Shown: positions 1 through 64,000 of the stretch, in pieces | How the letters are laid out: every line of letters begins with the position of its first letter | Numbering within the stretch: position 1 is the first letter of the stretch | NCBI GenBank assembly: GCA_002862745.1 | Contig: PKDX01000002.1 | Location: 12,707 to 76,706 of the forward strand | Origin: Bacteroidota bacterium | GTDB taxonomy: Bacteria > Bacteroidota > Bacteroidia > Chitinophagales > UBA8649 | Direction: 5' to 3' | Length of the DNA stretch: 64,000 nt | Made by a program: the position numbers and the translations under genes | Notes under the pieces: generated by a model | The model's database searches: none | What the model saw: only the letters and a program-made list of their open reading frames with translations | Told to the model about the DNA's origin: nothing

Positions 1-1
1 C

Positions 2-40
2 GACGGGCAAAGCCATACCATTCCATTTATCAAGGAGTAA
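2..40 (+). CDS. 3' end of an upstream gene (partial, ...DGQSHTIPFIKE*), possibly a T9SS C-terminal sorting domain tail
   Basis: Open frame from position 2 to TAA at 38-40. The ending resembles T9SS CTD termini (..xFIKE). Only 12 residues are visible. Confidence 0.35.
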   Translation, partial: DGQSHTIPFIKE

Positions 41-72
41 AATGATAGCAACTTTTTAATCAAATTAAAGCT

Positions 73-435
73 ATGGGTAAGAAAAGTAAAAAATGGCAGC
101 GCAGTGATGGTATGGTCTACAGCACCAACCCTGAAGAATATGATCGTGGAGTTTCCGAAGACAGCGACGACCAACCTTCTCTTCCACCGCAATTCCAAAA
201 GCTCTACGTAAGCTTAGATCGCAAGCAGCGAGGTGGCAAATCCGTCACGCTCGTGGAAGGGTTCCAAGGAAGTGATCTTGAACTCGCTGACCTCGGCAAA
301 ACACTAAAACAGCACTGCGGGGTCGGAGGATCAGTCAAAGATGGGTTGATTCTTATCCAAGGAGACCAGCGAAAAAAAACATTGGCTTATCTCGAAAATC
401 AGGGCTACCAAGTAAAATCAAAGGGCGGGCGGTGA
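73..435 (+). CDS. yciH: SUI1/eIF1-like translation initiation factor
   Basis: DRKQRGGKSVTLVEGF, KTLKQHCGVGGSVKDG, ILIQGDQR are typical SUI1-family motifs. Confidence 0.92.
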   Translation: MGKKSKKWQRSDGMVYSTNPEEYDRGVSEDSDDQPSLPPQFQKLYVSLDRKQRGGKSVTLVEGFQGSDLELADLGKTLKQHCGVGGSVKDGLILIQGDQRKKTLAYLENQGYQVKSKGGR

Positions 436-459
436 TTCGTTTCCTATATCCTTGCTTCT

Positions 460-483
460 TGCCAAAAAACTGACATTTTGTCA
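460..483. promoter_or_regulatory. Perfect palindrome TGACA-TTT-TGTCA (471-483) with an upstream TGCCA half-site (460-464); candidate operator
   Basis: Read directly: ttgccaaaaaactgacattttgtcat. It overlaps the -33 TTTG of the miaB promoter, and a related element precedes groES. Confidence 0.6.
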
Positions 484-507
484 TAAACGCAAACGGTCTT
501 ACCTTTG
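477..507 (+). promoter_or_regulatory. Bacteroidota primary-sigma promoter for the miaB operon (TTTG-N19-TACCTTTG)
   Basis: TTTG at 477-480 and TACCTTTG at 500-507 with a 19-nt spacer match the -33/-7 consensus TTTG-N19-21-TAnnTTTG. Confidence 0.8.
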
Positions 508-529
508 TTAGTCCTTAAGATTCATTAGA

Positions 530-2002
530 ATGCAAGAGTTAAAAGAAAATAGTCAAGGTCATACTCACAGCCTCCTTTCCGAGGATCGCCAAGGCGAAGT
601 GATTGTTAAAGAGGGTTTGCGCGGTATCCAACCCAATGGTAAAAGCTTCTACATTGAAAGCTATGGATGCCAAATGAATTTCTCTGATAGTGAAATCGTC
701 GCTTCCATCTTATGCGAAAATGGATATGTCTCAACGCCCGACTACAACGAGGCCGACCTTGTTTTGGTCAATACCTGCTCAATTCGTGAGAACGCGGAAC
801 AACGCGTGCGCAATCGCCTCAAAAATTTTCATGTTATTAAGCGACGTAATCCCAACGCATTAATCGGTGTGTTAGGTTGTATGGCAGAACGACTCAAAGA
901 AAAGTTTCTGGAGGAAGAAAAGCTCGTAGATATTGTGGTAGGGCCAGACGCCTATAGACATCTACCGAGTTTAATTACCGAAGCAGAAAGCGGGCAAAAG
1001 GCAGTCAACGTATTGCTGTCTAGAGAAGAAACCTATGCAGATATCAGCCCGGTGCGCCTCTCTAGCAACGGGGTATCTGCCTTTATCTCGATAATGCGTG
1101 GATGCGACAATATGTGCTCTTTCTGCGTCGTGCCCTTTACTCGTGGAAGAGAAAGAAGCCGAGATCCAAAATCCATCGTCGCCGAAGCACAAGACTTGTT
1201 TAACAAGGGGTATCGAGAAGTCACCCTTCTGGGTCAAAATGTAGACTCTTATCGATGGTCGGAAGATCCTACAGTTCGCGGGAAAAAACTCATTGAGTTA
1301 AAGGACACTGACGATGTCTTCAACTTTGCCAATCTTCTCGAAGCCGTCGCGCAAGTTTCGCCGCAACTTCGTGTACGTTTTTCCACCTCACATCCAAAAG
1401 ACATGCTCGATGATGTCTTACACGTGATGGCGAAATACGACAACATCTGTGAATACGTCCATCTGCCTGTGCAAAGCGGTAATTCTGAGGTTTTAGAGCG
1501 TATGAACCGCACCTATGATAGAGCGTGGTACATGAATAGAATTGAGGCGATTCGAAGAATTCTTCCTAACGCTGCGATTTCTACGGATATCATTGCCGGA
1601 TTTTGCGGAGAAACCGAAGAACAACACAAAGAGACCTTGTCCATCATGGAGGAGGTAAAGTACGAGATGGCCTACATGTTCTTTTACTCTGAGCGACCAG
1701 GAACGTTGGCCGCCAAACGATATGAAGATGATATTCCAGAAGAGGTAAAGAAGCGTCGTTTAACCGAGATTATCGATCTCCAAAGAGAGCATTCCCTAGA
1801 GCGCAACAAAGCAGATTTGGGTAAAACATTTGAAGTATTAGTCGAGAAGCCTTCCAAGCGCTCCGAAGATGACCTATGCGGACGCAATAGTCAGAATAAA
1901 ATGATTGTCTTTCCCAAAGGCAACGCTAAAGTAGGAGAATACGTTCAGGTAAAGGTTTCTGACTATAGCCAAGCCATATTAAAAGGAGAAATCGTAGCCT
2001 AA
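530..2002 (+). CDS. miaB: tRNA (N6-isopentenyl adenosine(37)-C2)-methylthiotransferase
   Basis: [12 protein letters not shown]-terminal MTTase domain, radical [15 protein letters not shown] (CxxxCxxC), C-terminal TRAM domain. Confidence 0.96.
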
Positions 2003-3225
2003 TGAATCCCACTTTACAAGGCGTCAAGCAACGATTCGGCATAATTGGAAACTCCCAAGCGCTCAACCATGCTATACAAATTGCAATGCGTGTAGCCCCT
2101 ACAGATTTATCGGTTTTAATCAATGGAGAAAGTGGTGTAGGAAAGGAAGCATTTTCAAAAATCCTTCATCAACTCTCTCCGAGAAAGCACGAAAAATTTA
2201 TTGCGGTAAACTGTGGAGCCATTCCTGAAGGCACGATTGACTCGGAGCTCTTTGGTCATGAAAAAGGTGCCTTTACAGGAGCTCAAGATAAACGCAAAGG
2301 ATACTTTGAAACAGTTAACGGAGGCGCCATTTTTCTCGATGAGATCGGCGAGATGCCTTTGGGAACCCAAGCACGGCTCTTGCGCGTCCTCGAGTCAGGT
2401 GAGTTTATCAAAGTGGGCTCATCTGAAGTCCAGAAGACGAACGTCAGAATCGTTGCTGCAACCAACCGAAATTTGCTAAAAGCAGCAGAACAAGGGAAGT
2501 TTAGAGAAGACTTGTATTACCGATTAAGCACTGTTCCTATTAAGATTCCGGCCCTTCGTGACCGTGGGGATGATATTTTACTGTTGTTTCGAAAGTTTGC
2601 CACTGACTTCGCCGAACGACATCGAAGAAGACCTATTCAACTGAGTGAAGATGCGCAATCCTTACTTCAACGCTATCCATGGCCAGGGAATGTCAGGCAG
2701 CTAAGAAATATGGCGGATCAGCTATCCGTGTTAGCTATTGAGGACATTATTGGCGCTCATGACATTGTTCAACTAATCCCCGATATAAAAGACAACCGAC
2801 TACCGGCATTACGTCAAGAGCAATCTGGTGATAACAGAACGTCCAGCACCAAGGAGGACACGACCCTTCTAGTCAAGATGTTTATCGAGTTGAAGCAGGA
2901 TATTAACGCATTGAAAAAGGTGATTGGTCATACTGATGCTTCGGTTTACCAAGAGGATTTGCCCATAGAAAATCACACCTTTGTACCGAATAAAGAAATG
3001 CAATGGGAGCCTCCAAAAGATGATAGTAAGAATCTCGTTGTGCACTCTAAGGAAGATATCCCAAATGCTGAGGAGATCGAGGACTCTCTTTCCCTGATGG
3101 ATATGGAGAAGCAAATGATAAAAAAGGCTCTAGATAAACATCAGGGACGTAGAAAAAATGCCGCCGAAGAACTTGGAATTTCCGAACGAACGCTTTATCG
3201 AAAAATTAGAGAATACGATATCTAA
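2002..3225 (+). CDS. Sigma54-dependent enhancer-binding protein (AAA+ plus Fis HTH) with no N-terminal sensor or receiver domain
   Basis: Walker A GESGVGKE, intact GAFTGA loop, Walker B FLDEIGE, WPGNVRQL, C-terminal AAEELGISERTLYRK HTH; TAATG coupling to miaB. Confidence 0.93.
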   Translation: MNPTLQGVKQRFGIIGNSQALNHAIQIAMRVAPTDLSVLINGESGVGKEAFSKILHQLSPRKHEKFIAVNCGAIPEGTIDSELFGHEKGAFTGAQDKRKGYFETVNGGAIFLDEIGEMPLGTQARLLRVLESGEFIKVGSSEVQKTNVRIVAATNRNLLKAAEQGKFREDLYYRLSTVPIKIPALRDRGDDILLLFRKFATDFAERHRRRPIQLSEDAQSLLQRYPWPGNVRQLRNMADQLSVLAIEDIIGAHDIVQLIPDIKDNRLPALRQEQSGDNRTSSTKEDTTLLVKMFIELKQDINALKKVIGHTDASVYQEDLPIENHTFVPNKEMQWEPPKDDSKNLVVHSKEDIPNAEEIEDSLSLMDMEKQMIKKALDKHQGRRKNAAEELGISERTLYRKIREYDI

Positions 3226-3731
3226 TGAAGAGGAATTTAGTCATATCCACCCTTGTTCTCTGCGTAGGTTTTATGCTCTCTGGATGTAAGATTTACTCTT
3301 TTACCGGGGCAAATTTTGATCCGAACATCAAATCAATATCTGTTGCATACATATCCAATGATGCAGAAGGTGCCCCAGCAACTGTTGGAGACCTGCTTAC
3401 CGAAGCCCTCAAGCAAAAAATGCTCACGACAAATATTCCACTCCAAGATGGGAATGGAGACCTACATTTCAGGGGAGAGATTATCTCATATCGATATTCA
3501 ATTCAAGCACCAGCTGCTGGTCAAACTTCTGAGCAAAAGAGAATCACCATGTCCATTAGTATCACGAGTGAGAATCGTATCAATCCAGAGGAAAACTGGA
3601 CAAAAACCTTCACGAGATTCATTGACTTTCCAGCCAATGAAGACCTTAATGTAGTGGAAGAACAACTGATTAACGCGCTGAATACCCTCATAGTGGAAGA
3701 TGTCTTCAACAAAAGTTTTGTGAAATGGTAG
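3225..3731 (+). CDS. lptE: LPS assembly lipoprotein LptE family
   Basis: Lipobox MLSGC then KIYSFTGA; size, and the position between the bEBP and secG, fit Bacteroidota LptE. Confidence 0.8.
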   Translation: MKRNLVISTLVLCVGFMLSGCKIYSFTGANFDPNIKSISVAYISNDAEGAPATVGDLLTEALKQKMLTTNIPLQDGNGDLHFRGEIISYRYSIQAPAAGQTSEQKRITMSISITSENRINPEENWTKTFTRFIDFPANEDLNVVEEQLINALNTLIVEDVFNKSFVKW

Positions 3732-4408
3732 TCGATTGTCTTCAGCAGCTTTTTCAGGGAAATCCGTTACCAGAAAAAACCCTAACTGAACTGGAACATT
3801 GGGCCGAACAACATCCCTATCATCTTAGTCCCAGCCTTATTCGCTTGTGGAATGAACGACTAGATAGTCAGCTGGACTATGATGAACGCCAACTGAATCG
3901 ACTTGCTTTTTTCATGGCCGATCGCGGTCAACTTTTCGCCTTGGTTAAAGGAGAAGGTATCCCTACTGAAAACTCAACGGTCATACATGATGAAGAAAAG
4001 GCTACTAAGGAAAATTCTATCGAAGAAAATGAGCCTAGCACACCCCCTATTCCAACCTTTGATTTACAGGAAACGTCGTCATCATCTGACACAGAGATAA
4101 CTTCATTGGGTGACTTTTTAGCCTCGCTCGCTGCTGAGGTTCCTATTCAGTCTCGCCCAGCCTCGACAATGGACGGTGATCTGGAGGCTGTCCTACGCTC
4201 TGAAGATATTCAAGCCATCATCCACCGCTCAAAAATCAAAAAAAAAGAGAATACCCCGAAGGGATTCGTTTCTGAAACTTATGCTACCATTCTTCGAAGC
4301 CAAGGTCGCTATGAGGAAGCTATCGAAGTGTATAAACAGTTGATGTTCGAGAATCCCAAAAAAAAGCGTTTCTTTGCAGACCAAATTGATGAACTTCTGA
4401 AAAAATAA
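3725..4408 (+). CDS. Hypothetical protein with C-terminal TPR
   Basis: C-terminal VSETYATILRSQGRYEEAIEVYKQLMFENPKKKRFFADQI is a TPR-like helix pair; acidic low-complexity middle. Confidence 0.75.
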   Translation: MVVDCLQQLFQGNPLPEKTLTELEHWAEQHPYHLSPSLIRLWNERLDSQLDYDERQLNRLAFFMADRGQLFALVKGEGIPTENSTVIHDEEKATKENSIEENEPSTPPIPTFDLQETSSSSDTEITSLGDFLASLAAEVPIQSRPASTMDGDLEAVLRSEDIQAIIHRSKIKKKENTPKGFVSETYATILRSQGRYEEAIEVYKQLMFENPKKKRFFADQIDELLKK

Positions 4409-4417
4409 GATCGTACA

Positions 4418-4729
4418 ATGTTCACTATCCTTTTGATAATTACCATTCTCGTTAGCTGTTTACTCGGTATCGCCGTACTTGTCCAAAACCCAAAAGGTGG
4501 AGGAATCCAAGCAAGTTTAGGCACAGTTAGTAATCAAATTCTTGGAGCAAGCCGTGCAACGAACTTTATTGAAAAGCTAACATGGTATTTGGCTGGTGCT
4601 TTAGTTGTGCTATCCATTGCCATGACTTCTTCTGTTTCAAGTCCTGAAGTAAACCAAGTAGAGCAGAACAACAACGAATTACAACTTGTAGCTCCACAAG
4701 AAGAAGTTCCCGCACCTCCAGCAAGCTAA
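4418..4729 (+). CDS. secG: Preprotein translocase subunit SecG
   Basis: Two TM segments with VLVQNPKGGG and NFIEKLTW motifs. Confidence 0.92.
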   Translation: MFTILLIITILVSCLLGIAVLVQNPKGGGIQASLGTVSNQILGASRATNFIEKLTWYLAGALVVLSIAMTSSVSSPEVNQVEQNNNELQLVAPQEEVPAPPAS

Positions 4730-4790
4730 AGGGTCATCACGACAGTCTTGCGTCATAGATGATGTTTTTAGGCCTTCTTTAAAGACACTT

Positions 4791-4816
4791 TGCCATACTT
4801 TCTGCCAATTTTTCAG
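4791..4816. promoter_or_regulatory. Candidate activator-binding site upstream of groES: TGCCA (4791-4795) plus C-TGCCA-ATT-TTTCA-G (4802-4816)
   Basis: Same layout (half-site, then a TGnCA-N3-TGnCA-like site 11-12 nt later) as the element at 460-483. Confidence 0.5.
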
Positions 4817-4837
4817 CAAAAAATGCAACTTATACAA

Positions 4838-4854
4838 TTGGTATGCTATTCGCT
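4838..4854 (+). promoter_or_regulatory. Sigma54 (RpoN)-type -24/-12 promoter of groES-groEL
   Basis: TTGGTATGCTATTCGCT has GG(4840-41)-N10-GC(4852-53). It differs from TGGCACG-N4-TTGCW only by three pyrimidine transitions and lies 28 nt before the ATG. Confidence 0.62.
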
Positions 4855-4881
4855 TAGTAAGGTTCAAAATTTAGACATACT

Positions 4882-5175
4882 ATGAGTTCAATTAATATAA
4901 ATCCACTAGCAGGTAGTAACAACCGTGTGGTCGTTAAGCCTGCAGATGCTGAAGAAAAATCAGCTGGCGGAATCATTATTCCTGATTCAGCAAAAGAAAA
5001 ACCTCAAAAGGGCCATGTAATGGTAGTGAGTGAAAAGGATGATAAAGGCGTAGCACCTGTTGTTAAAAATGGTGATACTGTTCTTTATGGCAAGTACGCA
5101 GGTACTGAAGTGAATCTCGATGGTGAAACGTACATGATCATGCGCGAATCTGATATTCTCGCAATTGTTAACTAA
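4882..5175 (+). CDS. groES: Co-chaperonin GroES
   Basis: [38 protein letters not shown]. Confidence 0.96.
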
Positions 5176-5180
5176 TATAA

Positions 5181-6836
<1,656 letters not shown>

Positions 6837-6859
6837 TATCACCCTTCTTTTACGTTTTT

Positions 6860-6887
6860 AAAAAGGCCTCCTTCGGGAGGCTTTTTT
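6860..6887 (+). terminator. Intrinsic terminator after groEL
   Basis: GCCTCC-TTCG-GGAGGC hairpin flanked by an A-tract and a T-tract. Confidence 0.9.
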
Positions 6888-6906
6888 ATGCCCTTATATT
6901 TACAGG

Positions 6907-7908
6907 ATGCGAATTGCCATTATTCGATTAAGCTCAATGGGGGACATCCTATTAACTAGCCCTATAGTGTTAGCATTGCATAAATGCTATCCAGAGGCAA
7001 CCATTGACTATTATACCAAGGATACCATGCGCCAAGTAATAGAAGACCACCTTGGCATATCAAGGGTTTACCCATGGAATTGCTCTTCGGATAATGGGCT
7101 CGAAGAAATGCTCAATCAAATAGATAGCATGCAGTATGATCACATCGTCGACTTGCAAAATAACTGGCGTTCAAGACGTCTATCACGCAAATTGTCCGGC
7201 AAAATTCACCGTGTAAACAAAGAAGGAATTCGGCGCAGGGTATTCGTAGGGTTAGGATGGAATATTTTGCGGGAAAAACACGTAATAAGACGTTATTATT
7301 CGTGTATATCTGATTTTTGCTCAACACCATTACAGGAGAGAATTGAGCTTCCTGATACGGATTCAACGAAGCTCATTCCCCCACTAAGCCCCGAAACACT
7401 CGCTAAGGATTTTATCGTCTGGGCGATCGGAGCCAAGCATTTTACGAAGCGATTGCCTGTTTCAATCATTGCAAAAACACTACAATCTATTCATCACCAC
7501 GTTATTCTTATCGGCGATTCAAGAGATTGCAAAAATGCCCAGAGCATTCTCGCTCATCTACCCAAAGAACATCGTGTTACAGATCTTACCGGAAAAACCT
7601 CTTTTTTAGAATCTGTAGAATTAATCAAACGAGCGCGACTAACCTTGGCGAATGATTCTGTCATGATGCATGTCGCCTCAGGCACCGGAAAACCCCTGAT
7701 TAGTTTTTGGGGAAGTACCACACCTGAATTGGGATTCACACCTTTGAGTAAAAAGGCGAAACTCATTGCTGCGCCAAAAAAACTTTCATGTCAACCTTGC
7801 CACACTGCGGGAAGACCATCTTGTCCAAAAAAACATTTTAACTGCATGATGACCATTAAGCCGGAAATCATCGTTCAAGCGATCGACGATGCACTGAAGG
7901 AGCTATAG
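6907..7908 (+). CDS. Glycosyltransferase family 9 (LPS heptosyltransferase-like)
   Basis: MRIAIIRLSSMGDILLT, ANDSVMMHVA, SFWGST, LSCQPC are typical GT9 motifs. Confidence 0.9.
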   Translation: MRIAIIRLSSMGDILLTSPIVLALHKCYPEATIDYYTKDTMRQVIEDHLGISRVYPWNCSSDNGLEEMLNQIDSMQYDHIVDLQNNWRSRRLSRKLSGKIHRVNKEGIRRRVFVGLGWNILREKHVIRRYYSCISDFCSTPLQERIELPDTDSTKLIPPLSPETLAKDFIVWAIGAKHFTKRLPVSIIAKTLQSIHHHVILIGDSRDCKNAQSILAHLPKEHRVTDLTGKTSFLESVELIKRARLTLANDSVMMHVASGTGKPLISFWGSTTPELGFTPLSKKAKLIAAPKKLSCQPCHTAGRPSCPKKHFNCMMTIKPEIIVQAIDDALKEL

Positions 7909-8488
7909 ATTCTAAAGCAAGTTCGATATAGTAGTTGTCTTCATGTGTGATATCATAGATTTCCTTCAAGTCATATCCGTACCGCTTGGCGACAAGATTA
8001 AAGCCCCAAACCTTAATGTTAGGATTGTAATGCTTGAGTAATTCCGCCATAGACACACCAGTTTGCCTACTTATGAGTTTGACAAGCAGTTTGCCTTCGC
8101 TGATACGCAAGGCCTTAAGTTCCTTTTCAAAGCGTCTATACAAATCTTTTTTTCGGTCTTTTTTGTAGCGTCTGAAATGTCTCTTATTCAACGCCTCTTC
8201 CTTAGCCTCCAGATCAAAGAGTACTTCTTGCGCAATAAGGAAGTATGGCCAAATCTTCTCAAGTTTGCGTTTGGTTTCAAGGTATTTAAGCCGGTTGTAT
8301 GGATTGTCGATAATCGGGATGGTCGGCAGGACTAAATAATCTATTGAATCCCCATCAAAGACGTCATTGTAGAGATCACGAAATTCATCACTGTAGTTTT
8401 CATCGTTTTGGGCCGAGGAATAAATTGGTAAGAAAAGAAGGATAAAACCAATGATTTTAAGCCTGATTATATTGACGGAGTGCTTCAT
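7868..8488 (-). CDS. DUF4294-family secreted protein
   Basis: Signal peptide; KIWPY..., L..SEGKLLVKLISRQTG...YDLKE.YD pattern of DUF4294. Confidence 0.7.
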   Translation of the reverse strand: MKHSVNIIRLKIIGFILLFLPIYSSAQNDENYSDEFRDLYNDVFDGDSIDYLVLPTIPIIDNPYNRLKYLETKRKLEKIWPYFLIAQEVLFDLEAKEEALNKRHFRRYKKDRKKDLYRRFEKELKALRISEGKLLVKLISRQTGVSMAELLKHYNPNIKVWGFNLVAKRYGYDLKEIYDITHEDNYYIELALESIAPSVHRRSLER

Positions 8489-8596
8489 AAATGACTATAT
8501 TAACGTTAAATTGCATTGAACAGGTATTGAGTTCTTAGGGATTCAATGTCGAACCAAAAAATGAATTGTATTTTTACACAATCGAAAATAAATCAA

Positions 8597-9655
8597 ATGC
8601 TCAAGAAATCTCTCTTCCTATTTATTTTAGCGAGCTGTCTCTTTTCATTAAAGACCCTGCTTGCCCAGGACATCCATTACTCTCAGTATTACGCCTCTCC
8701 CCTCACGCTGAATCCAGCACTTACCGGAAAATTTAACGGTTATTATCGGGCGACAGCAATTTATCGAGACCAATGGCGCAATGTCAATGGTGGTGAAGCC
8801 GTGTTTATGACACCATCCGCCTCAGTAGACTTTTCCTTACTCAAAGACAAACTCTCAACCGATGCCCTTGGTGTAGGAGCTCACGTTGTATATGATAAAG
8901 ATGGCATCTTTGAACGATATCAAGCGGGAGTTAACTTGGCATATCATAAAGGATTGGACCGAGGCAACAAATATCACCTAGCATTCGGATTACAAGGAGT
9001 TTACAACAGCAGCAGCTTGGATGTTAATGCAATTTTTGCCGATCAGATTGGCCTAGATGGAACCATCGCGGATATGAGCATGGAGCAAACCAATGGCCTC
9101 GCTTCAAGCACCAACAGCTTCTTTGATGTGAATGCCGGATTACTCTTTGATGCTCAAATCAATTCAAATATTACAATGTATGTGGGTGGATCATTCTTAC
9201 ATATCACACGCCCACTAAATGACTTTATATCAACAGGAAACGACGACGACAACGCTTTACCAAGACGTTATGTAGGTCATGGAGGCCTGGATATGCAATT
9301 CAATCGTTTCTATGTTCTTCCTGGATTCTTATTCCAAGTCAATGATATTGGGAACCAAGAAGTAAACTTTGGATCAACCTTTGGTTATGACTTCGCAAAA
9401 GACCCATCTAAAGATCTTATCGGTTTCCTTGGTGCATGGTATCGATTGGGAGATGCAGCAATCATTAAAGGTGGTCTCGAATACAACCGTATTCGCCTGT
9501 CGGCTGCTTACGACCTAACGCTTTCTCAATTGAGAGACGACACGAATGTAGCCTTAGGTAAGATTCCGACGGCATTCGAGATTTCCATGAGTTACTTCGG
9601 ATTCAATAATCCAAAGGTTCCTCAAGATCGATATCTATTCAACCCAAGATTCTAA
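8597..9655 (+). CDS. PorP/SprF-family T9SS outer-membrane beta-barrel (copy 1)
   Basis: QDIHYSQYYASPLTLNPALTG, YRDQW, LSAAYD, AFEISM. The start at 8597 (MLKKSL) gives a clean signal peptide. Confidence 0.88.
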   Translation: MLKKSLFLFILASCLFSLKTLLAQDIHYSQYYASPLTLNPALTGKFNGYYRATAIYRDQWRNVNGGEAVFMTPSASVDFSLLKDKLSTDALGVGAHVVYDKDGIFERYQAGVNLAYHKGLDRGNKYHLAFGLQGVYNSSSLDVNAIFADQIGLDGTIADMSMEQTNGLASSTNSFFDVNAGLLFDAQINSNITMYVGGSFLHITRPLNDFISTGNDDDNALPRRYVGHGGLDMQFNRFYVLPGFLFQVNDIGNQEVNFGSTFGYDFAKDPSKDLIGFLGAWYRLGDAAIIKGGLEYNRIRLSAAYDLTLSQLRDDTNVALGKIPTAFEISMSYFGFNNPKVPQDRYLFNPRF

Positions 9656-9681
9656 TTATCAGACCCTCATAATTAACCTTT

Positions 9682-11730
9682 ATGTTTAGTGCAAAACGTA
9701 TATTTTTTCTTACTGTAAGCATTGCGCTTGTCGTAACTAGCTGTAAGACTCGAAAAATGATTAAAACCGGTGACCGTCTTTTTGAGGAAGGCAGTTACTA
9801 CAATGCCACGGAATACTACATTCCTGCTACAGAAAAGAAGCCAAACAATACAAGGCTCACATATCAAATCGGTGCGGCAAATATGGCCATGAGAGATTAT
9901 TCTACGATGGCAGAGTATTTTGGTCAAACGACTACTGCCAATGAAAAAGCCTGGCCTGATGCACGCTACTATTATGCAGAGGCACTTCAAATGCAAGGGG
10001 AATATGATTCAGCAGCTTATCACTTCAACCAATTCTTAATCAACACGAAAGAGACTTCTGATGATGGAATTCGTGTATTACGAGAGAGAGCTCAGTTGAA
10101 TCTTGATGGTATTTCCTTAATGGATAGCTTGTCTTCCATGGAGTTAGCTTCTGTCTCCTCACTAGGTGAAGGCGTGAACTCTAACTTCCAAGACTTAGCT
10201 CCAAAGGTTATCGATGAAAACACAATGCTTGTTGGATCGATGGTCAATGATAGTGTGATCAATTACGACTATGAAATTTCTGAAAGCAATGATTACTACG
10301 CTGAGCTCTTTATCGCACGGAAGTCTGGTGATTCATGGACGAAGGAAAGACTTGATGATGACATTAATGAGATGGGTGCGCACGTTGGAAATGGAGTAAT
10401 TTCCGAAGACGGCCAAACATTATATTACACAAGATGTACAGAAATCAATGGTGTTGCTGCTATGCAATGTCGCCTGTTCAAATCGAGCAAAGTTGGAAAC
10501 GATTGGGGCGAGGCCCAAGAAATCATTGAGATTAACGGGGAGGACTTTACTACAACTCAACCTAGTCTAGGGTATGACGGCGACAATAATGAGGTATTAT
10601 ACTTTGTGTCCGATAGAGACGGAGGTCAAGGTGGACTTGATGTTTGGTATACTTCCATGCAGGAAGATGGAACCTTTTCAAACCCTACAAACCTTAAAGA
10701 GGTCAATACCAAGTTTGATGAATTTAGTCCATACTACGACAACCAAAATCAGAGACTATACTTCAGTTCTCTTGGATACCCAGGGATGGGCGGTTTCGAT
10801 GTTTACTTCGTCGACGGAAATTTAGAGAATTGGACAAGCGATGTAACCAATGCAGGAGCGCCAATTAACAGCCCTACAGATGACATCTACTTTGCCTTAG
10901 ATGATCGTGGACGAAAAGGCTACATGGTTTCCAACCGGGTGGGCACTACTTCTTCTAGAGGAGAAACTTGTTGTGATGATGTATTTGAAGTTGAAATGAA
11001 CTCTGGAATTTTCTTGAGTGGATACTTCGCATCACGTAATGATGCTAGTCAAACACCTATTAATGGGGTTTCAGCAAGTACATACATGGATATCAATGGA
11101 AGCATGGAGATGATTGGCGATGATGTAACAGAAGGAGGCAATTCGCTTGTCTATGAAGTTGGTGCAAGCAATATCAAGGTTGTAGGAGATGCGGAAGGAT
11201 ATTACCAAAGTGTAACCGAAATAGAAGCTTCAGCTTTCGAGCAGGTGGACGATACCTTGTTTATGGTTTACCTCATGGATCCAATTATCCGAGAAACGAT
11301 AACGGTTAAGCCGGTTTATTTCGCATTCGATCAATCAGACATCACGGAGCTTTACCAAGTCGAACTTGATTCTCTATATAGTGTACTTGTTAAGCACCCG
11401 GATTGGATTTTGCAGATTGCAGGACATACGGATAGCCGTGGTACTAATGAATATAATGATGCCCTTGGAAAGCGACGAGCGAATGCCGCAAAAGATTACT
11501 TAATGGCATTAGGGATGGCGGATAGTGTTGATCTAGCTGATCGCATAATGACAATAAGTAAAGGGGAATCTGATCCAATTGCTGACAACGAAAGTGCAGC
11601 CGGTGAAGATAATCCTTTAGGTCGTGCGAAAAACCGTCGTGTAACCTTCAGACTACTCAATGATGTAAACTCAGAAGAGGATGGCATTGAGATCAAGTAT
11701 GAAGATGCTGATCCACAAGGAACATTCTAA
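9682..11730 (+). CDS. PorE-like lipoprotein (TPR, beta-propeller/PD40, OmpA-C peptidoglycan-binding domain)
   Basis: Lipobox VVTSC; TPR; FVSDRDGGQGGLDVW and FSSLGYPGMGGFDVY PD40 repeats; IAGHTDSRG...NRRV OmpA domain; directly follows the porP-like gene. Confidence 0.88.
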   Translation: MFSAKRIFFLTVSIALVVTSCKTRKMIKTGDRLFEEGSYYNATEYYIPATEKKPNNTRLTYQIGAANMAMRDYSTMAEYFGQTTTANEKAWPDARYYYAEALQMQGEYDSAAYHFNQFLINTKETSDDGIRVLRERAQLNLDGISLMDSLSSMELASVSSLGEGVNSNFQDLAPKVIDENTMLVGSMVNDSVINYDYEISESNDYYAELFIARKSGDSWTKERLDDDINEMGAHVGNGVISEDGQTLYYTRCTEINGVAAMQCRLFKSSKVGNDWGEAQEIIEINGEDFTTTQPSLGYDGDNNEVLYFVSDRDGGQGGLDVWYTSMQEDGTFSNPTNLKEVNTKFDEFSPYYDNQNQRLYFSSLGYPGMGGFDVYFVDGNLENWTSDVTNAGAPINSPTDDIYFALDDRGRKGYMVSNRVGTTSSRGETCCDDVFEVEMNSGIFLSGYFASRNDASQTPINGVSASTYMDINGSMEMIGDDVTEGGNSLVYEVGASNIKVVGDAEGYYQSVTEIEASAFEQVDDTLFMVYLMDPIIRETITVKPVYFAFDQSDITELYQVELDSLYSVLVKHPDWILQIAGHTDSRGTNEYNDALGKRRANAAKDYLMALGMADSVDLADRIMTISKGESDPIADNESAAGEDNPLGRAKNRRVTFRLLNDVNSEEDGIEIKYEDADPQGTF

Positions 11731-11755
11731 AGAAGAATGACAAACAAATAGTAAG

Positions 11756-11784
11756 AAAGGCGGACTTTGGTCCGCCTTTTGTTT
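11756..11784 (+). terminator. Intrinsic terminator
   Basis: AAAGGCGGAC-TTTG-GTCCGCCTTT followed by TGTTT. Confidence 0.88.
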
Positions 11785-11794
11785 ATACCACACT

Positions 11795-12880
11795 ATGGCT
11801 AACCGAAAGACGCTCTATCTCGTTCTATTTCTCTCTACCCTATTCATCAAGGGATTCGGTCAATTTCTCTATCCATTTAATGACAATTTCAACCGTTTCT
11901 ATGTTTTTGATGAAGGGGTCTTTGAGCAGCTCGAGTTTCAACCTGTAGATGAATTTTTTGTGGGGAATGCCTACCTCGCCTACTTTGACCCAAGAGGTAG
12001 ATTTCAGTTGTATTTCGGTGGCGAAAAACATGAGTTATCTCTGAATAGGCCCAGTGTGTATTCTACTGATCATTTTTTAGCCTATCAATTTGGAAGTCAA
12101 ATCTTTCTACTAGAGGGAAATAAATTACATCAAATAGAAAGTTGGGCACTTCAAGAAGATCTATGGGTATCTGATTCTATTGTAGCCTACAACGATGTCT
12201 ACAACCGTTTTAATGTATACCAAGCTGACAGCGCTCAAACCTTAGAGAGTTGGAATATCTACACGGCTAGCATTAGCAATAATAGTTTGGCCTATCTTGA
12301 TGTAAACAAACAACTGAAATTGTTCAGCAGAGGTCGACAATACATCGTCTGGCCAACCCAAGTCACTGCATTTACTGCTGGCCAAAACCTTGTAGCCTTT
12401 CAAACAGGCATTGGCGATCTCCAGGTTTGGTATGAAGATGAACTTTATACGTTGACTTACAATACCAATGGAGGCTTTGATGTAAGCGATGAATTAGTAA
12501 CCTTTTACGATGATTTGGGGGGCTTTAATGTCTTTTACCAAGGAGAAACGTATCCCCTTCTACCCTACAGACCCTTATTCTCTGAACTCAAAGAAAACCA
12601 GCTTGTTTGGTCTGATCGCAATAGCTTTTTCTTTACCTTTTACCAAGGGGAAGTCGTTCGATTAGAATCCTATACTCCCGATAAAGTAACCATTGATAAT
12701 GACCTATTAGTCTATCAGGATATTAATGGCCGATTGAAAGGCTTTTCCAATGGAGAGAAGTTCTCCATTTCTAGCCGTATTGCCACAGGTTTTGATCAAA
12801 TAAATCAAGCGGTCTTATATCGTGAAAATCGATTTCGGTGGCATATTAATATCCAAGGAGAAGATTATACCTTTGAATAA
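11795..12880 (+). CDS. Secreted hypothetical protein built from about ten ~35-aa beta-rich repeats
   Basis: Signal peptide, then repeating units such as VSDSIVAYNDVYNRFNVYQ, ISNNSLAYLDVNKQLKLFS, VSDELVTFYDDLGGFNVFYQGE. Confidence 0.75.
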   Translation: MANRKTLYLVLFLSTLFIKGFGQFLYPFNDNFNRFYVFDEGVFEQLEFQPVDEFFVGNAYLAYFDPRGRFQLYFGGEKHELSLNRPSVYSTDHFLAYQFGSQIFLLEGNKLHQIESWALQEDLWVSDSIVAYNDVYNRFNVYQADSAQTLESWNIYTASISNNSLAYLDVNKQLKLFSRGRQYIVWPTQVTAFTAGQNLVAFQTGIGDLQVWYEDELYTLTYNTNGGFDVSDELVTFYDDLGGFNVFYQGETYPLLPYRPLFSELKENQLVWSDRNSFFFTFYQGEVVRLESYTPDKVTIDNDLLVYQDINGRLKGFSNGEKFSISSRIATGFDQINQAVLYRENRFRWHINIQGEDYTFE

Positions 12881-13968
12881 TGATTACGAAGGAGCAGTTA
12901 CTTGAGGCGTTGCGAAAGGTGGAAGACCCTGATTTAAAGAAAAGTCTTGTCGAACTCGACATGATTAAAAATATTCAGCTGGAAGGATCCAACGTGCGTT
13001 TCGAGGTTGAATTAACCACCCCAGCCTGCCCCCTTAAAGAAAAAATCAAACAGGATTGCCTTCTAGCTATCCAAGAGTTGGATAGTAGCCTTAATGTCGA
13101 GATAACCATGACAGCTAATGTCCAATCAGGTCGAATTGGCGTAGACACCCTGCCCAATGTAAAAAACGTCATTGCCGTTGCCTCTGGAAAAGGTGGCGTA
13201 GGGAAATCGACTGTAAGTACGGAGTTGGCAAGAGCCCTAGCTAGGACTGGAGCTAAAGTAGGTTTACTCGATGCTGATATCCATGGACCATCTCTGCCCA
13301 CTATGCTGGGATTAGATAACGCCTTCCCCGAATCGCGAGAAATCAAAGGAAAGAACTATATCATTCCTGTAGAGGTGGACAACCTCAAAGTGTTGTCAAT
13401 CGGTATGCTCGTCGACGAACGACAAGCCATCGTTTGGAGAGGACCCATGGTATCCTCGGCGCTTAGACAATTTATACAAGATGTTTTATGGGGTAAACTT
13501 GATTACCTCATTATTGATCTTCCGCCGGGCACAGGAGATGTCCAGCTCAGCCTTCTACAACACACAAAAGTTAATGGAGTAGTTCTCGTTACAACCCCAC
13601 AACGTGTGGCATTAGCTGATGCGAGAAAAGCTATCGGTATGTTCCAAATGGAAAAAATTAATGTGCCCATTTTAGGCGTCGTTGAAAACATGGCATGGTT
13701 TAGTCCACCAGATCAACCTGAGGAGCGATATTTTCTTTTCGGAGAACAAGGAGGAATACATCTAGCCAAAGAATATGATCTACCTTTTTTAGGACACCTA
13801 CCCTTCACGATGCCTATGCGTGAACGCGGAGACGGTCTAGATTCTTCCCTCACCGAAGAACAATTAAGTTATATCGACAAAATTGCGGGAGCTAGTGCAC
13901 AAATGTTAGCCTTGAGAAATGCTCAAGTAGAGAAGAAACCATCAAACACTTTACCCCCAATAGGATGA
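12880..13968 (+). CDS. apbC: Mrp/NBP35 family Fe-S carrier ATPase
   Basis: N-terminal FeS_assembly_P domain (VEDPDL..., LTTPACP), GKGGVGKST, DADIHGPS, DLPPGTGD, GVVENM. Confidence 0.93.
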   Translation: MITKEQLLEALRKVEDPDLKKSLVELDMIKNIQLEGSNVRFEVELTTPACPLKEKIKQDCLLAIQELDSSLNVEITMTANVQSGRIGVDTLPNVKNVIAVASGKGGVGKSTVSTELARALARTGAKVGLLDADIHGPSLPTMLGLDNAFPESREIKGKNYIIPVEVDNLKVLSIGMLVDERQAIVWRGPMVSSALRQFIQDVLWGKLDYLIIDLPPGTGDVQLSLLQHTKVNGVVLVTTPQRVALADARKAIGMFQMEKINVPILGVVENMAWFSPPDQPEERYFLFGEQGGIHLAKEYDLPFLGHLPFTMPMRERGDGLDSSLTEEQLSYIDKIAGASAQMLALRNAQVEKKPSNTLPPIG

Positions 13969-14204
13969 GTGAACTACCAACATTAGAAATGATCAATTCC
14001 GCCTTGGATAAACTGAGGCCCTATCTCGAGCGTGACGGAGGTGATGTTGAAGTCGTGCGAATAACCGAAGAAGGGACAGTTGAGGTCAAAATGCTTGGCG
14101 CATGCATGACCTGCCCACAGAGTACCATGACGATGAAAGTAGGTATCGAAAAAACATTGAAAGATACCTTTCCATCAATCCAATCAGTGATTGCAGTACA
14201 ATGA
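13965..14204 (+). CDS. NifU-like (NfuA C-terminal type) Fe-S scaffold/carrier
   Basis: LRPYLERDGGDVE, LGACMTCPQSTMT. Confidence 0.92.
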   Translation: MSELPTLEMINSALDKLRPYLERDGGDVEVVRITEEGTVEVKMLGACMTCPQSTMTMKVGIEKTLKDTFPSIQSVIAVQ

Positions 14205-15022
14205 ATAGAAAAGCTTTAGAAGAACAAATACTTAAAAAACAATCCCTGCTTTGTGTGGGTATTGATCCGGTTCAAGAACGCATGCCCGCGCGCTACCAAG
14301 ATTGCTCCACAGATTCCCTTATTGCCTTTAGCAAAACGATCATTGAGACAGTATCTCCCTTTGCTGTAGCCATCAAACCGAACATCGCCTATTTTGAAGC
14401 CTTTGGAAGTTCAGGGTGGGATGCCTTGCCAAGGATAGCCGAGATGATCAAAGACCACAATTTACTCAGTATCGCGGATGCTAAACGCGGTGATATTGGC
14501 AACTCAAGTAAGCAATATGCTAAGGCTTTTTTTGAAACCATGGATTTTGATGCCATCACCTTAAGTCCGTTAATGGGTTATGACTCGATCGCTCCATTTT
14601 TATACTACAAGGACAAATGGTCGATACTCTTAACTATGACAAGTAATCCTGGAAGTAAAGACTTTTTAGAGCAAGAATTGGTGCAAGGCCAATCACTAGG
14701 ACACCATATACTTTCTTCCTCCCAACAATGGCCAGATGCCGAGAAACTTATGTATGTCGTAGGAGCTACAAAGCCTGACGAGCTAAAAGCGCTGCGGGAA
14801 AAAGCCCCTGAGGCTATCTTTCTCGTCCCAGGTGTTGGTGCCCAAGGGGGAAGCGTGGCTGAGGTAATTCAATCGGCGGGAACGGCTAGAGGAGGATTAT
14901 TGATCAATTCAACACGAAGCATTATCTACAGTGATTTAGATGCTGACTTTCAAACAAGTGTTCGACTTTCTGCTGAGAAAATGCAACAAGAATGTGCACT
15001 AAATATTACCTTAACAAACTGA
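14201..15022 (+). CDS. pyrF: Orotidine-5'-phosphate decarboxylase
   Basis: LCVGIDP, KPNIAYFE, ADAKRGDIGNS, VVGAT, LVPGVGAQGG, INSTRSII; ATG at 14201 overlaps the nifU stop (ATGA). Confidence 0.94.
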   Translation: MNRKALEEQILKKQSLLCVGIDPVQERMPARYQDCSTDSLIAFSKTIIETVSPFAVAIKPNIAYFEAFGSSGWDALPRIAEMIKDHNLLSIADAKRGDIGNSSKQYAKAFFETMDFDAITLSPLMGYDSIAPFLYYKDKWSILLTMTSNPGSKDFLEQELVQGQSLGHHILSSSQQWPDAEKLMYVVGATKPDELKALREKAPEAIFLVPGVGAQGGSVAEVIQSAGTARGGLLINSTRSIIYSDLDADFQTSVRLSAEKMQQECALNITLTN

Positions 15023-15032
15023 ACAGATACTT

Positions 15033-15773
15033 ATGAAAAGATTTATCCTTTTTTTGATGATTGTAAGTACAGCTAATGTGACATTAGGCCAACGCAATAA
15101 ACGCGGAGGCCAAAACGAAGAACGCCCATCGCGCTCTGCTATGCACATTGCCGCCTATGAACACGCCTTACAACTTAATGACTTCGTTACAGCAATTTCA
15201 TGCCTGAATTATGTCGTGAGTATTGATGGTAAGGAAAGTCCGTACCGTGATACGCTATTAATGCTTTACAGTACCAATGGCAACCTCCTGCAGTCGTATA
15301 ATCTAGCTATGCAGTTACGAGAGGATGGACGAGATACGAGAATGGTAAAAGAAGTGCTTGCGGAAGTATATAACCAAAGCAACCAACCCAAAGAAGCTAT
15401 TGAAGAGTTGGAAATGCTTAATGCCGAATTCCCTAGTCTTGGCTACCTGTGGCAAATTGCTAATTTACAATACCAACTACAGCGGAATTCTGAATGCTTG
15501 GAGTCCCTAACGGCCATCATAAACGATAGCGCGTCAAGCGGTATTGCTGTACCTCAAGTTATCGGAGAAAATCAACAACAGCGCACATCCCTTCTTGCTG
15601 CAAGCCTAAATATGGTTGGGCTGATGCTAGCAAAGCAAGAGGACTACGCGAATGCCATCAAACTTTTTGAATCAGCAAGCCAAGCAGACCCAGAATTTAT
15701 CCTTCCAAAGCAAAACTATGCTGCAGTAACTGAGCTTATGCAAGAAGAAGCGGCAGAAGAAGTTGAAGAATAA
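15033..15773 (+). CDS. Secreted TPR protein
   Basis: Signal peptide; helical TPR-like units (LAEVYNQSNQPKEAIEEL, LNMVGLMLAKQEDYANAIKLF). Confidence 0.75.
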   Translation: MKRFILFLMIVSTANVTLGQRNKRGGQNEERPSRSAMHIAAYEHALQLNDFVTAISCLNYVVSIDGKESPYRDTLLMLYSTNGNLLQSYNLAMQLREDGRDTRMVKEVLAEVYNQSNQPKEAIEELEMLNAEFPSLGYLWQIANLQYQLQRNSECLESLTAIINDSASSGIAVPQVIGENQQQRTSLLAASLNMVGLMLAKQEDYANAIKLFESASQADPEFILPKQNYAAVTELMQEEAAEEVEE

Positions 15774-15796
15774 GATTAAAGAAAACGAATTACTCT

Positions 15797-16015
15797 ATGC
15801 AGCCATTTCGAGAATGGGTTGATCAAGCAACTTTCGGTGTGTGTAGTGCCCTAGCAAGACCGTTAGGCATTCCTAGCCGTACCGTAAGGCTGTATTTTGT
15901 TTATATATCTTTTTTTACGCTCGGAAGCCCCATAATACTCTACTTTATCCTTGGTTTTTGGTTTGAAATCCGAAGCTACTTTCGAAAAAAGAGACCCTCT
16001 GTATGGGATTTATAA
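15797..16015 (+). CDS. PspC-family small membrane protein
   Basis: FGVCSALARPLGIPSRTVRLYFVYISF..GSPIILYFIL. Confidence 0.85.
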   Translation: MQPFREWVDQATFGVCSALARPLGIPSRTVRLYFVYISFFTLGSPIILYFILGFWFEIRSYFRKKRPSVWDL

Positions 16016-16779
16016 AGTATGCCACTCTAATACTCTCCTTGAGTCCATGGTTCATTCAAGGTCAGTCAATACCCTACCCTCAGGATTCTACTGCATTAAT
16101 CTATGTTATTCAAGGCCATGCCCGAGCAAGCGCAGCCTATTTTGAATCAGGCTTACCAATAAAAGCTCAAAAGATTGAAGCAGAAAGAGCCATTGAGCGA
16201 CAACATGTAGTGTACACCCTGACTTCGGATTTCTTCGATGTCTTGCCCGTCTATTTTATCCATCAAGAGGATCTTGAACTCCTTCAAAAGGGTATTCGAA
16301 AGGGCCTTTTCCTAGATGCTTCATTAGAGCCACAAAATGATTTGATCTGCCAAGAAAAATATATACTCTTAGCTGAGATTGGACCGGTCTATGGAAGCCA
16401 ACTAGCTGATCCATACCATGATGGTAAGACGAGTACAACGACCCAAACACCCCAAATTCAAGAAGCTTTTGTCTTAAAAGATATTGAAGGAAATCAGCTT
16501 CATAATCTCATGCCTGGCTTTGCAGCGATTCGAAGTATCAGCAAAAAGAGGCTACAAGACTGGTCTTTGTTTTATGAGGAAGGTGGCTATAAGGTAGACT
16601 CCCTAATATTTCAATATCCATCAAATCACCTCCTTTTTGCAAGGCCCGATAAAATTGAACAAGCTGATTTAGCTATTGAACGCATGCGCCAAGGAAAGCT
16701 CAACGAGTGCCACCCCATTACCAAGGCCATCATACGTCTCAATGCAAGTCTTGCTCGCTACTACAATCCAAAAGATTAA
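16003..16779 (+). CDS. Secreted hypothetical protein
   Basis: 258-aa ORF with a signal peptide, tightly overlapping pspC and lipB; no motif recognised. Confidence 0.65.
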   Translation: MGFIKYATLILSLSPWFIQGQSIPYPQDSTALIYVIQGHARASAAYFESGLPIKAQKIEAERAIERQHVVYTLTSDFFDVLPVYFIHQEDLELLQKGIRKGLFLDASLEPQNDLICQEKYILLAEIGPVYGSQLADPYHDGKTSTTTQTPQIQEAFVLKDIEGNQLHNLMPGFAAIRSISKKRLQDWSLFYEEGGYKVDSLIFQYPSNHLLFARPDKIEQADLAIERMRQGKLNECHPITKAIIRLNASLARYYNPKD

Positions 16780-17426
16780 TGCGGTCCTATCTAGTCAACG
16801 ATACGCCCCAAAAATATGAAGTTGTACTCCGTCAACAGGAAGAACTTTTCAATGCGCTGATAAAGGCTAAGCAAATTGATGAAGCATCAGAAGAATCCAA
16901 GGATGAATATTGCATCCTCTGCGTACATGATCCAATCTATACCATTGGAAAACGTACAGTAGAAGATAATTTTCTACTCAATACGCAATCCCTTCCCGCA
17001 CCGATTTACAAAACAAATCGTGGAGGTGAGGTTACCTTTCATGGACATGGTCAATGGGTGGGTTATCCAATTTTTGATTTAGAACAACATGGCATAGGCT
17101 TAAAACATCATATTGAGCGCCTTGAAGAGGCTATCATATTTGTGCTCTCGCATTATGGAATCAATAGCCATCGCAGTGATAAGGGAGCTGGAATTTGGGT
17201 TGGTAACGCTAAGATTTGTGCCATCGGGGTTCGAGCGAGTCGCTATGTTACCATGCATGGCTTTGCACTGAACGTGAATACCGATTTATCCTATTACAAT
17301 GCCATTGTCCCATGCGGAATTCGCAATGCCTCCGTCACCTCAATGCAAGAGCAACTAGGCCAAGATATTGACATGCTCGAGGTAAGCCAGTGGATCATTC
17401 ACGCGATGGATAAGTTCTATCCTTAA
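16779..17426 (+). CDS. lipB: Lipoyl(octanoyl) transferase
   Basis: HDPIYTIGK, RGGEVTFHGHGQ, KICAIG, MHGFALNV, IVPCGI; TAATG junction at 16777-16781. Confidence 0.94.
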   Translation: MRSYLVNDTPQKYEVVLRQQEELFNALIKAKQIDEASEESKDEYCILCVHDPIYTIGKRTVEDNFLLNTQSLPAPIYKTNRGGEVTFHGHGQWVGYPIFDLEQHGIGLKHHIERLEEAIIFVLSHYGINSHRSDKGAGIWVGNAKICAIGVRASRYVTMHGFALNVNTDLSYYNAIVPCGIRNASVTSMQEQLGQDIDMLEVSQWIIHAMDKFYP

Positions 17427-17468
17427 CCGAGTGAATGCTTGACGCCTTTAAATACGCGGAAAGAGATG

Positions 17469-17476
17469 TATCTTTG
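17469..17476 (+). promoter_or_regulatory. -7 promoter element TATCTTTG for trhO
   Basis: Exact TAnnTTTG match just upstream of the ATG. Confidence 0.65.
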
Positions 17477-17484
17477 CCCATGGT

Positions 17485-18540
17485 ATGGCAAAGGCACTCC
17501 ATAATACCAAAAATCGAAAAGAGTTAATCGAAGAACGTCTGCGTGAAGGGAAACCTATGTACACGCTCTCTTTTTATGCTTATGCGCATATTGGTAATCC
17601 CCAAGTTTTTCGGGATCACCTCTACAGTGCTTGGAAGCCCCTTGGAGTACTTGGTAGAGTGCATGTCGCTCAGGAGGGAATCAATGCACAAATTGCCTAC
17701 CCTACAGAATCAAAAGAGGCTTGGGAGGCCACGATGAAAAACATCTCTTTTTTAAAAGACATTCGGCATAATTATGCCGTGGAAGAAAAAAACCTTTCCT
17801 TCTACAAACTCACCATCAAGGTCAGAAACAAAATTTTAGCTGACGGTTTGCATGATGACACCTTCGATGTGACCAATAAAGGGAGACATTTAGATGCTCA
17901 AGAATTCAACGAAAAGCTTCAGGATAAGAATACCATTGTCATCGACATGCGCAACCACTACGAGCATGAAGTCGGTCGTTTTGAAAACGCTATAACACCA
18001 GACGTTGACAATTTCAGGGATTCACTTCCTTTCATCGAAGAGACTATCCTACAATCCAATGAGGACAAAGAGGTCCTTTTGTACTGTACAGGAGGCATTC
18101 GCTGTGAAAAGGCTAGCGCGTGGTTTAAGCATAAAGGATACCATAATGTCTACCAATTGGAAGGAGGCATCATCCATTACACCCATGAAGCCAAAACCCT
18201 TGGGCTTGATAATAAATTTAAGGGGAAGAATTTCGTTTTTGATCACCGCTTAGGCGAACGAATTAGCGAAGATATCCTCAGCACTTGCCATCAATGTGGA
18301 TCACCTTGTGATGACCATACCAATTGTGCCAATGTTGGATGTAATTTACTCTTTATCCAATGTCCATCTTGTGCACAGGATTATAACGCTTGTTGCTCTA
18401 ATACGTGTAAAGAAGTCATTACCTGGCCTGAGGAAAAACAATCGCAATGGCGAAGGCAGCGTAAGGAAGCTGAAGCGAAATCTGGGCAACGAAATGTTTT
18501 CCGTAAAGGCAGGTTCCCAGACAATGTAAAGCACGCTTAG
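17485..18540 (+). CDS. trhO: Rhodanese-related tRNA uridine(34) hydroxylase (YceA/UPF0176)
   Basis: GINAQI, DMRNHYE..VGRF, YCTGGIRCEKAS, QLEGGIIHY, FVFDHR, Cys-rich C-terminus. Confidence 0.9.
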   Translation: MAKALHNTKNRKELIEERLREGKPMYTLSFYAYAHIGNPQVFRDHLYSAWKPLGVLGRVHVAQEGINAQIAYPTESKEAWEATMKNISFLKDIRHNYAVEEKNLSFYKLTIKVRNKILADGLHDDTFDVTNKGRHLDAQEFNEKLQDKNTIVIDMRNHYEHEVGRFENAITPDVDNFRDSLPFIEETILQSNEDKEVLLYCTGGIRCEKASAWFKHKGYHNVYQLEGGIIHYTHEAKTLGLDNKFKGKNFVFDHRLGERISEDILSTCHQCGSPCDDHTNCANVGCNLLFIQCPSCAQDYNACCSNTCKEVITWPEEKQSQWRRQRKEAEAKSGQRNVFRKGRFPDNVKHA

Positions 18541-18713
18541 GATTGCTGTTGACTGCGCAAGGCTTCTACCTTTTGCCACAATTCTTCTGCTTCTGCTTGT
18601 TTCGCATCAGAAGCTTTCCGATCAGAGTGACTCAATCTATGGGCTTCTTTGACTAGTTTATCATACTGTTCAATCAATTTTTCTTCTTCCGTTTTTTTTC
18701 TAAACCATCCCAT
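18537..18713 (-). CDS. Lacal_2735-family small protein (58 aa), missing from the ORF track
   Basis: Translated by hand: MGWFRKKTEEEKLIEQYDKLVKEAHRLSHSDRKASDAKQAEAEELWQKVEALRSQQQS*; matches the family pattern F.KK.E.EKL...Y..L..EA..LS..DRK.SD.K.AEAE. Confidence 0.8.
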   Translation of the reverse strand: MGWFRKKTEEEKLIEQYDKLVKEAHRLSHSDRKASDAKQAEAEELWQKVEALRSQQQS

Positions 18714-18840
18714 AAATGCATTTGAGAAAGTAACCTTCTTGAGTCGAAAATTGTTTTTGCCGATGTTTGTTATTTGTGACTAAGCCAAGAGCTTCTCTCA
18801 CAAAATCAGTTATCTTTAGAAGGAACCAAAGTAATAATCC

Positions 18841-19890
18841 ATGGCACGATACCTCCTATTGTCCATTGTGGCTTTGCTAATGCATGCAAACCTATTAGCA
18901 CAAGACGCCCATTTTTCGCAATACTATACCTTTGCTCAAAACCTAAATCCCGCCCTCACAGCAAACTATGAAGGGTCATACAGGGTTGCGTTGATGCATA
19001 GAAATCAGTGGGCATCCTTTCTTGACAATAGCGGATTTATGACCACAGGTGCCGCATTAGACCTCAGTATTCTAGATGGACAATTAGGATCTGACAAATT
19101 AGGACTAGGATTAGTTATGCAGCATGACCGATTTGGCCAAGGAAGCCTAACCTCCATCCAAGGAGGCCTTTCTCTGGCATACCATAAAGCCATTGGACGG
19201 TTCAGTAAACATCGCATATCTATAGGAGCTCAAACAGCTTTTCAACAACGTAGACTCGATGAGTCAAGTCTTTTATTTTATGATCAATTTGACAACTACA
19301 GCCACGGAGCCTTCGGCCCAACCGATGAGGCAATTGTCCAAGGAAACTCAATGTTTTTTGACTTTGGCGCCGGTATCTATTGGAAGGCACGATTGAGTGA
19401 CAGACTTTTGATGCAAGCAGGGTTTAGCGCTTGGCATATTCATAAACCAACCGAGTTTTTTATCGCGGAAAGCCAAGATGCCTTTCTGCCTGCGCGTTAC
19501 CAAGCAGACCTTGGGGCGGAAATATTCCTCAACGATAAAATGAATCTTAGCATCCAGCCTGATGTCTTGGTAAACTTTCAAGGAGAGGCACAAGAGACCC
19601 TGATTGGGGCCTTTGTCGGTCATTATTTCAGCACTGGATTTCGCAATCGCTCAGGAATTCATGGTGGATTTAGAGCACGGCTCAACAGATTTGATCAAGT
19701 CGATGCATTAATAGCCATGCTCGCAGTAGAGTTTAGAAACTTTCGAATTGGTGGAGCTTACGATATCAATCTTTCAGGACTCAGCACAGTATCGCAAGGG
19801 AATGGAGGATTTGAGATATCTCTAGTATACATTGGTGAGGGAATCAGCAAATTCAAAGCTGATCGTAGTTTGCCAGCGCGTCGATTCTAA
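18841..19890 (+). CDS. PorP/SprF-family T9SS beta-barrel (copy 2)
   Basis: QDAHFSQYYTFAQNLNPALTA, HRNQW, IGGAYDINLSGL, GGFEISL. Confidence 0.88.
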   Translation: MARYLLLSIVALLMHANLLAQDAHFSQYYTFAQNLNPALTANYEGSYRVALMHRNQWASFLDNSGFMTTGAALDLSILDGQLGSDKLGLGLVMQHDRFGQGSLTSIQGGLSLAYHKAIGRFSKHRISIGAQTAFQQRRLDESSLLFYDQFDNYSHGAFGPTDEAIVQGNSMFFDFGAGIYWKARLSDRLLMQAGFSAWHIHKPTEFFIAESQDAFLPARYQADLGAEIFLNDKMNLSIQPDVLVNFQGEAQETLIGAFVGHYFSTGFRNRSGIHGGFRARLNRFDQVDALIAMLAVEFRNFRIGGAYDINLSGLSTVSQGNGGFEISLVYIGEGISKFKADRSLPARRF

Positions 19891-19901
19891 AATCCAGCTT
19901 C

Positions 19902-22196
19902 ATGAAATCATTCCAATTCAATCAGATTGCGTGGATCATACTTCTGATCACGTCTAGTCTTTCCGTAGAGGCTCAAAGCGACATCGATGTATCAAGCTCA
20001 TCAAATCCAAAGCGTGATTTACGATTGGGGAACACCCTCCTGAATCAAGGATATTACTATGATGCTGCAGATTATTTCCTCTTTGCACTTAGCAACCTTG
20101 AAAAGGAATCCATGAATTACCGGAAGGCTTGCTATGGCATGGGTATGGCCTCCTTAGCGTCAAGAAACTACTCACAGGCATACACTTATCTGAAGGAGGT
20201 AGCCCTCTATACACCGGTAACACCAAAAGAACAGAAGCAATGGAGTCGGCTTCAAACCAACTTGTTTCCTTTGATACATTACCACTATGGGGTCGCCGCT
20301 AAACAAGCGATGCAATATGATGAGGCAACCAATGCCTTCAATCTTTTCATCGAATCCTATGATGGAAAGGATGTAGAATCCATGAAATCTGCCGCTCAGG
20401 TTGAACTTGAGGGAATAGGCCTAGCCCTGCTAAAGATTGCACCTGCCAGTCTAAGTATTAAACCAGTTCAAGGAGTTAATGGAATCTATAATGAAATGGG
20501 GCTTGCCGCATGGGAAGATGAATTGTACTTCACCTCCATAGCAACGCAAAGTCCTCTTGAGATTGATCAAGGACAATACTCCCTCTATGTTCAGAATGAA
20601 GGGGAAAATATTTTAGTCAATGGCTTAATCACAGACCCCAGTCGGTCAATAGGTAGTGTAGCCATTAGTGATGATGGATCCGTAATGGTTTTTTCCGAAT
20701 GCTTGAGTGAAGTCCGAGATAATACATCTCAATGCCATCTTCGTCTAGCGACAAGAGATGACTCCACTTGGGTAACTAAGCCAGCCTTTAGCGAAGCGGT
20801 AAATCATGAAAACTTTACCTCCACCCATCCAACCATCCGGCAAGAAGACAATTACTATGTAGTATACTTTGCCTCAAATAAGGATCTAGGAAAAGGAGGA
20901 TTGGATTTGTATGAGTGTATACTTACCGATAACGGAGGCGTAAAAGGTCCGAATGCCTTGCACTCAGTGAATACTGCAATGGATGACATCTCGCCCTTTT
21001 ATGATCAGTTTACCAAGAGACTCTACTTTTCCTCGAATGGATACCCAAGCCTAGGAGGATTTGATATCTTTTACACCGCCCAGGATTCCTTATCGCAGTG
21101 GAGGACACCACAAAATTTGATGAGGCCATTAAACAGCCAGGCCGATGATGTCTTTTTTAGAAAAGCACAAGGAGAAAGTTTGTTGGATGAATCGGAACGT
21201 GGCTACCTCATCAGCAATAGAGAAGGGACAACGTTTTTCAAACACAGCACATCGAATGATGATATATTCGTTTTTGATGTATTTACTTTTGATTTTGAAG
21301 GCTTTGTTTCAGAGAATCGGAAGGATGGAAGTTTTCCATTGGAACAGAGCACGGTTGTTATAGCGACCCTCGATTCATTAGATGAGATGATCAACTATGA
21401 TACACTCATCATGGATGAAAGCATTGAGTTTACCACCGCATTGCGAGCTGGACGCAAGTATAAAATTACGTTAGAGCAAGAAGGTTTTAGCAAGGATGAA
21501 GTAGAGATTAATACTGCAGGGCTAACGGAAAATGCTGTAGTCCAGCACAACTTCGCATTGAATCGAGTAAATGCTGAAATTGTTGGGATCGCCCGCGATG
21601 CCAGCACAAAAGGCCCCTTGTCTAAAACCGTGGTTAAGCTGATTGATGCGAGTAGCGGAGCGACCTTGTCTTTGCAGCAAACGAGTGAAAATGGTTCATT
21701 CAGTTTTGATGTAAATACGGCAAAGGAATATCGACTAGAGTTTGCCCGTGCATCTTATTTTATGCATAAAATCTCCACCTATGTCGATAGTGATAGCCTT
21801 AGTCAAGGAAAACTATTGATCAATGCCGATTTGAATGCCATTCAAAAAGATCAGGCATATGCCATCGATGATGTCTTGTTTGCTACAGGAAAAGCGGATT
21901 TAAGTGCCCGATCAAAAGAAATTCTTGATGAATTGATTGTAACGATGCAAGAAAATCCTACCCTCATCATCGAAATGGGTTCACATACCGATGATGTAGG
22001 AGGCGATGCCATGAATCTAACCCTATCTCAAAAAAGAGCTGAAGCCTGTGTCAACTACATGGTCGAAGGAGGAATTCGTGCTGACCGACTTATTGCTCGA
22101 GGTTATGGCGAGGCTGTTCCTATCGCTGACAACAACTCTGAAGAAGGCCGTTCTAAAAACCGAAGAACAGAATTTAAAGTGATTGGAGGGCTATAG
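19902..22196 (+). CDS. PorE-like OmpA-family protein (TPR, PD40 propeller, beta-sandwich domains, OmpA-C) with a non-lipoprotein signal
   Basis: FASNKDLGKGGLDLY and FSSNGYPSLGGFDIF PD40 repeats; IEMGSHTDDVG...NRRTEF OmpA domain; no Cys in the signal region. Confidence 0.85.
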   Translation: MKSFQFNQIAWIILLITSSLSVEAQSDIDVSSSSNPKRDLRLGNTLLNQGYYYDAADYFLFALSNLEKESMNYRKACYGMGMASLASRNYSQAYTYLKEVALYTPVTPKEQKQWSRLQTNLFPLIHYHYGVAAKQAMQYDEATNAFNLFIESYDGKDVESMKSAAQVELEGIGLALLKIAPASLSIKPVQGVNGIYNEMGLAAWEDELYFTSIATQSPLEIDQGQYSLYVQNEGENILVNGLITDPSRSIGSVAISDDGSVMVFSECLSEVRDNTSQCHLRLATRDDSTWVTKPAFSEAVNHENFTSTHPTIRQEDNYYVVYFASNKDLGKGGLDLYECILTDNGGVKGPNALHSVNTAMDDISPFYDQFTKRLYFSSNGYPSLGGFDIFYTAQDSLSQWRTPQNLMRPLNSQADDVFFRKAQGESLLDESERGYLISNREGTTFFKHSTSNDDIFVFDVFTFDFEGFVSENRKDGSFPLEQSTVVIATLDSLDEMINYDTLIMDESIEFTTALRAGRKYKITLEQEGFSKDEVEINTAGLTENAVVQHNFALNRVNAEIVGIARDASTKGPLSKTVVKLIDASSGATLSLQQTSENGSFSFDVNTAKEYRLEFARASYFMHKISTYVDSDSLSQGKLLINADLNAIQKDQAYAIDDVLFATGKADLSARSKEILDELIVTMQENPTLIIEMGSHTDDVGGDAMNLTLSQKRAEACVNYMVEGGIRADRLIARGYGEAVPIADNNSEEGRSKNRRTEFKVIGGL

Positions 22197-22261
22197 TAAC
22201 TGCTCATCGAATAACACTTGAGAACATTCATCCGATTGAAAAGGTTAATTGTATGAAATAG

Positions 22262-22269
22262 TACATTTG
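22262..22269 (+). promoter_or_regulatory. -7 promoter element TACATTTG for the TonB-type receptor
   Basis: Exact TAnnTTTG match 16 nt before the ATG. Confidence 0.65.
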
Positions 22270-22285
22270 CCTCAAAATCAACGGA

Positions 22286-24760
22286 ATGAAACGCCTCTTA
22301 CTTCTTTGTCCTATACTTTCATTCAGCGTGTTAACTGCACAGCCACCATCAGGAATGTACGGCGGTGGTGGAGATCGACCTGCATGGGTTATCATAGGAG
22401 AAATTGCTGATGAGGCCAATGAAGTACTACCTTATGTTAATGTCGAGTTAATCAAGTTAAGTGACAGCTCCGTTTTAGCCAGTACCACAACCGATGGTGA
22501 TGGCAAGTTTTTTCTACCCGCAGAAGAGGTTGCTCCTTCTTTTGTTAAGGCAACCTACCTCAGCTTTTCACCCCTCATCATTGAGGAGTTAAATATGAAT
22601 AGCCCATTTGTTAATCTTGGACAACTCACCATGAAGGCTAACAATGACTTACTTGATGAAGTTGTCGTTGAGGGAGAACGTTCAACCTTTGAGTTACGAG
22701 CTGACATGCGTGTGTTTAACGTGGGTAACGATCTTGCAAATACAGGAATGGATGCCTTACAAGTTTTAGAAAATGTTCCTTCTTTAATGATTGATCAAGA
22801 TGGCAATGTAGAACTTCGTGGAAGTGCTAATGTGCGCATTCTAATTGACGGAAAACCTTCCAGCTTACTTGCCAGCGGAACTGATGGTCTACGTCAGATT
22901 CCAGCAAACCTTCTAGAAAAGGTAGAGATCATAACCAATCCATCTGCTCGTTACGATGCAGAAGGCGAAGCTGGTATTATCAATATCGTGCTCAAGGAAG
23001 AAAAAGAACTAGGGCTCAATGGCTCAGTAAAACTGCAGACAGGCTACCCAAACAATCATGGCTTTACAGGAGTACTGAACTGGAATCCTGGCAAGTTTAA
23101 CTTCTTTTCCAGCTATGGATTTATGTATAGAAAAATGCCTGGAGAAAGAGAGTTCCGCCAAACCTATACGGCGAGTGATGCATTGGATACAAGCTATAGT
23201 TACCTCACCCAAGGAGAACACTTTCGTGGAGGACTAAGACACACGGCACGCCTCGGCGTTGAGTTTAAACCCACTGACAAAACAACCTTCGAAGTGAGCG
23301 GGGTACTAGGTCTCAGAGACAACAGCAATGGAAACACCATCGTCTACACTGACTTTAATGACGCGAATGCTCAAATTGCCCAAAGTACTCGAACAGAAGA
23401 TGAAAGTGAAGAAGCACTCAACTGGGATCTTAATGCAAGTTTCGAGCAACAATTTGGAGACAACAAGGACCATAAATTAAGTATTGAGGGTCGTTACTCG
23501 GACTCAAAAGATGAAGAAGCAGGAGTTTTTACCCAGCTATATGATACAACAATATCCACCTCCTTTACCAATCTCTACCAGATTAACACCAATACGGAAA
23601 ACCAGGTGGATTGGTTAGCCCAAGCAGATTATACACTACCAACAGGCTCAACGGGCAAGATTGAACTCGGAGGAAAAGCGACGGTACGCATTTTAGAAAA
23701 CAGCTATGACGTCCAGGAAAGCCCATCTGAAAATGGGGCTTACACTTCAATTCCTGATTTAAAAAACACCTTTGGGTATGACGAAGGGGTCTATGCGGCA
23801 TACATCCAAACGAATCAGACCTATGGGAAGTTTAGTTTCAATGTAGGGCTACGAGGAGAGGAAACCGTAATCAAAGCGAGTCTTCTCAATACAGATATAT
23901 TTAGTTCAGACACTAATTTCGATCGACGATATTTCCAACTTTTCCCAAGTGCCAGCCTTTCCTATGCATTGTCGGACAAGCATAATATACAGCTGAGTTA
24001 CAGTCGGCGTCTCCGTCGACCTTGGTTCCGCTACCTCCTCCCCTTCTCATCCTATGCTGATGCGCGAAACTTTTGGAGAGGGAATCCTGACCTGAATCCG
24101 GCGTACACCAATTCAACGGAGTTGACTTACCTCTACCGAACGATGAAGACCACACTCATGGTGAGCACCTACTACCGCTACCGAACCGGTGTTATTCAGC
24201 GTATTCTTGTTGGAGGGGATGATGGAATCACTGAGAGTATACCTGTCAATCTCGCTACTGAAAATGACTGGGGGCTTGAATCCAACATCAACCTTAACTT
24301 CTCAAGAGCTTTTCGCGTAAATATGGGAGGGACCTTCTTCTACTCCAACCGACAAGGAAGCTATGAAAATCAAGATCTGTCCGCTGAGACCTTTGGATTC
24401 AGAGGACGCGTTTCGCTTAATCTTACGCTCTGGAAGAAACTCAAAATTCAATCGGGTATCAATTATAGTTCACCCATGCAAACTCCGCAAGGCAGAAGCC
24501 TAGCCTTCTCTATGTGGCAAGCAGGTATGTCAATCGATGTGTTTAAGAAAAATGCCACATTAGCGTTAAATGTCAATGACATATTGAATACAGGACGCTG
24601 GCGTTGGCAAGTTGAGACCCCAACCCTTTCAACCAATGGCATGTTCCAATGGCGTCAACGTAATGCCACCATGACCTTTACCTATCGCTTTAACCAACAA
24701 GATGATCGTAGATATTCAGGACGTCCTGGAGGTGGTATGGATATGGATATGGAGTTTTAA
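22286..24760 (+). CDS. TonB-dependent receptor / outer-membrane beta-barrel (OMP_b-brl_3 type)
   Basis: N-terminal carboxypeptidase-regulatory-like domain, plug (LENVPSLMIDQDGNVELRGS..ILIDGKPS; VEIITNPSARYDAEG), barrel (GNPDLNPAYT, TFTYRF). Confidence 0.9.
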   Translation: MKRLLLLCPILSFSVLTAQPPSGMYGGGGDRPAWVIIGEIADEANEVLPYVNVELIKLSDSSVLASTTTDGDGKFFLPAEEVAPSFVKATYLSFSPLIIEELNMNSPFVNLGQLTMKANNDLLDEVVVEGERSTFELRADMRVFNVGNDLANTGMDALQVLENVPSLMIDQDGNVELRGSANVRILIDGKPSSLLASGTDGLRQIPANLLEKVEIITNPSARYDAEGEAGIINIVLKEEKELGLNGSVKLQTGYPNNHGFTGVLNWNPGKFNFFSSYGFMYRKMPGEREFRQTYTASDALDTSYSYLTQGEHFRGGLRHTARLGVEFKPTDKTTFEVSGVLGLRDNSNGNTIVYTDFNDANAQIAQSTRTEDESEEALNWDLNASFEQQFGDNKDHKLSIEGRYSDSKDEEAGVFTQLYDTTISTSFTNLYQINTNTENQVDWLAQADYTLPTGSTGKIELGGKATVRILENSYDVQESPSENGAYTSIPDLKNTFGYDEGVYAAYIQTNQTYGKFSFNVGLRGEETVIKASLLNTDIFSSDTNFDRRYFQLFPSASLSYALSDKHNIQLSYSRRLRRPWFRYLLPFSSYADARNFWRGNPDLNPAYTNSTELTYLYRTMKTTLMVSTYYRYRTGVIQRILVGGDDGITESIPVNLATENDWGLESNINLNFSRAFRVNMGGTFFYSNRQGSYENQDLSAETFGFRGRVSLNLTLWKKLKIQSGINYSSPMQTPQGRSLAFSMWQAGMSIDVFKKNATLALNVNDILNTGRWRWQVETPTLSTNGMFQWRQRNATMTFTYRFNQQDDRRYSGRPGGGMDMDMEF

Positions 24761-24770
24761 CTGCTAATGA

Positions 24771-25400
24771 TTAAGCAGTCATTAGACCTTCGTCAGTGAT
24801 TTGAAGGGTTGTCTTGATAGGTGCGACCTCTCTTTTGTCATTGCTTGCAATCAAGAGAAGCCGATCGTTAAACAAGGACTCTTGGCCATACAAAACCGAT
24901 TCTATCCATTGTTTTCCCTCTTCATCTAAATTGGACATGGGCTCATCCAAAGCCACGAGCTTTGATCTGCTGTAACAGGCCTGCGCCAACTTGACCCGTT
25001 GAAGCATCCCCGTGCTAAACTTGGCCAGGTGGATATCCGTAGGAAGGGAAAGCCCGTCGAGTATCGCATCTAATGGCACAAGAAATGGTTTAAAGGTTTG
25101 ATGCATATGCATAAACTCTTTGAGGGTTAAATGCATGGGTAGCTCCATGGAGGGGCTAGCGTATGAAATATGCTGGCTGATATCCATTCGATCAATCTCC
25201 TTTTGGTCTATCGACCAGGTAATGCTGCCTAATGTAGGTTCAATATAGCCTATAAGCAATTGAAGCAAGGTGGACTTTCCTGATCCATTGCGTCCCTTAA
25301 CAGCCCACATTGGCGAACCTTCTAAGGAAAAACTCGCTTTGTTATACAGCCAGCGTTGTTGACGTTGAATATCAATTTCCTGCGCCTTAACCTGAATCAT
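24771..25400 (-). CDS. Orphan ABC ATPase (CcmA-like size) at the end of the lipid A operon
   Basis: GRNGSGKST, FSTGMLQRVKL, ALDEPMSNLD; the H-loop reads IASND. Confidence 0.85.
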   Translation of the reverse strand: MIQVKAQEIDIQRQQRWLYNKASFSLEGSPMWAVKGRNGSGKSTLLQLLIGYIEPTLGSITWSIDQKEIDRMDISQHISYASPSMELPMHLTLKEFMHMHQTFKPFLVPLDAILDGLSLPTDIHLAKFSTGMLQRVKLAQACYSRSKLVALDEPMSNLDEEGKQWIESVLYGQESLFNDRLLLIASNDKREVAPIKTTLQITDEGLMTA

Positions 25401-26191
25401 CGATTGCGTTCTAAGTGGCTAAATCCTTTGACAACCCCTCGCACAGAATCACGAACAAAAGTGGTTATAGCATCTTTAGCTTCACTATCAGGTATCTCTG
25501 TTTCGATTATCTTAAGGGCATTGGTAGTATTATATCCCCGCACGAAAAGTATACGATAGATATCGAGTACGTGGTTAATCAAATCCGATGACCAGCCACT
25601 GCGGCGCAGCCCCACCGAATTTACTCCTATATAACTCAATGGAGTTCGTCCACAACGGATGTATGGCGGGATGTCTTTGTTTACGAGGCTACCCCCAGAT
25701 ATAAAACAGTGGTCACCAACCTGAGTAAATTGTTGAATATTTACAGCTCCACCTAAGCGAACAAATTGACCAAGTTCTACGTGTCCTGCCAAATTCACGC
25801 TATTGGCAAGTATGCTATTGTCTCCAACTTGGCAATCATGTGCTACATGGACATAGGCCATAAGCAAGCAATTTTTACCTACAACGGTCTTATTGGCATA
25901 CTCCGTTCCCCGATTAATGGTCACACATTCTCGAATAATACAGTTATCACCGATTTCAACTCGAGTCTTTTCCCCTTTAAACTTTAAATCCTGCGGTACA
26001 GCAGATATAACTGCTCCAGGGAATATTTTACAGTTTTTACCAATATGTGCACCCTCCATAATCGTGACATGAGGACCAATCCAGGTCCCCTCCTCAATCA
26101 CAACATTCTTATCAATGGTCACAAAGGGTTCAACGACGACATTATCAGCAACCTGTGCTTCTGGGTGTATGTACGCTAAAGGCTGTCGCAT
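25397..26191 (-). CDS. lpxA: UDP-N-acetylglucosamine acyltransferase
   Basis: Hexapeptide repeats, PQDLKF, IRECVTINRGT, MAYVHVAHDC. Confidence 0.96.
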   Translation of the reverse strand: MRQPLAYIHPEAQVADNVVVEPFVTIDKNVVIEEGTWIGPHVTIMEGAHIGKNCKIFPGAVISAVPQDLKFKGEKTRVEIGDNCIIRECVTINRGTEYANKTVVGKNCLLMAYVHVAHDCQVGDNSILANSVNLAGHVELGQFVRLGGAVNIQQFTQVGDHCFISGGSLVNKDIPPYIRCGRTPLSYIGVNSVGLRRSGWSSDLINHVLDIYRILFVRGYNTTNALKIIETEIPDSEAKDAITTFVRDSVRGVVKGFSHLERNR

Positions 26192-27582
26192 TACTCACGC
26201 TTTTGAATTTTCGCCATAAGCTCTGCTTCAACAACAAGCTTTGACCCAACAAATCCTAAACCGCGCATCTCCACAAGCCCCCTTCGAATGGGTGACATCA
26301 GAATACACTGAATAATAAGCGTATCACCTGGAACAACCATGGCCTTAAAGCGCGCCTTTTGAATTTTTAGGAAATAGGTATCATAATCGCCATCGTCCTC
26401 GACTTGAGATAGAGCAAAGATTCCACCGACTTGCGCCATAGCCTCAATTTGAAGCACTCCAGGCATCACAGGGTTGTTAGGGAAATGACCTCGGAAGTAA
26501 TACTCATTAAAGGTTACGCTCTTAACCCCAACGACTTCCTTCTTGTCCAAGTGAACAATCTTATCAACCAATAAAAAAGGATAGCGGTGAGGAAGTAGTT
26601 TTTGAATCGCAACTAAATCGTAGAGCGGCGGACTATCTTGACCGTAAGTAGGTGCTTGTGGAGCCGCTTTCCACGCCTTGATTTTGGCTTTAATCGATTT
26701 TGCAAAAGCCACGTTCGTGCTGTGTCCAGGACGACTTGCAATAAAGTTTCCTTTGATTGGCATTCCTGCTAGTGCCAAGTCTCCCACAAAATCAAGGAGT
26801 TTATGCCTTGCGCACTCATTGGGATAACGAAGCTCTACATTGTTGAGAATCCCTTGTTCAACCTCCACATCAGGCTTATTAAACAATGTGCGTAATCGAT
26901 TCAGTTCATCTACTTCCAACTTATGGTCGACCACCACGATGGCATTATTAAGATCCCCTCCTTTAATCAGGCCACGATCTAATAAGGATTCTAACTCATG
27001 AAGGAAGCAAAAAGTTCGAGCCTCAGAAAACGATTCGTTAAACTCCGATACATCTTCTAACGAAGCATGTTGCTGTCCTAAAATATTGCTTTGATAATCG
27101 ATTAAGACAGTTGACTTAAAGGTGGAATCCGGTAGTACCAATATCTCAGCATCCTTTTCCTCGTCGTAGAAGCGAATGGTTTCTCGCACTTCGTAATATT
27201 CTCTTTCCTCGCCTTGTTCTTCGATACCTACTTCAAGAATGGCGTCAACAAAAGGCTTCGAGCTTCCGTCAAGGATTGGAATCTCCTCTCCATTAATTTC
27301 TATCACGGCATTGTCCACCTGACAACCAAACAAAGCAGCCAGGACATGCTCTACTGTCGCCACTTTTACACCTTGTCGTTCTAATGTTGTACCCCGTTCG
27401 ACCGATGACACATAATCAACATCAGCCTTAATACGAACATCGCCTTCCAAATCAACCCGATGGAAAATAATCCCTGTATTGGGCTCACTTGGACAAATTC
27501 TAACCTTGACAGATTGTCCAGTATGTAGACCTATGCCTTCAAGTTCAGCGGGTTGTTTGAGCGTATGTTGAAACTCATTCAT
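26191..27582 (-). CDS. lpxC: Bifunctional LpxC/FabZ
   Basis: GIGLHTG, TVEHVLAAL, EIPILDGS, ARTF, RHKLLDFVGDL (LpxC) fused to LPHRYPFLLVD, GHFPNNPVMPGVLQIEAMAQ (FabZ). Confidence 0.96.
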   Translation of the reverse strand: MNEFQHTLKQPAELEGIGLHTGQSVKVRICPSEPNTGIIFHRVDLEGDVRIKADVDYVSSVERGTTLERQGVKVATVEHVLAALFGCQVDNAVIEINGEEIPILDGSSKPFVDAILEVGIEEQGEEREYYEVRETIRFYDEEKDAEILVLPDSTFKSTVLIDYQSNILGQQHASLEDVSEFNESFSEARTFCFLHELESLLDRGLIKGGDLNNAIVVVDHKLEVDELNRLRTLFNKPDVEVEQGILNNVELRYPNECARHKLLDFVGDLALAGMPIKGNFIASRPGHSTNVAFAKSIKAKIKAWKAAPQAPTYGQDSPPLYDLVAIQKLLPHRYPFLLVDKIVHLDKKEVVGVKSVTFNEYYFRGHFPNNPVMPGVLQIEAMAQVGGIFALSQVEDDGDYDTYFLKIQKARFKAMVVPGDTLIIQCILMSPIRRGLVEMRGLGFVGSKLVVEAELMAKIQKRE

Positions 27583-27590
27583 AATGTATT

Positions 27591-28586
27591 CTATTTGTTC
27601 GGTGATTGGGTTAATTTGCGCAAGGTAGCCATCATTTTGTAGTGCTCTCTAAACGGTCTAGCGGGAGATCCCGTAAGTCGTTGACCTTTTACATCAATTG
27701 ATTTGGATACACCACTCTGAGCATTGATATGTACTCCATCGGCAATGGTGATATGACCCACAATTCCGGCTTGTCCTCCTATAAGTACGGATTTCCCGAT
27801 GCGCGTACTTCCTGAAATACCCACTTGGGCTGCAATAGCGGAGTGTTTATCAATCTCAACGTTATGCGCTATATGTACAAGATTGTCGACCTTGACACCA
27901 TCTTTTAAAATGGAGTCACCAATACTTCCTCGATCGATGGTAGTATTTGCTCCAACTTCCACATCATTTCCTATAACCACATTCCCTATGTGTGGCATCT
28001 TCTGAAAGGAACCATCTTTTTGGGGGACAAATCCAAATCCATCGCTGCCAATAACTGCACCTGCATGTAGGCAACAACGCTCGCCAATGCGAGTATTCCT
28101 GTAGATTTTTACCCCACTATGAAGGACTGTGCCAGCGCCTACAACACTTCCTTCTCCAACAAAGCAATGAGGATAGATTTGAACATCAGGACCAATGACA
28201 GCTCCGGCATCCACATAGGCTAAGGCCGCAACGTAGGCTGTGGGATCAACTTGGGCTTTTTCGTGCACAAAGGATGATGGCTCAATACCTTGACGAAGCT
28301 GAAGTCCCTCAGACAGATTGCTCAAAATGGATTGAAGGGCTTGATAGGGATCAGCCACTTTAATGTAGGTTATATCCGTTCGATCAGGAAGGGGTAAATC
28401 CTTTTGAACTAGGACAACAGAAGCTTGTGTATTCTCAAGATACTGCTCATATTTTGGATTGGCCACAAAGCTTAATGCGCCCTCCGAGCTCTCTTGGATT
28501 CTTGAAAATTCTCGTACTTCGCGACGGTCATCTCCAACGATTTCACCACCTACCATCGTAGCAATGTCTGCTGCCGTATTTAACAT
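27591..28586 (-). CDS. lpxD: UDP-3-O-(3-hydroxyacyl)glucosamine N-acyltransferase
   Basis: [38 protein letters not shown]. Confidence 0.95.
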
Positions 28587-28603
28587 ACTTGAAAAATAGG
28601 GAA

Positions 28604-29824
28604 TTATCCCAATTTAGGCGTACATAAATAGTACTTAGTCGTATTCTTTAGCCACGACTTTTCATCCCACTGCTCACTGGCCTCTGATATCTCACGGACC
28701 TTACCATTTTTAAACAGAATTTTTATGCGTGTTTGGTTTTTATCATATAGTGAATGACTCATAGCAAAGGTATATACGGCATGCTTAACCGCATCCTTAT
28801 GGGTATGCAACGCCTCTGCAACTTCTTGACGTTTTAAATCAAGATCAAAGCCCACGGCCTCATCAAATACCTCAATCTTAAACAACTTGCGATCAATCAA
28901 GCATCGGCAGAGATAAGAAAGGACGGCATCCTCATGGTTAATCCATTCTTTTACTGCGGAGAAGATGTCGTAGTCATCCAGCTTAGCAAAAGTATCTAGG
29001 ACGGAGTCATCACGGAGAAAACGATCAACATCTACTCGATTATCAAGGAAAAATTGCAACACAGGACTCGCGGTTAGCTTGCCCGTTTCTTTATGAAGTT
29101 CTAAGGCACGTTCCATAATTTTTACGAGCATACTTTCTGCACAAACCACCGTCTTGTGCAAGTAGACTTGCCAATACATAAAGCGTCGACTTTGAAGGAA
29201 TTTTTCAATGGAGTGAATGCCTTTAGCCTCTACCACAATATGATCATCTAGCACATCGATCATATCAATGATTCGCGCATGATTAACATTTCCCTCATTA
29301 ACCCCAGTAAAGAAGCTATCGCGCGATAGATAATCCAAGCGATCCATGTCCAACTGTGAGCTCACTAAGTCATGAAGGAATCTTCTTGGATAACGATCAT
29401 GAAAGATATCCAAGGCTAAGTCGAGTTTGCCATTAAATTGAGCATTAAGGCGCTCCATAAATAATATGGTAATACGTTCGTGATTGACCTCAGGAATCAA
29501 ACATTTTTCCAACGTATGGGAAAAAGGGCCATGCCCCATATCATGAAGCAGGATGGCAATAAGCGCTGCCTCTTCTTCTTGCTTGGAAATCTCGTGCCCT
29601 TTGCGGCGTAAAGTCCATAGGGCCTGTCGCATAATATGATAGGCTCCAATAGCATGGTGAAAACGCGTATGATTCGCACCTGGGTAAACATAATCCGTGA
29701 GTCCGAGCTGTTTGATTCTTCGCAGGCGTTGAAACCAAGGATGCTCAATCAATTTAAAAATCAAGGCACTCTCAATACTTATAAAGCCGTGAATAGGGTC
29801 GTTAAATACCTTGAATCGATTCAA
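28604..29824 (-). CDS. HD-domain phosphohydrolase (dNTP triphosphohydrolase/SAMHD1-like)
   Basis: [48 protein letters not shown]; probable TTG start at 29824. Confidence 0.9.
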
Positions 29825-29887
29825 ATCATTCCATTTTCTAACATTAAAGGTATTGCCTTTTCCATGTATATTTAAACAAAAGCTGCT

Positions 29888-31282
29888 ATGCATAGATTTT
29901 GGACCCTTGTTCTGATGATTAGTTTATCTCAGTTTACTGTAGGACAGCACGTCACAAAATGCTATGAAGACCATGTCCTAAACAACTATTTCGAGCAGAG
30001 TTATCCGGGTTTCCAAGAGGCTCGAGAGGCCCTTTTTCTCAAAGCACTTGATTATGCCTCTCATCATGCTGAAGATCATCGCGCAAAGCAGCAAAGTCCC
30101 GATACAATTTATCGCTTTCCCGTAGTTGTTCATATTGTGTACAACGAGGCTGCTGAAAACTTGGACGAACAATTAATTCAAGACCAAATCAATGTACTCA
30201 CGCGAGATTTTCGAAGACAGAATGCGGACACCTCTGACTTGCGAAGTATTTTTCTTCCTGTGGCAGCCGATGCAGGAATTGAATTCTTTTTGGCTGACAT
30301 TGATCCAGATGGAAATCCCACCAATGGAATTACCAGAACGAATACGTCCACCACGAGTTTTGGAAGTATTACTTCACTTGATCTAGTAAAGGATAGTACA
30401 ACAGGAGGCAAGAATGCATGGCCCACCGATGAATATTTAAACATCTGGGTATGTGATTTATCTATTCCCCTGCTCGGCGATGCAGCGCTTGGATTTGCCT
30501 ACCCGCCCATTGAGGCTCCCAATTGGCCATCAGAGTTACAAAATACTCAAGAACAATACGAGGGAATCGTTGTCCATTACAAAGTATTCGGACCGAATAA
30601 TCCTCTAGCAACAGGGCTCCTATCCATTGCTGATCAAGGACGTACACCGGTTCATGAGATGGGGCATTATTTAGGTCTGCGTCATATATGGGGTGATGCA
30701 GGAAACCCACTGCTTGGAGGCGTAGACTGCGACCCAAACCTTGATGACGGCTTTGACGATACACCTAATGCAGGCAATAACTCGCAAGCAACTGGATGTG
30801 ATAAGACCAAAAATTCTTGTGGCGGTGGAGACCCGAATGATCTTCCCGATATGATTGAGAATTACATGGACTATTCTACCGAAACATGTCAAGTTACGTT
30901 CACAGCTCAGCAAGCCGGTCTCATGCGCGCGATGGTCGTACTCGGAAGAACAGGTATGGCAGATGTTTATGTAAATGACGTGCGAATCGTCGATGGTAAG
31001 TTTCGAGAAAATGGACCAAGTACAAATCTTCACGCATTAGAAGCAGGAAAGTCTGTGATATATCCTAATCCAAGCGCTGAAGAAATCACCATTACATGGC
31101 CTTCAAATATCGAAGGAAGAGATATATCCATTTACTCAGTTGCAGGAATTCATGTAGCATCAAGCATTCCACAAAGAGAAGTCACTACAATAGATATCTC
31201 CTCACTTTTGCCGGGGCACTACATGGTTCAAATTGAATTTACGAATGGCATAAAGGAGTTTATCCCATTAATCAAGCAGTAA
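29888..31282 (+). CDS. M43 (pappalysin/ulilysin-type) zinc metalloprotease with T9SS C-terminal domain
   Basis: HEMGHYLGLRH, Met-turn ENYMDYS, prodomain Cys, CTD IYPNPS...GHYMVQI...IKQ. Confidence 0.9.
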   Translation: MHRFWTLVLMISLSQFTVGQHVTKCYEDHVLNNYFEQSYPGFQEAREALFLKALDYASHHAEDHRAKQQSPDTIYRFPVVVHIVYNEAAENLDEQLIQDQINVLTRDFRRQNADTSDLRSIFLPVAADAGIEFFLADIDPDGNPTNGITRTNTSTTSFGSITSLDLVKDSTTGGKNAWPTDEYLNIWVCDLSIPLLGDAALGFAYPPIEAPNWPSELQNTQEQYEGIVVHYKVFGPNNPLATGLLSIADQGRTPVHEMGHYLGLRHIWGDAGNPLLGGVDCDPNLDDGFDDTPNAGNNSQATGCDKTKNSCGGGDPNDLPDMIENYMDYSTETCQVTFTAQQAGLMRAMVVLGRTGMADVYVNDVRIVDGKFRENGPSTNLHALEAGKSVIYPNPSAEEITITWPSNIEGRDISIYSVAGIHVASSIPQREVTTIDISSLLPGHYMVQIEFTNGIKEFIPLIKQ

Positions 31283-32844
31283 TGAATAACTCCAAGAAGA
31301 CCATCATGTGGGTCGATGATGAAATCGACCTCCTAAAACCTCAGCTACTTTTCTTAGAATCGAAAGGCTATGAGGTTATTGGTCTTACCAATGGAAGGGA
31401 TGCCATTGATTACTTAGAAACCAACAAAGCCATCGACATTGTCTTATTAGATGAGAGTATGGCCGGACTGAGTGGATTAGAAACCTTAGATATCCTAAAA
31501 ACAAAGCGACCTCAACTCCCCATGGTCATGGTCACAAAAAATGAGGAGGAAGATCTAATGGAAGATGCTATCGGAGCACAGATCTCCGACTACCTCATCA
31601 AACCAGTAAAGTCACAGCAATTACTGTCGAGCATCAAAAAGCTAACCGAAGACAAGACATTGATTCGGGAGCGAACGACCACCAACTACCAGCAGGCCTT
31701 TCAAAAGATGTTCACCAAAATCCAAGAATTGGAGGACTGTAAAGGATGGATCGATTTCTATAAGGAACTTGTTTGGTGGGAATTGGAACTCGACAAATCC
31801 GCATCGGTCGATGTTCACGAGATTTTCCAAATGCAAAAAAGAGAGGCTAACCGCGCTTTCACAAAATTTATTGAACGCAATTATGTTCGACTACTTAATG
31901 ATGAGAACGAGGTAATCTTCTCCCATCAGGTATTGGAAAAGTGGTTTCTTCCAACCTGTCACAAAGCAAATCATACCCTCTTGCTTGTCATAGACAATTT
32001 GCGCTATGACCAATGGAAAGTGCTCCAAAAGTTTTTGACGGATCAATACACTATACAAGATGAATCCCTGTATTTCAGTATTCTTCCTACAGCAACTCAA
32101 TATGCTCGAAATGCCTTGTTTTCAGGTTTACTGCCCAATGACATTATCAAGCACTACCCTTCCCTTTGGATTGATGAACTAGCCGAAGGCAGCAAAAACA
32201 AACATGAGGAGCAACACTTTAAGTCATTTATTGAACGAAAATCAACTCGTATTGACAAAGTGGACTTCTTTAAGGTCGCCAACTACGAAATGGGTAAATC
32301 ACTTGAAGCTCGGGCGCTCAATGTACTCAACCATGATGTTACTGCCATAGTCTACAACTTTGTAGATATGCTATCTCATGCGAAAACGGATATGGAAGTG
32401 ATTAAGGAACTCGCCAGTGACGACCGAAGCTACCGTTCATTGACAGAAAGCTGGTTTAAGAACAGTCCACTGCGACAAGCATTGATTGCACTAGCACAAA
32501 AAGATGTAGAGGTTATACTAACGACCGACCATGGCACCAAGCGCGTAAAAACAGCAAGCAAGTGCTCTGGAGAACAGTCGATCACCTCCAACACGAGATA
32601 TAAGTCTGGCCGAAAGCTCACCTACCAATCCAAAGACGTTTTTCGGGTTAAAGACCCTAGCTCTATTGGCCTACCAAGCCCGAGTTTGGGAGCGGAATAC
32701 ATCTTTGCGAAGGATGAAAACTTCTTTGTCTATCCCAATAACTTCGCGCACTTCGCCAACCACTTTAGTGATAGCTTTCAGCATGGAGGTGTGTCTTTGG
32801 AGGAGATGATTGTGCCATGGATACACTTAAAGCCAAAAGGATAA
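31282..32844 (+). CDS. porX: PorX response regulator (REC plus PglZ/alkaline-phosphatase domain)
   Basis: WVDDEIDLLKP, LLDESM, IDNLRYDQW, SILPTATQYARNALF, VDMLSH, TTDHG, SFQHGGVSLEEM. Confidence 0.93.
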   Translation: MNNSKKTIMWVDDEIDLLKPQLLFLESKGYEVIGLTNGRDAIDYLETNKAIDIVLLDESMAGLSGLETLDILKTKRPQLPMVMVTKNEEEDLMEDAIGAQISDYLIKPVKSQQLLSSIKKLTEDKTLIRERTTTNYQQAFQKMFTKIQELEDCKGWIDFYKELVWWELELDKSASVDVHEIFQMQKREANRAFTKFIERNYVRLLNDENEVIFSHQVLEKWFLPTCHKANHTLLLVIDNLRYDQWKVLQKFLTDQYTIQDESLYFSILPTATQYARNALFSGLLPNDIIKHYPSLWIDELAEGSKNKHEEQHFKSFIERKSTRIDKVDFFKVANYEMGKSLEARALNVLNHDVTAIVYNFVDMLSHAKTDMEVIKELASDDRSYRSLTESWFKNSPLRQALIALAQKDVEVILTTDHGTKRVKTASKCSGEQSITSNTRYKSGRKLTYQSKDVFRVKDPSSIGLPSPSLGAEYIFAKDENFFVYPNNFAHFANHFSDSFQHGGVSLEEMIVPWIHLKPKG

Positions 32845-33290
32845 TGAGCGATATCCTTTATCGACACATTAGCAAATCCCCTGAGGACTTGCATTTTATT
32901 TGTTCTTGGATCGCAGAACAGCCCGCGGGCCAGATCTGGTGCTGTACAGGCCCCGTAGGAGCAGGTAAAACCAGTATGGTAAAACAGTTTATTCGTCAAT
33001 TTGGAGCAAATCCAGAAGTCAATAGTCCTACCTATAGCCTTTGGCATCAATACCCGATGAAGAATGGACATGTATGCCATCATTTAGATCTTTACCGACT
33101 GCAATCACTCGAGGAGTTTATAGAACTCGACATTTTTGATTCGTTAGAAAAAGAAGATGTTTGTTTTATCGAATGGCCGGAACTTATTGAATCTTACCTC
33201 GAGCAAGAGATGATTCCTTTTTCAGTTATCGAAATTAAAGAAGGTCCGTCTCAAAGAGAATTTCGTATTTTAAAAGGAATAACCATCTGA
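32844..33290 (+). CDS. tsaE: tRNA threonylcarbamoyladenosine biosynthesis ATPase
   Basis: GPVGAGKT, VNSPTYSL, HLDLYRL, FIEWPE; TAATG junction with porX. Confidence 0.92.
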   Translation: MSDILYRHISKSPEDLHFICSWIAEQPAGQIWCCTGPVGAGKTSMVKQFIRQFGANPEVNSPTYSLWHQYPMKNGHVCHHLDLYRLQSLEEFIELDIFDSLEKEDVCFIEWPELIESYLEQEMIPFSVIEIKEGPSQREFRILKGITI

Positions 33291-33291
33291 C

Positions 33292-34494
33292 ATGGGTCTT
33301 ACTTCAAAATTAGGATTGCAACCCCTTGAGTCGCCTTCATTAGTAGCCGAGCGAAAGGGATCTCTTGACATCGGTATTCTTAAGTCTACTTCATCGGAAG
33401 AGAAACGTGTAGTCCTCACTCCGCGCAATGTAGAAATGCTAACGGCCGATGGCTATCGAGTACTAGTAGAAATCGGAGCTGGAAAGCGTGCCGGATTTCC
33501 CGACAATTTGTATGCTGAAGCTGGAGCCGTCATCACCTCAGATGTAAAAGAGATTTATAAATCACATATCCTTTTAAAGATTTGTCCATTAGATGAAAGA
33601 GATGCGGATAATGCTTCTCAGGAGCAGATAATTATTTCCCCATTACAGTTATCATCATTTGACACCAGTTTACTTGACAAGCTCGCCAAGAAAAAAGTAA
33701 CAGCTTTAGCCTTTGAGTTTTTCAGAAGTAGAGAAGGGCGATCCTTCCCCTTTGTAAAAGCTATGAGTGAAATTGCGGGCTATGCTTCCATTTTCTTAGC
33801 TTCTGAAGCATTAGGTCAACGTAATGAAAGTGGAGGAAAACTCTTCGGAGGACTCAATGGTGTTGAGCCCATTAGCGTCCTAATTCTTGGGGCAGGAATT
33901 GTGGGACGTTATGCTGCTCGAGCAGCTCGTGGGTTTGGTGCAACCGTCATGGTTATGGATGACGACATCAACAAGCTATCAAAACTCCAAGACCATGTAG
34001 GAGAACAACTCTTCACCAATATCCTAGACACTCAACTCATAGCTAAAACCCTAGAAAATACGGATGTTGTAATCGGCGCCCTTCATTCGAAAACAGGTCG
34101 TTCACCCATCGTTATCAGCGAGCATATGGTCGCAAATATGAAATCAGGATCTGTGGTTATCGATGTAAGTATAGACCAGGGTGGATGTATTGAGACCTCT
34201 GAGATAACGAGCCATGAACAACCCTTTCAATCCATTCATGATGTTTGGCATTGTGGTCTAACCAATATTCCGTCGAGGTTTTCAAAAACGGCTTCCATTG
34301 CAATAAGTCACCTCCTTGGTCCCATGTTATCCAGATCAATGGATTATGGAGGGATACATCATTTAATGCAAGAGGACAATGGCATTGCAAGAGGAGTCTA
34401 CATGTACCGTGGACAAGTTACACAAAGTGCATTAGCGCGAAGGTTTAATCTGAAAGCAACGGACTTATCCATATTATTTACAACCTCGAGATAG
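33292..34494 (+). CDS. Alanine dehydrogenase-like protein with N-terminal extension (catalytic His apparently replaced by Gln)
   Basis: EKRVVLTP, GAGIVG, VIDVSIDQGGC; ISPLQL aligns with FTYLHL of canonical Ald. Confidence 0.82.
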   Translation: MGLTSKLGLQPLESPSLVAERKGSLDIGILKSTSSEEKRVVLTPRNVEMLTADGYRVLVEIGAGKRAGFPDNLYAEAGAVITSDVKEIYKSHILLKICPLDERDADNASQEQIIISPLQLSSFDTSLLDKLAKKKVTALAFEFFRSREGRSFPFVKAMSEIAGYASIFLASEALGQRNESGGKLFGGLNGVEPISVLILGAGIVGRYAARAARGFGATVMVMDDDINKLSKLQDHVGEQLFTNILDTQLIAKTLENTDVVIGALHSKTGRSPIVISEHMVANMKSGSVVIDVSIDQGGCIETSEITSHEQPFQSIHDVWHCGLTNIPSRFSKTASIAISHLLGPMLSRSMDYGGIHHLMQEDNGIARGVYMYRGQVTQSALARRFNLKATDLSILFTTSR

Positions 34495-34496
34495 TC

Positions 34497-35219
34497 ATGC
34501 GCTTATTCCTTTGGGTTTTCCTACTGAGTAGTTTGATATCGAATGCAAAGGGTCAACATACATCTCCGTATACTTTTCGTAACTCTACTGAAATTGCTAT
34601 ACCCGTTGTAGGACTCGGTACAGCAGGCCTTTCCTATTATTTTCATCGCAACAAGCCAACGCTGACTGAAGAAAACATAGCCAATCTAACGATATCAGAT
34701 ATCAATGCCTTCGATCGAAGGGCAGTCTATCAATGGCGACCTAAATCCGCTCATCTCTCTGATGCCTTGATGTTTACCGCCATCGCAAGCCCTTTACTCC
34801 TCATGTCCAGCCAAAAGATTCGTAGGGATTGGGAAAAACCAACCGTACTCGGAGTGGAAGTCTTTTTTTTGAATTTGGGGCTAACAGGACTAATCAAAGA
34901 ACTTGTCCAAAGACCGCGTCCCTATGTTTATAATCCCGATGTACCCATGTCCTTGAAGACTTCGAGAGATGCCACTACTTCGATGTATTCGGGTCACACC
35001 TCGACTGCTGCCTCCATGTCCATGTTTAGTGCAATGACCCTTCAACATTATCATAAGGGAGCTAAATGGATGCCCTTAGTTTGGACGTCCGCTGTTATTC
35101 TGCCCCTGGGAACAGGAATTCTTAGGTACCGAGCAGGAAAACACTTTTGGAGCGATATAATCACAGGGTATGTTGCAGGAAGTCTAACAGGACTACTTGT
35201 CCCCGTCCTTCATCAATGA
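34497..35219 (+). CDS. PAP2-family phosphatase
   Basis: KELVQRPRP, SMYSGHTS, RYRAGKHFWSD. Confidence 0.88.
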   Translation: MRLFLWVFLLSSLISNAKGQHTSPYTFRNSTEIAIPVVGLGTAGLSYYFHRNKPTLTEENIANLTISDINAFDRRAVYQWRPKSAHLSDALMFTAIASPLLLMSSQKIRRDWEKPTVLGVEVFFLNLGLTGLIKELVQRPRPYVYNPDVPMSLKTSRDATTSMYSGHTSTAASMSMFSAMTLQHYHKGAKWMPLVWTSAVILPLGTGILRYRAGKHFWSDIITGYVAGSLTGLLVPVLHQ

Positions 35220-36428
35220 GGTATAACTTAGCAAGTTCGATTTATACTTGTACATGATTAATCCCATCCCTCCTAGAATCATACCTATAGAGATGATCTG
35301 AGCTTGCGACAAACCCAATGTGCTTGCAGTAGAGGTCACCCGAATACCTTCGATCAAAAAACGCTCAACACCAGCAAATATCAAAAAGCCAGCAAATAGT
35401 ATCCCTGGTTTATGGGTAAGCTTTTTTCTGAGAAAAAACAACATAAGAAATCCTCCTAGAAAAAGGAAAAACTCATAGATGCTTGTGGGATAGACACCTG
35501 CTGAAAGCTCATAGCAGTATTGACCCGTGCACCCTGAAATGGGCTCTCCCGCATTGATTACATTGTGCGCGTAAGTATTTGACCACCAAGATTCAGGAAT
35601 CCAGCTGGGCCTTGGGTTGAGATTAACAATTCCCCAATCACCATCACCGGAAAAGTGACACCCTAGACGGCCTATTCCTTGAGCAAGTAAGAAACTCAAT
35701 CCAAGCGCATCAAATAAATGGGCAATATGAATTTTGCGACGGTAGGCAAAAATCAATATAGCAAGGCCACCAAAAATCAACCCACCATAAACTGTCAGGC
35801 CACTGACAAATAAAGCGGGATTGCTCAGTAGATCACCCATGTTCTGAAAAAAGTCTTGGATACGATCTGGTTGTAAAAAATCAAAAATCTTAGCCCCAAG
35901 GATACCAAAAATTGCGGCGATAACAACCATCTCTCCTATTTGCTCATGAGGCATATAGTCCACCCATCGTCGCTCGGGCTTCGGCAACTCCTCCTTCTTA
36001 GCTTTTCGATAGGCAGGAAAGATAGATAACGCCATAGCAAGTATACCGCCCAATAAACTTCCCTCGCTACTTTGCAAATAGGCCATCTGATCAATGGATG
36101 CTTGGTCCATATTGGTAAACGCACCAATAATCTTATATCCAAAGAAAAAAGAGATTGCTCCATTAATCAACAGTTGAGTCCAATTGGGACCTGTGCCCAC
36201 CACAATTTCCCGAGGATGACCAATGAGTAGCTTCAACTCCTCGCGACGCTTTAGTTCTTGACGAAGAACAAGGGCGGCCAAAAGGAAAGCCATAGCGACA
36301 AAAAAGCCGTAGGTGTTGGGAAACATACTTGGGAAGGGCTCACCATCTCGAAACATCTCAGACAGAAAAGGTAACTTATCATTGATAAAGTCAAAAACGG
36401 TGGGGTAAGCACGTAAAATCATAACCAT
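35193..36428 (-). CDS. lgt: Prolipoprotein diacylglyceryl transferase (long form)
   Basis: TYGFFVA, GLTVYGGLIFG, GIGRLGCHFSGDGDWG, YPTSIYE, ERFLIEGIR. Confidence 0.9.
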   Translation of the reverse strand: MVMILRAYPTVFDFINDKLPFLSEMFRDGEPFPSMFPNTYGFFVAMAFLLAALVLRQELKRREELKLLIGHPREIVVGTGPNWTQLLINGAISFFFGYKIIGAFTNMDQASIDQMAYLQSSEGSLLGGILAMALSIFPAYRKAKKEELPKPERRWVDYMPHEQIGEMVVIAAIFGILGAKIFDFLQPDRIQDFFQNMGDLLSNPALFVSGLTVYGGLIFGGLAILIFAYRRKIHIAHLFDALGLSFLLAQGIGRLGCHFSGDGDWGIVNLNPRPSWIPESWWSNTYAHNVINAGEPISGCTGQYCYELSAGVYPTSIYEFFLFLGGFLMLFFLRKKLTHKPGILFAGFLIFAGVERFLIEGIRVTSTASTLGLSQAQIISIGMILGGMGLIMYKYKSNLLSYTSLMKDGDK

Positions 36429-36438
36429 AAATCCAAGA

Positions 36439-37758
36439 TTATAGTGGCCTGTTTATTGAATATACGCCTTCTTCTTCATGATATTGATTGAGGGCTACAG
36501 ATGTTATCCCCCCAAAATTAAGCTCTTCACGTCTGGCACGAACACGAATATAATTTGATGTGTAACCGTACATCCAATCATCTTTCGCATCCCCTTCTTC
36601 CCACAGAACAGGGAAAGTATGATTCTCCTGTTCACGATAGAATTGTTTAGTAAGACGATCCGAGATATTCCTTAAGATGTAGTTGCGTTCACGTCGCTTC
36701 TGAACAGGAACAGGATCAGCTAGCTGAGGGGCTCTCGTATTCTGTCGCTCACTATAGGTAAACACGTGGAGATAGCTAACCTGTAAGTCTTGCAAAAAGG
36801 AGGCGGTACGTTGAATGTCTTCATCCGTCTCTCCTGGGAAACCAACGATGACATCAACACCAATACAAGCATTCGGCATGACCGCTTTTATATGCTCTAC
36901 TCTACTGCGATATAGTGCGGTATCATATTTCCGACGCATAGCGCGTAAAAGGCGGTCGACACCCGTTTGCAAGGGAATATGAAAGTGAGGCATGAATTTC
37001 TTGGACGATGCAACAAAATCGATAATTTCATCAGTCAAAAGGTTGGGTTCAATGCTAGAAATGCGAAACCGCTCAACACCCTCTAAATCGTCCAATGCGA
37101 CAATTAAATCATGGAAATTCTCACTACCTCGCTGGCGTCCATCTTCCGAACGGCCAAAATCACCAATATTTACACCGGTTAATACAATTTCTTTAGCCCC
37201 TGATTCAATGGCTTTATGTGCCGTCTGTAGCACCTTATCTATTGAAGTGCTTCTCGAACGGCCTCTTGCAAGAGGAATAGTACAAAACGTACAGTGGTAA
37301 TCACAACCATCTTGAACTTTTAAAAAGGTACGTGTTCGATCATTTTGAGAGAAAGCTGGATCAAATCGATTTACTTCTTTAATGGATTCAACCTCTACAG
37401 AATTTGCATCAGCATCCGCCGCCATAATGGCTTCGACATCAAACTTAGCATTAGCACCCAACACAAGGTTTACTCCAGGAATTGAGGCTATGGCCTCCGG
37501 CTTCAACTGAGCATAACATCCTATGACTACTACCTTAGCTTCCGCATTATTTCGTTTAGCCTGGCGGACTAAATTTCGACACTTTTTATCAGCTTGCGCA
37601 GTGACAGAGCAAGTGTTGATTATGTAGCAATCCGAAGGCTGTGCAAAGTCCACCCGCATCCACCCTTGCTGCTCCAACTGCTGACCAATTGAAGATCCTT
37701 CCGCATAATTTAGTTTGCAGCCAAGTGTCTGTAGAGCAAAGGTTTGCGAGCGTCCCAT
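36439..37758 (-). CDS. mtaB: tRNA (N6-threonylcarbamoyladenosine(37)-C2)-methylthiotransferase
   Basis: TLGCKLNYAE, INTCSVT..ADKKCR, KVQDGCDYHCTFC, RFRISSIEP; ATG at 37758 follows a TATTTTTG -7 box. Confidence 0.93.
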   Translation of the reverse strand: MGRSQTFALQTLGCKLNYAEGSSIGQQLEQQGWMRVDFAQPSDCYIINTCSVTAQADKKCRNLVRQAKRNNAEAKVVVIGCYAQLKPEAIASIPGVNLVLGANAKFDVEAIMAADADANSVEVESIKEVNRFDPAFSQNDRTRTFLKVQDGCDYHCTFCTIPLARGRSRSTSIDKVLQTAHKAIESGAKEIVLTGVNIGDFGRSEDGRQRGSENFHDLIVALDDLEGVERFRISSIEPNLLTDEIIDFVASSKKFMPHFHIPLQTGVDRLLRAMRRKYDTALYRSRVEHIKAVMPNACIGVDVIVGFPGETDEDIQRTASFLQDLQVSYLHVFTYSERQNTRAPQLADPVPVQKRRERNYILRNISDRLTKQFYREQENHTFPVLWEEGDAKDDWMYGYTSNYIRVRARREELNFGGITSVALNQYHEEEGVYSINRPL

Positions 37759-37763
37759 GAATA

Positions 37764-37771
37764 CAAAAATA
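37764..37771 (-). promoter_or_regulatory. -7 promoter element TATTTTTG for mtaB-lgt
   Basis: Exact TAnnTTTG on the minus strand immediately upstream of the ATG. Confidence 0.6.
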
Positions 37772-37846
37772 CGGGATGTGGAAGAACCTTTTGGGACTGA
37801 ATACACAACGAAATCAACCATCTTAACAAAATGTTAGTGACTTCGC

Positions 37847-37877
37847 TTTGAATTACTCAAGTACCCGTTTATATTTA
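37847..37877 (+). promoter_or_regulatory. Primary-sigma promoter for the small lipoprotein gene (TTTG-N19-TATATTTA)
   Basis: TTTG at 37847-37850, TATATTTA at 37870-37877, 19-nt spacer. Confidence 0.65.
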
Positions 37878-37906
37878 GGTCATTCTTAAATAATTAAAAT
37901 TTTATC

Positions 37907-38044
37907 ATGAAAAAGTTTTTACCAATTTTACTAGCAGGTTTTGTAGCAATCACTGTTGTTGCTTGTGGTGGCGAAGAAGAAGCTGCTGATGGAGAAGAAG
38001 CTACAGAAGCACCTGCTGAAGAAGAAAGCGCTGAAGAGGAGTAA
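37907..38044 (+). CDS. 45-aa polyacidic lipoprotein, missing from the ORF track
   Basis: MKKFLPILLAGFVAITVVA-CGGEEEAADGEEATEAPAEEESAEEE*; basic n-region, h-region, lipobox VVAC; own promoter and terminator. Confidence 0.85.
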   Translation: MKKFLPILLAGFVAITVVACGGEEEAADGEEATEAPAEEESAEEE

Positions 38045-38071
38045 GTATAAATCACTTCTTCGATTTTATCT

Positions 38072-38099
38072 AGCCGAGGATATTCCTCGGCTTTTTTTT
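38072..38099 (+). terminator. Intrinsic terminator
   Basis: AGCCGAGGA-TAT-TCCTCGGCT followed by a T-tract. Confidence 0.88.
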
Positions 38100-38142
38100 G
38101 CCCTTATGTCAGATAGACAAGAGTTTTGGCACAGACATTGAA
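38099..38142 (+). promoter_or_regulatory. Sigma54-type promoter (TGGCAC-N5-TTGA) with upstream TGCCC-TTA-TGTCAG element, before yceI
   Basis: TGGCACAGACATTGAA at 38127-38142 (GG-N10-GA); element at 38099-38112. Confidence 0.55.
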
Positions 38143-38195
38143 ACCAAAACAGAGATCATCTTGTTCAACCAACTCAACATCTAACAAAACGCATT

Positions 38196-38762
38196 ATGAA
38201 AAAATATCTCGCTTTAATCCTTACAGTGATTTTATCCTCAAACATTGTACAAGCTCAACAGAGGGTTGAGGTTGATGTTGAAAAAAGTAATGTCGAATGG
38301 CTTGCCAAAAAAGTAGGAGGACAACATGATGGGTTAGTCAGCATTCAAAAGGCCAATATTACATTCAATAGCCAAGGCGAGGTAAGTCAAGCAAATATTG
38401 TAATGGACATGACCAGCATTACCGTTGAAGATTTAAGCGGTGGGGCGAAAAATTCCCTAACCAACCATCTCAAAGATCCCGACTTCTTTAATACCGAAGA
38501 CTATCCAGAAGCTTCCTTTACTGTTAAAGAGGGCAACGGCAAACCAGGAGAGGTTCTAGGCATACTAACCATAAAAGATATTTCCAAAGAATACGCGCTT
38601 CAATACGAGTATAAGGACGGCGAAATCAAAGGAAAATTAGTTATTGACCGCACAGACTTTGATATTATGTATAAATCCAAATCCATCTTAGATGCCAAAG
38701 CTGTGGCTGATGGCTTCATTTATGACGAGTTTACGATTACGTTTACCCTAGTAAGCAAATAG
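38196..38762 (+). CDS. YceI-family periplasmic lipid/polyisoprenoid-binding protein
   Basis: Signal peptide; SNVEWLAKKVGGQHDG, MDMTSI, HLKDPDFFNTEDYPEASF, IDRTDFDI. Confidence 0.9.
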   Translation: MKKYLALILTVILSSNIVQAQQRVEVDVEKSNVEWLAKKVGGQHDGLVSIQKANITFNSQGEVSQANIVMDMTSITVEDLSGGAKNSLTNHLKDPDFFNTEDYPEASFTVKEGNGKPGEVLGILTIKDISKEYALQYEYKDGEIKGKLVIDRTDFDIMYKSKSILDAKAVADGFIYDEFTITFTLVSK

Positions 38763-38785
38763 GGCTTTTACCTTCAATTGATGAC

Positions 38786-39082
38786 TTAATCTTCTAATCG
38801 ATAGCCGAGGGAACGAATAGAATGGATGGTTATGGAAGCGTCTTGCTTCAAATGATTTCTCAATCTATTGATGTATACATCCATACTTCGTCCAGCAAAG
38901 TAGTCCGTTTGGGACCAGATTTTTTGCAATACTGCCTCCCTTGTTACGATATCATTTTTGTGTTCCAGCAAGAACTCGAACAAAGCGGCTTCCCTTGGAG
39001 TAAGCTTGATCCCTTCTTTATCCTTGATAAACAAAGTTCGCTGCTCAATCACGTAAGTTGACTGACCTATTTGGAAAGACAT
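38786..39082 (-). CDS. Stand-alone OmpR/PhoB-type winged-helix DNA-binding domain
   Basis: LTPREAALFEFL, VTREAVLQKIW, RSMDVYINRLR, IRSLGYRL; no receiver domain, and upstream in-frame stops close the ORF. Confidence 0.85.
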   Translation of the reverse strand: MSFQIGQSTYVIEQRTLFIKDKEGIKLTPREAALFEFLLEHKNDIVTREAVLQKIWSQTDYFAGRSMDVYINRLRNHLKQDASITIHSIRSLGYRLED

Positions 39083-39243
39083 GATAAATACGTTTGAGGT
39101 AATTGCTTAGAATTTGAAGAATAAGAGATAGCAATTATTGCCTTCTGGTTATCCGAATAATCATATCCTTTTAAAACGGCAAGGATGATAATTATGGCTA
39201 GAACCCATAAAAAGATTAGAATAATAACCGCTCCTTGTTGCAT
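39067..39243 (-). CDS. Possible 58-aa single-TM protein overlapping the wHTH start
   Basis: MQQGAVIILIFLWVLAIIIILAVLKGYDYSDNQKAIIAISYSSNSKQLPQTYLSCLSK*; could be an AT-rich artefact. Confidence 0.35.
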   Translation of the reverse strand: MQQGAVIILIFLWVLAIIIILAVLKGYDYSDNQKAIIAISYSSNSKQLPQTYLSCLSK

Positions 39244-39275
39244 ATTCGCACCGTTTGAACGAAATTAGAAGGGTT

Positions 39276-39947
39276 ATGAAAAGCGACAACTACCAAATAC
39301 TAAATATTCACAACAGTGCACTCAATGAATGTTTAGCTGAAATCAGGGATAAAGCCATTCAAACAAATCGGCCAAGATTTAGAGAAAATCTCAGACAAAG
39401 CGGTATCTATTGCGGATACGAACTAAGTAAATGCATGGCGTATGAAAGTCAACAGGTACAAACAGTGCTTGGAAATGCCGAAGTTAACCTACTGAATGAA
39501 CAACCCGTTTTAATTCCCATTTTGCGTGCAGCACTTCCCTTTTACGAGGGGTTACAGTCGGTCTTCCCTCATGCAGAAAGTGGTTTTATTGGTGCCATGC
39601 GTAAGACGACTAGTGCCACTACATTTGACATTGCCTTAGACTATCATGCCCTTCCCAATCTAAATGAACGAGAAGTTATCTTAATTGACCCCATGTTAGC
39701 AACTGGGAAATCCATCGTAAAAACGGCACAGGTGTTAATCAAAATGTATCCAGCCATCAAAAGATTTTACATCGTAGCACTGATTTCATCGAAAGAGGGC
39801 CTTCAATATGTTAAAAGTAATTTAACCCATGAGCATCAGATTCTATCTGCGGCATTGGACGGTGAGTTAAATGCCAAGAGTTACATTGTACCAGGACTTG
39901 GTGATGCAGGAGATTTAGCCTTTGGAGAAAAGCAAGACTTGACTTAA
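39276..39947 (+). CDS. upp: Uracil phosphoribosyltransferase
   Basis: FRENL, YELSK, IPILRAA, IDPMLATGKS, YIVPGLGDAGDLAFG. Confidence 0.92.
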   Translation: MKSDNYQILNIHNSALNECLAEIRDKAIQTNRPRFRENLRQSGIYCGYELSKCMAYESQQVQTVLGNAEVNLLNEQPVLIPILRAALPFYEGLQSVFPHAESGFIGAMRKTTSATTFDIALDYHALPNLNEREVILIDPMLATGKSIVKTAQVLIKMYPAIKRFYIVALISSKEGLQYVKSNLTHEHQILSAALDGELNAKSYIVPGLGDAGDLAFGEKQDLT

Positions 39948-39975
39948 CTTAAGAGGAACACTTAATAATTCCAGA

Positions 39976-41340
39976 ATGAAAACCCATCTCTTGCTAATCC
40001 TTCTTGTTCCTGCAGTCTTCACATCATGCACAAATGAGAAAAACAATAGTACTCACAAAACACAAAGTGTAGCTTCACATGCTCAATCATCAGAGGATAA
40101 AGAGATAACATATCGCCAAGATATATCGTACCAAATGCGAGAGATTGATGATAAAAGCGGTCTTCGTGAGCGACGGAATCTACCAATACAGGAGTTAAGC
40201 GCCTTAGATTCTTTAGATGTGAAGCAGCTACAAATAGCCCTTTATAATGCCAAGGAGGGCGATACGATCTTTTTAGAGAGCGGTGTATATCATCTTGCAA
40301 ACGAACTAATTATTAGCGAGGTAAACGGTGTAACGCTTCAAGGGAAGGGAATGGGAAAAACCATTATAAACTTTGCTGACCAACAGGCTGGAGGGCAAGG
40401 TATCAATGTGAACAAAGCAAACAACATTACGCTGTGCGATTTTTCAGTATACGATGCGCACGGAGATGGCATCAAAACCAAGGGATGTAATAACATGATT
40501 ATGTGCAACCTCGAAGTGCTTTGGACCAAAGGACCCCATCCTACAAATGGAGGCTATGGTCTTTATCCTGTTGAGAGTCAAGGAATTCTTGTGGAGCAAT
40601 GTATGGTAGCAGGCGCATCGGATGCTGGCATTTATGTCGGGCAATCATTGGACGTGGTCGTAAAAAATTGCTACGTCTACCATAATGTTGCGGGTATAGA
40701 AATTGAAAACTGCACCCGCTCCTTAGTGTATGATAATGTTGCAGAAGATAACACAGGAGGCATCCTGGTGTTCAACCTACCCGATCTTCCTGTGAATCCT
40801 GATGGGCAGTTCTGTCAGGTCTATGACAACATTGTAGTACATAACAACCACCTCAATTTTGCTCCGGAAGGCAATATGGTGGCCATCGTAGCTCCTGGCT
40901 CTGGCATTGTTCTTTTAGCCGCTAAATCCTGCGAGGTATTTAACAATGAAATCAGAGATAACAAAACCATGGGTGTCGCAGTAGCAAGCTACTTCGTACA
41001 TAATTCAAATCAAAAATCAACCGACCAGTTCAGTCCTTATTCATCAAATATCAGCATACGCAATAATGAGTATTCATGTGATCCTTCCTTTTATGCGGAT
41101 AACTCGACTCCTTTTGGGTTACTTGTGTTAACCAGTGGAAATGGTGGAAAAGGTTTCGACTTGCTATCCGATGGCGTCTTTTCTGAGGACGGCTTGTTTT
41201 GTGTGCAAGAGGATTCAAGTGATTTCTCCTTCATGATGTTGAATAATGGTGACTTTGATAGTCCATTAACCCGAGATGCCGGACCGCTCGGGAATTGTCA
41301 AAAAATGAGTTTTCCCGAAGTCTACCAAGTCGATCGATAA
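39976..41340 (+). CDS. Parallel beta-helix lipoprotein (TIGR03805-like)
   Basis: Lipobox FTSC; NGGYGLYPVES, GASDAGIYVGQS, NVAGIEIEN, NTGGILVFNLPDLP. Confidence 0.85.
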   Translation: MKTHLLLILLVPAVFTSCTNEKNNSTHKTQSVASHAQSSEDKEITYRQDISYQMREIDDKSGLRERRNLPIQELSALDSLDVKQLQIALYNAKEGDTIFLESGVYHLANELIISEVNGVTLQGKGMGKTIINFADQQAGGQGINVNKANNITLCDFSVYDAHGDGIKTKGCNNMIMCNLEVLWTKGPHPTNGGYGLYPVESQGILVEQCMVAGASDAGIYVGQSLDVVVKNCYVYHNVAGIEIENCTRSLVYDNVAEDNTGGILVFNLPDLPVNPDGQFCQVYDNIVVHNNHLNFAPEGNMVAIVAPGSGIVLLAAKSCEVFNNEIRDNKTMGVAVASYFVHNSNQKSTDQFSPYSSNISIRNNEYSCDPSFYADNSTPFGLLVLTSGNGGKGFDLLSDGVFSEDGLFCVQEDSSDFSFMMLNNGDFDSPLTRDAGPLGNCQKMSFPEVYQVDR

Positions 41341-41372
41341 TAAGTCATTCCACTTCAACGTATTACAGCTAA

Positions 41373-42566
41373 ATGCTTACTACAAAACATTACTTCACTT
41401 GTATTCTAATCGTCATTACACTTGGGCTTATGACATGCAACAAGGGAAATGTTGATGAGAATCATCGTTCGCATAAGAATCAGGAGGCTGAAGCGTCTTC
41501 TGCAATACTCAAAAGCCATATTGAGTTTTTAGGGATTAATCCTGCCGATTTTGAAAGCAATACCATTGTCTTGCCACAAGGTGATTCTCCTTTTCCCACA
41601 CTCAGTGATTATGGATTCTTTAAAGGTCCTGTACAATATTTGATTCCAAGCGATGGGGTGCTACCCTATACATTAAATTCCGAACTATTCTCTGACTATG
41701 CCTATAAAGCACGGTTTGTTTGGATGCCTCAAGGAAGTGCTGCCAAATATCGAAAGGATGAAGTCCTAGATTTCCCCTTGGGCACCGTCTTAATCAAGAA
41801 CTTTTACTATCCTGCAGATATGAGAAATCCCCATGGGGAAAGACGCTTAATCGAGACGAGACTCCTTGTAAACACCCAGTCAGGGTGGAAAAACTATCCA
41901 TATCTATGGAATGAAGATCAAACCGAGGCAGAATACCATCCGTTTGGCGAGTTTACCAAGGTTTCTTGGATTGATGTCAAAGGGGAAGGACAGCATGTAA
42001 ACTATATGCAACCGCAACAAGGTCAGTGCAAGTCATGTCATATCGTTGATGATAACGTAATGCCTATCGGCCCGAAGGTTCGCAACCTCAATGGACTCTT
42101 TGACTACGGAGAGGAGGGCAAGCACAATCAACTTGTCTATTGGCAGCAAATGGGGTATCTCGAAGGATTTAATCCCGATGAGATCCAACCCCGGAATGCG
42201 GTTTGGAATGATTTATCCGAAGACCTCGATGAACGAGCAAGAGCCTACCTTGATATAAACTGCGGCCACTGTCATAACCCTAAGGGGCCAGGGAATACTA
42301 CTGGATTTTATCTCGATGCACTAACCATCGATCCCAAAGAATTAGGTGTTTGTAAAGTCCCTGTTGCAGCAGGAAGAGGTAGCGGTAATCTTAGTTATGA
42401 CATTGTTCCAGGATCTCCTGAAAAATCGATCATACATTATCGCATGGCCTCAGATGAAATTGATATTATGATGCCTGAAATCGGACGATCAATAATCCAC
42501 TATGAAGGATTGGATTTGATTGCCTCTTGGATAGCCTCTATGGAGGAGGGATCTTGTAATGAGTAG
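41373..42566 (+). CDS. SO2930-family diheme c-type cytochrome lipoprotein (TIGR03806-like)
   Basis: PYTLNSELFSDYAYKARF, GTVLIKNFYYP, CKSCH (42027-42041), CGHCH (42261-42275), IVPGSPEKSI, MMPEIGRS. Confidence 0.85.
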   Translation: MLTTKHYFTCILIVITLGLMTCNKGNVDENHRSHKNQEAEASSAILKSHIEFLGINPADFESNTIVLPQGDSPFPTLSDYGFFKGPVQYLIPSDGVLPYTLNSELFSDYAYKARFVWMPQGSAAKYRKDEVLDFPLGTVLIKNFYYPADMRNPHGERRLIETRLLVNTQSGWKNYPYLWNEDQTEAEYHPFGEFTKVSWIDVKGEGQHVNYMQPQQGQCKSCHIVDDNVMPIGPKVRNLNGLFDYGEEGKHNQLVYWQQMGYLEGFNPDEIQPRNAVWNDLSEDLDERARAYLDINCGHCHNPKGPGNTTGFYLDALTIDPKELGVCKVPVAAGRGSGNLSYDIVPGSPEKSIIHYRMASDEIDIMMPEIGRSIIHYEGLDLIASWIASMEEGSCNE

Positions 42567-44881
42567 TCTGTAGACGATTTGGGAAACGCGCAGTGAATGG
42601 TCATGCCTTCTTCGTGGACTGAGGTATACCATATTCGGCCTTGATGACGATCCATAATCCGCTTGCAGATAGAAAGCCCAATCCCTTGGCCTTGATAGCT
42701 CTTATCGCTATGTAGTCGCTGGAATACGCCAAAGATATCTTTGTTTGAGTCCTCTGGGATACCAATACCATTATCCTTTACGTGAATTATAATTTCATCA
42801 GTCGTTACCTCGCCGTATACGTGAACCTCTGAATCCTCCTTTTTACCTGAGAACTTAATCGCATTACCGATGATATTTTGTAAAAGCTGACGAATCATGG
42901 TGTTATCTCCGGTCACAACGGGTAGGGTGTCAATGATAAGATTGGTTTCGTTGCGTTCAATCGACATAGTCAGATCCGATTGGACAGCACGCACAACATC
43001 ATTAAGGTTAATCTCAGTCAAGACCAGCTCATTTTTACTTGTATTGGAATATTGCAATAAACTATCAATCAAATCATACATACGTTTATTGCCTTCCCTA
43101 ATCATTTTCACATAGCGCTTACCAGGATGAGAATCCTCTAAACTCGCTTCGAGTACCTGGGAGAGGCCAGCAACGGTTCGTACGGGTTCTTTTAAGTCAT
43201 GAGAAATGATATAAGCGTATTGCTCAAGCTCTTGATTACGTTCCACAAAATCCTGCAATGTATCTCTCTGCTTGGATAAGGCTACAACCTTTTCATCCAA
43301 TGCAAGTTTCAATTGTTGGCGCTCAGTAACATTTTGAACCACTGCGAGGAAGGTATCCTCATTGATATAGGAAATCCTGCAGAATAAATAGAATGTTTCC
43401 CCATCAATATCTCTGGACATGGTCCATTCTGAAACATTCTTTGATTCTTTGCATTGCGTAATACCATCAAGAATTAAGGCTACATTCTCTTCAGTATGTA
43501 TTTCACGTATGTTTTTACCCAAAACATCCATATTGGGAACGTATCCATCTTCATATTTTCTTTCCCGAATATCTAAGTAGTCTCCATTGGCATTAACCAT
43601 AAGAACAACGTCAGGGATTGCACTTATGATTGCGCGGTTATAAGATTCAGCTTTGTTAATATTATCAATGTATTCTTTATCATTTGTGATCACTTTAGAA
43701 ACCACAAAAATTGTATCCACTTCACCATCATAACCACGAGAAAATACACGAAAACGGGAACGCAGCCATTGAGATTGGCCATGTTTGTCAATGCATCTTA
43801 CCTCATTTTCTAAATAAGCATCATCTTCTAAAGTTTGCAAAGACTTTATTCCTTCTCTTGCTATTGTTCGATTATCATCATCAAAATAAATAGCCATATC
43901 GCCAATGTTATATTCATTTTCAGTGTAGCCCATGAATGTTCGATCTGAAAAGTTAGAATACATTATTTGCCGTGACTTCAAGTTCCACACATAGATGTAA
44001 TCAGGAATGGTCTGAGAAATTTTCTCAATAAACTCCCCATGTACTTGGTTTTCAAAATGCGCATATCGTTGATTAGTAATATCACGCATGGTACAAATGC
44101 AGGTTACCAAGCCCTCCTTGTCGCGGTTCATAATACTCGTTCGCTCATGAAACCATCGGTAACTGCCATCCTTACATTGAATTTGGTATTCTGCATCAAT
44201 GAATTCTCCCTTCTTACCATATTGAAGGAAATCCGTGTCATTTTCCCAATCACCTTGAATAGAATCTACCTGAATTCGATTGGACAGAAACTGCATTTCT
44301 GACACATCATCAATATCCTCTCTATCGTATCCAAGATGATTCAGAAAAGAGCGGTTTTCATAGACTATACGCTGTTGGCGCATATCAAAAACATAGAGAA
44401 AATCCGTCATAGTAGACAAGAGATTTCCAATAACCTCCTGCTCGACGGTAGACCTAGTGTTTGTTCCGACATCTTCACTTATCGAAACCATAACCATTAT
44501 TCCTTCTGGAAGACCAAATTCATCTTTGTACAAGGAAAGACTAAGTGTTGAGTCGATGACTACCTGCTGTTCAGACTTTATGTGCCGAGTGAAATGAAAA
44601 CGCTTTTTACTTCCTTGACGCAGCTCTCCTATGGCTTCCTTGAGTACATACAGATCATCCCGAAGCACAAAATGTCTAAGCGGACGTCCTTCAATACCTT
44701 CTTTTGATGCCCCGATAATGTCGCAAAAGGCCTCGTTTACATTGTAGATTATAAAGTCAAATCCAAGAATAAATGCAGGGAAGTCATGAATGCTCAATGC
44801 GACATCACGACGACTATCTCTCAATGGGCGAAAGGCCCTTAATATGGAGCTTTTTTGCTGCATTTTATGGTATCTAAGCAC
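42500..44881 (-). CDS. Soluble multi-PAS sensor histidine kinase
   Basis: About four PAS/PAC-like units; H-box SHDLKEP, N-box NIIGNAIKF, DNGIGI, GQGIGLSIC; no TM segment seen; start uncertain. Confidence 0.88.
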   Translation of the reverse strand: MLRYHKMQQKSSILRAFRPLRDSRRDVALSIHDFPAFILGFDFIIYNVNEAFCDIIGASKEGIEGRPLRHFVLRDDLYVLKEAIGELRQGSKKRFHFTRHIKSEQQVVIDSTLSLSLYKDEFGLPEGIMVMVSISEDVGTNTRSTVEQEVIGNLLSTMTDFLYVFDMRQQRIVYENRSFLNHLGYDREDIDDVSEMQFLSNRIQVDSIQGDWENDTDFLQYGKKGEFIDAEYQIQCKDGSYRWFHERTSIMNRDKEGLVTCICTMRDITNQRYAHFENQVHGEFIEKISQTIPDYIYVWNLKSRQIMYSNFSDRTFMGYTENEYNIGDMAIYFDDDNRTIAREGIKSLQTLEDDAYLENEVRCIDKHGQSQWLRSRFRVFSRGYDGEVDTIFVVSKVITNDKEYIDNINKAESYNRAIISAIPDVVLMVNANGDYLDIRERKYEDGYVPNMDVLGKNIREIHTEENVALILDGITQCKESKNVSEWTMSRDIDGETFYLFCRISYINEDTFLAVVQNVTERQQLKLALDEKVVALSKQRDTLQDFVERNQELEQYAYIISHDLKEPVRTVAGLSQVLEASLEDSHPGKRYVKMIREGNKRMYDLIDSLLQYSNTSKNELVLTEINLNDVVRAVQSDLTMSIERNETNLIIDTLPVVTGDNTMIRQLLQNIIGNAIKFSGKKEDSEVHVYGEVTTDEIIIHVKDNGIGIPEDSNKDIFGVFQRLHSDKSYQGQGIGLSICKRIMDRHQGRIWYTSVHEEGMTIHCAFPKSSTDYSLQDPSSIEAIQEAIKSNPS

Positions 44882-44957
44882 CTAACGTGCTGAAAATCTT
44901 CGAACTATATATACGAAGACCTTAGGAAGATGTTACGTGGATAACTTCTTAAATTCC

Positions 44958-46736
44958 TTATGAGGAATATATGGAGGCGATAAGATCGGTACTCTGTTCC
45001 ATAACAACCTTACGCTTAACTTTCTTAGTAGGTGTTAAGCAACCGCTTTCCTCCGTCCACTCTTCGGCCAATAAGCGGAAGGCTTTAATCTGCTCAATCT
45101 TAGAAAAATAGGTATTTAACTCCTTGATGTCAGCTTGAATCAAGGCATCGACCGCAGGATGACTAACAAGTCCCTGCGGGGAAGTATCTGATATACCTTC
45201 TTCATTTTCTGCCCACGCTTGAAGCGCAGCAAATGATGGAACAATTAGCGCAGAAACAAATTTTTCATTTTCACCGAGAACCATGATTTGCTCAATGAAC
45301 CGACTCTCTTTCATTTTTTCTTCAATTACCTGTGGTGCAACGTACTTACCTCCTGAGGTTTTAAAAAGATCTTTAATGCGATCGGTGATTTTCAAGAACT
45401 TACCATCGATAATGGTTCCTACATCACCTGTATGCAACCATCCATCGACAACCGTCTTTGCGGTCTCTTCCGGCTTTTTATAGTAGCCCAGCATAATATT
45501 AGGTCCTTTGGCTAAAATCTCCCCGGTACCCTCGGGATGACCTTCGGTGGGAGCAATTTTAAACTCTACCCCGGGTATCCCGACACCTACTGTACCAAAC
45601 TTAAACATCCCGTCATCAAAACGATTTACTGTTATGACAGGGCTTGATTCTGTCTGACCATATCCTTCACGAATAGGAATTCCTGCCGCAGAAAACACCC
45701 GCGCCAATCGTTCTTGGCAAGCACTCGCGCCGGTAACAATACCAAGCACGTTTCCCCCTAGGGCTTCGCGCCACTTGGAGTAAATCAATTTATCGGCAAT
45801 TTTGGTTTTAAGGGTTGGCTTCTGACCTTCCTTGTAGCTCTGAGCTAAATCGACTGCCCAGAAGAATAGGCGCTTTTTTAAGCCCGTCAAATCCATTCCT
45901 TTACCCATGATTTTGTCATAGACTTTTTCCAATAGACGGGGAACAGAAGAAAAGAAATGAGGCTTGACCTCTTTCAAATTGTCCGCAATAGTCTCCATGC
46001 TTTCCGCATAATAGACACCTACACCGACGCCCACATAAGTGTAGGTTACCGTACGCTCAAAAATGTGGCATAAAGGAAGAAAACTCAATGAGCGATACTC
46101 CTTGTAGAGTGGCAAAACTTCCATAACCGCCTTAACTTGACTTATAATATTGTTATGGGACAGCATCACACCTTTGGGCAATCCAGTAGTTCCTGATGTG
46201 TAAATAATCGTTGCTAAGTCATTAGGCTGGATTTTATCTGCAATAGCCTTGACGTCTTCGTGACTGCCTGAAGCTTCCCTTGCTAAAAAAGCCGTCCAAT
46301 GTTCGCATCCATTGACATTTTCCTCAAAGGCAAAGACTTCTTGAAGATTAGGACAACGATCTTTAATGGCTAGAATCTTATCACACAAACCTTGGTCGGC
46401 AACAAAGGCTATTTTGATTTCTGCTTCGTTAAAAATATGCTCATACTCACGTTCTGAAATCGTAGGATAAATAGGCACATTGATTATGCCCACTTGCAAC
46501 ATCCCATAGTCCATAAAATTCCACTCAGGGCGATTAGGAGAAATCAAGGCAACCTTATCATCGGGCTTAAGTCCTGAGGCCAATAGAGCACGACTGACCT
46601 TATCTCGAAAATCGATACAATCCTGCGAACTGTAATTCTTCCAAACCCCTCCATACTTATAATTCAATGCATCTTCTCTAGGATGAGATGCATTTTGATA
46701 ATCAAACAAATCAAATAGTCGTGTAAAGTCAGCCAT
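44958..46736 (-). CDS. fadD: Long-chain fatty-acid-CoA ligase
   Basis: IIYTSGTTGLPKG, EGYGQTESSP, WLHTGDVG, ITDRIKDLFKTSGGKYVAPQ. Confidence 0.9.
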   Translation of the reverse strand: MADFTRLFDLFDYQNASHPREDALNYKYGGVWKNYSSQDCIDFRDKVSRALLASGLKPDDKVALISPNRPEWNFMDYGMLQVGIINVPIYPTISEREYEHIFNEAEIKIAFVADQGLCDKILAIKDRCPNLQEVFAFEENVNGCEHWTAFLAREASGSHEDVKAIADKIQPNDLATIIYTSGTTGLPKGVMLSHNNIISQVKAVMEVLPLYKEYRSLSFLPLCHIFERTVTYTYVGVGVGVYYAESMETIADNLKEVKPHFFSSVPRLLEKVYDKIMGKGMDLTGLKKRLFFWAVDLAQSYKEGQKPTLKTKIADKLIYSKWREALGGNVLGIVTGASACQERLARVFSAAGIPIREGYGQTESSPVITVNRFDDGMFKFGTVGVGIPGVEFKIAPTEGHPEGTGEILAKGPNIMLGYYKKPEETAKTVVDGWLHTGDVGTIIDGKFLKITDRIKDLFKTSGGKYVAPQVIEEKMKESRFIEQIMVLGENEKFVSALIVPSFAALQAWAENEEGISDTSPQGLVSHPAVDALIQADIKELNTYFSKIEQIKAFRLLAEEWTEESGCLTPTKKVKRKVVMEQSTDLIASIYSS

Positions 46737-46797
46737 ATTTTTAATCTTTGTGATGTCTCAAAATAAGCATTGCATTGTTAATCATCAACTGAAAACC

Positions 46798-46980
46798 ATG
46801 AATAATTATCGTAAAGAGCTGTGGCTTCTTCTTTCGGCCTTCGGAATCATGTTCGCCGTACTATCGTGGATGCAAGAAAGCACCCTATTACCTGGTGCAG
46901 AGACAATGAAATATTGGAAAGGAATCCTTGCCACCATAACAGGCATTCCCTTGTACTTTTTTTGCAGGAAGTCACTTTAA
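46798..46980 (+). CDS. Small two-TM membrane protein (60 aa)
   Basis: MNNYRKELWLLLSAFGIMFAVLSWMQES...WKGILATITGIPLYFFCRKSL; A-rich start context and a downstream terminator. Confidence 0.65.
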   Translation: MNNYRKELWLLLSAFGIMFAVLSWMQESTLLPGAETMKYWKGILATITGIPLYFFCRKSL

Positions 46981-46990
46981 GATGAAGTAT

Positions 46991-47022
46991 AAAAAAAGCC
47001 ATCGCAATTGCGATGGCTTTTT
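46991..47022. terminator. Bidirectional intrinsic terminator between the small membrane gene and tRNA-Pro
   Basis: Perfect inverted repeat AAAAAGCCATCGC-AATT-GCGATGGCTTTTT. Confidence 0.9.
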
Positions 47023-47031
47023 ACTATCGTG

Positions 47032-47106
47032 TCGGGGTGGCAGGATTCGAACCTGCGACCCCCTGGTCCCAAACCAGGTGCGCTAACCGGACTGCGCCAC
47101 ACCCCG
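47032..47106 (-). tRNA. tRNA-Pro(UGG), CCA not encoded
   Basis: Minus strand CGGGGTGTGGCGCAGTCCGGTTAGCGCACCTGGTTTGGGACCAGGGGGTCGCAGGTTCGAATCCTGCCACCCCGA; anticodon arm CCTGG-TT-TGG-GA-CCAGG; T-loop GGTTCGAATCC. Confidence 0.97.
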
Positions 47107-47125
47107 AATTGATAAATTGGGACGG

Positions 47126-47133
47126 CAAAGATA
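47126..47133 (-). promoter_or_regulatory. -7 promoter element TATCTTTG of tRNA-Pro
   Basis: Exact TAnnTTTG about 19 nt upstream of the mature 5' end. Confidence 0.75.
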
Positions 47134-47241
47134 TACATTAAATCAATTAATCCATCGCAATATTGAAAGAGCGTAAGAAAAGCACCTTTTCTTGACTTGC
47201 TTGTTTTACCTTTATTGATGTTTAAGCGTTACAAAGCAACT

Positions 47242-48981
47242 ATGGCCCCATTAAGCGAACAGGAAATTCAACGAAGACAAAACCTTGAATCACTCATTAC
47301 CTATGGTATAAACCCCTACCCTGCTGAAAAGTATGAGGTCTCAGCAAGTGCTCAACATATTCTTGATCACTTTCCAACCATTGAAGGAGATGATACCCCA
47401 TGGAACCTCTGCATTGCAGGAAGGCTAATGATCAAACGAATCAGTGGGAAAGCAGCCTTTGCCGAGTTGCAAGATCATTCAGGGAGAATCCAGCTTTACT
47501 TTAATCGCGATGAGATATGCCCCGGAGAGGATAAATCGAAGTACAATGATGTCTTTAAAAAGTGGCTTGACTTAGGCGATTTTATTGGCATAGAAGGCTA
47601 TGTTTTTCGGACGCAGCTCGGAGAAATCACCGTTCACGTTAAGGACTTTACCTTATTATCTAAATCTATCAAGCCCCTGCCGGTCGTAAAAAAAGATAGC
47701 GAAGGAAATGTGTATGATGCGTTAACCGATCCTGAACTACGCTACCGTCAACGCTACGTTGATCTTGTGGTCAACCATGGTGTAAAATCTATATTCAAAC
47801 AACGCAGTGATATCATTCGATCCATGCGTAATTTCTTTGAAAAGGATGGATATGTTGAGGTAGATACCCCTGTATTGCAAGCCATACCCGGTGGTGCCAA
47901 TGCAAGACCATTTATTACACACCACAATACCCTGGACATCCCAATGTACCTACGTATTGCTAATGAGTTGTATTTAAAACGACTTATCGTTGGAGGTTTT
48001 GATGGGGTTTTTGAGTTTAGTAGGAACTTCCGCAACGAGGGCATGGATCGCACACACAATCCAGAGTTTACCGTACTTGAGATCTACGTCGCCTACAAGG
48101 ACTATAACTGGATGATGGATTATACCGAGGCCCTTGTCAAGCACTGCGTACAACAAACTTCGTCGTCTATGCAATTAGAGGTTTGGGGAAATACCATAGA
48201 TTTTGGAAAACCCTTCCAGCGCATAAGCATACTTGATGCCATCGAACAACATACCGGCTACAATCTCGATGGCAAAAGCGAGGAGGAGATTCGAAGCATC
48301 GCAAATGAACTCGGCATAGAAACCGACAAGTCAATGGGTAAGGCCAAACTCATCGATGAGATTTTTGGTGAAAAAGCGGAAGGCCAGTTTATTCAACCCA
48401 CCTTTATCACTGATTATCCCGTTGAAATGTCACCGCTTTGCAAAAGGCATCGCGACAACCCGAACCTAACCGAACGCTTTGAACTCTTTATCTGTGGGAA
48501 GGAAGTAGCCAATGCCTACAGCGAGCTCAACGACCCTAATGACCAACTGAAGCGCTTTGAAGAACAAGTTGCGTTGCAAGCAAGAGGTGATGATGAGGCG
48601 ATGTTTATCGACCATGATTATGTCCGTGCCCTTGAATATGGTATGCCGCCAACGGCAGGTATGGGTATTGGGGTAGATCGATTGGTTATGATGCTGACCA
48701 ACCAAACTTCGATTCAAGAAGTTCTGCTGTTTCCCCAAATGAGACCTGAAAAAACTTCAGAGGCTGCACCTGCGCAAGAAGCAGTTACTCAAGACTTGAA
48801 TGATAACGAAAAGCTTCTAATCAGCGCCCTAGAAAAAGAAAGCCCACGGGATTTAGCTTCCCTCAAAGAAGCGTTGGGCTTATCCAATAAGCAATGGGAC
48901 AAAACCACAAAAAGTCTTGCGAAGAAAGGACTTACTAAAGTGGTCAAAACCAATTCTTCGCTAACTATTGAGTTGGTGTAA
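47242..48981 (+). CDS. lysS: Lysine-tRNA ligase (class II) with a C-terminal ~70-aa extension
   Basis: LSEQEIQRR, LRYRQRYVDL, IANELYLKRL, FRNEGMDRTHNPEFT, YGMPPTAGMGIGVDRL. Confidence 0.96.
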   Translation: MAPLSEQEIQRRQNLESLITYGINPYPAEKYEVSASAQHILDHFPTIEGDDTPWNLCIAGRLMIKRISGKAAFAELQDHSGRIQLYFNRDEICPGEDKSKYNDVFKKWLDLGDFIGIEGYVFRTQLGEITVHVKDFTLLSKSIKPLPVVKKDSEGNVYDALTDPELRYRQRYVDLVVNHGVKSIFKQRSDIIRSMRNFFEKDGYVEVDTPVLQAIPGGANARPFITHHNTLDIPMYLRIANELYLKRLIVGGFDGVFEFSRNFRNEGMDRTHNPEFTVLEIYVAYKDYNWMMDYTEALVKHCVQQTSSSMQLEVWGNTIDFGKPFQRISILDAIEQHTGYNLDGKSEEEIRSIANELGIETDKSMGKAKLIDEIFGEKAEGQFIQPTFITDYPVEMSPLCKRHRDNPNLTERFELFICGKEVANAYSELNDPNDQLKRFEEQVALQARGDDEAMFIDHDYVRALEYGMPPTAGMGIGVDRLVMMLTNQTSIQEVLLFPQMRPEKTSEAAPAQEAVTQDLNDNEKLLISALEKESPRDLASLKEALGLSNKQWDKTTKSLAKKGLTKVVKTNSSLTIELV

Positions 48982-49075
48982 AGAAACTACTCTACCGATA
49001 TCATCGTTCGACAATCATTCACTGCCTTACCTTATTCAAAAACTTATCATTTTAAATACTTCAAAATCTACACTA

Positions 49076-49861
49076 ATGCGTATTATCTCATGGAATGTAA
49101 ACGGAATTCGTGCCTCGGTCAAAAAAGGCCTTGTTGATCAAATCAATAGTCATCAAGCAGATATCTGGTGTTTCCAAGAAACCAAAGCTCAGGATGACCA
49201 AGTTATGGAAGCCCTTAAGGAGTTATCCACCGAATACCATATTCAAAGTACATCTGCTGTCAAAAAGGGCTATTCAGGAGTCGCCATACTTGCCAAAAAA
49301 TCAACCTTTGGTAAGACGGCACCCTCTTGGTCAAGCGGTCTTTCCATCGATGAACACGATCAAGAAGGGCGCGTTCTGCGTGTTGATGCGGGCAACTTTC
49401 ACTTGGTGAATGTTTATGTTCCCAATAGCAGCAGTGGGATGAAGCGTCTCCCCTATCGGAAAACATGGGACATCGCTTTTGCCAACTACTTAAAAACGCT
49501 CAGAGAAGAAAAGCCTGTGATTGTCACAGGAGATTTTAATGTTGCCCACCAACCCATTGACTTGGCACGCCCCAAAGAGAATTACAATAAAACATCTGGA
49601 TACACGCAAGATGAGATTGATGGCATGGATCTTCTTCTTGATCAAGGGTTTTTTGATGCATTCCGGACGATGCACCCAGAGAAGGCACAGTATACATTTT
49701 GGAATATGCGTTTTAAAGCAAGAGAGCGCAATGTGGGGTGGCGGTTGGACTACTTTCTTGTCGACAAAGCCTTACAAGAATCCACCACTTCGAGTGCTGT
49801 TTTGGACGACATTTATGGTTCGGATCACTGCCCTATCGATCTCCAACTCAATTTGGGCTAA
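49076..49861 (+). CDS. xth: Exodeoxyribonuclease III / AP endonuclease
   Basis: SWNVNGIRA, FQETK, YVPNS, GDFNVAH, GWRLDYF, GSDHCP. Confidence 0.93.
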   Translation: MRIISWNVNGIRASVKKGLVDQINSHQADIWCFQETKAQDDQVMEALKELSTEYHIQSTSAVKKGYSGVAILAKKSTFGKTAPSWSSGLSIDEHDQEGRVLRVDAGNFHLVNVYVPNSSSGMKRLPYRKTWDIAFANYLKTLREEKPVIVTGDFNVAHQPIDLARPKENYNKTSGYTQDEIDGMDLLLDQGFFDAFRTMHPEKAQYTFWNMRFKARERNVGWRLDYFLVDKALQESTTSSAVLDDIYGSDHCPIDLQLNLG

Positions 49862-49902
49862 TTTTTTATCGGTAAAACCAAGAAGAATCATACCTTTCGT
49901 TC

Positions 49903-50907
49903 ATGAATGCAGTGTTTCAACAAGCAGAAGCTCTTCATGAGAAGATAAAAACTGAAGTCATCCAAGATGCTGAGGCTTTTCGAATCCAATACTTAGGAAG
50001 TAAAGGGGAAATTAAAGCCATGTTTTCAGCTATGAAAGACATAGATCCTCAAGGGCGAAAAGCGTTTGGTCAGCTTATGAATGCGCTGAAAGTTACTGCA
50101 GAAGCTCGGCTAAAAGAGGCACAAGGTGAGCAACAATCCAGCGGGAATGGAGTTCAAAAAAGAGATTATACCACGCCAGGAATTACCCATAAATTTGGCA
50201 CACGCCACCCTATCGAACAAACCAAAGATCGAATGATCGAAATCTTTGCGAAGCTTGGTTTTTCAATTGCTGAAGGACCAGAAATCGAAGATGACTGGCA
50301 CAACTTCACGGCGTTAAACCTACCGCAAGATCATCCGGCAAGAGATATGCAGGATACCTTCTATGTTGATAGTAAAGCAAACATCTTACTGCGCACGCAT
50401 ACATCGGCTGCACAAATCCGTGTCATGGAGAATGAAAAACCTCCTATTCGTGTGATCACTCCTGGACGTGTATTCAGAAATGAGACCATATCCGCACGAG
50501 CTCATTGTGCTTTTCACCAAGTAGAAGGCCTATATATTGCTGAGAACGTGTCTTTTGCTGACCTCAAGCAAACCCTCTACTATTTTGCTAAAGAGATGTT
50601 TGGAAGTGACAATATCCGCCTGCGGCCTTCCTACTTCCCTTTCACAGAGCCTTCTGCTGAGTTAGATGTCTCCTGCTTCATTTGTGATGCAGAAGGTTGT
50701 CCAGTCTGCAAAGGCAGTGGATGGGTAGAAATTGGAGGGTGCGGCATGGTCGACCCCGCCGTGCTAAAATCTGTAAATATTGAACATCCCAAGTATACTG
50801 GATTCGCCTTTGGTATGGGCATCGAGCGAATTGCTATGTTAGTCCATGGAATCGATGATCTTCGACTGTTTTTTGAGAACGACCAGCGCTTTTTACAACA
50901 GTTTTAA
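49903..50907 (+). CDS. pheS: Phenylalanine-tRNA ligase alpha subunit
   Basis: HPARDMQDTF, LLRTHTS, FHQVEGL, RPSYFPFTEPS, FAFGMGIER. Confidence 0.97.
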   Translation: MNAVFQQAEALHEKIKTEVIQDAEAFRIQYLGSKGEIKAMFSAMKDIDPQGRKAFGQLMNALKVTAEARLKEAQGEQQSSGNGVQKRDYTTPGITHKFGTRHPIEQTKDRMIEIFAKLGFSIAEGPEIEDDWHNFTALNLPQDHPARDMQDTFYVDSKANILLRTHTSAAQIRVMENEKPPIRVITPGRVFRNETISARAHCAFHQVEGLYIAENVSFADLKQTLYYFAKEMFGSDNIRLRPSYFPFTEPSAELDVSCFICDAEGCPVCKGSGWVEIGGCGMVDPAVLKSVNIEHPKYTGFAFGMGIERIAMLVHGIDDLRLFFENDQRFLQQF

Positions 50908-50962
50908 CGTTCTCTAACGCATTCAACGCATTTTCGTTAAGGATTGTGCGTTATAAAAACAT

Positions 50963-50970
50963 TATCTTTG
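50963..50970 (+). promoter_or_regulatory. -7 promoter element TATCTTTG for the OmpA/MotB gene
   Basis: Exact TAnnTTTG 21 nt before ATG 50992. Confidence 0.7.
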
Positions 50971-50991
50971 TTGCTATTAAAAAAATTTATA

Positions 50992-51861
50992 ATGCAATAC
51001 GCTAAAAATATACTCATACTGATTGGGATTGCAACCCTCGCAACATCATGTGTTTCTAAGAAAAAATATGATATGGCTATAGAAGAGCTCGATGGTCTTC
51101 GTATCGAACGCGCTCGATTGGTAACTGACCTATCTAATTGTGAAACATCACTCGATTCTTCAAAAGCATCGATCAGCGTTCTTACAGAAGAAAATGTAAC
51201 GCTCACTGAAGACTTAAATTATTGCGAGTCAAGTAATGAGATTTTAATCGACCGAATGGCTGATTTATCTGTCATCACTTCTGAAGGCTCACAGCGAATC
51301 AGCGAAGCGATAGAAAAACTCTACATAATGAATGATAGCATCGGAGAACTCGTAGAAAATATTAATATGAAGGATAGCATGATTGCTAATCTTGAAGGAA
51401 ACATCCGCAGATCACTTGATGATTTGAGTGATGAGGATATTAATATCGAAGTACGAGGAGGAGCAGTATTTATCTCTATTTCGGATAAGCTTCTATACAC
51501 TTCAGGTAGTGCTAACCTCTTACCACAGGGTGAGAAAGTAATGGAAAAAATTGCATTAATCATCAACGATCATAAAGATTTTGAGGTGATGATTGAAGGC
51601 CATACCGATAACCGACCTATCGCAGGATATTGTATGAAAGACAATTGGGACTTAAGCGCACAGCGTGCAATTGCAGTTGTTCGAACATTACAAGAAAACT
51701 ATCAAGTAGATCCTGCAAGAATGATTGCTGGTGCACGAGCAGAATATCAACCTAAGGGTGATAACGAAACAGCGGAGGGAAGAAGTGCTAACCGACGCAC
51801 TGAAGTGGTAATTCTTCCAAAGTTGGATCAGTTTTATGATTTAATGATTCCTAACGAATAA
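50992..51861 (+). CDS. OmpA/MotB-family lipoprotein with N-terminal coiled coil
   Basis: Lipobox ATSC-VSKKKY; heptad region; ISISDKLLYTSGS, IEGHTDN, NWDLSAQRA, NRRTEVVI. Confidence 0.88.
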   Translation: MQYAKNILILIGIATLATSCVSKKKYDMAIEELDGLRIERARLVTDLSNCETSLDSSKASISVLTEENVTLTEDLNYCESSNEILIDRMADLSVITSEGSQRISEAIEKLYIMNDSIGELVENINMKDSMIANLEGNIRRSLDDLSDEDINIEVRGGAVFISISDKLLYTSGSANLLPQGEKVMEKIALIINDHKDFEVMIEGHTDNRPIAGYCMKDNWDLSAQRAIAVVRTLQENYQVDPARMIAGARAEYQPKGDNETAEGRSANRRTEVVILPKLDQFYDLMIPNE

Positions 51862-51888
51862 GCGGAAAACTGCTTAAGAATTTTTTGT

Positions 51889-51913
51889 TATGGCGCTGTT
51901 TATCAGCGCCATA
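51889..51913. terminator. Hairpin between convergent motB-like and radical SAM genes
   Basis: TATGGCGCTG-TTTAT-CAGCGCCATA with T-runs nearby; overlaps the radical SAM stop codon. Confidence 0.55.
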
Positions 51914-52919
51914 TTTTTACCCCCTCGGAGCAATTGTTACACATCGGTATACTTTGTCGAGACCGCTGTACTTGTTCCATAAATGAAGAAGAAAGATCAT
52001 TGGTCCAAATCGACTGAACCGATTCTTTAGGATAATCGCCTAAGGCAAATTCAGCGTCCTTATCAAAACAGCAAGGGACAACCTTTCCATCCCACGTCAT
52101 GACGGCACTATGCCATGCTTTCCAGCAGTGACGATCGCCTCGCTGTTTGAGCTCATACTTTCCCTCCTTATTTTTCTGGTACCTGGAATAGGTCGGTGAA
52201 GACGGCATAAGATCATGTCCATTTTCAAAATCATAAAGCTGAGCCGTTTTTAAAGAGAAGGCATCGACACCGTATGATTTCGCCATGGATCGAAGCGTAT
52301 CAATTTCATCTTCGTTGGACGAAAAAACAACTGTCTGCCAGATTACATGCGGATTCTTATATCCTCCTTTTTCTCGTGCGTTAAGTAAGGTTTCTATACC
52401 GCGCAATACTTTGTCTAATTCCCCACCCTTACGATAACGACCATAACTCATTTGGGTACCTCCATCGATCGAAATGATCAATCGATCAAGACCACTGTCT
52501 AATGTTTCCTGCGCTCTACGGGCTGTCAGGAAGTGCCCGTTGGATGAGGTAACGGTATATAATCCTGCCTGAGCAGCAAGGCCTACCATTTCAGTAAACT
52601 GAGGGTGTGCATAGGGCTCGCCTTGAAAATAGAAGTAGAGATAGACCAAGTGATCTTTGACCTCATCAACTAGTCGTTTAACATGGTCTACATCGATTGT
52701 ACCCGTTGGCCTCGAAAAGGATTGCAAACCACTTGGGCATTCAGGACAACCTAGATTACAGGATGTTGTTGGCTCAACGGACAGCGTCATCGGCAAGCCC
52801 CACCTCGAACCATGACCTTGCCAGGTTGCTAGCTTATATGATAGAAGTAGCTTGGACATGTTTGCGAGCTTTTTATAACTCAACTTACCTAGAAACCGAT
52901 GTGTATCCTGCCAAGACAT
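51903..52919 (-). CDS. Radical SAM protein with SPASM/Twitch domain
   Basis: SVEPTTSCNLGCPECPSG, FQGEPY, C-terminal CWKAW...GKVVPCCFD...CNNC. Confidence 0.88.
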   Translation of the reverse strand: MSWQDTHRFLGKLSYKKLANMSKLLLSYKLATWQGHGSRWGLPMTLSVEPTTSCNLGCPECPSGLQSFSRPTGTIDVDHVKRLVDEVKDHLVYLYFYFQGEPYAHPQFTEMVGLAAQAGLYTVTSSNGHFLTARRAQETLDSGLDRLIISIDGGTQMSYGRYRKGGELDKVLRGIETLLNAREKGGYKNPHVIWQTVVFSSNEDEIDTLRSMAKSYGVDAFSLKTAQLYDFENGHDLMPSSPTYSRYQKNKEGKYELKQRGDRHCWKAWHSAVMTWDGKVVPCCFDKDAEFALGDYPKESVQSIWTNDLSSSFMEQVQRSRQSIPMCNNCSEGVKIWR

Positions 52920-52986
52920 ATCGTCAAATTAAAGGATTCCTGCAAGGAAATCCCAATTTAGAGTCTATGGATTGTACATTTATTCT

Positions 52987-53829
52987 ATGAATGTATCATG
53001 GAATTCAATCGAAGGGTATAGCGATATAACCTATGCCAAAAAAGATGGCGTCGCGCGCATCGCATTTAATCGTCCAGAAGTGCGGAATGCATTCCGCCCA
53101 AAAACTGTAGCCGAACTACTAAGAGCATTTTATGATGCCCAAGAGGATAATAGCATCGGGGTAGTTTTACTATCTGGGGAAGGACCTTCTTCAAAAGATG
53201 GTGTGTATTCTTTTTGTAGTGGAGGGGATCAGAGAGCTCGAGGAAAACAAGGGTACGTTGATGGTTCGGGTACGCCTAGACTTAATATTTTGGAGGTACA
53301 GCGATTGATTCGCTTCATGCCTAAGGTTGTCATTGCCGTAGTGCCGGGTTGGGCAGTTGGTGGTGGGCATAGCCTTCATGTAGTGTGCGATATGACTCTA
53401 GCTAGTCAAGAGCACGCCATTTTCAAACAAACCGATGCAGACGTATCAAGTTTTGATGGGGGATATGGGTCGGCCTATCTCGCCAAAATGGTGGGGCAGA
53501 AAAAGGCACGAGAAATCTTTTTCTTAGGAAAAGATTACACAGCACAGGAGGCCCTTGACATGGGCATGGTAAATGCCATCTATCCTCACGAAGAATTAGA
53601 AGACAGAGCGTTTGAATGGGCCCAAACGATTCTTCAAAAGTCACCTACGGCAATAAAAATGCTGAAGTTTGCCATGAACCTAACCGACGATGGAATGGTA
53701 GGCCAACAAGTTTTCGCTGGAGAGGCTACTCGCTTGGCTTATATGACCGACGAGGCGCAAGAAGGGCGAGATGCCTTTTTAGAAAAAAGAAAGCCCAATT
53801 TTAAGGATGTGAAGCGCTTATCACTTTAG
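52987..53829 (+). CDS. menB: 1,4-dihydroxy-2-naphthoyl-CoA synthase
   Basis: FNRPEVRNAFRP, FCSGGDQ, GWAVGGGHSL, SFDGGYGS, KKAREIFF. Confidence 0.95.
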   Translation: MNVSWNSIEGYSDITYAKKDGVARIAFNRPEVRNAFRPKTVAELLRAFYDAQEDNSIGVVLLSGEGPSSKDGVYSFCSGGDQRARGKQGYVDGSGTPRLNILEVQRLIRFMPKVVIAVVPGWAVGGGHSLHVVCDMTLASQEHAIFKQTDADVSSFDGGYGSAYLAKMVGQKKAREIFFLGKDYTAQEALDMGMVNAIYPHEELEDRAFEWAQTILQKSPTAIKMLKFAMNLTDDGMVGQQVFAGEATRLAYMTDEAQEGRDAFLEKRKPNFKDVKRLSL

Positions 53830-53844
53830 TCCGAAAATTCAGTA

Positions 53845-55320
53845 CTAATTCTTTGGGATTTTGAGGTTAATACCCTGTTCAACTAATAGAACATTTGTGA
53901 TGGTATTGTCTCTGAGAATATCCTCGACGCGCACGCCATATTCATAAGCAATATCAAAGATTGATTCACCGAAGCGCACACGATGATACACACAATCGCA
54001 GTTCTCATCATATTCATCCGATTGCACACCAACCTCATCGGGTCGTTCTCCATCTGATACGTAGGGATTTAGTCCTTTGTTATCACCTACAACGAGTCCC
54101 TGGCCCAACTCTAACATCATCGACTCAAGCTCATTCCACTCCATTAATTCCTCTACGCTTACCGAGAAATTCATAGCAATCTTTTCGAGATAATCTCCTT
54201 GTTGAACATAATATATGTTCTTGCGTTCATCATAACCACCATTCACCCGGTCATCTCGTAAAACAAAGAACAGGGTATCACTTGTCAAATAAATATCTTG
54301 TTCCAAAGCATAAAATCTTGCTGACTTATCGGAAGGAACATTCAAAGTGAATCCATTTTGGTAATACGGAATCCAATCTGTTTTTAGCGACGGGTTTAGA
54401 CGAGCCAAGTCAGCAGAATCCATATCCAAAGCAGCAGCGATGTGGCTAATTTTTAGAGGAGAAAAGATTTCTACAGGAATACTAGGAGCAATGCTGTAAC
54501 TCGGATAGATTATCGGAATTTTATAGTAGTCCGCGTAGTGCATCGAATAGACCATCGCTATATACTTTGGAACATACTTTTGAGTCTCACGTGGCAATTG
54601 AGGTTGAATATCCCAATAGGTCCTTCCACTTGCTGTTCTGGATATAGCGCGATTCACCGTTCCGGGACCTGCATTATATGATGCCAGACTCACCAACCAA
54701 TCGTCATATGTCCTGTTTGCGGCTTTCAGGTATGCAAGGGCAGCTTGCGTTGATTTGATCGGATCACACCGTTCGTCTACCCATGAATCAAGGGTTAAGC
54801 CAAGTCCTCGTGCAGTAGCTGGCATAATTTGCCACAATCCACGAGCTCCGGCATAACTTGTTATTTGAGGATCAAGTCCAGATTCTATAAGGGTGAGATA
54901 CTTTAACTCAATAGGCATTTCTTCCTGAGCGAGCATTCCCTCAAAAAACGGAAAATAGTATTCCGCTCTGCCTCGCAGCTTGGCCATGTAGTTCCTAGCT
55001 GAGTATACTATGGTCCGTATTTCAGCGATTACTTGATCATTACATTGAAAATTAACCAAAGCGGGGATAGCTTCAAGCTGCGCTTTGATCTCATCATCAC
55101 TTGGCTGTGGTAATTCACTTTGAGGTAGACGAATCATTGCTTTGATCTCATCATCCGTCAACACAGCGGTATCCTGAATGATGGATGACTGAATGGAAGA
55201 GTCAACATGTGAATAGTCCCAATCTGGAATATGAGAATAAAAGAAGCCTCGTTGAGCCTCTACAGAAGAGTATGTAAGGATTACAAAAAGTCCAAGAAGA
55301 AAAAACCGAAAAAACTTCAC
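53845..55320 (-). CDS. Lytic transglycosylase with two LysM domains (MltD-like)
   Basis: LIESGLDP, GARGLWQIMPATA, ASYNAGPG, ETQKYVPK; LysM YYVQQGDYLEKIA and HRVRFGESIFDIA. Confidence 0.9.
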   Translation of the reverse strand: MKFFRFFLLGLFVILTYSSVEAQRGFFYSHIPDWDYSHVDSSIQSSIIQDTAVLTDDEIKAMIRLPQSELPQPSDDEIKAQLEAIPALVNFQCNDQVIAEIRTIVYSARNYMAKLRGRAEYYFPFFEGMLAQEEMPIELKYLTLIESGLDPQITSYAGARGLWQIMPATARGLGLTLDSWVDERCDPIKSTQAALAYLKAANRTYDDWLVSLASYNAGPGTVNRAISRTASGRTYWDIQPQLPRETQKYVPKYIAMVYSMHYADYYKIPIIYPSYSIAPSIPVEIFSPLKISHIAAALDMDSADLARLNPSLKTDWIPYYQNGFTLNVPSDKSARFYALEQDIYLTSDTLFFVLRDDRVNGGYDERKNIYYVQQGDYLEKIAMNFSVSVEELMEWNELESMMLELGQGLVVGDNKGLNPYVSDGERPDEVGVQSDEYDENCDCVYHRVRFGESIFDIAYEYGVRVEDILRDNTITNVLLVEQGINLKIPKN

Positions 55321-55322
55321 AT

Positions 55323-56369
55323 CTAGAGAATTAACATCGCATCACCATAGCTGTAGAAGCGATACTTTTCTTTAATGGCCTCTTCATAGGCCTTCATGAT
55401 CAAATCATATCCACCAAAGGCACTAACCATGATAATCAAGCTTGATTTAGGCAGATGAAAGTTCGTCAGCATTGAATTAGCAATTGAAAATTCAAAAGGA
55501 GGATATATAAACAGATTCGTCCAACCTTGTCCTTCTTTCAATCGACCATAGGCTGAGACAGAAGACTCAATTGCCCTCATCGATGTCGTACCAATAGAAC
55601 AGATTCGTTTTCCTGCATCAAGCGCAGTATTAATGGTTTGAACCGCTTGGTTATTGACCATATAGAACTCAGCATCCATTTTATGCTTAGATAAATCCTC
55701 TACTTCGATCGAACGAAAAGTACCAAGGCCAGTGTGTAAAGTAACTTCGGCCATATCCACCCCGTTGAGCTCCAAACGTTTCATCACCTCTCGACTAAAA
55801 TGCAGCCCAGCAGTAGGAGCCGCAACAGCACCATCAACCTTTGCATAAATTGTCTGATATCGACTTTCGTCTATCTCCTCAGAATCCCTTTTGATATACT
55901 TTGGAAGAGGCGTAGATCCCAAACTAAATAAGACCCTCCTGAAATCCTCTTGAGAGCCATCAAAAAAGAAACGAACAGTTCGTCCACGAGAGGTGGTATT
56001 ATCTACGACTTCAGCAACGAGTTCATCATCACCAAAATAAAGCTTATTGCCCACGCGAATTTTACGCGCTGGATCGACTAAAACATCCCACAACATTTGC
56101 TCTTTATTGAGCTCACGAAGCAAAAACACTTCTATTTTCGCACCAGTCTTTTCCTTCTGGCCATACAACCTTGCAGGAAAGACCTTCGTATTATTCATAG
56201 CTAGGGTGTCTCCTTCACCGAAATAATCGATAAAGTTTTTGAAGGTTTTGTGTTCGATGGTTTGTTTTGCACGGTCGATGACCATTAATCTGCTCTCATC
56301 GCGCTGCTCGGTAGGAAACTCCGCAATAAGTTCTTTTGGCAATTCATAATTATAGTGAGAAAGCTTCAT
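55323..56369 (-). CDS. queA: S-adenosylmethionine:tRNA ribosyltransferase-isomerase
   Basis: [59 protein letters not shown]. Confidence 0.97.
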
Positions 56370-56382
56370 TCGTTCCATCCTC

Positions 56383-56390
56383 CAAAATTA
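56383..56390 (-). promoter_or_regulatory. -7 promoter element TAATTTTG for queA-mltD
   Basis: Exact TAnnTTTG on the minus strand upstream of the start. Confidence 0.6.
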
Positions 56391-56429
56391 CTACTAACTT
56401 GCATTCTTTAGCGAATCTAAATTCATTCA

Positions 56430-57686
56430 ATGTTGCGCATTCTATTTCGCAGTCTATTAACCGGTTTTCTTGAGATCTGGTCCCATAAACTTCGATCTAC
56501 CTTGTCCTTTTTTGGAGTCTTCATCGGCGTACTCTGTATTATGACCGTGTTCGCTTCTGTCGATTCCTTAGAGCGCAACATATCCGGCAGTATAAATTCT
56601 CTTGGAAATGATGTGGTCTATGTGCAAAAATGGCCATGGGATTTTGGAGAAGGTTATCCCTGGTGGGAGTATATGAACCGACCCGAAGTCAGTGAGGACG
56701 AATACCTTGCCATCCGCCAGCGTATCCGTTCTTCCCAAGCCATATGTTACCTCGAGGTCATTGAAAACCAGCAAGCAATTTCATCATGGACTACCATGGA
56801 TGCTGTCAATCTTGTCAGTGTATCAGAAGGCTATGACAACATACGCAGTCTGCAGCTGACTAGCGGAAGATTCCTTAGTCAACGAGAATTTAACAACGGA
56901 GAACCCGTCGCTATTCTCGGTGGAAGTATTGCATTAGAGCTTTTTCCTAAAGCCGTCAGTGCAATAGGACAAAAACTCAAGATGAATAATGCAGAGGTTC
57001 GTGTCATCGGTGTGTTGCAGGAGGAAGGTCAAGATATTCTTAATCTTAGTTTAGATAATGACATTATTGTATCCAATGCCTTTATCAATAAAACCATGGG
57101 AAGGGAAACCTTTGGAAGTCCGCTCATCATGGCCAAAGTGAAGGAAGGACAATCCATGGATGAGGCCAAAGCAGAACTAGCCTTTCTTATGCGCTCTGTG
57201 CGTTACCAAAATATCCAATCCAAAGACGACTTTGCGATCAACGAAACAAGTTTATTGTCCAATGCTTTCACCAAAGTGTTTGAAGTGGTCAATCAAGCGG
57301 GACTTTTCATTGGGATTTTTTCCATCCTTGTTGGCGGCATTGGCATTCTCAACATCATGCTAGTTTCCGTTCGTGAGCGCAGAGTCTATATAGGCATAAA
57401 AAAAGCATTAGGTGCCAAGCGCTATATTATCATGCTTGAGTTCTTGATTGAGGCCGTCATGCTTTGTTTGATCGGAGGGGGCTTAGGGATGATTGCGAGC
57501 TATGGCTTCTTACATATTGCCAATCTTGTTATCGCACAAAGTGGCGCATCGATCGTGCTGAGCCTTTCCCAGCAGAATGTTGTGATCGGTCTTGGCTTAT
57601 CTACAGCCATTGGTCTGCTAGCAGGAGCTATACCCGCTTACTTAGGAGCTTCTCTTGACCCTGTGAAAGCAATACGTAAAGTCTAA
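56430..57686 (+). CDS. MacB/FtsX-family ABC permease
   Basis: LRSTLSFFGVFIGV, GGIGILNIMLVSVRER, GIKKALGA, FLIEA, LDPVKAIR. Confidence 0.92.
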   Translation: MLRILFRSLLTGFLEIWSHKLRSTLSFFGVFIGVLCIMTVFASVDSLERNISGSINSLGNDVVYVQKWPWDFGEGYPWWEYMNRPEVSEDEYLAIRQRIRSSQAICYLEVIENQQAISSWTTMDAVNLVSVSEGYDNIRSLQLTSGRFLSQREFNNGEPVAILGGSIALELFPKAVSAIGQKLKMNNAEVRVIGVLQEEGQDILNLSLDNDIIVSNAFINKTMGRETFGSPLIMAKVKEGQSMDEAKAELAFLMRSVRYQNIQSKDDFAINETSLLSNAFTKVFEVVNQAGLFIGIFSILVGGIGILNIMLVSVRERRVYIGIKKALGAKRYIIMLEFLIEAVMLCLIGGGLGMIASYGFLHIANLVIAQSGASIVLSLSQQNVVIGLGLSTAIGLLAGAIPAYLGASLDPVKAIRKV

Positions 57687-58618
57687 GAGTTTACATCTAA
57701 GTCGTCTGGACGTAAGACATATGTTCCCTGTGTTGAACAAGCTGCCTTTCCAGCTAGAAGACAACGATGTAAAACGTCTTCAATGCCCATAGTGTTCTTC
57801 GTAGCGTCAATCACTGCAGCAAAGACAGAATCACCAGCCCCACAGACATCGGTTATTGAATGAGAGAGCGCCGATTGATAATGAAAGGTGTCGTTTCGAT
57901 CCAAAGCCGCAATACCCGCTTCAGACAGCGTCACAATAAGTTGATCACATTGCAACTTGTTTTTAGACTCTCTCATCACCTCTTCTAAATTGGTCAAGTC
58001 TGTTAAAGCGGCAACATCTATTTGATTTGCCTCGGCTAACTCTTTGCGATTTGGCTTAAAGATGGAGACCGCTTTGTAGTGCCAAAAGTTGTCTTTTTTG
58101 GGATCTACCACAACCTCTACTCCAGATGCCTTGGCCATAGATAGAATGCCTTTAATCAAATCAGGAGTCAAAAGCCCTTTGTTATAATCTTGTAACACAA
58201 GAATATCCAACTCTTTTTTCATCTCCTCCTCGACCTTGCGAAGTACATCTTCAACTACATCCATCTCAATAGCTAGTGTGCTTTCTACGTCAACACGCAT
58301 CTGATAGACTCCATCGACTAGAATACGTTGTTTGTGCGTAGTAGGTCTCCCATCCGAAAAGGAAATCACCTCGAGGTTTTTGTAAGTAGCCAACAAGTTT
58401 GATAAACGCTCGCCTTGCGCGTCTCTGCCAACTAGCCCCATAAGAGAAACGTCCCAGCCTAAGCTGTGCAAGTTAAGGACTACATTGGCCGCTCCACCAG
58501 CAACATAATTTGTTGAATCATGAAGAAGTATTGGTGCATCAGCTTCCGGAGATTGCCTTGTCTTTGTTCCTTTAAGGAAACTATCCAAGATGATATCGCC
58601 AAGAACTAATGCACGCAT
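57683..58618 (-). CDS. PfkB-family kinase, RfaE/HldE kinase domain (heptose-7-phosphate kinase-like)
   Basis: LGDIILD, GGAANV, RPTTHKQR, VLQDYNKG, VDPK, KPNRKE, DVCGAGDSV. Confidence 0.85.
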   Translation of the reverse strand: MRALVLGDIILDSFLKGTKTRQSPEADAPILLHDSTNYVAGGAANVVLNLHSLGWDVSLMGLVGRDAQGERLSNLLATYKNLEVISFSDGRPTTHKQRILVDGVYQMRVDVESTLAIEMDVVEDVLRKVEEEMKKELDILVLQDYNKGLLTPDLIKGILSMAKASGVEVVVDPKKDNFWHYKAVSIFKPNRKELAEANQIDVAALTDLTNLEEVMRESKNKLQCDQLIVTLSEAGIAALDRNDTFHYQSALSHSITDVCGAGDSVFAAVIDATKNTMGIEDVLHRCLLAGKAACSTQGTYVLRPDDLDVNS

Positions 58619-58619
58619 A

Positions 58620-59822
58620 TCAACTAAAATACGGAGCCAAGCGACTTACCATTTTTTCTAATTGTTCAATGGATGCCGCATACGATATGCGCACAGCATT
58701 GGGCTCTCCGAAGCCTGAACCACCTACCAAGGCAACATCCAATTGGTCTAACAACAATTCTGCTAGTCCATCTCCTGATGTAATCTCTTTACCATTGATG
58801 GCCGACCCAAGTGCTCCTTGAATATTGATAAACAAGTAAAAAGCTCCATCTGGTTTTATGTAGGACCATCCTTTAAAATCTTTTAGTGCATCAAGCAAAT
58901 AGTCTCTTCGCTCAATAAAAGCGTCACGCATGGCCAATGTCTCATCTAGAGGTCCAAGTAAGGCCGCTTCAGCCCCCTTTTGAGCCGCGGCAGATGTGCC
59001 CGAGGTAAATTGCCCCTGAAGCTTACTACAAGCTTTTACAACATCTTTTGGACCAGCTAAATAGCCAATACGCCAACCTGTCATACAATATCCTTTCGAC
59101 ATACCATTCACTATTAAGACTTGGTCTCGAATAGCTTGATTTTTTGCAATACTCGCATGGGGCTTTCCTGTAAAATTGATATGCTCATAAATCTCATCGG
59201 TCAATACCCATAACGAAGGATGTTTTTCAATAACCTTGGACAGGGCATCCAATTCCTCTTGAGAATAACACATCCCAGAGGGATTACTAGGGCTACTAAA
59301 AATGAGCATCTTAACAACCTTCCCTGAGGCCGAAAGACTAGCCAAGGTTGACTCAAGTTGAGCTGGAGTAATCTTAAACTGTTGATCGATACCCGTAGGC
59401 ATAGGAAAGACTTCCGCCCCCGCCATTTTTGCTATACCCGCATAACTCACCCAATACGGGACAGGAAGCAAAACAACCTCCCCAGGATTTACGAGGGTCA
59501 ATACCGCATTGGCAATCGATTGCTTAGCTCCAGTCGACACAATGATCTCATCAGGAGCATATGAGAGATTATTTTGCGTTGAAAGTTTAGTTGAAATAGC
59601 CTCTCTCAGACTGAGCAATCCTGGAACCGGTGTATACTTCGTAAAACCATCTCGTAGTGCCTTGGCACCCGCTTCTACTACAAAATCAGGGGTTGGAAAA
59701 TCAGGTTCTCCCAAGGTCAGATTGATCACCTCTTTTCCTGCTTGGCGTTTTTCACGCGCCATTTGAGCCATCTTAATGGTAGATGACGTAGGAACGCGTT
59801 GGATGAGTTTGGAGAACGTCAT
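58620..59822 (-). CDS. aspC: Class I PLP-dependent aminotransferase (aspartate aminotransferase)
   Basis: LTLGEPDF, GAKQS, PSNPSG, DEIYE, NGMSKGYCMTGWRIGY, VRISYA. Confidence 0.9.
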   Translation of the reverse strand: MTFSKLIQRVPTSSTIKMAQMAREKRQAGKEVINLTLGEPDFPTPDFVVEAGAKALRDGFTKYTPVPGLLSLREAISTKLSTQNNLSYAPDEIIVSTGAKQSIANAVLTLVNPGEVVLLPVPYWVSYAGIAKMAGAEVFPMPTGIDQQFKITPAQLESTLASLSASGKVVKMLIFSSPSNPSGMCYSQEELDALSKVIEKHPSLWVLTDEIYEHINFTGKPHASIAKNQAIRDQVLIVNGMSKGYCMTGWRIGYLAGPKDVVKACSKLQGQFTSGTSAAAQKGAEAALLGPLDETLAMRDAFIERRDYLLDALKDFKGWSYIKPDGAFYLFINIQGALGSAINGKEITSGDGLAELLLDQLDVALVGGSGFGEPNAVRISYAASIEQLEKMVSRLAPYFS

Positions 59823-59842
59823 GGTTAGTGTTGAGGATTAGT

Positions 59843-60208
59843 CTACAGTGCTTCTTTTACGGATGCTTTGTAAACACCGTCTTTAAAGGCACCAACAACT
59901 TGAGTCATTGAGTCTGGAGTTATAGAAGCATTGTCAAAGCGCACAAAAGCCGTTTGATTCTCAAAATCCACAACACAGGAACTTACCCCAGTGCAGGAAG
60001 CAAGTTTCTCTTCAATAGGCTTAGCACATCCCGAAGGACACATCATACCCTCAATAGAGAGAAGTGCAGAGTCGTTCGCAGCGACTTCTTCATTCGGTGT
60101 TTCAGATTCGTTAGGATCTGGCGTATTACCTGACTCGCTGGTGCAACTCAGAAGAAGAAATGATGCTGAAATCAGGAAGGAACAAAGGAAACTAGTAATT
60201 TTTCTCAT
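59843..60208 (-). CDS. Heavy-metal-associated (HMA) domain lipoprotein
   Basis: Lipobox LLSC; IEGMMCPSGC (CxxxC), VDFENQTAFV. Confidence 0.8.
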   Translation of the reverse strand: MRKITSFLCSFLISASFLLLSCTSESGNTPDPNESETPNEEVAANDSALLSIEGMMCPSGCAKPIEEKLASCTGVSSCVVDFENQTAFVRFDNASITPDSMTQVVGAFKDGVYKASVKEAL

Positions 60209-60248
60209 AGCGGTTTTATCAATAGGTGTTTGCTTCAAAAGTAGGCCT

Positions 60249-60947
60249 TTACCCTAAACCTTTTGAAAAACTATCGAAACCTTTTTCACATCCTGCAACC
60301 CATGTGCATAAGTCTTGACCAAAGTCATGTTTAGCGCGATGTTCCACCGCACTTGCCCAATCTAAATCAACGTCTAGAAACCGGGCACAAAACAATCGCT
60401 CCGGCAGGATTTTGTCCAAAATAAACATCTGCTCTTTTACCTGGTTTGGTCGGGATAAATGTTGACTCTCTTTGCACCACGAGAGACGATGAAGATAGAC
60501 ATCAAGTGAATCCACATCATGTACATGACTATTTAGTCGATCGACCAAGGTATTATAGGAACCGGATAGGGCCTCACCCCAATGGGACGACGCATCCTTT
60601 TGATTTAATAGCCATCCATCAAGCATTAACTCTAGCCATACATGGGCAATCGTATGGCAACGCTTCCAACCTAAAAGCTTCGCATATTTTTGCACATCTT
60701 CAGTGATAGATATACAAGCCCTTTGGAAGACATCCAGATGATGAAAATGCTGATCCAAATGAATATGCCATTGAACACCAACCAGCCAATCCTTTGCGAT
60801 AGGATCACTTTGCATATTGCCTACATTGAGTTGTGATGAATTATATACCCTCGTAAATTTTGGCCAAAGATCGGGAGCAATTACCCCATGAGCCGTGTAG
60901 GGTGAGCAAGATTCAGGAAGGGTAACTAAGTGACTGTAGATATTCAT
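60249..60947 (-). CDS. AcpH (ACP phosphodiesterase)-like metallo-hydrolase
   Basis: MNIYSH, PD, GVQWHIHLDQHFH, AHVWLELMLD resemble the AcpH/phospholipase-C metal ligand pattern; divergent. Confidence 0.55.
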   Translation of the reverse strand: MNIYSHLVTLPESCSPYTAHGVIAPDLWPKFTRVYNSSQLNVGNMQSDPIAKDWLVGVQWHIHLDQHFHHLDVFQRACISITEDVQKYAKLLGWKRCHTIAHVWLELMLDGWLLNQKDASSHWGEALSGSYNTLVDRLNSHVHDVDSLDVYLHRLSWCKESQHLSRPNQVKEQMFILDKILPERLFCARFLDVDLDWASAVEHRAKHDFGQDLCTWVAGCEKGFDSFSKGLG

Positions 60948-60999
60948 GTTCTAATCCGGTGCGAAAATATTTACCTTGCAGGAAAAAGGTGCAATAATT

Positions 61000-62292
61000 A
61001 TGCATAAAGATGTTTTTAAAGAGTTGGAATGGCGAGGGATGATTCATAATCATATCCCCGGTACGGCTGAGCGATTAGCAGAGAAGCCCACCAAGGTGTA
61101 TATCGGTTTTGACCCGACCTCTGATTCTCTGCATGTAGGAAGTTTAGTACCTATTATGATTTTAGCACACCTACAACAAGCCGGGCATACTCCGGTTGCC
61201 CTTATTGGCGGCGCGACGGCCATGGTAGGTGATCCATCGGGAAAGAGCAAGGAAAGAAATCTTCTCACGGCTAAGGAAATCCAATACAACATGTTTGGCA
61301 TTCGCAAACAACTCCAACAATTTCTTGATTTCGAATCCGAAGACAATGCAGCAGTAATCGTTAACAATACCGAATGGCTTGGAAAGTTTAACGTCTTAGA
61401 CTTTATAAGAGATGTCGGGAAAATGGTCACAGTAAATACAATGATGGCCAAAGAATCGGTAAAAAAACGGATTGAGACTGGCATATCCTTCACGGAATTC
61501 ACTTACCAATTATTACAGGGATATGATTTTCTCCATTTGTTTAAAACGATGGACTGTGAAATCCAAGCAGGTGGATCAGACCAATGGGGAAACATCACCA
61601 CGGGAACGGAAATGATTCGCAAGGAATTAGGCAAATCAGCCTATGCCTTTACTTGTCCCTTGGTGACTAAATCTGATGGAGGTAAATTCGGCAAAACAGA
61701 ACAAGGAAATGTTTGGCTTGATCCTAAACGTACCTCGCCCTATGCCTTTTATCAATTTTGGCTAAATGCGAGTGATGAAGATGCTACAATGTATATCAAG
61801 CTATTCACCATGCTTGACCGCAAAGCGATCGAAGATTTAATTGCCGCGCATGAACAGGAACCGCACCTTCGAGTACTGCAAAAAGAACTCGCGAAAAACA
61901 TAACGACTGCAGTTCATGGTGCGGAAGGTCTACAAAAGGCGGAACGCGCTACGCGACTACTTTTTGGAAAGTCGGAACGAAGTGATTTAGACGCATTTAC
62001 TGCTCAGGAGTTAAGACAGATATTCGATGGAATGCCTCAGTTTGAATTGGCTGAAGATATTCTAGAAATTGGACTTTCTATGGATGAGATGCTCAGCGGA
62101 GCAACCGCAATTTGCGAATCGAAGTCAGACGCGCGGCGAGCACTTAAGGAGAATTCAATCCAAGTCAATAAAAACCGGATCGGTCCTGATTACGTCTGTA
62201 CAAAGAAAGATGTTATGTCAAATGGAATTATTCTCATTCAACGTGGCAAAAAGAAATATTTCTTGGTAACGGTGGCGAACAACCCGGAGTAA
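61000..62292 (+). CDS. tyrS: Tyrosine-tRNA ligase
   Basis: YIGFDPTSDSLHVG, FTYQLLQGYDF, GGSDQWGNI, KFGKT, S4 domain. Confidence 0.97.
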   Translation: MHKDVFKELEWRGMIHNHIPGTAERLAEKPTKVYIGFDPTSDSLHVGSLVPIMILAHLQQAGHTPVALIGGATAMVGDPSGKSKERNLLTAKEIQYNMFGIRKQLQQFLDFESEDNAAVIVNNTEWLGKFNVLDFIRDVGKMVTVNTMMAKESVKKRIETGISFTEFTYQLLQGYDFLHLFKTMDCEIQAGGSDQWGNITTGTEMIRKELGKSAYAFTCPLVTKSDGGKFGKTEQGNVWLDPKRTSPYAFYQFWLNASDEDATMYIKLFTMLDRKAIEDLIAAHEQEPHLRVLQKELAKNITTAVHGAEGLQKAERATRLLFGKSERSDLDAFTAQELRQIFDGMPQFELAEDILEIGLSMDEMLSGATAICESKSDARRALKENSIQVNKNRIGPDYVCTKKDVMSNGIILIQRGKKKYFLVTVANNPE

Positions 62293-62324
62293 AATGGCCA
62301 ATCTAGGCTCGGGACTAGGGGCAG

Positions 62325-62546
62325 CTAGTACTCTTCTTCATCAAAGAAGAAATCATCCTTAGTAGGATAATCAGGCCATATATCTTCAATGCTTTCATAG
62401 ACTTCATCATCGTCTTCCAATTCTTGAAGATTCTCTACGACCTCGACGGGTGCTCCAGTACGAATGGCAAAATCAATAAGATCGTCCTTTGACGAAGGCC
62501 AAGGTGCTTCTTCTAAGTGAGTCGCTAATTCTAATGTCCAAAACAT
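62325..62546 (-). CDS. DUF2795-family small acidic protein
   Basis: MFWTLELATHLEEAPWPSSKDDLIDFAIRTGAP...EDIWPDYPTKDDFFFDEEEY. Confidence 0.88.
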   Translation of the reverse strand: MFWTLELATHLEEAPWPSSKDDLIDFAIRTGAPVEVVENLQELEDDDEVYESIEDIWPDYPTKDDFFFDEEEY

Positions 62547-62562
62547 ACGATACGTTTTCAGC

Positions 62563-62570
62563 CAAAAATA
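62563..62570 (-). promoter_or_regulatory. -7 promoter element TATTTTTG for DUF2795
   Basis: Exact TAnnTTTG 16 nt upstream of the ATG. Confidence 0.6.
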
Positions 62571-62635
62571 GGATTTCCAACGAATCAAACAAGTTCAGAA
62601 TCCACACGAATGTGCATATCTTCTCTAAATACAGG

Positions 62636-63181
62636 CTAAGCCTCCCATTTTCGCTCCTCGACACCTTGTTCCTTGGCAAGTTGACGACTCAGTACAAAAA
62701 GGTAATCAGATAGTCTATTTAGGTATTGTATGATAAAGGCTACTGAATCAAGTGATGAATCAAGGCCAACCACACGTCGTTCCGCTCTTCGGCATACGCT
62801 GCGTGCCACATGACAGTATGCATTACTCAGGCAACCACCAGGGAGAATAAAGTTTTTTAAAGGAGGTAACTCGTTGGTGAGTTCATCTATTTCATTTTCT
62901 AATCGCTTAATCTCTAATGGATTTAACTCGGGTAAAAACGCTGACTTTGGGTTATCCAAGGAAGCAAGATGACTACCGATACGAAACAACATATCCTGAA
63001 CGCTAAGCAGTCCGTCCACAGATAAATCCATCTGTCCCATATGCTCTATAACAACAGCCAGAACGCTATTTAACTCATCGACCGTACCATAGGCCTCAAC
63101 GCGCAGGTCAGCCTTGGAAACTCGACTTCCTCCGAATAAACCGGTTTCTCCTTTATCCCCTGTTTTTGTGTAGATTTTCAT
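62636..63181 (-). CDS. Cob(I)alamin adenosyltransferase (PduO-type)
   Basis: MKIYTKTGDKGETGL, EAYGTVDELNS, FILPGG, ARSVCRRAER, YLNRLSDYLF. Confidence 0.93.
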   Translation of the reverse strand: MKIYTKTGDKGETGLFGGSRVSKADLRVEAYGTVDELNSVLAVVIEHMGQMDLSVDGLLSVQDMLFRIGSHLASLDNPKSAFLPELNPLEIKRLENEIDELTNELPPLKNFILPGGCLSNAYCHVARSVCRRAERRVVGLDSSLDSVAFIIQYLNRLSDYLFVLSRQLAKEQGVEERKWEA

Positions 63182-63885
63182 GACAAACTCAATGATTTTT
63201 TAGTCAAGACTTCGTGGCGTTCAATACGTCCGTCTTTAAGATGAATAATGCGTTGGGCATATTCCGCAATTTCCCGTTCATGTGTAACAACAACAATCGT
63301 GTTGCCTTGGGCGTTCACTTTCGTCAACATTTCCATAATTTCTTGAGCAGTAGTACTATCAAGATTTCCCGTAGGTTCATCGGCCAAGACTAACGAAGGC
63401 TGATTAGCTAGGGCTCTTGCTATAGCAACTCGCTGACGTTGACCACCAGACAACTGATTGGGTTTGTTTTTCAACCGATCGCCTAAGCCAACTAACTCAA
63501 GCATTTCTTGGGCACGCGCTCGACGCTGTTTACTCGAAATACCAGCATAAACCAATGGCAAGGCTACGTTATCCAAACTAGACATCCGGGGCAATAGATT
63601 AAAGCTTTGAAAAACAAATCCAATTTCCGTATTACGAATTTCAGAAAGCTGCCGATCGCGCATAGACCCCACATCCTTTCCGTTTAATGCATACTTTCCA
63701 GAAGTTGGGCTATCAAGACAACCCAGAACATTCATCAAGGTGGATTTACCAGAACCTGAGGGGCCCATTAGCGCAACGAATTCGTTTTGATGAATGGATA
63801 AATCCACGCCATCCAAGGCATGAATATCTACTCCTCCAAGACGGTAAGATTTACGAATATTCTCAAGAACGATTAGAGCACTCAT
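63178..63885 (-). CDS. ABC ATP-binding protein (LolD/MacB type)
   Basis: GPSGSGKST, GFVFQSFNL, LSGGQRQRVAIARAL, LADEPTGNLD, VVTHE. Confidence 0.93.
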   Translation of the reverse strand: MSALIVLENIRKSYRLGGVDIHALDGVDLSIHQNEFVALMGPSGSGKSTLMNVLGCLDSPTSGKYALNGKDVGSMRDRQLSEIRNTEIGFVFQSFNLLPRMSSLDNVALPLVYAGISSKQRRARAQEMLELVGLGDRLKNKPNQLSGGQRQRVAIARALANQPSLVLADEPTGNLDSTTAQEIMEMLTKVNAQGNTIVVVTHEREIAEYAQRIIHLKDGRIERHEVLTKKSLSLS

Positions 63886-64000
63886 TGCCCTTTAATCACT
63901 TTAGGCACTTTAAAATAGGTCCCATCATGACTTGGCGCACTGCGGAAGACATCCTCTTTTGCCAGAGTTGGCGCCGTCTCATCCGACCGGAGACATCCTT
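63882..64000 (-). CDS. gatC: Asp/Glu-tRNA amidotransferase subunit C (3' part, runs off the window)
   Basis: Hand translation ..LRSDETAPTLAKEDVFRSAPSHDGTYFKVPKVIKGQ*, a typical GatC C-terminus; ATGA overlap with the ABC gene. Confidence 0.85.
   Translation of the reverse strand, partial: GCLRSDETAPTLAKEDVFRSAPSHDGTYFKVPKVIKGQ

Follow-up and report, generated by a model that had tools for sequence, protein, structure and literature searches.

PspF, the regulator of the phage-shock regulon of Escherichia coli, has the same architecture as the bEBP considered here: an AAA+ sigma-54 domain and a C-terminal HTH domain, without an N-terminal sensor. Its upstream activating sequences (UAS) overlap its own sigma70 promoter and thereby bring about negative autoregulation, and a partner protein acting in trans governs the activity of PspF. 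In the case of NtrC (NRI), the sigma-54 enhancer sites at glnAp1 and glnL also repress the sigma70 promoters that they overlap, including that of the regulator's own operon. HsfA from the HsfA/HsfB-lonD system of Myxococcus xanthus provides a precedent for the activation of sigma-54-dependent heat-shock genes, and the sigma32-DnaK and HrcA-CIRCE circuits, which feed chaperone availability back on the regulator, are functional analogues of the circuit proposed below. Heat sensing and chaperone control in Bacteroidota are poorly understood, and to our knowledge no sigma32-type circuit has been described in this phylum. An in silico survey (PLoS One 2025, PMC12316311) found, in the part of its text available to us, that predicted sigma-54 promoters are enriched at Bacteroidota chaperone COGs (GroEL/ES, DnaK/J, GrpE, IbpA, HtpG, Clp) in Flavobacteriia, Bacteroidia and Cytophagia. 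The regulon outlined in that part of the survey matches the sigma-54 promoters found here, and no activator, upstream site or autoregulation is named in it. Our search of the literature for an activator, an upstream site or feedback in the Bacteroidota sigma-54 chaperone regulon returned none, and the miaB-bEBP operon is not mentioned in Francke 2011.

The locus analyzed here lies near one end of a 64,000-nt stretch of DNA (hereafter the window; coordinates without a contig number refer to it), where the gene of a sensor-less bEBP is embedded in an operon that begins with miaB. The features of the operon and its promoter are the following:

73-435: SUI1 (Pfam).
471-483, no strand assigned: dyad TGACATTTTGTCA, the genus form of (C)TGNCA-WWN-TGNCA, over the -33 region; proposed bEBP site.
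477-480, plus strand: TTTG within the dyad, serving as -33 element in a sigmaA promoter of the Bacteroidota type.
500-507, plus strand: TACCTTTG, the -7 box (TAnnTTTG), 19 nt after TTTG.
530-2002, plus strand: miaB, tRNA methylthiotransferase, operon gene 1 (Pfam UPF0004, Radical_SAM and TRAM).
2002-3225, plus strand: sensor-less bEBP, operon gene 2 (Pfam Sigma54_activat, AAA lid and HTH_8).
3225-3731, plus strand: lptE (Pfam).
3725-4408, plus strand: TPR-like protein (weak Pfam match).
4418-4729, plus strand: secG, the final operon gene (Pfam).

From miaB to secG, the five reading frames adjoin or overlap one another, as expected of one operon. Analysis of the domains of the bEBP reveals an AAA+ sigma-54 domain (PF00158, residues 14-180, E = 2.3e-68), with the GAFTGA loop and the Walker A motif (GESGVGKE) present in the translation, and a C-terminal Fis-type HTH domain (HTH_8, residues 366-405); Pfam detects no N-terminal sensor domain, and the AAA+ domain begins already at residue 14. 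With rpoN also present in the source genome (C8:53116), all characters of the class are found together, and the protein is predicted to be competent for action on sigma-54. It reaches none of the NCBIfam equivalog cut-offs: the PspF model (TIGR02974 / NF008622), the only NCBIfam model that aligns with it from end to end, scores 273 vs 443.55 bits and 215 vs 529, respectively, and the NtrC equivalog 326 vs 559 bits. The system differs from that of PspF in several other respects, namely the absence of pspA nearby, the location of the gene within a miaB-lptE-secG operon, the proposed targets, which are cytoplasmic chaperones and not membrane-stress genes, and the site, which is a short 13-bp dyad often just 12-14 nt from the -24 element. 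By analogy, the sites would resemble those of NtrC in acting both as sigma-54 enhancers and as repressors of overlapped promoters, although NtrC possesses a receiver domain and 17-bp sites of the type TGCACC-N5-GGTGCA. HsfA differs in being a response regulator, and control of the HrcA-CIRCE type differs in its regulator, as HrcA is absent from the source genome (no match to PF01628).

Read directly in the window, the dyad consists of TGACA (471-475), TTT, and TGTCA (479-483). A sequence-only reading of this DNA had placed a palindrome over the TTTG of a TTTG-N19 promoter, and this is confirmed, since 471-483 covers 477-480. The sigmaA consensus of Bacteroidota reportedly comprises TTTG at -33 and TAnnTTTG at -7; the promoter TTTG-N19-TACCTTTG ends 22 nt 5' of miaB, whose ATG is at 530, and has TTTG within the range of ~19-21 nt 5' of TAnnTTTG, close to a gene. 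TAnnTTTG is itself rarer in the window than in shuffled sequences (30 copies vs 55 expected), as would be expected if stray -7 boxes were selected against. The exact pattern TGACANNNTGTCA occurs once in the window vs 0.08 expected, and at least one copy appears in 8 of 100 shuffles, so that one palindrome in a stretch of 64 kb has no significance of its own. Genome-wide, copies of the degenerate form TGNCANNNTGNCA are about as frequent as chance predicts (33 vs ~29 expected), and the same is true of one-mismatch copies in the window (31 vs 28 expected); in the absence of genome-wide enrichment, only context-specific copies are meaningful. What is decisive for the significance of the site is position-specific conservation, not copy number.

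The intergenic region 436-529 has no match to an Rfam family and no unusual fold (z = 0.15), which rules out an RNA element or terminator there, and the feature at 471-483 is accordingly taken, from its sequence, to act as DNA and not as RNA. A putative sigma-54 promoter at miaB (CGGTCT-N5-TTGT in the window) was rejected as a chance match, its GG being unconserved in orthologs. The metatranscriptome contigs that match the locus are too sparse for start-site mapping. A single record, identical to the window over 522-736, carries a SMART template-switch tail before 522 and places an RNA 5' end, on the strength of this one contig, at 522, i.e. 8 nt before the miaB ATG and 14 nt past the -7 box; this is farther from the box than expected, and we count it against the model. 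A second contig (1743-2104) crosses the miaB/bEBP junction.

To assess the conservation of the site, miaB loci were taken from 40 relatives in 26 families of the same order and oriented before comparison. An exact TGNCA-N3-TGNCA is present just 5' of the TAnnTTTG box in 26 of the 28 loci where miaB is linked to the bEBP gene, and one further linked locus has a copy with one mismatch. The position-wise profile at miaB reads C-TG-[C/A/T]-CA-W-W-N-TG-[T]-CA, while the flanks are unconserved and carry almost no information. A wider sample was obtained by scanning GTDB species genomes with the bEBP protein, which yielded named loci from Chitinophagales, Cytophagales, Saprospiraceae and Sphingobacteriales. 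Here the exact site precedes miaB in 24 of 27 loci and a one-mismatch copy in the other 3, and the gene order miaB-bEBP-lptE-(TPR)-secG-groES-groEL recurs. Two more orders carry the site at linked loci (G135 and G093). Over the class Bacteroidia, the exact (C)TGNCA-WWN-TGNCA is thus found in 52 of 57 linked loci, with one mismatch in 4 and no site in 1, against a chance expectation of ~0.004 per 300 nt; the commonest form is CTGCCAnnnTGTCA. The sequence-only reading would have been refuted by a lack of conservation in relatives with the same gene order, and these counts clearly show the contrary. Its perfect palindrome, in turn, exists in the window, but judged from the alignments the conserved unit is TGNCA-WWN-TGNCA (dyad TGNCAW-N-WTGNCA), in which the middle base of each half varies, and the perfect TGACA/TGTCA form is restricted to this genus. 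The distance from the end of the site to TAnnTTTG is 15-22 nt in most loci, with a modal range of 15-20 nt and outliers at 10, 8 and 1 nt. The site always falls inside the miaB core promoter, with a gap of 1 to 22 nt to the -7 box.

Loci from Rhodothermales and Ignavibacteria have miaB, the bEBP gene and lptE near each other on the same strand and no site. Full-length sensor-less orthologs (~40% identity) were also observed at L137, L141-L153, L159 and L163, in Rhodothermales, Ignavibacteria, Chlorobi, Gemmatimonadota, Marinimicrobia and Krumholzibacteriota, some of them adjoining lptE. None of these loci has an exact site 5' of the operon.

Within the class, presence of the site follows the linkage of miaB to the bEBP gene. 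In one genome of the same order (G029) the two genes are 147 kb apart, and in three genomes of other orders (G163, G069 and G112) they are found on separate contigs. None of these four genomes has the site at miaB, even with one mismatch allowed, although the four cases may represent just two independent events; the -7 box is still recognisable 5' of miaB in G029 and G163. Some 120 nt before miaB in G029 (L010) we observed CTGCCATTACTGCTA, which resembles a decayed site with one extra base and one mismatch. The solitary bEBP genes of the same four genomes have no exact site in front of them either, which makes autoregulation dispensable, i.e. common but not obligatory. As negative autoregulation would require, the site at linked loci overlaps the core promoter from which the regulator's gene is transcribed, and it is missing from miaB where the two genes are apart.

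Exact intergenic copies of the motif occur in the 2.06-Mb source genome at three loci only, 5' of miaB, dnaK and htpG, and at the latter two a -24/-12 promoter sits between the site and the ATG. One-mismatch copies precede the -24/-12 promoters of clpB, hsp20 and groES. In a promoter scan, clpB has CGCCATAATGGCA followed after 12 nt by TGGAATAGCTTTTGCT, and the Hsp20 gene has two identical copies of CTGTCTTTTTGTCA, 30 nt apart, located 44 and 74 nt before TGGAACATGCTTTGCT. The two groES sites, with gaps of 44 and 24 nt, are in phase with the series seen at other promoters. These regions, together with a similar one in front of a YceI-like gene, are:

4783-4795, no strand assigned: AGACACTTTGCCA, one-mismatch site, 44 nt before the groES -24 element.
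4803-4815, no strand assigned: TGCCAATTTTTCA, one-mismatch site, 24 nt before the groES -24 element.
4840-4855, plus strand: TGGTATGCTATTCGCT, sigma-54-type -24/-12 (GG-N10-GC) promoter of groES-groEL.
4882-6836, plus strand: groES (4882-5175) and groEL (5193-6836) (Pfam); proposed targets of the same activator.
38099-38142, plus strand: TGCCCTTATGTCAGATAGACA, two overlapping one-mismatch sites, then TGGCACAGACATTGAA (38127-38142), of the -24/-12 type.
38196-38762: YceI-like gene, 3' of TGGCACAGACATTGAA.
C3:16977-17100: dnaK motif-promoter region.
C13:20754-20830: htpG motif-promoter region.
C4:15880-15945: clpB motif-promoter region.
C18:14219-14360: hsp20 motif-promoter region.

The YceI-like gene is a possible further member of the regulon. 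The 9-mer TGCCCTTAT is found twice in the window: the copy at 38099 supplies the first half of one of the one-mismatch sites in front of this sigma-54 promoter, and the copy at 6889 lies outside any full site.

The same arrangement is found in relatives. At dnaK, a TGG[C/A]A-N6-TTG promoter is present in every one of the 24 non-redundant relatives, 38-95 nt 5' of the ATG, and a site with at most one mismatch lies within 130 nt upstream in 22 of them (0.69 expected from shuffles), an exact one in 6 (0.016 expected). The -12 element at dnaK contains TTGA or TTGT more commonly than TTGC. At the dnaK, clpB, htpG and groES loci L031-L109, the -12 element of the sigma-54 promoter was likewise observed to be mostly TTTGA or TTTGT and not TTGC. 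Standard GG-N10-GC scans would hence miss many of these promoters. In four further orders clpB, htpG, dnaK and groES are preceded by the same arrangement, with the exact site often ending 12-14 nt before TGG, and orthologous groES promoters of relatives also have exact sites. For the spacing of site and -24 element in 52 pairs, the Rayleigh test gives R = 0.76 with a period of 10.3-10.5 bp (p ~1e-13, uncorrected for shared ancestry); the preferred gaps are 12, 22-24, 44, 54-57, 64-66 and 74-75 nt, and the commonest are 12-14 nt. Such helical phasing argues that the bound protein must face the sigma-54 holoenzyme, as an enhancer-binding protein does, and the dyad is thus found where a UAS is expected, 5' of the sigma-54 promoters of the regulon and kept in relatives. 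Two features count against it: the gap of 12-14 nt at many heat-shock promoters, which puts the centre of the site at about -45, is unusually short for a bEBP, and the TGNCA halves, 8 bp apart from centre to centre, are close together for an HTH dimer. A genome from another class with a single bEBP (G044) has neither the motif nor the sigma-54 pattern at dnaK, clpB and htpG, which limits the circuit described here to the class Bacteroidia. This connection of the site with a chaperone regulon was absent from the sequence-only reading and is added here.

The source genome (G000) encodes only two bEBPs, the sensor-less protein of the operon and one of the response-regulator type on another contig (C6:33376-34746). 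Some good -24/-12 promoters in this genome have no motif (e.g. C18:35564, C24:23074 and C18:25787) and may be targets of the second bEBP. Both types are present in almost every genome of the order, which makes their presence or absence uninformative for telling them apart. Comparison of the HTH recognition helix between lineages with and without the motif gave no discrimination either, as the helix ISERTLYRKI is conserved in both. In the phylum-wide sample, we found one genome that separates the two proteins (G163, 100% complete, 3.1 Mb in 30 contigs): its only PF00158 domain belongs to a full-length ortholog of the operon's bEBP, with 55% identity, and rpoN is present. Its clpB is preceded by CTGCCATTTTGTCA, 12 nt and TGGCAAATATTTTGA, its htpG by TGTCAAAATGTCA, 14 nt and TGGCATCTTATTTGC, and its dnaK by a one-mismatch site before TGGCATAGCATTTGA; the motif is the only conserved upstream element of these chaperone promoters. 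Sigma-54 promoters require a bEBP, and with a single bEBP in this genome the sensor-less protein must be the activator there. Together with the loss of the miaB site from unlinked loci, this points to the operon's own bEBP as the best candidate for binding 471-483. We regard this prediction as likely to be correct; its main supports are this lone single-bEBP genome and the pattern of linkage.

The strongest competing explanation, which we nevertheless consider unlikely, is that the site is bound by another protein, either the response-regulator-type bEBP or a heat-shock repressor that co-regulates the chaperones and the miaB operon. Such a role would agree with the presence of both bEBP types in nearly every relative and with the conservation of the ISERTLYRKI helix in distant orthologs of the FCB group that have no motif, a pattern that offers no specific match between protein and DNA. 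Against the second bEBP, G163 does without it and yet has kept both the motif and the sigma-54 promoters, and the miaB site vanishes once the gene of the sensor-less bEBP is no longer downstream. A repressor fits poorly with sites that are phased 5' of the sigma-54 promoters and do not overlap them, as expected of an activator, and HrcA, as noted above, is missing from the source genome. The motif at sigma-54 heat-shock promoters, the single-bEBP genome and the loss from unlinked loci hence favour the proposal of the sequence-only reading that the operon's bEBP is the binder, with the identity of the protein predicted from these patterns.

We propose that the 13-bp dyad at 471-483 is a candidate binding site for the sensor-less, PspF-like bEBP of the same operon. 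At the chaperone genes, its copies, found on a single face of the helix at distances of 12 to ~100 nt 5' of the -24/-12 promoters, would serve as upstream activating sequences, the targets would comprise dnaK, htpG, clpB, hsp20 and groESL, and the bEBP would be the heat-shock/chaperone activator of Bacteroidia. At miaB, counting the TA of the -7 box as -12, the centre of the site is at about -35 in the window and at about -38 to -39 in most relatives, and the site reaches from about -41 to about -29 in the former and from about -45 to about -32 in the latter, so that it covers or abuts the -33 element. The bound bEBP would exclude sigmaA-RNA polymerase from this promoter, resulting in negative autoregulation of miaB-bEBP-lptE-TPR-secG, and miaB, lptE, the TPR gene and secG would thereby also be subject to the chaperone regulator.

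The bEBP might instead bind the miaB site with an effect other than repression, i.e. by helping sigmaA-RNA polymerase in a class-II-like manner, by using the site as a reservoir, or by acting from it as a distant enhancer of the groES sigma-54 promoter, which is 4.3 kb downstream. At miaB the site is indeed centred at about -35 to -39, close to the value of about -45 for many sigma-54 promoters, and groESL is found downstream of the operon in many orders. We nonetheless judge this improbable: activation through contact would not tolerate a gap to the -7 box that varies between 1 and 22 nt from relative to relative, groES has proximal sites of its own, and no GAFTGA-type bEBP is known to activate holoenzymes of the sigma70 family. 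The position of the site in the miaB core promoter drifts, unlike that of the phased sites at sigma-54 promoters, and steric repression fits this better than position-dependent activation does. Together with the precedents of PspF and NtrC, the latter cited already in the sequence-only reading, this drift leads us to read the site as a negative autoregulatory operator. The remaining alternative, already disfavoured, that no regulator is involved and that the site is merely an extended -33 promoter element (full pattern CTGNCAWWNTGNCA) or a chance palindrome, would agree with the insignificance of the lone copy in the window, with the chance frequency of the degenerate motif genome-wide and with the likeness of the second half, TTGNCA, to a -35 or -33 element, but we hold it to be very improbable, given that the 13-bp pattern is kept across orders of the whole class while its flanks are free to vary, that the same pattern recurs, helically phased, at promoters of the sigma-54 type, on which sigmaA does not act, and that the site is lost at unlinked miaB genes though the -7 box is recognisable in at least G029 and G163.

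The sequence of the site, the extent to which it is conserved, its occurrence together with the bEBP gene, the sharing of the motif with sigma-54 promoters and the helical phasing are observed directly. On these grounds the site very probably functions as a conserved cis-element in the sigma-54 chaperone regulon, whereas the identity of the binder and repression by binding are deduced from the genomic patterns. That the site represses seems reasonably likely. The autoregulation suggested by the sequence-only reading is largely supported, having gained a conserved site in the core promoter of the bEBP operon; its repressive character still follows from position and precedent, and the arrangement is not universal. 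The reading as a whole, in which the dyad would be both operator and UAS of the bEBP, which would activate the chaperone genes and repress its own sigmaA promoter by occlusion, is on balance the one we favour. In its broadest form, to which we would give an even chance, the dyad would be the recognition code of a master heat-shock activator of Bacteroidia that replaces sigma32 and HrcA. This activator would drive dnaK, groESL, htpG, clpB and hsp20 via helically phased proximal sites, and repression of its own miaB-lptE-secG operon would hold it at a fixed level, with its activity presumably set in trans, e.g. through titration by free chaperones.

The site ties together a cis-element, a near-universal gene of a sensor-less activator and a putative feedback loop acting on this gene. 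A further implication is that one promoter, which a regulator of proteostasis can shut, would serve a tRNA-modification enzyme, LptE, involved in LPS export, and SecG of the Sec system. The combination of the site with TGGCA-N6-TTG at a phasing of ~10.4 bp provides a search pattern for the regulon in thousands of Bacteroidia genomes, and the proposed circuit is directly testable in cultured Flavobacteriia, Cytophagia and Chitinophagia.

Follow-up and report, generated by a model that had tools for sequence, protein, structure and literature searches.

Between the mtaB and yceI genes of the window (the whole 64-kb stretch of DNA that was analysed) lies a short open reading frame predicted to encode a lipoprotein precursor of 45 residues, preceded by a candidate promoter and followed by an intrinsic terminator (Table 1). 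The product has the charged n-region, the h-region of 7-22 residues and the lipobox ([LVI][ASTVI][GAS]C) used as criteria for lipoproteins, its n-region being MKK, followed by the 15-residue hydrophobic core FLPILLAGFVAITVV and then VVA/C. Twelve of the 26 residues of the mature chain are Glu and one is Asp, giving a net side-chain charge of -13, with the remainder consisting of Ala, Gly, Thr, Ser, Pro and Cys and including no basic, aromatic or aliphatic-hydrophobic residue. As the mature peptide has neither Lys nor Arg, tryptic proteomics is blind to it. An AlphaFold2 model built from a 19-sequence alignment consisted of a helix at residues 4-20 (pLDDT about 83) followed by coil (pLDDT about 50), with no folded domain in the mature part, and a Pfam search of the 45-residue product returned zero matches. 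A regex scan of the 2.06-Mb genome for a second small ORF of the same type found none.

Table 1. Positions in the window of the mini-lipoprotein gene, its signals and neighbouring features
Feature	Position	Strand	Description
lgt	35193-36428		PF01790, 132.7 bits
Palindrome	37824-37836		TAACAAAATGTTA, in the divergent promoter region
Promoter	37847-37877	+	-33 TTTG (37847-37850), 19-nt spacer, -7 TATATTTA (37870-37877)
Predicted 5' UTR	37884-37906	+	A/U-rich, without Shine-Dalgarno sequence; position inferred from the -7 box
Mini-lipoprotein ORF	37907-38044	+	ATG to TAA, 45 codons, precursor MKKFLPILLAGFVAITVVACGGEEEAADGEEATEAPAEEESAEEE
Signal peptide II	37907-37963	+	MKKFLPILLAGFVAITVVA, residues 1-19
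Codon of Cys20	37964-37966		lipobox V-V-A-C
Mature chain	37964-38041	+	CGGEEEAADGEEATEAPAEEESAEEE: Cys20, conserved start GGEEEAA, variable polyacidic tail
Synthetic counterpart of the mature lipopeptide			Pam3Cys-GGEEEAADGEEATEAPAEEESAEEE
Stop codon TAA	38042-38044	+	read from sequence
Intrinsic terminator	38072-38100	+	9-bp stem (38072-38092), 3-nt loop, T8
Element upstream of yceI	38127-38142		TGGCAC-N5-TTGAA, sigma-54-like -24/-12, 53 nt upstream of the yceI start
OmpR-type wHTH gene	38786-39082		98-residue product

These features match a first-pass annotation of the locus, which had described a 45-residue lipoprotein with a VVAC lipobox and a polyanionic mature form of 26 residues containing 12 Glu and 1 Asp, each point of which was recovered exactly. 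Its statement that the peptide has no folded domain is likewise borne out by the predicted coil beyond the signal-peptide helix. The description of the gene as unannotated held for the exact product, which was not among the 15 billion proteins of a collection, consistent with a missing gene call at the locus, but not for the orthologue P0017, which is entered as a 'hypothetical protein' in NCBI MAG records. A likeness in GAA and GCT codon usage to groEL stood as regards its direction, which is that of the groESL bias, but is weakly supported at such tiny counts (GAA in 10 of 12 and GCT in six of nine cases, with GCC and GCG not used).

The promoter, TTTG-N19-TATATTTA, matches the Bacteroidota -33/-7 pattern, and a sigma-70-style scan marks the same promoter as TTGAAT-16-TATATT. 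Both boxes are retained in seven of eight aligned relatives, with divergence in the spacer, whilst in the remaining relative, the metagenomic copy SRR283, the -7 box is changed. The terminator stem begins 27 nt past the stop codon, contains six GC pairs and has a predicted free energy of -17.9 kcal/mol (z = -4.2); it too is conserved in seven of eight relatives, including a compensatory A-U/G-C swap at the top pair. These data agree with the proposal of a monocistronic gene with a consensus-spaced promoter and a strong terminator. The stretch corresponding to the predicted 5' UTR is highly conserved among relatives. An RNA element as the source of this 5' nucleotide conservation was considered and rejected, since there was no Rfam match and RNA structure across a stretch comprising the 5' UTR and the opening 84 nt of the ORF was not significant (z = -0.43).

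Lack of a transcript had been named as a ground for refutation; words of the 221-nt gene region were present in 17 RNA-labelled runs. In the libraries of three metatranscriptome studies, RNA contigs of 160-270 nt span relatives' copies and little else nearby, contaminating DNA being possible, and their size fits the approximately 215-nt transcript predicted from promoter to terminator. The gene is transcribed in relatives. Contig depth is a poor gauge of expression, and the depth of the gene contig was 8.6-10.6 in one study, two to four times the value for the other genes of a 20-kb stretch, but average in another (2.3-3.2 vs 2-17). Nothing was found in RNA run X21, taken from a sample that also yielded a DNA source containing the gene.

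The gene order mtaB (leftward), mini-lipoprotein ORF (rightward), yceI (rightward), wHTH (leftward) was observed in all six species-level genomes of the genus, which are marine Chitinophagales/Saprospirales MAGs of about 2 Mb from uncultured organisms. The same order was present on two further metagenome contigs with flanks read, one of them a 39-kb Tara contig, and the suggested mtaB/yceI synteny was thus unchanged wherever flanks were read. MtaB is a TIGR01579 equivalog (396 bits vs a cut-off of 357) encoded divergently from the ORF by a gene paired with lgt, and yceI, in the same orientation as the ORF, encodes a product with a signal peptidase I-type signal. The presence of a small peptide beside a radical-SAM protein raised the idea of a RiPP, which was rejected as MtaB is a bona fide equivalog; it is also disfavoured by presence of the mtaB-lgt pair in sister genera lacking the peptide. 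The start of mtaB is probably Met22 (37758, in the stretch 37758-37821), because relatives align only from about residue 19-26, and the palindrome would then belong to the promoter or leader of mtaB. The palindrome core, CAAAATGTT, is invariant in all eight relatives and its arms differ in three of them. The element upstream of yceI takes the form TGGCA(C/T)-N5-TTG(A/G)A in each of the eight aligned relatives. The wHTH protein lacks a receiver domain in the genus, its syntenic counterpart in a sister genus (L053-L059) being a full-length response regulator of 228-234 residues.

In a sister genus a gene for a 186-residue EGF-like Cys-rich lipoprotein stands where this genus has the mini-lipoprotein and yceI genes. 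It has the same position and orientation beside mtaB, and the start of its product, MKK(L/F)(I/L)P, is similar to that of the mini-lipoprotein. Orthology of the two could not be established as the intergenic DNA was not alignable. YceI was rejected as kin of the 186-residue protein, to which it shows no similarity, and a distant homologue of this protein is encoded at another place in G000 (contig C7). The mini-lipoprotein gene may have originated as a remnant of a longer lipoprotein gene, an origin that is compatible with a present function.

Searching 5.8 billion proteins by words identified 22 variants of the product, and when 1.84 billion representatives were searched exhaustively with a profile, only three matches fell below 1e-10, the others being signal-peptide look-alikes. 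Apparent homologues beyond the genus, in Chryseobacterium, Mogibacterium and metagenome fragments, were rejected on this ground, and no homologue was found in three sister genera of the family. As judged from these searches the gene is limited to one genus, which argues against a general envelope role. A divergent copy of 35 residues on a Logan contig (SRR28326237_144444; L073 352-459), the SRR283 copy mentioned above, has Arg and Lys in its tail, and its terminator has a stem with two mismatches and three G-U pairs and an interrupted T-run. This copy may represent decay of the gene in one lineage, in which case the gene would be dispensable at least there.

To judge from its pattern of variation, the gene comprises a nearly invariant 5' part and a tail variable in length and sequence. 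Five of the six genus genomes agree at every one of residues 1-25, which cover the signal peptide and CGGEEE, and the sixth (G001) carries Glu24Gly; the signal peptide itself (residues 1-19) is identical in all six and in 16 of 19 aligned variants. Across the first 25 codons pN was 0 (0.017 in pairs with G001) and pS 0.06-0.28, compared with a pN of 0.04-0.23 and a pS of 0.3-0.8 in neighbouring genes; identities among the same genomes are 83-96% for MtaB and 66-93% for YceI. The Cys and lipobox are retained in 22 of 22 database variants and eight of eight genomic copies, so that the proposed check of lipobox conservation does not count against the gene. The tail varies in length and sequence, precursors among relatives ranging from 35 to 56 residues, and contains lineage-specific repeats such as (GAGEE)4 in G005 and (EEAPTGD)2 in TARA653. 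Despite many indels its reading frame is preserved, and in 19 variants 512 of 517 tail residues belong to the set E/D/A/G/T/S/P, with five falling outside it. About 44% of random single-base nonsynonymous changes would be expected to produce a basic, hydrophobic or Gln/Asn residue or a stop, and the compositional constraint is supported at P about 5e-8 from at least 53 inferred changes. Maintenance of the frame together with a restricted composition indicates that the frame is read and that selection acts on the composition of the tail and not on its sequence. By these measures the gene is real, translated and under selection.

At the nucleotide level the 75 nt coding for the signal peptide are in the top 1.2% of the most conserved 75-nt windows in the 64-kb window, alongside tRNA genes and a few of the best-conserved coding stretches. 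Their pS in comparison with genome G002 was 0.057, below that of every whole gene (the lowest being groES at 0.21). The first 25 codons of genes are, however, generally low in pS (medians 0.36 and 0.25), and with this control the small gene was the lowest of 43 in comparison with G002 but at the 45th percentile with G004. The idea that an exceptional synonymous constraint reflects very high expression was consequently weakened, the gene being ordinary among 5' gene ends in the G004 comparison.

One match from the profile search, the 116-residue P0023 from two independent Tara Oceans assemblies, carries the same signal peptide followed by an acidic linker (three copies of EEVSEEAPVA) in-frame with the Cys-containing domain of a tandem lipoprotein family present on contig C10. 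The DNA shared with the window (L116 102-299, corresponding to 37828-38025; 84% overall) starts 79 nt upstream of the ATG, and thus includes the promoter and 5' UTR, and is bordered on both sides by C10-type sequence. A fusion of this type was found in none of the six reference genomes. Its occurrence in the Tara contigs indicates that promoter, signal peptide and acidic linker form a portable module and that the acidic part can tether a folded domain; the 45-residue gene, in these terms, most likely specifies an acidic tether without cargo. The Tara sequence (L116 1-642; L117) is a natural recombinant with a 5' stub of a C10:68583-type gene just upstream. The tandem small lipoproteins of C10:67572-68759, in the window's own genome, and of G001:C81 have a common Cys-containing domain (...YCECTL.KVM..SP.P.D), and the 59-residue ORF at C10:68583 is truncated by the contig end. 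This family is located at contig ends, which points to a repeat region where assemblies break.

The genome encodes both enzymes expected for lipoprotein maturation, with the Lgt gene near the ORF and an LspA gene on contig C31 (PF01252, 116.7 bits). In Capnocytophaga the acidic signal for lipoprotein export to the Bacteroidota cell surface takes the form C-X-K-(D/E)2-X, and its Bacteroides and Flavobacterium counterparts are SDDDD or SDDFE; the acidic residues must be preceded by one that is polar or basic (K, Q or S), and AADDA-type variants retain partial surface exposure (PMC5080379). The groups in which this signal has been demonstrated are Flavobacteriia and Bacteroidia only and do not include Chitinophagales. 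The Glu residues at +4, +5 and +6 of CGGEEE agree with the defined signal, whereas Gly-Gly at +2/+3 departs from K/Q/S. The single SusD encoded per genome in the genus has the mature start CEKLVETES, unlike CGGEEE, and such proteins are too few to derive a lineage signal. Among approximately 50 plausible lipoproteins of the same genome several begin CGEDDGG(G/S)TTPP, CGDDD, CKKDD or CQDD, indicating that an acidic stretch right after the Cys is common in this genome.

The top NCBIfam match of the product was NF050142 (PG1828 family), at 28.5 bits vs a cut-off of 50 and mostly over the signal peptide; scores of 33.5 bits for the best relative (P0021) and 26.4 bits in a genome scan also fell short of this cut-off. 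When 301 Bacteroidota genomes were scanned with this model and 30 loci read, the loci were found to encode stand-alone precursors of 54-112 residues, composed of a signal peptide, Cys and a low-complexity repeat tail of A/V/D/S/T/E/P, with some in tandem arrays. Within one genus the signal peptides of such genes are near-identical and the tails variable, and Chlorobiaceae carry (EEAAPA)n mini-lipoprotein versions. Neighbours common to the PG1828-like genes were sought and this line was dropped, there being none either with the window gene or among themselves. Arrays of at least three PG1828-like genes lie at G215:C3:289995-290800, G295:C1:1441258-1442141 and G056:C96:6670-7494 and C94:29781-30274, which suggests paralogue families with variable tails. 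PG1828 of Porphyromonas gingivalis is triacylated by experiment and co-purifies with LPS (PMC11225709, PMC13466725, PMC10126205), of which it is the TLR2-active contaminant (PMC11225709, PMC13466725, PMC5693985, PMC10126205).

The window gene and the PG1828 family are alike as stand-alone Bacteroidota genes for precursors of about 45-110 residues, with a domainless, net-acidic, low-complexity tail and a signal peptide much better conserved than that tail. They differ in genomic neighbours and in the tail itself, PG1828-like tails being rich in Ala, Val, Asp, Ser and Thr and usually containing some Lys, whereas the window tail is 50% acidic, lacks hydrophobic and basic residues and has about half the length. 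Across the window family acidic residues make up 43-50%, and hydrophobic residues 0-6%, of a mature chain of 26-37 residues with a net charge per residue of -0.43 to -0.50; the corresponding values for PG1828-like loci are 13-26% acidic, 0-21% hydrophobic, 34-92 residues and -0.03 to -0.26. By length and composition the window family ranks as the shortest, with about double the acidity, and is the most extreme member of a 'tail-only' mini-lipoprotein class typified by PG1828.

Other known systems resemble the product in more limited respects. With the acidic export signals and tethers of Bacteroidota surface lipoproteins (Lauber et al. 2016, PMC5080379; Lpt/LptZ route, PMC13692018) it has in common acidic residues at +4 to +6, and it differs in having no cargo, Gly-Gly in place of K/Q/S and an acidic run throughout. 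Escherichia coli Lpp and LptM (YifL) and Helicobacter pylori HP0135, the last with a 44-residue precursor and a partly disordered mature form of 28 residues (PMC11768039), are likewise tiny genus- or family-restricted mature lipoproteins. These three act in outer-membrane organisation and have no sequence similarity to the window product, and the LptM model NF047847 scored 15.7 bits vs a cut-off of 27.7, over residues 1-21 only. What is conserved in them is a helical trimer plus C-terminal Lys, an N-terminal motif or the C-terminus, whereas here, beyond the first approximately eight mature residues, it is composition only. The Vlp, Vsa and Vsp lipoproteins of Mycoplasma combine an invariant signal peptide and lipobox with a charged repeat tail whose length changes by gain and loss of repeats. 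The design is similar to that of the repeat-bearing tails of G005 and TARA653, but the gene described here is single copy with no phase-variation switch seen, belongs to another phylum and shows no homology, and its length differences are seen between species.

Overall, these data are in our judgement probably best explained by a selected gene whose product is a cargo-less acidic tether placed in the outer leaflet and acting as an electrostatic or steric brush. General lipoprotein biology would have the 45-residue precursor exported post-translationally, since it is no longer than about the ribosomal tunnel plus targeting window. Cys20 would then be acylated by the Lgt encoded nearby, the signal peptide cleaved by LspA and the lipopeptide moved from the inner to the outer membrane, the product being a lipid anchor bearing a disordered polyanion of 25 residues with approximately one negative charge per two residues. 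More tentatively, the lipopeptide could be flipped to the outer leaflet via the Bacteroidota acidic-signal route, where it might supply the LPS layer with fixed negative charge and with binding of divalent cations, in the manner of an electrostatic or steric brush. As selection is seen only on the signal peptide plus CGGEEEAA and on the composition of the tail, the tail most likely acts by physical chemistry and not via a fold or an interface. The first-pass interpretation is partly supported: the peptide could be abundant and surface-exposed, and the suggested functions as anionic coat, cation chelator or decoy would be speculation. A bolder version, in which the peptide is a major, ribosomally made, lipid-anchored polyelectrolyte forming an outer-leaflet 'brush' for charge and divalent cations in streamlined planktonic Bacteroidota, seems to us unlikely. 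If this bolder version is true, the PG1828-like class, which escapes tryptic proteomics, would be an envelope component that has gone unnoticed in the phylum, comparable in function to teichoic acids or capsule more than to ordinary proteins.

The same lipopeptide could instead face the periplasm, in the inner leaflet of the outer membrane or in the inner membrane, either as a polyanionic cation or Donnan buffer or as an LptM-like machine subunit acting through its lipidated N-terminus. Such a location would fit a mature start that has no K, Q or S of the defined export signal and does not resemble that of SusD, and would fit also the invariance of only the first approximately eight mature residues, LptM likewise functioning through its lipidated N-terminus. 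The LptM match that could be cited in support is under its cut-off and confined to the signal peptide, however, and the acidic +4 to +6 residues constitute the export-signal core, with the AADDA-type variants remaining partly surface-exposed; nor, except for the yceI synteny, is there a conserved partner gene. We consider a periplasmic orientation to be rather unlikely. It is quite improbable that the gene is an evolutionary leftover with little function, either the 5' module of a longer lipoprotein gene or a P0023-like gene duplicated in part. The longer lipoprotein gene with a similar start at the same site in the sister genus, the same module heading a domain-bearing protein on the two Tara contigs and the SRR283 lineage with its shorter, less acidic tail and degraded terminator are all compatible with such an origin, but a leftover would have decayed. 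Instead, purifying selection is evident on the signal peptide and tail composition beside neighbours that are near synonymous saturation, and promoter and terminator are kept in seven of eight relatives.

Two further possibilities dispense with a functional lipoprotein. A small ORF followed by a hairpin with a T-run and a co-oriented gene, a layout common to all relatives, might be a cis-regulatory leader peptide responding to Glu-tRNA, Mg2+ or lipoprotein-export stress and controlling read-through into yceI, and nascent chains that are acidic or contain proline can destabilise ribosomes. Nevertheless, 27 nt separate the stop codon from the stem, the terminator hairpin is the sole structure predicted, with no conserved alternative (antiterminator) pairing, and the ORF tail and the stop-to-stem stretch vary freely. 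In addition, past the terminator there is a conserved sigma-54-like -24/-12 element belonging to yceI itself, a leader would not need an invariant, fully functional lipobox, and the acidic run begins at residue 23, by which point the nascent chain has filled the exit tunnel. A filled tunnel is reported to counteract ribosome destabilisation in a preprint (bioRxiv 10.1101/2021.02.02.429294). A leader peptide is accordingly regarded as highly improbable, and the chance that the locus gives only a small RNA, or is a chance ORF with no protein, as close to negligible. Several frames of the GAA/GCT low-complexity DNA are open, one of them giving an antisense ORF of 53 residues, and three of the 22 database variants have frameshifted tails, but the pN of the signal peptide is far under its pS, the tail frame and composition are maintained, and there is neither an Rfam match nor a stable structure.

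What is new here, on the comparison with PG1828-like loci, is an extreme variant of a widespread and barely studied tail-only lipoprotein class. Mini-lipoproteins comprising an anchor and a disordered tail are mostly overlooked, in annotation as 'hypothetical' and in proteomics, even though one of them, PG1828, is prominent in LPS preparations of P. gingivalis. The window gene would represent a tail-only lipoprotein in minimal natural form, with approximately 26 mature residues, half of them acidic, and its composition under selection. It also gives access to the acidic stretch that follows the Cys in Bacteroidota lipoproteins, a stretch that could be a sorting signal, a spacer or a charge carrier. 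With the gene confined to one uncultured genus, the stakes are moderate. Elsewhere in the same genome, products with N-termini that on reading resemble ribosomal proteins L17, S16 and L25 (C6:57942, C7:9132 and C2:114266) carry long acidic C-terminal tails of E/A/P, indicating that such low-complexity tracts are not confined to envelope proteins.
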